Positions 1 through 20,000 of a stretch of 20,000 nt of DNA are shown here, piece after piece. Under the pieces are notes generated by a model. That model ran no database searches and was not told the origin of the DNA. It was given only the letters and a program-made list of their open reading frames with translations. The position numbers were made by a program, and so were the translations under genes. The DNA comes from an uncultured virus (IMG/VR IMGVR_UViG_3300010365_000310) (taxonomy: Duplodnaviria > Heunggongvirae > Uroviricota > Caudoviricetes): IMG/VR virus record IMGVR_UViG_3300010365_000310. The stretch is one strand, 5' to 3'. The stretch's first letter is position 1, and every line of letters starts with the position of its first letter.

Positions 1-243
1 GAAAAAGAATTACCATACATTGATTTTAATAATAAGAACCCTGGAAATGTAATTATTGATTTCATTAAGTCATTCAGGCAAACTGACGTTATAGAAGAAG
101 AAAATGTTACGGTGTTGATGGATTCCATTCTTCATACCTTATTGAATGCAAGGAATGAGATATTGTATAAAGCTTTGACCAGAATACAATCATGTGTGGG
201 TATATGTCAATTACAAGAATTCGAGGAAAATGATTTTTTATGA
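1..243 (+). CDS. Partial hypothetical protein (5' truncated by window edge)
   Basis: Frame 1 is open from base 1 (EKELPYIDFNNKNPG...EENDFL) to TGA 241-243, which overlaps the next ATG (ATGA at 240). Confidence 0.75.
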   Translation, partial: EKELPYIDFNNKNPGNVIIDFIKSFRQTDVIEEENVTVLMDSILHTLLNARNEILYKALTRIQSCVGICQLQEFEENDFL

Positions 244-425
244 AAACTGATAATGAAATGCAAACTACTAAATTAATTGAAGGTAAAATACCTATTGGTT
301 GTGTATGTCCGTTTAAAGATAAGTGTGTAATTCTCGGGGAGTCACAAAAGTGTGGCTCCCCATTTTTCACGTTCAAAAGGAAAGTTCAAAATGATTTATG
401 TGGTGATTGGTGCCAATTATGGTGA
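240..425 (+). CDS. Small Cys-rich hypothetical protein
   Basis: ATGA coupling and GAGGA SD upstream; CxCPFKDKC...C...CGDWC; overlaps the purA-like start by 35 nt. Confidence 0.5.
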   Translation: MKTDNEMQTTKLIEGKIPIGCVCPFKDKCVILGESQKCGSPFFTFKRKVQNDLCGDWCQLW

Positions 426-1536
426 TGAAGGCAAAGGTAACATTGTTTCTTATTTAGCCGAAAAACATAAAGCATCTGCTCCTATTGTAATCAGGCATAA
501 TGGTGGATCCCAAGCTCAACATCGAGTTGTATATAATGGGGATGAATTCATATTCGGTCATATAGGATCTGGTACATTTTCAGATGCACCCACCTTTTTA
601 AGCAAATATTTTATAACCAATCCGTTAATATTGAAAAAGGAATATGACGAACTCATTAAAAAGAAATCACCAACAATCTATGTGGATGCTAATTCGAGAG
701 TTACAACCATTTACGATATGTTTTACAATCAGCATCATGCGAATATGAAAAAACATGGTACGTGTGGTCTCGGTGTTAAAGCTACCATAGATCGTCATGA
801 AGTCATACCTTTGACTGTTGGGGATATTATCAATTTACCACAAAAAAATTTGGTTCTCATTATCAAAGATATATATAAATACTATCATCAAAAAATGAAT
901 TTCGAAAAATTTGATGACAAAATATTCTCTGAAATGTTTAACTATAACTACGAAGAACATGCAATTGATTTATCAAAAATTTTAACTGCTATAACCAAAT
1001 GTCTTTTTGATGACACTCAAATCAGAAAGGTTTTGGATTCAAGAAAAGTAAAAATATTTGAAGGTGCTCAGGGTCTTATGTTGAATCAAAACAATTTCTC
1101 AGAATTTCCTCATGTGACACCTAGCAACACAGGTATTGTAAATGCTGAACGAATAATCTTAAAACACATACCTGGTTCCAAAATAGAATATATATTTGTG
1201 ACTAGAAGTTATTTAACTAGACATGGTAATGGTACATTTAATGAAAATGCTTTACCGGAAACTGTATATGATTTGAGTAATAAGAATAATGAATTTCAGG
1301 GTGCTCTTAGATTTGGCGCAATGAATACAATAGAGTTTAATCAATTTAAAATAAGAGTTATTGATGAACTCGATCGAAGCATATCAGCCGGTAATTGGGA
1401 TATTGATATAAATGTAGCTACGACCCACCTTGATCAAATACCAAATGAAGAACTTAAAGAAATTTCAAAATATATTTCAATGGGCCCTTCTTATAAAGAT
1501 GTTTATGCTAGGTGCTACACTTGGAGGAAAATATGA
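391..1536 (+). CDS. purA: Adenylosuccinate synthetase-like protein (short, divergent PurA clade)
   Basis: GANYGDEGKG P-loop with the catalytic Asp, RHNGGSQAQH, IFEGAQGLML, FPHVTPSNTG, VTRSYLTRHGNG, THLD. Start placed at ATG 391 (AAGGA SD) rather than the ORF-track start at 352. Confidence 0.88.
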   Translation: MIYVVIGANYGDEGKGNIVSYLAEKHKASAPIVIRHNGGSQAQHRVVYNGDEFIFGHIGSGTFSDAPTFLSKYFITNPLILKKEYDELIKKKSPTIYVDANSRVTTIYDMFYNQHHANMKKHGTCGLGVKATIDRHEVIPLTVGDIINLPQKNLVLIIKDIYKYYHQKMNFEKFDDKIFSEMFNYNYEEHAIDLSKILTAITKCLFDDTQIRKVLDSRKVKIFEGAQGLMLNQNNFSEFPHVTPSNTGIVNAERIILKHIPGSKIEYIFVTRSYLTRHGNGTFNENALPETVYDLSNKNNEFQGALRFGAMNTIEFNQFKIRVIDELDRSISAGNWDIDINVATTHLDQIPNEELKEISKYISMGPSYKDVYARCYTWRKI

Positions 1537-1772
1537 ACTTTGAAAATAGAGATACAAGATATGAAACAATCGAGTATATATTTGCCGTGATTGTTATTGC
1601 TTTCGTGGTGGGTTTTGGTGTATACAGAACTTATATCAAATTTAATATCGAAATGAATATGACCGCAACACCTGTGTCGATTACTCTTGAAGGTCATGAA
1701 TTCTGGAAGTCTGGATATTATTTATTGCATAAACCAAATTGTTCATGTAAAGGTGAAAAGCGTGGTGACTAA
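1533..1772 (+). CDS. Small membrane protein with C-terminal His/Cys motif
   Basis: GGAGG SD and ATGA overlap; hydrophobic stretch YIFAVIVIAFVVGFGVY; C-terminal HKPNCSC. Confidence 0.75.
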   Translation: MNFENRDTRYETIEYIFAVIVIAFVVGFGVYRTYIKFNIEMNMTATPVSITLEGHEFWKSGYYLLHKPNCSCKGEKRGD

Positions 1773-2070
1773 GAATCAACCAAATACAATTTCGCAAGAA
1801 ATCTACTGTCATAACTGCGGAGGTTATGTTAAGTTCGATATAGATTTAAATCTAAACGGGAATCATGTTTTGCATTGTCCAAATTGTAAACATGAACATT
1901 GCCGAGTAGTTAAGGATGGGGTAATAACAGGGGACCGATGGGATAGTAGAAACGGACACACATACTCGATAACATGCATTACATACAGAAGTGATTATAC
2001 GGCTACATATAGTTATAAGTGTGGTAGTATATATACCGAATTATGGCTGAATACTACGTCATCTAAATAA
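1762..2070 (+). CDS. Zinc-ribbon protein
   Basis: CHNC...CPNCKHEHC; GTG start at 1762 or 1765 after AAGGTG. Confidence 0.7.
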   Translation: MVTKNQPNTISQEIYCHNCGGYVKFDIDLNLNGNHVLHCPNCKHEHCRVVKDGVITGDRWDSRNGHTYSITCITYRSDYTATYSYKCGSIYTELWLNTTSSK

Positions 2071-2081
2071 GGGGATATTAT

Positions 2082-2429
2082 ATGTGGGCGTTTGAAACCG
2101 AACAAGAAGCAAGAAATTACGCAATCAAAATGCTTGGTAAGCTTAATGAAAAAAATAAACCAGGGTGGAGTGTTCGAACATGGGAAAATTGTGGATGGCA
2201 TTGTACACTGGTTAAAGAAGTTGAAAACAATCACTACACCATAGATTTCCCTCAGTATAACGGTACTTTTTCAGTTGAAGCTTGTGTCGGATGTCATGGT
2301 GCGGATGAAGTATTTTGGGATGAAGATAGAGCGTCGAGTTATTCGGATATTAATGAAGCCATTGAAATCAAGAGGAAAATTATTCAAAATCATATTGATC
2401 TAATTAAAAAGCTTCTTGATAATTTATGA
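2082..2429 (+). CDS. Hypothetical protein
   Basis: AAGGGG SD; 115 aa; stop overlaps next ATG. Confidence 0.8.
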   Translation: MWAFETEQEARNYAIKMLGKLNEKNKPGWSVRTWENCGWHCTLVKEVENNHYTIDFPQYNGTFSVEACVGCHGADEVFWDEDRASSYSDINEAIEIKRKIIQNHIDLIKKLLDNL

Positions 2430-2995
2430 TCACACTTAAATTTCTTATAAATCTACTCTGCTTTAAAAAAGGTGAAACTTATACATTCAATAAGGGTGTT
2501 AATTTAGTAGTAGGAGATCAAGGCACTGGTAAATCCACGCTTTTAGATTGTCTGGGCAATTATGATGAAAAGAAAGTTTCAATTAAAAGTACTGGATTGG
2601 AAAGAACCTTATTTTTAGACTTTGAAAAAGATAATCCCAGACTGAATTCTCATTATTCCAATCCATTGGATTTGATGCTAAGATTTCAATCCCATGGTGA
2701 AAGCGCGAAACATTTATTTTCATTCGTAGATCATGAAGATAATAAAGATACTATTATGATACTCGATGAACCAGATATGGCATTATCTATTAGAAGTTGT
2801 CATGATTTAGCTAAACGACTTAAAAAATATCATGAAGAGGGTCGTTGTATTATAATGTCAGCCCACAATCCTATAATCATTTCATCCATGGAAAATGTCT
2901 TATCCGTTGAGCATAAGAAATGGATGACATCAAAGGAATTCATAGAAAGCCATATGAAACCTAAGAAATCTAATACAAAAAAGAAAATTAAGTAA
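2426..2995 (+). CDS. Stand-alone ABC-family ATPase (COG3910-like)
   Basis: Walker A GDQGTGKST, signature-like SHGES, Walker B/D-loop MILDEPDMALS, H-loop SAHNP. Confidence 0.88.
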   Translation: MITLKFLINLLCFKKGETYTFNKGVNLVVGDQGTGKSTLLDCLGNYDEKKVSIKSTGLERTLFLDFEKDNPRLNSHYSNPLDLMLRFQSHGESAKHLFSFVDHEDNKDTIMILDEPDMALSIRSCHDLAKRLKKYHEEGRCIIMSAHNPIIISSMENVLSVEHKKWMTSKEFIESHMKPKKSNTKKKIK

Positions 2996-3000
2996 CATTA

Positions 3001-3027
3001 AAGGGGCCTTGAAATATAGGCCCCTTA
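3001..3027 (+). repeat. Intergenic hairpin element, copy 1 (AAGGGGCCT-TGAAATAT-AGGCCCCTT-A)
   Basis: Perfect 9-bp stem 3001-3009/3018-3026; 26/27 identical to 8906-8932. Confidence 0.95.
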
Positions 3028-3048
3028 ATCTATTTCAAGGAGAATAAA

Positions 3049-3243
3049 ATGCCAGAAGTGAAGGGGCGAGCCGTTAAGGCTATGAAGTTAAGATTGGTTT
3101 GTGAATGCGGTAAAGATATGGTCATGATTGGAACCATTAAAAGAACTGGTACACTCACAAAGTATAAATATTTTTGTGAACCATGTAATAAAATTTACGT
3201 TTGCAACACCAGCTACCCAACAATAGAATACATAGAAGTTTAA
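3049..3243 (+). CDS. Small zinc-ribbon protein
   Basis: AAGGAG SD; CECG...CEPC; its TAA overlaps the TAA of the convergent gene (TTAA 3240-3243). Confidence 0.8.
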   Translation: MPEVKGRAVKAMKLRLVCECGKDMVMIGTIKRTGTLTKYKYFCEPCNKIYVCNTSYPTIEYIEV

Positions 3244-4118
3244 AGAAACTTCTTTAAACTGTGATTGCCCAATTCGGGTAGTCCAGAGAACATCACGGCC
3301 GTAACCTCGGATGCAATAACGAATTCTTGGTATACTAAAGTGTGAGGCTTGATGTTCATCTTTTTATATGCTTCATGACCTGCCCAAAATGCTTTATGAC
3401 TTCTTGGATCTATTCGATCATACATATACTTATCTTCTGTGTAATCAACTAAACTGGATAATCGTTCTAGACCTTCTTGAGATTCCGTCTTTAAAGATTC
3501 ATTATAAATTTTGACTAGTTCTTTGAAACGACCTTCAATTGTTTTATGAGTCTTATCCAAATTCTCCGACTTTATATTTGTCCAGAATTTCAATAGCTTA
3601 TTTTTTAATAGTGGTGTTATAGTATTACCAAAGTATTCTTCAATGAAATATGTATACCATTCTCTTAATGTCTTAATGACATTTGGATCGGATGAGTATG
3701 TTGCGTGATCATGCGCAAATTTGTGTTGATATTCATGAACTATTATGTCATACAATTCTCTTTGCCCGATTGATCCAGATAGATCTCTGATGTTGGTCAT
3801 TAAAACCACAATTCTTTTACCGTCATAAAATCCTAAAATTACTCCACTATAACCAGTAAAGACATTAAAGAATGTATCAAATATATCACCCAACCAAGAT
3901 TCACTGGTGTATGCTGGTATGAGGCTTTTTTTAGAAATAGCGCTTTGAACTTTAGCTATAGCACCTTGATCCATAATCTTATTCAATTTTAAATTTTTAA
4001 GGAACTCTTGATCTAATTCCTTACTCATGTATGCAATAACTTCACCATTCAATTTTAAATCTTTCTTGTTTTCAAACCAACCACTATAGAAAGATTCAAT
4101 AAGTATTTCTTTATTCAT
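3240..4118 (-). CDS. HExxH (zincin-like) protein, possible virion-associated metallopeptidase
   Basis: 292 aa; GGAG SD on - strand; IIVHEYQH motif plus downstream YQEFVIASE; N-terminal ILIES. Confidence 0.65.
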   Translation of the reverse strand: MNKEILIESFYSGWFENKKDLKLNGEVIAYMSKELDQEFLKNLKLNKIMDQGAIAKVQSAISKKSLIPAYTSESWLGDIFDTFFNVFTGYSGVILGFYDGKRIVVLMTNIRDLSGSIGQRELYDIIVHEYQHKFAHDHATYSSDPNVIKTLREWYTYFIEEYFGNTITPLLKNKLLKFWTNIKSENLDKTHKTIEGRFKELVKIYNESLKTESQEGLERLSSLVDYTEDKYMYDRIDPRSHKAFWAGHEAYKKMNIKPHTLVYQEFVIASEVTAVMFSGLPELGNHSLKKFL

Positions 4119-4172
4119 AATATCTCCAAGTGTTGTAATAATAGTTTGTAATTTCTAATGAAGGAGTTTCCC

Positions 4173-5183
4173 ATGAGTATTATCATCGACAATCAACTTC
4201 ACATTTTCAGCTCTTTTAAAATAGATAAGTCACTACCGAAATATTTCAAACCAATTACACAAGATGACAGCCCTGACGATGAAGCGGATAGTGAAAATGG
4301 GTCTACCAAGTTTCGAAGTAGTATCCGATCTCGTTTATCAGAATCATCAAGAATGTTTTGGGATCCAATGGATCCGGATAATAATGGTATTGAAGTAGAG
4401 ATGGAACCTGGTTTGTGGGCAAAAATGAAAGCTTTCTTTTTTGGCCGTTCTCGCAAGAAAGAAATGTCTTTTGATGAAATTAAAAAAGTTTTTACTTTAA
4501 TTGTAAGCAATATGTCTAAAGTGGAAACGATACTTAAAGAAGATGGAGCCACAATCGATAGAAATTATTTCATTGAATCGATCATCAAATACTCTGAATC
4601 CCTAAGGATCATCAAAGAGAATGGACAAATAGCTCTTTATGATAAGATGGTGTCCGAAACACAAACATTCATTTATGAAACTATTTTGAAATCTTCGGGT
4701 TATGCTAATTATATATCAGAAGAAGATTTGATATCATTTTTGACCAGACACCCAAAACGAAGTTATCACGGTTTCCGTTTGGATTGGCTCAAGAATTATA
4801 TCAGGCTTATTCCTAATCATATCATAAAAGCTAAGAAGTGCCTTGATCAATTAAAAATATTCGATAATTATGTAGTGCTTCATTATGATCCAAATGGCAC
4901 AAACTCGGACCTGACCAAAAAAGAAAAAGAAGAAATCAAAAAAGATCCCATTCTTTTTGGTGTATTCCAGAGTAGTAGGCGGTTGTATTTCATAGGTGAC
5001 TGGGTAGATGAAGTTTGCGATTTGAAGTTCAGTGAAATTATGAGTTATTTCAAAAATAATGACCACAAGAGGCTTGAAATTAATGTTGATAAATATAATG
5101 AATTTTTGGGAGATGTTGCTAAGACAATAAATGAATCAGTTAAGAACGAAGATATTCAAGAAATTATAAAAACTTGGTTGTGA
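4173..5183 (+). CDS. Phage-type hypothetical protein
   Basis: AAGGAG SD before ATG 4173; long ORF with C-terminal FDNYVVLHYDP...KDPILFG...RLYFIGDWVDEVCDL block. Confidence 0.85.
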   Translation: MSIIIDNQLHIFSSFKIDKSLPKYFKPITQDDSPDDEADSENGSTKFRSSIRSRLSESSRMFWDPMDPDNNGIEVEMEPGLWAKMKAFFFGRSRKKEMSFDEIKKVFTLIVSNMSKVETILKEDGATIDRNYFIESIIKYSESLRIIKENGQIALYDKMVSETQTFIYETILKSSGYANYISEEDLISFLTRHPKRSYHGFRLDWLKNYIRLIPNHIIKAKKCLDQLKIFDNYVVLHYDPNGTNSDLTKKEKEEIKKDPILFGVFQSSRRLYFIGDWVDEVCDLKFSEIMSYFKNNDHKRLEINVDKYNEFLGDVAKTINESVKNEDIQEIIKTWL

Positions 5184-5229
5184 TATATAATTACCAAAAT
5201 TGAATTTTGATTTAACCTAGCTAGGATAA
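5182..5229 (+). promoter_or_regulatory. Candidate promoter (GATATATAATTA) followed by two palindromes
   Basis: ATATATAATTA resembles 19952-19961 ATATATATTA; CAAAATT-G-AATTTTG at 5195-5209; TTAACCTAG-CTAGGATAA at 5212-5229. Confidence 0.4.
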
Positions 5230-5250
5230 CACCAAGTAAAGAGGCCTAAA

Positions 5251-5538
5251 ATGTTTGACATTCCTTTTCGACCGTGCGTAAATTGTGGATGGTGTTGCAT
5301 GAAAAGACCATGTTCTTTTGGTGAATATGGTTCAAACGGTTGGTGTAAATTTCTTATTAGAAAAGAAGGAGATACTCTTGAAACCTACATCTGTTCAGAA
5401 TTTGATAGAATCAATAAACACCCAGGAAGCAAATATGAGCCAGCCTTTGGGGCCGGTTGTTGTGTAAGCCTCAACACCCAACGACACAAAATCATTCGAG
5501 AAAGAAGAAATCTTAAAAATGTCCCTACTTCTTCTTGA
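5251..5538 (+). CDS. CxxCxxCC (YkgJ-like) metal-binding protein
   Basis: PCVNCGWCCMKRPC...WCKFL...YIC...GAGCC; GAGG SD. Confidence 0.75.
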   Translation: MFDIPFRPCVNCGWCCMKRPCSFGEYGSNGWCKFLIRKEGDTLETYICSEFDRINKHPGSKYEPAFGAGCCVSLNTQRHKIIRERRNLKNVPTSS

Positions 5539-5713
5539 AAGCTTGCAAAGAAATGTTTTATCTCGAGATGTTTGGGTTTTATCATACGCAAGGTTTAGGG
5601 ATCAAGCCATGGAAATGGGCGTCGATGAAGAAACTATACATCAATTTATCATGGGCCTTGAGTCAGCTAGAGGTAAAAGATTTGCTTCAAACCCCATGTC
5701 GAGTATGTTTTAA
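5519..5713 (+). CDS. Small hypothetical protein
   Basis: 64 aa ATG-start ORF ending at the SD of the next gene; preferred over the alternative frame 5535-5723. Confidence 0.5.
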   Translation: MSLLLLESLQRNVLSRDVWVLSYARFRDQAMEMGVDEETIHQFIMGLESARGKRFASNPMSSMF

Positions 5714-5722
5714 GGAGATATA

Positions 5723-6892
5723 ATGACATCCGAAGAATATTTTAATATCATCAAGACCCTGCTCAAAGATAATAAACTTTTTCATCAGCTTTTTTCAAAT
5801 CTTGATATAAAGCACATCATAGAAAGGCATACTGAACCGCATAGATATTATCACACCATTCAACATGTATTGGACTTATTGTATGATATCAAATCAGACA
5901 AGGATATAATAAGAACAGGCCATCAAAAAGAAATGTTGATGGTTGTTGCTCTTTTCCATGATATACATTATGCACCCGTATCTTCAGGAAATAATGAAAA
6001 CAGAAGCTCTGAAATATTTAAAGGTATGATTATATCGGATGGGACTTTTGATATTTCATTAAAGGAAGATATGAGCAACATTATTTGCATCATACGAAAT
6101 ACCAAATATTCATTAGAAGAAGAATTTACATCCCCCGTAGCCAGAGAAGCATTTGATGCTTTTGTTTATTTTGATTTGATAAAACCATTAACTAAAAATA
6201 TGGCTGGTATCATATCGGATAGAATGAAGATCTTTAAAGAATTTCAGAATGTACCAGTGAGCACATTTAGAAGCGTTAGTTTTATTGTATATGAACGACT
6301 AAAAGGATATATCAAAACTAACTACCCCAATCATTATGATTCGGTGGTTAATAATATTAATTCCATTCAAGAATGGTTAAATGATTTCAGACCCAAGGTT
6401 GGATTCTATCCAGGTTCATTTAATCCTTTCCACAAAGGACATATGAATATTCTGGAAAAAGCCGAGAAAGTTTTTGATAAAGTAATAATTGGTTTCGGTA
6501 TGAATCCAGAAAAGAGTGATCATAGAAAAGATGACGGTGTTAGTATATTACCATTTCACGAAAGAAAAAAATATTACGGGCTTTTGACTGATGTTGTGAA
6601 AGATTTAAGAATCGATGGTTGTGATGTAACATTGATCAGAGGTCTAAGGAATGGTTATGACTTAAATTATGAAATGGTTCAGAATAGATACATCAGAGAT
6701 CTTGATCCAAAACTCAATGTGATATTCATACCATCCGATTATGAATATGATTATCTTTCTAGTTCAAGCATAAAGAGTCTTGGTAAGTTAGCCGATATCA
6801 ATGACTATTTACCAAATAAGTATAAGTATGCATTTGAATACTATTCAAGAGAAATCCCGCACCCGGTTTGGAGCAATATTGATGATGTATAA
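5723..6892 (+). CDS. coaD: HD-domain phosphohydrolase fused to phosphopantetheine adenylyltransferase (CoaD)-like domain
   Basis: N-terminal EPHRYYHTIQH...ALFHDIHY...NENRS (COG4339-like HD); C-terminal FYPGSFNPFHKGH, NPEK, LIRGLRNGYDLNYE, LSSSSIK (PPAT motifs); AAGGAG SD. Confidence 0.85.
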   Translation: MTSEEYFNIIKTLLKDNKLFHQLFSNLDIKHIIERHTEPHRYYHTIQHVLDLLYDIKSDKDIIRTGHQKEMLMVVALFHDIHYAPVSSGNNENRSSEIFKGMIISDGTFDISLKEDMSNIICIIRNTKYSLEEEFTSPVAREAFDAFVYFDLIKPLTKNMAGIISDRMKIFKEFQNVPVSTFRSVSFIVYERLKGYIKTNYPNHYDSVVNNINSIQEWLNDFRPKVGFYPGSFNPFHKGHMNILEKAEKVFDKVIIGFGMNPEKSDHRKDDGVSILPFHERKKYYGLLTDVVKDLRIDGCDVTLIRGLRNGYDLNYEMVQNRYIRDLDPKLNVIFIPSDYEYDYLSSSSIKSLGKLADINDYLPNKYKYAFEYYSREIPHPVWSNIDDV

Positions 6893-7238
6893 AATATTCA
6901 ATCTATTCCTCTTGGTTTTGATACTTTGCCTTTTGGTAGTGAACTTGCATACTTTGGTAGGAATTGAAAATGGTTTGATTAAAGAACCCGTTAAAGAGAT
7001 TGTAGAAGTTAAGGATTTCTTTATACTTTCAAAATCTTTTATACCAGAGTTAACTTCAAATCGGAAACATCTTTTGGTAATTGATAACAATGAGGATTTG
7101 CTTCAGATCGTCAATACTTGCAAGAATATTCGAATTGATTACGCTAACACTTTTGTGATTAAACTTAGCAATAATGAAATAGTAAATTATCAGATTGACG
7201 AAATATTACTCAACGAATCAAAGGAATCAATCAAATGA
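6885..7238 (+). CDS. Membrane-anchored hypothetical protein
   Basis: GGAG SD, ATG at 6882 or 6885; N-terminal hydrophobic IFNLFLLVLILCLLVV. Confidence 0.7.
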   Translation: MYKIFNLFLLVLILCLLVVNLHTLVGIENGLIKEPVKEIVEVKDFFILSKSFIPELTSNRKHLLVIDNNEDLLQIVNTCKNIRIDYANTFVIKLSNNEIVNYQIDEILLNESKESIK

Positions 7239-7912
7239 TGAGAATCGAAATTGATCTTTCATACGAATCAACCCTCGAAAATGATGCTTGTGTTGTACTC
7301 AGTCCTATCTTTGAAATGACCGTTATACGAGAAGGCAAAAAAGATGTAATTTTAGAAGGTGAGCTCAATGAATTAGAAAGCATCCATTCTGATAAGCTGA
7401 CTGATATTGAAAATGAAAAGCTTATGGAATGGGCCAAAAGTAACTACAGCAATTTAAAACGAACACTCATGAGAGACTATCAAGAACTATTCAGAACTGA
7501 TGGTAGTATCTCAGATTGGGCGGAAATTGAATTGTATGATGAGATATATGAAGAAGATGATGGTGGAACCAACCCCGAAATACCTGAAGGTTATGGACAG
7601 GTGTGCGTGATTTGTGGTATGTACATGGGAAAAGATTCCGATATAACGGACTTCGAAAAAATGATTAAAGAAACATTTGATATAGAAGCAAAATATCTTT
7701 GCATGGTACATACATACCCGGATAGAGATTCTTCGGGTAGTAAAGTTGATGGCACCGGTAGTAGATGTGATACATTTTTTACAATTAAAGATTCGGATGT
7801 TGCAAAATTTGCCGTACCGAGATTGCAATATGGTATTAGATGGCTTGAGGATGTATTGAATAATAATCCAAGCATATACCCAGCAAGAATTTCAAAGTTG
7901 AGGAAATGGTAA
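7235..7912 (+). CDS. Hypothetical protein (acidic N-half, likely two modules)
   Basis: 225 aa; ATGA coupling; C-terminal FAVPRLQYGIRWLEDV. Confidence 0.8.
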   Translation: MMRIEIDLSYESTLENDACVVLSPIFEMTVIREGKKDVILEGELNELESIHSDKLTDIENEKLMEWAKSNYSNLKRTLMRDYQELFRTDGSISDWAEIELYDEIYEEDDGGTNPEIPEGYGQVCVICGMYMGKDSDITDFEKMIKETFDIEAKYLCMVHTYPDRDSSGSKVDGTGSRCDTFFTIKDSDVAKFAVPRLQYGIRWLEDVLNNNPSIYPARISKLRKW

Positions 7913-8361
7913 TGGACGAATTAACTAAAAAAGATGAAATCATTAATGATTTAAATTTGCAAATCGAACGAGGTCTCGATGAGCAAATTAAACTCAGAGA
8001 AAGTAATGCTGAGTTGACAAGACAATGCAAAAGTCTTGAATACGCTCTAAATGGATTTTTCAGGGATGGGTTGGATTCAATACGAAGAATCATCGAAAAG
8101 AAAACTAATGATTTCCTATCATCAAGAACAATTATGGATGTCAAATATATGGTCAGCAGGAATGACGATGCTAGACTCTTTATGGTTTTCGATGATGATG
8201 TTTATAATCATGATGATTTCAAAAAAAGATACGTCTTATTCTCTGATTCCGACTTCACCCCGCAGGTTATGGAACGAGAAAAATTTCAAGAAATGTTTAC
8301 TAAGACCAAAGATCTAACCCCAGAAGGAAAGAGACGACTTGACGACAAATATAAAGGGTAA
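7912..8361 (+). CDS. Hypothetical protein with N-terminal coiled coil
   Basis: TAATG overlap and GAGGA SD; heptad-like LNLQIERGLDEQIKLRESNAELTRQCKSLE. Confidence 0.78.
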   Translation: MDELTKKDEIINDLNLQIERGLDEQIKLRESNAELTRQCKSLEYALNGFFRDGLDSIRRIIEKKTNDFLSSRTIMDVKYMVSRNDDARLFMVFDDDVYNHDDFKKRYVLFSDSDFTPQVMEREKFQEMFTKTKDLTPEGKRRLDDKYKG

Positions 8362-8899
8362 TAAGAATGTATTCTTTTGGATCGTCTTTAATGTTGAAGG
8401 ATCAACTGAGCCAATAAAAATATTACCATATGGTTGGTGTTATTGGACTGGTATTGAACATCATGGTATGACCATTATGAAAGTATTTTCATTTGGTTAT
8501 TACCGTGATAAAAAAGATATGCTAAACGATATTTTAAATTATTGGCCAAATTCCAAACAGATTACAATTAAATGTATACGGCATTCAAAGGATCCCGAAC
8601 AAGAACGAATACTCTGTTCAGCTATCTATATTGATGATGGTATTGTTTACAGTGATCCAAGAGTCTTACCCAGCAACAAGAAAAGTGGTATGGTTGTATG
8701 CGGACAAAGGCACCATAACTGCTATGGCATACTTTACCAATTTATGCAAGATAAAGTTAATATACTTAAATCGGAAGAAGGTTTCTTAACATCGAAGGGA
8801 AATTTTCTAACAAGAAGCGAAGCTAAAGAATTAGCATTTAAAATAGGTCAAATAACTAAAACCTCATCCACAACATTAACTAGCGAAGATTTGTGGTGA
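8339..8899 (+). CDS. Phage-type hypothetical protein
   Basis: C-terminal ILCSAI...GQRHHNC...EGFLTSKGNFLTRSEA...LTSEDLW, a pattern I recall from phage proteins of unknown function; TTG start uncertain. Confidence 0.72.
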   Translation: MTTNIKGNKNVFFWIVFNVEGSTEPIKILPYGWCYWTGIEHHGMTIMKVFSFGYYRDKKDMLNDILNYWPNSKQITIKCIRHSKDPEQERILCSAIYIDDGIVYSDPRVLPSNKKSGMVVCGQRHHNCYGILYQFMQDKVNILKSEEGFLTSKGNFLTRSEAKELAFKIGQITKTSSTTLTSEDLW

Positions 8900-8905
8900 T
8901 TTCTC

Positions 8906-8932
8906 AAGGGGCCTTGAAATACAGGCCCCTTA
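8906..8932 (+). repeat. Intergenic hairpin element, copy 2 (AAGGGGCCT-TGAAATAC-AGGCCCCTT-A)
   Basis: Perfect 9-bp stem 8906-8914/8923-8931; followed by ATTTTAT and the AAGGAGGT SD. Confidence 0.95.
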
Positions 8933-8949
8933 TTTTATAAGGAGGTGTA

Positions 8950-10107
8950 ATGAGAAACGAGATTAAGTCAAAGAAGGGTGACAAAATAGATCGAGAGTTG
9001 AGGCTTCAAAAAGCGGTCAATATTTTAAATACAATCGATAGAGATAAGAAACCAACTAAAAATGATATTAAGAAAAAATTGACTGGATCTTTGTGTAAAG
9101 AACTTGAATCGCTTTTCATTAGAAATCCAGATGAGATTTCTTTTAAATCTCATAATATAGAAAAACAAGTTTTGGAGCTTTTGAAGCATACATTCTGTAA
9201 ATATCCCGTACCAGAATTTATGTTGCATCATTTTCCATATGTAATATTTCCAGCACCAATACGATTCACTTCTAAAATTGTAGTACCTCTAGAAATTAAA
9301 ACCAGGCATGAAGATGATAACTCTGGTATATATCAAGAAATGTTTCAAATCATCACAACCGGTGGGTCTCTTCGTAAATATTTGAAGGGTACTCTAACCG
9401 CAAAAGAATGTGCCATTTTTCTTACATTAAAAAACAATAAAACAATTGGTTATAATATTTGGTTATCTAGATTGATTGCTTCGGATGTACCAAAGAAATT
9501 ATATGACAAGGTTATCAATAGGTTCCTGAATAACTACAATTCCATATTTTATCAGTTTGATGATCAATCATTATTTCGTTTCATTAAAAAGTATCACTCC
9601 GAGTTGATGCAAGATGATATAGATTCAAATGATATTATAGAGATTTTGGATTATATTCAATATGAAATGAGAAGGAATGATAAATATACTCTTAATGGTA
9701 GAACTTATGAATCAATTAGACGAGCTTCGAATGAGTGGCATGAAGCAGAAGCTCTCAGAAAAGAAGCCGCATCTAATCTTTCTTGGCCAGCCATTGAAGA
9801 AGAAAGTCGTGTAATAACTATTAATGATGTTGATTATAAGTTTATTGAATTATTGAATTCAAGAGCTTTATTCATTGAAGGTCAAACACAAAGGCATTGT
9901 GTCGGTTCTTATGCCTATAGATGCAACAACGGGCAGTGTAGTATATTTTCAATGAGATATCCAGGTGGCCGAATAACGATCGAAGTATCTCATGGTAGAA
10001 TAATGCAAACTAAAGGTAAACGAAATACCAAACCAGATTCACATGAAAAAGCAGCTATTAAAAAATGGGCTGAAGGAAGATATAATATTACCAAGGAGTG
10101 TTTATGA
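8950..10107 (+). CDS. PcfJ-domain protein
   Basis: SNEWHE...LFIEGQTQRHCVGSY...SIFSMR...RITIEV...MQTKGKRNTKP; strong AAGGAGGT SD. Confidence 0.85.
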   Translation: MRNEIKSKKGDKIDRELRLQKAVNILNTIDRDKKPTKNDIKKKLTGSLCKELESLFIRNPDEISFKSHNIEKQVLELLKHTFCKYPVPEFMLHHFPYVIFPAPIRFTSKIVVPLEIKTRHEDDNSGIYQEMFQIITTGGSLRKYLKGTLTAKECAIFLTLKNNKTIGYNIWLSRLIASDVPKKLYDKVINRFLNNYNSIFYQFDDQSLFRFIKKYHSELMQDDIDSNDIIEILDYIQYEMRRNDKYTLNGRTYESIRRASNEWHEAEALRKEAASNLSWPAIEEESRVITINDVDYKFIELLNSRALFIEGQTQRHCVGSYAYRCNNGQCSIFSMRYPGGRITIEVSHGRIMQTKGKRNTKPDSHEKAAIKKWAEGRYNITKECL

Positions 10108-10502
10108 AGATTTCTAAAATTAATTCAATAGAAGCCACGAACCGTTTTAATGGATATCACATTAATAAAATTCTTTTTGATACTCAATTCATATTGATTG
10201 AATTTGATGATAAAATTCTAATATTCAAAGATGGTGAATTAGAATTTGATGAATTCTTTAATATTAAAGATCAAGTATTTATGGTTTTGAAGAATGCTGA
10301 TTTTACTGAAGGCCGCGGTCCTATGCTACCGCATAAATGTTTCAAGTCATTAAAAGATTCAGTTGATTATATCATGAAACAACCCGGCATTTATGGTGGT
10401 GAACAGTCATTGAATATCACATGCGATGTGAATATTTACGGCGAAGTATATGCATATAATAATTTTAACGGGTATGATATTAAAGCCATGAAGGTTGAAT
10501 GA
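10104..10502 (+). CDS. Hypothetical protein
   Basis: AAGGAG SD and ATGA overlap; motif NADFTEGRGPM. Confidence 0.8.
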   Translation: MKISKINSIEATNRFNGYHINKILFDTQFILIEFDDKILIFKDGELEFDEFFNIKDQVFMVLKNADFTEGRGPMLPHKCFKSLKDSVDYIMKQPGIYGGEQSLNITCDVNIYGEVYAYNNFNGYDIKAMKVE

Positions 10503-10921
10503 TGAAGCAACCCTTGAACTTTTCAATAACTGGTGAATACATTTATAATATGGGCAGGGATTTTATGATTGAGGGGCGTTGGACGAAAGCCATAGAACTT
10601 TTTCATAAGGGTTTAATTGGTATAGATTTAGATTTAGTAACCCACTTATGTAAAGGTAACTTGCAGCTAACTGGTAAAGATGAAGTTGAAATTCTTTATG
10701 AACCAGATAAAGAATTACAAGACAAGCTCGAGAGGTACCCTGGGAGTCACTTCATGGAAGTAATCTGCAATCGCTCGAAGACCTGCAAATACCAGAGAAT
10801 CTGCGGAGGGGCAAGACCTCATAGTGAAAATCATTGTGAGAAATGTCCATATGACAAAACAGCTAAATGTATTCCGGTAGAAGAAAGCAAGGAGATGACT
10901 GATGCGCAAGGGAATAATTGA
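10499..10921 (+). CDS. Hypothetical protein with Cys-rich C-terminus
   Basis: ATGA overlap; ICNRSKTC...ICGGARPH...HCEKCP...KC. Confidence 0.75.
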   Translation: MMKQPLNFSITGEYIYNMGRDFMIEGRWTKAIELFHKGLIGIDLDLVTHLCKGNLQLTGKDEVEILYEPDKELQDKLERYPGSHFMEVICNRSKTCKYQRICGGARPHSENHCEKCPYDKTAKCIPVEESKEMTDAQGNN

Positions 10922-11222
10922 AATTTCTCTTAAAAGAGATTGCTCTACTTGCCGTTGGGCTTTGCCATCTCTTATTGCCAAGATATACTGCTCTGAAAAA
11001 AGAAAGCATAAGTCATCATGTAATGTCGGTGGTGGGTGTAATTCATGGAGTGATTTCTCACTTAAAACCGAGGAATTGGAAAACGCCATTCTTAATAATG
11101 TTCGCACTCCATCATGGCATGAACGATTATGTTTTGAAAAAGGTCGTGAATATGAACGGAATAGACTTATGAGACTATTTGAAAAAGAAAGAAAGAAGGG
11201 TAATCAAGATGTTGGAAACTGA
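10902..11222 (+). CDS. Cys-rich hypothetical protein
   Basis: AAGGAG SD; CSTCRW...YC...C...GCNSW. Confidence 0.7.
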   Translation: MRKGIIEISLKRDCSTCRWALPSLIAKIYCSEKRKHKSSCNVGGGCNSWSDFSLKTEELENAILNNVRTPSWHERLCFEKGREYERNRLMRLFEKERKKGNQDVGN

Positions 11223-11727
11223 TACTCACATTTATTTCTGGGGTGGATACCTATCTCAATGGTTTAAATCAAGATTTAACGCATACATTGATGATTACTT
11301 TGGACACGTAACTTTCGAAACTGCCGAGCAATACATGATGTTTATGAAAGCTCATGTTTTCAAAGATAAAAAAGCCATGTTGGAGTTGATGAGTTGTTCG
11401 GATCCTAAGAAGTGCAAAGAAATTGGCCGTAGAGTTCAAGGCTTCGATCAAGAAATTTGGGACAAGGTCAGTTTTGATATTGTAGTTAATGGCAACTTTC
11501 ATAAGTTTCAGCAAAACTTTATACTCTATGATAAGCTTTATGCCACCGGTGATAAGATCTTGGTTGAAGCTTCTCCATATGATAGAATATGGGGCGTCGG
11601 TTTAAAAGAAGATGATCCTAGAATATTGGATGATAAAAATTGGCTAGGGGAAAATCGTTTGGGTAAAGCATTAATGAGTGCCAGAACCATGCTTAAACAA
11701 TTCGGTTCTCCAAAGGGAAGACGATGA
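11209..11727 (+). CDS. NADAR family (YbiA-like) N-glycosidase
   Basis: LSQWF, FETAEQYMMFMKA, KEIGRRVQGFD, KFQQN, LVEASPYDRIWGVGL, WLGENRLGKALM; start placed at ATG 11209. Confidence 0.93.
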   Translation: MLETDTHIYFWGGYLSQWFKSRFNAYIDDYFGHVTFETAEQYMMFMKAHVFKDKKAMLELMSCSDPKKCKEIGRRVQGFDQEIWDKVSFDIVVNGNFHKFQQNFILYDKLYATGDKILVEASPYDRIWGVGLKEDDPRILDDKNWLGENRLGKALMSARTMLKQFGSPKGRR

Positions 11728-12134
11728 AAAAAGAATACAATCCCAGTGATGTATTATTGGATTTTGTGCGACTTACCAATCGAGATTCATCAAAAGAAGA
11801 TTGGCAAAAGTTCGCGGATAAATTGATGCAAGTTATTGATAATACCCACGTATTGCTGGTTCAAATTAAAAAGAAGGAAGAATTCAAAGACCTAGGTAAC
11901 TTTTTATGGGATAGAATATTTTCTATTGAAGATTTATCACGTGAAGAAATACAAAGAAAGCGAGAATTGGATAACGATCTAGAATGTTTCAAACGGGAAT
12001 CAGATAAGTTCATAAAGTCTGAATATGTTAGACCAACTTGTAAAAAGTGTGGGAGTTATACCGATCATTCCTTATATAAACCAACTGACACTGGTTGTGA
12101 ATTTTGTGATTGGGTTGATAATAATCTTAAATAA
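11724..12134 (+). CDS. Hypothetical protein with C-terminal CxxC...CxxC
   Basis: ATGA overlap; CKKC...CEFC. Confidence 0.78.
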   Translation: MKKEYNPSDVLLDFVRLTNRDSSKEDWQKFADKLMQVIDNTHVLLVQIKKKEEFKDLGNFLWDRIFSIEDLSREEIQRKRELDNDLECFKRESDKFIKSEYVRPTCKKCGSYTDHSLYKPTDTGCEFCDWVDNNLK

Positions 12135-12148
12135 GTGGAGCAAAATAA

Positions 12149-12532
12149 ATGTTGGCAGGTAGTGTTTATCTTGGCCTCTTTATAATCTTTGTAATAGTTG
12201 CCTATTCCCTTAGTGAAAGTCACGTATCAGGTGCTGATGGTATTCTGTTAGCATCTCTGATAATCTTAATTTATATAGCCATTGTTTTCTATGACTACAC
12301 GGATAGATTGTCTAAGGTCGAAAATATTAAAGCAGATGAAATTATTGCTCTTCAAGCTCAAATACATGAGTTAGAAAGCAAAGCTATCGCGGCCGGTATA
12401 GCGACAAGGGTGCCCGTTAAAGTAATTGAAAAAACTACATTCATGTTCAACTCAGATATGCTAGCTGAATCACCAGTTGCATCACCTGCAGCAGATGTAG
12501 TTGCTTCGTTTTCTAAAGAAGGTGGGTTATGA
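12149..12532 (+). CDS. Membrane protein (2 TM plus short coiled coil)
   Basis: GGAG SD; two hydrophobic segments; IIALQAQIHELESKA. Confidence 0.8.
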   Translation: MLAGSVYLGLFIIFVIVAYSLSESHVSGADGILLASLIILIYIAIVFYDYTDRLSKVENIKADEIIALQAQIHELESKAIAAGIATRVPVKVIEKTTFMFNSDMLAESPVASPAADVVASFSKEGGL

Positions 12533-12987
12533 CAAATTTAGCGAAATATGGAATATGTCCAAAGTGTAGCGGGGATAATACATATACAATAACCGATAGT
12601 GAAAGCGGTATCGTTTGCGAATGTGAAACCACATGCAAAAAATGTGGACATAAAAATTATTGGGCTCATGGTGCTTATATGGAACCAGCTATAGCACAAG
12701 ATTCTATAAAATTAACAAGCGTTCAACTTGAAGAATTAATTCTCGTTCTCTATGATGATCCTCAAGGATCAAGTTCTAGAAGTTGGAGAGTTTTAGAACG
12801 ATTCATAAAAGAAGGTTTTGTAGATGCTATACCTAAAAGGCTGATGGATCTCATGGACCGCATTAGATTCATTGATGATCGAGCAATATTAGTTGGTCTT
12901 GATTTTGAAGAAGATGATCCTCATTTTGATGATGAGGAAGATTGCGATGATTTTGATCCAGATGAATATGAAAGTAATTCTTGGTAG
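12529..12987 (+). CDS. Zinc-ribbon protein with acidic tail
   Basis: CPKC...CEC...CKKC; tail DFEEDDPHFDDEEDCDDFDPDEYE; TAG stop. Confidence 0.8.
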   Translation: MTNLAKYGICPKCSGDNTYTITDSESGIVCECETTCKKCGHKNYWAHGAYMEPAIAQDSIKLTSVQLEELILVLYDDPQGSSSRSWRVLERFIKEGFVDAIPKRLMDLMDRIRFIDDRAILVGLDFEEDDPHFDDEEDCDDFDPDEYESNSW

Positions 12988-12995
12988 GAGTCAAC

Positions 12996-13298
12996 ATGAC
13001 CATTCTTAAATATGAAGGTGAAAAACTCAATCTCAATCTCTACAAGTACACAGATGGTAACTTAGCAGTGGTCTTGACTTGCGATGAAGGTCCATTTGCT
13101 ACGGTATCAGTTAACTTACCCGAAAGTTCCAATTTGGGAGAAAATACATTCTATGTAAAACATTGGGGGCAGGAGGGTATCATCAAAGCCCTGGTGGATC
13201 AAAACATTATCATCGAGGCTAAAGATGTACCTCCAACCAGAAGTGGGTATGTGGATAACATCAAAGCTTATCGTCTTGTAAACGGGTGTAACAATTGA
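12996..13298 (+). CDS. DUF4313-like protein
   Basis: AGGAG SD; YTDGNLAVVL..EGPFATVSVNL...TFYVK pattern recalled from DUF4313. Confidence 0.6.
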   Translation: MTILKYEGEKLNLNLYKYTDGNLAVVLTCDEGPFATVSVNLPESSNLGENTFYVKHWGQEGIIKALVDQNIIIEAKDVPPTRSGYVDNIKAYRLVNGCNN

Positions 13299-13606
13299 AA
13301 TACAAAGTTATCGTCATAAAGAATTTATGCTTGAAATCACATGGAGAACTTAAACGAGAATGGAATTGTAAAGTAGCCAGGGTTCCGGAAGAACGATTAG
13401 AGCGTTCGGATTGTATGCCCAACCCGTTAGGTTACTATTATTTCCCTGATGATAAACCTATCGAGAAAGCTTTTAAAATATTAAAAGATTGTATGATATT
13501 AGCTCATAAGCGAGAAATCGACAGGCTTGAAGAATCTCTTAAAAAGTTAATGGAGTTAACTCCACCAGACAAAGAAGAAATATTTGTCCCGGGGGTTCTA
13601 TTTTAA
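13295..13606 (+). CDS. Hypothetical protein
   Basis: TTG start overlapping the upstream TGA; 103 aa. Confidence 0.7.
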   Translation: MKYKVIVIKNLCLKSHGELKREWNCKVARVPEERLERSDCMPNPLGYYYFPDDKPIEKAFKILKDCMILAHKREIDRLEESLKKLMELTPPDKEEIFVPGVLF

Positions 13607-13773
13607 TGGCACAATTATACCGTGATGAATGCGGACGTTTAACTAATGTATTTGGTAGCTGGGATACTCCTATTAAGATCTTATGTAAAATATGTAGTGA
13701 TAAACCAAAGCATGAATTACGTAGTGCTATATATCTTCGCATCAACGGCCATAGGAGAATATCAGATGACTGA
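13606..13773 (+). CDS. Small hypothetical protein (55 aa, not in ORF track)
   Basis: TAATG overlap and GGGGG SD; MAQLYRDECGRLTNVFGSWDTPIKILCKICSDKPKHELRSAIYLRINGHRRISDD. Confidence 0.6.
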   Translation: MAQLYRDECGRLTNVFGSWDTPIKILCKICSDKPKHELRSAIYLRINGHRRISDD

Positions 13774-14095
13774 GTCATTTAATAACACAATCTTTGGTTT
13801 CAAACTTGAAAAGGAATATGATACCGTTTGGGGTAGTCGAGCAATATACAATTCAAAAACTCATGACATTGAATTTCTTTCTGATAGAAATGAAATACGA
13901 AACCCGGAAAACTTTGGACCTCTTAAAAAATGGTTAAGTGAAAAGGGTATCAACACCATGAGGAAGTTAATACATAAGCATGGTTTAAGTCAAGATTCTC
14001 GAGAAGTATTAATATACTCAGATGATAAATATATCATTAAGGCGACGCCAAATGGATCCTATGGGTATATGTATCTTGTAGCCCACGCAGTTTAA
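13766..14095 (+). CDS. CbeA/YeeU/YagB-like (type IV antitoxin-like) protein
   Basis: AGGAG SD before ATG 13766; WGSRAIY...IEFLSDR and IKATPNGSYGYMYLVA resemble the recalled YeeU motifs GARLV...LHYLADR and CEADTLGSCGYVYLAV. Confidence 0.6.
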   Translation: MTESFNNTIFGFKLEKEYDTVWGSRAIYNSKTHDIEFLSDRNEIRNPENFGPLKKWLSEKGINTMRKLIHKHGLSQDSREVLIYSDDKYIIKATPNGSYGYMYLVAHAV

Positions 14096-14136
14096 TTAGT
14101 CCCTCAGCTCTATTCTGGAGCTTTATTCATACGTTT

Positions 14137-14176
14137 TGGGGTCGGGTGCATTAATTTGTGCTCGACCCCATTTTTT
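14137..14176 (+). terminator. Intrinsic terminator, UUAAUU loop
   Basis: 14-bp stem TGGGGTCGGGTGCA/TGTGCTCGACCCCA (3 G-U pairs), loop TTAATT, then T6. Confidence 0.85.
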
Positions 14177-14191
14177 AACGTGGAGGTGCTC

Positions 14192-14434
14192 ATGTTCTGG
14201 ATATTAGCATCAATTTTGTATATTATGATTGGGTGTTTAATAGTTGCATTTATCGTGTGGCTTAACAAGGATCCTAAAGATAGAGAATGGCCTCATGATG
14301 AAACTAAAAATGAAGATTTGGTAATGAGTGCCATTATCTGGCCTCTAATACTTATACTTATACCAATAATCATGGACGAAACGAAAGAACATGGCTGTTC
14401 TTGTGCGTGCCCGATGTGTGAGAAAGATGATTAA
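14192..14434 (+). CDS. Small 2-TM membrane protein
   Basis: GGAGGT SD; two hydrophobic helices; IIWPLIL; C-terminal CSCACPMC. Confidence 0.8.
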   Translation: MFWILASILYIMIGCLIVAFIVWLNKDPKDREWPHDETKNEDLVMSAIIWPLILILIPIIMDETKEHGCSCACPMCEKDD

Positions 14435-14436
14435 AG

Positions 14437-14667
14437 ATGAAAGTTCAAGTGGCTAAATGCATCAAAGTTTTTAATGGTATTGAAACTGGTGACGGGTTTA
14501 ATTTAATACCGGACCATGAATATGATGTTTCATTGAATGACAGTGGTAGTCTAACACTCTTTCATAAGAATGGTTGGTTTACTCTAGGAGACGGGTGGGA
14601 AAAATACCTTAAATTGATTGATAAGGAGTCCCCAGTTGATTATGGATATACCATTAAGCATGACTGA
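14437..14667 (+). CDS. Hypothetical protein
   Basis: 76 aa ORF in a tightly packed run. Confidence 0.7.
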   Translation: MKVQVAKCIKVFNGIETGDGFNLIPDHEYDVSLNDSGSLTLFHKNGWFTLGDGWEKYLKLIDKESPVDYGYTIKHD

Positions 14668-14824
14668 ACTTGATATTAAATTGTGTAAATTTTGCATAGC
14701 AACAGACTTTGGTCTTAGGAAAGTGAACACCGGACCGCATGACCTATGTGAAGGTAGATTCTGCGAAGAAGCATATTCAAATTACTTAGAAGATTTTCAA
14801 AGCAAAAAGGATGACGTCGAATGA
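14660..14824 (+). CDS. Small Cys-rich protein
   Basis: ATG 14660; LCKFC...LCEGRFCEEAY; ATGA overlap downstream. Confidence 0.65.
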   Translation: MTELDIKLCKFCIATDFGLRKVNTGPHDLCEGRFCEEAYSNYLEDFQSKKDDVE

Positions 14825-15282
14825 ATTCACCAGCTAAATGGAGAGAAAAAGAGTTCAATCATTGGCAATATTATGCACCTGGTTATGCCGTGTATGCTGA
14901 TGTTCGTAAAATCAAAAATGAACTTGATAAAGATGTGTTTAGCTATAATGTCAGATGTATGTTTGGTTTCGAAGTTGATGGCAACTTTCCAAGTGGACGA
15001 GCCAAAGATCTTGAATCAGCTAAACGTATTGTAGAAGCAATATGTTCCGGAACTAATACGTGTGAAAAATTAAATCCAACGGATCCGGAACGTCAATCAT
15101 CTGAACTAGAATGCATTAAGAATGAGTTGGACCAATATACTAAAGAAGTTAAAGCAATCTTGGATTATTGTGGTCGATATACAATAAGAGCATCCGAAGG
15201 GGACTTAGCTTCTTTGGCAATAACCACGGTAAAAATGAAAGATCTATTAGATAAGCACGAAAAGGAGACTGAAAAGCTATGA
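14821..15282 (+). CDS. Hypothetical protein
   Basis: 153 aa; ATGA coupling. Confidence 0.78.
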   Translation: MNSPAKWREKEFNHWQYYAPGYAVYADVRKIKNELDKDVFSYNVRCMFGFEVDGNFPSGRAKDLESAKRIVEAICSGTNTCEKLNPTDPERQSSELECIKNELDQYTKEVKAILDYCGRYTIRASEGDLASLAITTVKMKDLLDKHEKETEKL

Positions 15283-15323
15283 TCCGTATTCAGAATGATA
15301 GCACATGCGGTGGTTCTATATGA
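15279..15323 (+). CDS. 14-aa bridging mini-ORF (MIRIQNDSTCGGSI)
   Basis: AAGGAG upstream; ATGA overlaps at both ends (15279-15282 and 15320-15323). Confidence 0.4.
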   Translation: MIRIQNDSTCGGSI

Positions 15324-15568
15324 AACCAGTCTTCATGTGTGAAATATGTGGAACAATTCATAGCACCGAAACAGATGCTAAATATTGTGAAACCAAACAT
15401 CCGGATAAGGATACTATGAAAATTGTTTCGATTAATTACTTTCAATTATTGACTGATCCAAACCATATGCATATTAAAGTGCCAAGAAAAATAACGATAA
15501 GGTTTTCAGATAGATTCGATGATTATGCAACTTATGTTTTTGAACGATACGGGCCCAAAGGTATGTGA
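15320..15568 (+). CDS. Zinc-finger protein (CxxC...C...H)
   Basis: FMCEICGTIH...CETKH. Confidence 0.72.
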   Translation: MKPVFMCEICGTIHSTETDAKYCETKHPDKDTMKIVSINYFQLLTDPNHMHIKVPRKITIRFSDRFDDYATYVFERYGPKGM

Positions 15569-15569
15569 C

Positions 15570-16007
15570 ATGGGTATGTACACTAAATTGTATTTTCATG
15601 GTGTCATTAAAAAAGAATTAAGAGTGATATTTAAAGACATTGCGTTAGATGGTCAATGGGCTAATTCTAAAGATGAAGTCTTTTCAAAATTTGGTAAGAT
15701 CTCAAGAGCTTCACACATACCATGCGGTTCCCCTTGGTTATGTTCTCGCGATTGGCATTTTACTAAACTAGAAAATGAAGATAATAGAATTTATGATGAG
15801 ACTACTGGTCTTTGGAAGTTTTATTGTGCGCTTAAGGATTATGAATCAACCATAAAAAACTTCTTAGAAATAATACCATATTTCACCGAAACTTTAATTT
15901 CATGTCAAACCCATTATGAAGAAGATTTTTACGAAACTGAGTATGAACTAATTGATGGTAAATTAACTAAGGTAGAGAAAGAAGAGGAAGACCCTGATGC
16001 TTATTGA
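15570..16007 (+). CDS. Phage-type hypothetical protein
   Basis: AAGGT SD; MGMYTKLYF...LKDYESTIKNFL...HYEE. Confidence 0.78.
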   Translation: MGMYTKLYFHGVIKKELRVIFKDIALDGQWANSKDEVFSKFGKISRASHIPCGSPWLCSRDWHFTKLENEDNRIYDETTGLWKFYCALKDYESTIKNFLEIIPYFTETLISCQTHYEEDFYETEYELIDGKLTKVEKEEEDPDAY

Positions 16008-16422
16008 TCCAACATTCAAAACGATTGATCCATCTCTCGGAGTAATTTTGGTATTGTTGTCAAATGAAGAAGATATACACCCTAAGAAATTGATGACAGG
16101 TGTGTATGAAATATCCCATTTTAATTTTGAGGCATTCTTAAATGATGATTTTGAAATGTATACCCAAGGGGTTTGCGACAATCTAAAACAGGTTTTGGAA
16201 TTTCATAAAGAAGATATAGAAAAGAATTATGTGTGTATATCTTTGGTCAAAGTAGAGAAGTATGAACAACCAGAAGAAGGAGGTTGGAGATGGCATAAAT
16301 GGGGCAGATATATCGGTAAACACAAGCCCAAATATGAATACCTTTATGATGAAGAAGGTATTGATTGTGTGTATTGCTATAAAATCATGAGATCAAAAAC
16401 CCAGGTGAAACATGTTTCCTAG
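15997..16422 (+). CDS. Phage-type hypothetical protein
   Basis: GAGGA SD; GVCDN...GGWRWHKWGRYIG...YEYLYDEEGID. Confidence 0.82.
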   Translation: MLIDPTFKTIDPSLGVILVLLSNEEDIHPKKLMTGVYEISHFNFEAFLNDDFEMYTQGVCDNLKQVLEFHKEDIEKNYVCISLVKVEKYEQPEEGGWRWHKWGRYIGKHKPKYEYLYDEEGIDCVYCYKIMRSKTQVKHVS

Positions 16423-16669
16423 AAATGCTAACTTCATAGTAAAATTACGTTATAATAAATTCATTCAAGGCAATAAAGAGTATGCACTATATGTAATTTT
16501 AGGTAAAGGTGATCCATGGGTTGTGCATACATGGATTAAGAAACCAACCGAAAAAGAAGTTAATGAAATTATTGAAATTGTATGTAGATCCTTTGAGATT
16601 TATCATAATTCTATAAGAATACCAGACTATAATGTCAAAGTTGATTCTATAATAATAGATGCGGAGTAA
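16412..16669 (+). CDS. Hypothetical protein
   Basis: AGGTG SD; 85 aa. Confidence 0.72.
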   Translation: MFPRNANFIVKLRYNKFIQGNKEYALYVILGKGDPWVVHTWIKKPTEKEVNEIIEIVCRSFEIYHNSIRIPDYNVKVDSIIIDAE

Positions 16670-16673
16670 TACC

Positions 16674-17063
16674 ATGGCTAAATTCACCACTTTCAAAAAA
16701 GATAACATCAAAGAAATAAGAGATGCCATTCAAACTAAGTTAAATGAACTTAAAGAAATTGGATTAAATGCAGCTTTAGGTAACATCAAATTCGATGCTT
16801 ATTCACTTACATCTCCAATCACCGCAACAATTGAAGGCGGTAAAAGTCAATATGAGATTGAATTTCTTAAACGATATTATTCACATTGTTTTAAAGGTGA
16901 TGAGGTTGGTAAAGAATTCATCAGATGTGGACATGAGTATAAATTCTTGGGGTTTGTGCCCAGAGCTAGAACCCTAATTGCTTTAATAGAAGATATCCGA
17001 AGTAATAAAAAATTCAGAATAGATGCCAGTGAGGCATTAAGATTTTTGTCAACCGGAGTGTGA
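16674..17063 (+). CDS. Phage-type hypothetical protein
   Basis: GGAG SD before ATG 16674; MAKFTTFKKDNIKEIR...LGNIKFD. Confidence 0.8.
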   Translation: MAKFTTFKKDNIKEIRDAIQTKLNELKEIGLNAALGNIKFDAYSLTSPITATIEGGKSQYEIEFLKRYYSHCFKGDEVGKEFIRCGHEYKFLGFVPRARTLIALIEDIRSNKKFRIDASEALRFLSTGV

Positions 17064-17068
17064 TAACC

Positions 17069-17351
17069 ATGAACCTCAGACCATACCTGATTCAACGTCT
17101 CGAAAAACCCAAATCATATCTTAACCCGTTTTCATTTGGCGGGGGCCTTAAATTTGGACTCTCTCATAAAACGAGCAGCAGCAACCAAATTGGTTTTTGG
17201 AAAATCAGAGTTTACATCACCATATCATGTTTATATTAAAAGAGCGCTGGAACTGGGTATGAATGATATTCAAATGAAAGAAATTGAAGACATATCCTGG
17301 GATGACTATCCTGATATTAAAAAAGAATATTTCAAAGAATATAATTGGTAA
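17069..17351 (+). pseudogene. Frame-split gene or remnant: ORF 17069-17239 overlaps a +1-frame ORF ending at 17351
   Basis: GGAG SD plus ATG gives MNLRPYLIQRLEKPKSYLNPFSFGGGLKFG... (56 aa); the +1 frame is open 17091-17351 but has only a TTG start without a clear SD. Confidence 0.45.
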
Positions 17352-17360
17352 GGAGACTTT

Positions 17361-17771
17361 ATGATAAACCGAGGCGCAATTAATTCTAAACTATCAGATA
17401 TGCTTTCCAACGGATATAATCCCGCGGACGCGATCAATGAAGTATCAAAGGAATATGGATTAACCAAAGAAGATGTCATTAAATATTACGAGGAAGAATT
17501 TAAAATAAATCCTCTTTGTATTGGAACGAGGAGGAATGTTATGATTAATAACGAACTATTTGATGAAGAAAATGTTTGCCTTGATAATGAAGATGATAGC
17601 GAAGAATCAATCATGGACGGGTGCCCGGATTTCGATGATCATTCCGGAGATGAAGTGGAAGATGAATACGATCCAAAGAAGCATATCAAATACACGGAGG
17701 AGGAAGAAGAAGCATTCGCAATAGCTGATGCTCTTGAAGTTCTGGATGCTTTAGGAGATAATGATGAGTGA
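17361..17771 (+). CDS. Acidic hypothetical protein with in-frame internal start at 17541
   Basis: AAGGAG SD at the first ATG; GAGGAGG SD before in-frame ATG 17541; D/E-rich C-half. Confidence 0.75.
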   Translation: MINRGAINSKLSDMLSNGYNPADAINEVSKEYGLTKEDVIKYYEEEFKINPLCIGTRRNVMINNELFDEENVCLDNEDDSEESIMDGCPDFDDHSGDEVEDEYDPKKHIKYTEEEEEAFAIADALEVLDALGDNDE

Positions 17772-18063
17772 AAGTTTAGATATGAATATAGAAGAAGTTC
17801 ATAGTTTATACCAACAACTTTTAAAAATACATGAAAGACTGTTGGACATATTATCAAGAGAAAATGATATATTGCGAGCAAGATTAAATAACAACGAACA
17901 AGTCCAAACGAAAAAAGAGCCTGCGACGGAAGATGAATATTATACATGTAACGGGTGTGGTAGGTATGAACATGAGTGCATCTGCGATCTTTTTGACACT
18001 GAGCAAGAAGAGTCCAGAGAGATGAGCATTATGGAATACGAAGATTTTTATGATGAAGAATAA
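17764..18063 (+). CDS. Acidic coiled-coil protein with CxxC...CxC
   Basis: AGGAG SD; CNGCGRYEHECIC; acidic tail. Confidence 0.75.
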   Translation: MSESLDMNIEEVHSLYQQLLKIHERLLDILSRENDILRARLNNNEQVQTKKEPATEDEYYTCNGCGRYEHECICDLFDTEQEESREMSIMEYEDFYDEE

Positions 18064-18080
18064 TATTTTCGGAGGTTATC

Positions 18081-18455
18081 ATGCCTTTTAATCCAAAATG
18101 GATGTTTGAAACCAAAGGGGTGAAGGAACTAATCAATGGTGATGACACCAAAGAAAGTGTTTTCAATATTGTAAACACTTTAGTTCCACAATTAAAGATC
18201 ATACGAAATAAGTTACCAAAAACCAACCTTGAAGATTATGATAAAGAAAGCTTAGATAATGATTTATTTGAAATAATTGACAACCTTGAATTCATCACTT
18301 CTTTGGATGGTAAAGAAGATGAGTGGTCTGATTATAGTTTTGATGGAGATTGGACTGAGCTACTAAATAATACGCTTTCTGCTTTATATGATTTCGGTGA
18401 TGTTAAACCAATTGACAAAGATGGAGTTACAAGAAAATTATTATGGATTGGATGA
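18081..18455 (+). CDS. Acidic hypothetical protein
   Basis: GGAGGT SD; ALYDFGD...LLWIG. Confidence 0.82.
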   Translation: MPFNPKWMFETKGVKELINGDDTKESVFNIVNTLVPQLKIIRNKLPKTNLEDYDKESLDNDLFEIIDNLEFITSLDGKEDEWSDYSFDGDWTELLNNTLSALYDFGDVKPIDKDGVTRKLLWIG

Positions 18456-18461
18456 AAAACA

Positions 18462-18758
18462 ATGTCAAAACCAATAGATGAAATCTATATCCTGCGAGAA
18501 ATCGATAACCACAATTTCATAGTTGCAACTTTCACATCTAAAAGAACTCTTACATCATTTATTCGTAAATGGATCAAAGATGAAGAAGTTCAATATATCG
18601 ACATGTGGGAAATTGTATGCTTGAAAATATGCAAACGATGGATGCACTATAAAATGAGTAAAGCATCATATGAAGAATCAATCATTCCGTTTAAAGATAT
18701 CATAGGTGATACTCTATATCAAAGGTATTCGTATAATGATGAAGACGATGAGGTATAA
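18462..18758 (+). CDS. Hypothetical protein
   Basis: 98 aa ORF in a packed run. Confidence 0.72.
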   Translation: MSKPIDEIYILREIDNHNFIVATFTSKRTLTSFIRKWIKDEEVQYIDMWEIVCLKICKRWMHYKMSKASYEESIIPFKDIIGDTLYQRYSYNDEDDEV

Positions 18759-18763
18759 TATAC

Positions 18764-19117
18764 ATGACTAAAAAGTGGTGTTGGGTTGATTCGGATGACG
18801 TAGGTGATTTGATAGATCTGGTTGATGCGGTTGAAGATTGTGATGTACCATGGAAAGATGGCAAAGTAAATTGGAAGTTTGTATCTGATTACATAGCCGA
18901 TTTTCATGATGTCAAACGAAGTCCAAACGCATGCAAAAAGATGTATCAAAAAATCAGAAGAGAAAAGCCTCCGGAATATATTAAGCATATCAATGAAAGA
19001 ATACCATATCGATTAATACTTGAGTACACCGGTATAGTAAAACCCAATTATAATAAGATTCCCAAAAAAGAAATCATTAGAGTTAGAAACGAAATACTCA
19101 ATACCAAGTTTCATTGA
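18764..19117 (+). CDS. Myb/SANT-like putative DNA-binding protein
   Basis: GAGGT SD; W...D..LIDLV...VNWKFVSDYI...KRSPNACKKMYQKIR fits the Myb/SANT W..D..L...W..IA...Rs..qC..rw pattern. Confidence 0.6.
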   Translation: MTKKWCWVDSDDVGDLIDLVDAVEDCDVPWKDGKVNWKFVSDYIADFHDVKRSPNACKKMYQKIRREKPPEYIKHINERIPYRLILEYTGIVKPNYNKIPKKEIIRVRNEILNTKFH

Positions 19118-19136
19118 GGAAATGATTAAAACGAAC

Positions 19137-19169
19137 AAGGCTAGATTAATTTCTAGCCTTATTTTTTTT
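19137..19169 (+). terminator. Intrinsic terminator, UUAAUU loop
   Basis: AAGGCTAGA-TTAATT-TCTAGCCTT then A+T8; ends the long + strand gene run. Confidence 0.92.
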
Positions 19170-19261
19170 GCTTCTATACCGAATCTCTATTCGCACACTC
19201 CCCGTAAACTTCTTTATAGTTTTCAGTCAACTATTCACCTTTATAGATTTTACATAGAGCA

Positions 19262-19900
19262 TTAATTCGATCCACCTTCAGCGATACTATTAAGATAACT
19301 AATCTTGGTCCACATCTGACATTCAACATAATCTGGTGCAGTTCCAAATTTATTAAGAGGGACAATCTTTTGAACCCTATTTAATAATTCTTCTTTGCCT
19401 ATTTTCATGATCTCATCTAATGATAAAACATCAGTGCTCATTGGTGGTTTCTTTTTATCATATGTTGGATCTATTTTATGAAATAACACAGGGAAGCTAT
19501 CTCCTATTGTAAATGTCAAAACATCTTTAAGTTTATCAATAGGAAATCTTTTAATGTGTTCACCTTCAAATCTTTTGGGTTGATGACCAATATCTAAAAT
19601 GCCATAGATAGGATATTGTGATTGTGGTTTAACACCTAGTCTAGAGAATTGACTTTTAATATACTTTTCAATATTCAGCCTATTTTCTAAATATTCCTCG
19701 CCCCTTTTATGACCCTTCTTATTTAGCTCTTCAATAACCTTCTTTGCCTTGTCGGGGTCGCGTTCATACAATTCTGACAAACTTGGTGTGATTCTATTAT
19801 TGTTATGAGAAAAATGTATGACATATTTTAAGTCATCGTTTTCTATTGATTCAAGAAGCATATTTATTTTACTATGAATGGACTTTAAATCTTTAAGCAT
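19262..19900 (-). CDS. Hypothetical protein, possible ADP-ribosyltransferase-like fold, possible virion protein
   Basis: AGGAG SD; N-terminal MLLES; VIHFS...PIYGIL...TFTIGDS...YVECQMW. Confidence 0.6.
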   Translation of the reverse strand: MLKDLKSIHSKINMLLESIENDDLKYVIHFSHNNNRITPSLSELYERDPDKAKKVIEELNKKGHKRGEEYLENRLNIEKYIKSQFSRLGVKPQSQYPIYGILDIGHQPKRFEGEHIKRFPIDKLKDVLTFTIGDSFPVLFHKIDPTYDKKKPPMSTDVLSLDEIMKIGKEELLNRVQKIVPLNKFGTAPDYVECQMWTKISYLNSIAEGGSN

Positions 19901-19949
19901 TTTGAACTCCTATAACCTTTATTTTAAGGCTATTTGAAGACATACCTGA

Positions 19950-19998
19950 CTATATATATTAATATTTGAAAGTAAAAGAAAATATTATCACAAAGGAG
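19950..19998 (+). promoter_or_regulatory. Candidate promoter (CTATATATATTAAT) and SD of a gene beyond the window
   Basis: TATATA-rich motif similar to 5182-5193; AAAGGAG at the window end. Confidence 0.4.
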
Positions 19999-20000
19999 CT

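Follow-up and report, generated by a model that had tools for sequence, protein, structure and literature searches.

Two copies of a 27-nt RNA hairpin, AAGGGGCCT-TGAAATAY-AGGCCCCTTA, lie at 3001-3027 and 8906-8932 of the window, i.e., the whole 20,000-nt stretch of DNA analysed here, and we hold with somewhat better than even confidence that they represent a duplicated intercistronic terminator or attenuator hairpin. Both copies most probably serve as leaky stops for transcription rather than as a switch hiding the Shine-Dalgarno (SD) sequence of the next gene, and the repeat is real yet fairly ordinary. For these two copies we infer each of the components of this reading, namely termination, leakiness, mRNA protection and the history of duplication.

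Copy 1 reads AAGGGGCCTTGAAATATAGGCCCCTTA (3001-3027) and copy 2 AAGGGGCCTTGAAATACAGGCCCCTTA (8906-8932), the sole difference being a loop mismatch (T3017 in the former, C8922 in the latter). When the motif was searched on both strands of the 20-kb window with up to three mismatches allowed, exactly these two matches were found, which confirms the repeat and the coordinates given by an earlier, sequence-only reading of this DNA; dinucleotide-preserving shuffles yielded a mean of 0.00 matches and never two (0 of 200). The exact 22-mer of the hairpin likewise has only two occurrences in the 75-kb contig carrying these sequences. The repeat can be lengthened to 33 nt at 91% identity (3001-3033 and 8906-8938), beyond which the flanks are unrelated, as had been remarked before, and the flanking proteins, when compared, are not alike. 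The spacing from the neighbouring genes is also as previously described: copy 1 follows the stop codon TAA (2993-2995) by 5 nt and precedes the ATG at 3049 by 21 nt, and copy 2 follows the TGA (8897-8899) by 6 nt and precedes the ATG at 8950 by 17 nt. The two hairpins share one orientation and occupy two of the seven gaps of at least 39 nt between plus-strand genes.

In both copies an identical 9-bp stem (AAGGGGCCT / AGGCCCCTT), six of whose pairs are G-C, encloses an 8-nt loop, UGAAAUAY (TGAAATAT in copy 1 and TGAAATAC in copy 2), and is followed by an A. The predicted energies are -17.3 kcal/mol (copy 1) and -16.5 kcal/mol (copy 2), and the hairpin is present in the minimum free energy (MFE) structure, the eight best suboptimal structures and the centroid of both copies. 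Folded in a 56-nt context, copy 1 has a z of -3.19, with equally good folding in 1 of 200 shuffles; the corresponding values for copy 2 in a 53-nt context are -1.89 and 10 of 200. The 3' extension of the repeat is a weak U-rich tail in copy 1 (ATCTAT, 3028-3033), and in copy 2 (TTTTAT, 8933-8938) it forms, with the preceding TTA, the U-tract TTATTTTAT. The latter is fair, with a tail score resembling those of the hairpins at 336 and 19137; the U-tract of copy 1 is poor (AATCTATTTC), its tail TTAATCTATTTC being clearly weaker than TTATTTTAT. The earlier remark that copy 1, in contrast to the genuine terminators here, has no proper U-tract is correct; copy 2 resembles the other terminators of the window. 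A search with the covariance models of Rfam 15 returned five matches (E up to 10), none of them on either copy and none at gathering score, and the comparison with Rfam suggested earlier therefore assigns neither copy to a family.

The terminator reading is carried by several lines of evidence. A scan of the window listed 16 terminator-like sites, both copies included, against 8.0 +/- 3.0 in shuffles. By a d'Aubenton-Carafa tail/hairpin score, used for relative ranking only, the values are 31 for the strong terminator at 14137, 3.0 for the core of copy 2, -2.8 and -5.5 for the hairpins at 336 and 19137, and -12.8 for copy 1. The stem with other loops (AAGGGGCCT-N8-AGGCCCCTT) occurs at 12 IMG/VR loci, amounting to 8 distinct sequences, several of which are flanked by A- and T-runs, and this points to a generic terminator stem. 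Among the 60 promoter-like sites listed, none lies in 2950-3049 or 8850-8950, and no promoter fits downstream of either hairpin, where 21 and 17 nt remain to the ATG. Therefore, the downstream genes must be read from transcripts that cross the hairpin, and the element has to be leaky or gated. In a metatranscriptome (X17 record 1, 2885-3065), one contig extends across copy 1, by 116 nt on one side and 38 nt on the other, which fits read-through, if weakly, since such libraries can contain DNA. Terminators located a few nucleotides past a stop codon are a known geometry, and the E. coli work cited here for it describes a fall in termination from about 90% to below 10% when the stop codon was moved to 5 bp before tR2, an effect exerted via the terminating ribosome (PMC4824070). 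By analogy, such an effect would provide a ready route to leakiness of the present hairpins under coupled transcription and translation.

As for the neighbouring genes, all on the plus strand, copy 1 stands between a gene for a small P-loop, ABC/SMC-like ATPase of 189 aa (2426-2995) and one for a 64-aa zinc-ribbon-like protein with a CxC...CxxC pattern (3049-3243), which in the protein atlas comes closest to clusters of viral hypothetical proteins and for which searches gave no informative relatives. Copy 2 stands between a gene for a 186-aa protein of phrog_839, of unknown function (8339-8899), and one for a 385-aa PcfJ-domain protein (8950-10107), the latter being the first in a series of genes without gaps that is closed by the strong terminator (14137-14170). 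The respective SD sequences are AAGGAG (3037-3042, plus strand; unpaired probabilities 0.43-0.97) and AAGGAGG (8939-8945, plus strand; 0.59-0.97). The genome itself is low in GC (about 33%), uncultured and phage-like, and searches found no usable relatives.

Taken as a leaky terminator, each copy, once transcribed into plus-strand RNA, would fold into a hairpin of about -17 kcal/mol behind the stop codon and, together with its U-rich tail, would halt part of the transcription arriving from upstream. The 3' hairpin left on the terminated RNA may protect the upstream mRNA, and the read-through fraction would carry the next gene with its SD sequence still free, the outcome being a step-down or gate in expression within a long operon and not a translational switch. 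The identical stem and the seven of eight loop bases common to the copies would then be owed to a single origin, by duplication or cassette exchange, and not to a loop-reading factor.

Several points weigh against this reading. Because of its poor U-tract, copy 1 can, judged by its letters alone, be no more than a weak terminator or one assisted by a factor, and if copy 2 terminated efficiently, about 12 genes behind it, none with its own promoter, would fall silent. Termination does not depend on the loop, yet the loops agree at seven of eight bases, and two copies cannot tell recent duplication from selection on the loop. The terminator reading also leaves unexplained the 10 complementary nucleotides that follow copy 1, a match improbable by chance. 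Furthermore, purines predominate on the coding strand (54.7% A+G), a feature tied in the source cited to hosts whose RNA polymerase outruns the ribosomes (PMC13323073), and in such a host the idea of gating by ribosomes would not apply.

The agreement between the loops invites another explanation, unlikely in our estimate, in which the hairpin would serve as an RNA operator recognized by its sequence, its GAAA-containing loop being read by a protein of phage or host that thereby governs read-through, processing or translation of the two downstream genes. The adjacent 64-aa zinc-ribbon-like protein would be the obvious candidate reader; a role in RNA processing is likewise no more than conceivable. 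The loop is conserved though the flanks are unrelated, both copies fall in the same distance class from the SD sequence, and the only variable loop base (T/C) adjoins the closing pair. Moreover, in a look-alike bacterial hairpin (see below) the single variant copy differs jointly at loop positions 1 and 6 (U,U to G,C) while GAAA is retained, one event that would be consistent with a GAAA tetraloop whose closing pair is formed by these two positions. Against an operator stand the ambiguity of a sample of two copies, to which neither the window at up to three mismatches nor, for the exact 22-mer, the 75-kb contig added any, the lack of an Rfam match, and a zinc-ribbon protein without informative relatives. 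The more specific proposal of the sequence-only reading, a boxB-like antitermination site, fails on the features tested. The lambda boxB has a 5-bp stem and a GNRA-like pentaloop, with boxA a few nucleotides upstream; the present stem and loop (9 bp and 8 nt) are of the wrong size and no boxA-like box stands before them. A boxA-like motif (one mismatch allowed) occurs 8 times in the window, where 8.9 would be expected, and never within 100 nt upstream of either copy; no N-like protein was identified.

It is likewise doubtful that the element acts as DNA, being an exchange linker similar to the PeSL (promoter-early stem-loop) elements of T4-type phages or a tiny mobile palindrome. The two copies would then enclose 5.9 kb of mostly orphan genes, a block that recombination between the copies could exchange or delete. 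They are indeed direct repeats of 27-33 nt flanking 3028-8905, a block in which the first 19 kb have their sole minus-strand gene and in which most genes lack a family match; strain variants of this genome are mosaic; and PeSL stem-loops, described in the accounts cited as typically GGGG...CCCC, as terminators and as mediating recombination between copies (PMC2839356; PMC4122927), resemble the present hairpins. However, none of the four joints listed for the runs X2, X4, X5 and X17 connects 3001-3027 to 8906-8932, which is weak evidence in contigs of low depth, no hairpin contains any of the 21 loose ends listed out of 26, and the mosaic breakpoints observed at 6858/6993, 7926 and 8365/8601 fall away from the hairpins. 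The adjacent promoter, the other half of a PeSL, is missing, there are no target-site duplications, the bases flanking the copies differ, and the copies are only two. Within the block, 4158-5183 has a PHROG 'transposase' match (phrog_10081, E 1.8e-13), for which Pfam and NCBIfam give no support.

There is a slim chance that the second copy is a functionless, neutral relic of a small duplication. The low copy number would suit this, but the same niche, 5-6 nt past a stop codon and just before an SD sequence, is occupied in two of the seven gaps of that minimum length, and random insertion would rarely hit such a niche twice in the same orientation.

The identical 22-mer is also found in an operon of an unrelated bacterial lineage of 52% GC, where a conserved hairpin that follows two consecutive operon genes has it as its invariant tip. 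We regard this match as probably due to chance. Only a very slight probability attaches to the contrary view, that the match is no accident and that GGGGCCU-UGAAAUAY-AGGCCCC is a recognition module for a trans-acting factor setting operon polarity, in which case the phage would copy or share a hairpin by which cells exert intercistronic control, with the 64-aa zinc-ribbon protein of the phage as a possible reader.

The sequence-only reading had seen in the repeat a cis-acting, RNA-level hairpin between co-directional genes, which stands, and had further proposed that this hairpin alternates with a helix pairing the SD sequence (through the 5' arm and loop in copy 1 and the 3' arm in copy 2) and turning translation off, which we consider scarcely credible. 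The complementary stretches themselves can be confirmed. At copy 1, TATTTCAAGG (3031-3040, plus strand) is the exact reverse complement of CCTTGAAATA (3007-3016) and covers the first four bases (AAGG) of the SD sequence, a match met in 11 of 20,000 random draws (P about 0.0006); at copy 2, CCTTAT (8928-8933) can form a 6-bp helix with ATAAGG (8937-8942). However, the 10-nt complement exists only at copy 1, and the 5-6 nt of copy 2 lie within the chance range, given that the same hairpin finds complements of 3-7 nt in the 37 other ribosome-binding regions of the window. The alternative helices reach -9.7 (copy 1) and -4.3 kcal/mol (copy 2), and the hairpins beat them by 7.6 and 12.2 kcal/mol, respectively; when the alternative helix of copy 1 is enforced, the best structure has -11.8 against an MFE of -20.4. 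In the folding ensemble, a check proposed together with the switch, the hairpin dominates and most bases of the SD sequence are free; pairing of any kind between SD sequence and hairpin has an ensemble probability of 7e-5 (copy 1) and 5e-3 (copy 2). The mutually exclusive folds are thus not comparable in stability, the alternative pairing is not common to the copies, each of which would need a different partner, and the hairpin, transcribed ahead of its proposed rival partner, would form first. The complement at copy 1 could also be explained by a templated (quasi-palindrome) mutation copying the loop.

Among known systems, REP/BIME and MITE-like repeats share with the present element the short intergenic palindrome just after genes, but here there are two copies in 20 kb, no target duplications and no associated transposase. 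A lambda-type nut site is similarly a short hairpin of a phage operon, with a loop starting GAAA, closed by U-A and placed before genes that need read-through; the differences are the 9-bp stem and 8-nt loop, the lack of a nearby boxA and the terminator-like nature of the hairpin itself. Should the loop nevertheless be read by a protein, it would be a new and very compact phage RNA operator. The PeSL cassettes of T4-type phages also consist of repeated intergenic stem-loops among orphan genes of a large phage genome, and the two copies here, with their GGGGCC/GGCCCC stem, could act as homology patches. In contrast to PeSL, no sigma-70-like promoter or AT-rich block is attached to them, only 17-21 nt separate hairpin and ATG, the copies are two, the contigs of four runs contain no joint between them, and no relation to T4-type phages is seen in the sequence; if they were nonetheless exchange points of the 5.9-kb orphan block, PeSL-like shuffling would extend beyond that group. 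The favoured comparison is with intrinsic (Rho-independent) operon attenuators and 3' mRNA-protecting hairpins, with which the copies share a GC-rich stem-loop right after a stop codon, at a distance matching the tR2 geometry studied in PMC4824070, a U-rich tail (clear in copy 2) and a place in the consensus scan. They differ in the poor U-tract of copy 1, in their position within gene runs with no promoter behind them, and in identical loops, which terminators do not need. If this reading is true, the repeat would be a further case of large phages reusing a short terminator-type hairpin to grade long operons, one that changes no concept and aids the annotation of this uncultured genome.

The repeat reported in the sequence-only reading is present as described at both sites, with copy 1 (AAGGGGCCTTGAAATATAGGCCCCTTA) at 3001-3027 and copy 2 (AAGGGGCCTTGAAATACAGGCCCCTTA) at 8906-8932. 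These are the sole 2 matches in the 20 kb on both strands with up to 3 mismatches, and two matches were found in 0 of 200 dinucleotide-preserving shuffles; beyond the 20 kb, the copy number comes from an exact-pattern scan only. Ungapped extension gave a repeat of 33 nt at 91% identity, outside which the flanks differ, and the proteins flanking the two copies, compared in search of a trace of a larger duplication, are unrelated and share no meaningful similarity. Hairpins with GAAAT-type loops, sought as further family members in the window, were only weak AT-rich stems within genes. Between the TAA of a 189-aa ATPase-like gene and copy 1 there are 5 nt, and another 21 nt separate copy 1 from the ATG for a 64-aa CxC...CxxC protein; at copy 2 the spacings are 6 nt from the TGA of a 186-aa gene and 17 nt to the ATG of the PcfJ-domain gene. 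The fold of each is an 8-nt loop on a stem of 9 bp, 6 of them G-C (-17.3 kcal/mol for copy 1, -16.5 for copy 2); against shuffles of 53-56-nt contexts, z was -3.19 for copy 1 (equally good in 1 of 200) and -1.89 for copy 2 (10 of 200). We conclude that the two-copy intercistronic hairpin of terminator type is real, and from its sequence and setting it most likely serves as a leaky stop and mRNA-end protector that was duplicated within the genome.

Both copies are among 16 terminator-like sites of the window, for which shuffles gave 8.0 +/- 3.0. By a tail/hairpin score after d'Aubenton-Carafa, which serves ranking only, the strong terminator at 14137-14170 (14 bp, TTTTTT), at the end of the long gene run beginning behind copy 2, comes first (31), followed by the copy 2 core (8906-8932; 3.0), hairpins with clear T-runs at 336-361 (-2.8) and at 19134-19163 (-5.5; two-way, between convergent genes), and the copy 1 core (3001-3027; -12.8). 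On the minus strand TTTAATGTTACTTAATTTTC comes after the copy 1 hairpin, where transcription of the convergent gene 3240-4118 could therefore end as well. The 21 and 17 nt after the hairpins leave no room for a promoter, and none of the 60 promoter-like sites listed lies within 100 nt upstream. A promoter within the hairpin itself, with the loop TTGAAA as -35 and TATAAG or TATTTC as -10, was rejected, both -10 candidates lacking the final T and overlapping the ribosome-binding site (SD) of the gene 3' of the hairpin. With no promoter after copy 2, transcription of the PcfJ-domain gene and of the gap-free run to 14137 must come through copy 2 from upstream, and since downstream genes are read through the hairpin, the hairpins can be only partial or conditional stops. 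One contig of a metatranscriptome library spans copy 1; stretches that lack RNA cover, such as copy 2 in run X17, carry no weight as evidence.

One ready route to such leakiness would be the ribosome ending at the nearby stop codon. In E. coli the terminating ribosome is reported to suppress most of the activity of a terminator placed 5 bp past the stop codon, with termination falling from ~90% to <10% (PMC4824070). In a host whose RNA polymerase outruns the ribosomes this route would fail. A purine-rich coding strand has been linked, in a 2026 report, to hosts with such runaway transcription (PMC13323073), and the plus (coding) strand of the window is itself purine-rich (A 35.6%, G 19.1%, 54.7% A+G).

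The hairpins are set in a tight plus-strand gene array of 31-37% GC with frequent overlaps and strong SD sequences, where only 7 gaps between plus-strand genes reach at least 39 nt, 2 of them occupied by the hairpins. Genes whose products can be recognised encode a PurA-like adenylosuccinate synthetase, a small P-loop ATPase, a 389-aa protein, the PcfJ-domain protein and a NADAR protein; most other genes have no match or match only PHROG families of unknown function, and distant PcfJ-domain and PurA-like relatives were found in large phages, on which grounds the source is taken to be phage-like. The synthetase-like gene (352-1536) matches PurA models at E 2e-31 versus E 4e-8 for the PurZ model, below the PurZ cut-off, and its PHROG family bears a PurZ-type name. 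The 389-aa protein (5723-6892) combines an N-terminal phosphohydrolase-like PHROG match with a C-terminal cytidylyltransferase/NMN-adenylyltransferase-like domain and, together with the nearby NADAR-domain protein (11179-11727), hints at NAD or ADP-ribose metabolism, with a possible link to counter-defence. The only minus-strand gene of the first 19 kb (3240-4118; 292 aa) encodes a HEYQH (HExxH-type) motif, has no family match and converges with the 64-aa gene 3' of copy 1 with a 4-nt overlap. Next to it, the 341-aa protein at 4158-5183 matches PHROG 10081 'transposase' (E 1.8e-13), a doubtful label since neither Pfam nor NCBIfam supports it.

A protein operator, the hairpin then being a binding site, we hold to be improbable. 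The boxB-like site put forward in the sequence-only reading does not agree with the stem length and loop size, nor is there a boxA-like box. That the hairpins are recombination linkers is likewise a less likely possibility. Across the low-depth contigs of four public sequencing runs that were compared with the window for strain variants, none of the 4 recombination joints listed links copy 1 to copy 2, and none of the 21 loose ends listed falls inside a hairpin. The window DNA also occurs on a 75-kb metagenome contig, contigs with this sequence being about 75-79 kb long. Among the contigs recovered by searching, L016 matches the window without a difference and L013 has a single base change. 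Copy 1 is covered by two variant contigs (X2 record 9 and X17 record 1, named after their runs), which are listed as differing by an insertion after 2983, by a deletion at 3000 and by changes at positions 2997 and 3046. They have no listed difference in 3001-3045, which is not significant at ~1% divergence. Across copy 2, runs X2 and X5 are about 5% divergent. Mosaic breakpoints occur at 6858/6993, 7926 and 8365/8601, at or near gene boundaries and not at hairpins; the variants at 6858-6993, 7926 and 8365-8601 carry unrelated sequence of similar length swapped in, or diverge onward.

The spontaneous SD-sequestering switch, in which the hairpin would alternate with a helix occluding the SD, is not supported, because the hairpin is transcribed before its proposed partner and the alternative helices are far weaker (-9.7 kcal/mol for copy 1, -4.3 for copy 2): forcing copy 1 into its alternative gives at best -11.8 versus an MFE of -20.4, the top probability of any SD-hairpin base pair in 151-nt contexts is 7e-5 for copy 1 and 5e-3 for copy 2, and the SD bases of both are mostly unpaired in the ensemble. 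Such a switch would need a factor melting the -17 kcal/mol stem. The complements to the SD regions on which the proposal was built do exist at both copies, and the 10-nt one of copy 1 exceeds chance expectation: it arose in 11 of 20,000 random draws that kept the SD fixed, and the window's 37 other ribosome-binding regions offer only 3-7 nt to the same hairpin. The complement at copy 2, however, has only 5-6 nt and another partner, and so the repeat does not include this feature; that of copy 1 may, we infer, be a neutral templated (quasi-palindrome) mutation copying the loop.

Relatives were also sought, to examine the hairpin for covariation. Megablast and blastn against phages found no relatives of the window, the exact motif had 0 matches in IMG/VR, and single-protein searches with the PcfJ-domain protein or the 389-aa protein (5723-6892) retrieved no relatives' loci, the nearest PcfJ-domain homologues being 40-42% identical and on short contigs; phage records, IMG/VR and these protein-based locus searches thus contained no relative close enough for covariation. 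A profile search of IMG/VR returned 23 distant PcfJ-domain loci (25-45% identity), of which only 1 (L045) shows an obvious GC-rich hairpin of terminator type directly before the PcfJ-domain gene, the start calls being crude; these loci are too remote to bear on the window's hairpin.

Four other metagenome contigs and one bacterial genome bin (MAG), all of ~52% GC and one lineage, also carry the 22-mer GGGGCCTTGAAATACAGGCCCC, and the pattern is present in 1 of 41 genomes (the MAG and its relatives). In this uncultured bacterial lineage it forms the invariant tip, the same as in copy 2, of a longer conserved intergenic hairpin, which follows a VWA-like gene and recurs behind the subsequent gene, with copies 1944-1948 nt apart (1461-1560 in L014, L018, L021 and L022, 1413-1512 in L017, and 1166-1265 on the minus strand of L015). 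Some compensatory change is visible in the base helix of this hairpin. Of the two copies in the MAG, the second has loop TGGAAACACA, and in the variant copy loop positions 1 and 6 are altered together. No Rfam match was found around it. Compared with the MAG, the window DNA matched at the hairpin alone (E 0.024), besides 14 short matches at E 1 or above, and with the rest of the window unmatched there the comparison gave no host link. For 21 specified bases in 596 billion bases, on both strands and at equal base frequencies, ~0.27 chance hits are expected, and more for a hairpin-shaped sequence, so that one independent lineage lies within chance; a real link between the two hairpins would be a bold claim.

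Among known families, the Rfam comparison suggested in the sequence-only reading brought no family at copy 1 or copy 2, the 5 weak matches of the Rfam 15 scan of the window (E up to 10) all lying away from the two copies and below their gathering scores. A search of IMG/VR for the same stem with any loop gave 12 loci representing 8 distinct sequences; in each the loop is a different one and the flanks are unrelated, so the stem is generic. This particular sequence family is undescribed in Rfam, phage records, IMG/VR and the literature searched. The kind of element, nevertheless, is already known: the closest described system is the promoter-early stem-loop (PeSL) cassette of T4-type phages, whose GGGG...CCCC stem-loops are reported to recur between genes, to end transcription and to serve as points of recombination around orphan genes (PMC2839356, PMC4122927). 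The promoter half of a PeSL is missing at the window's hairpins.
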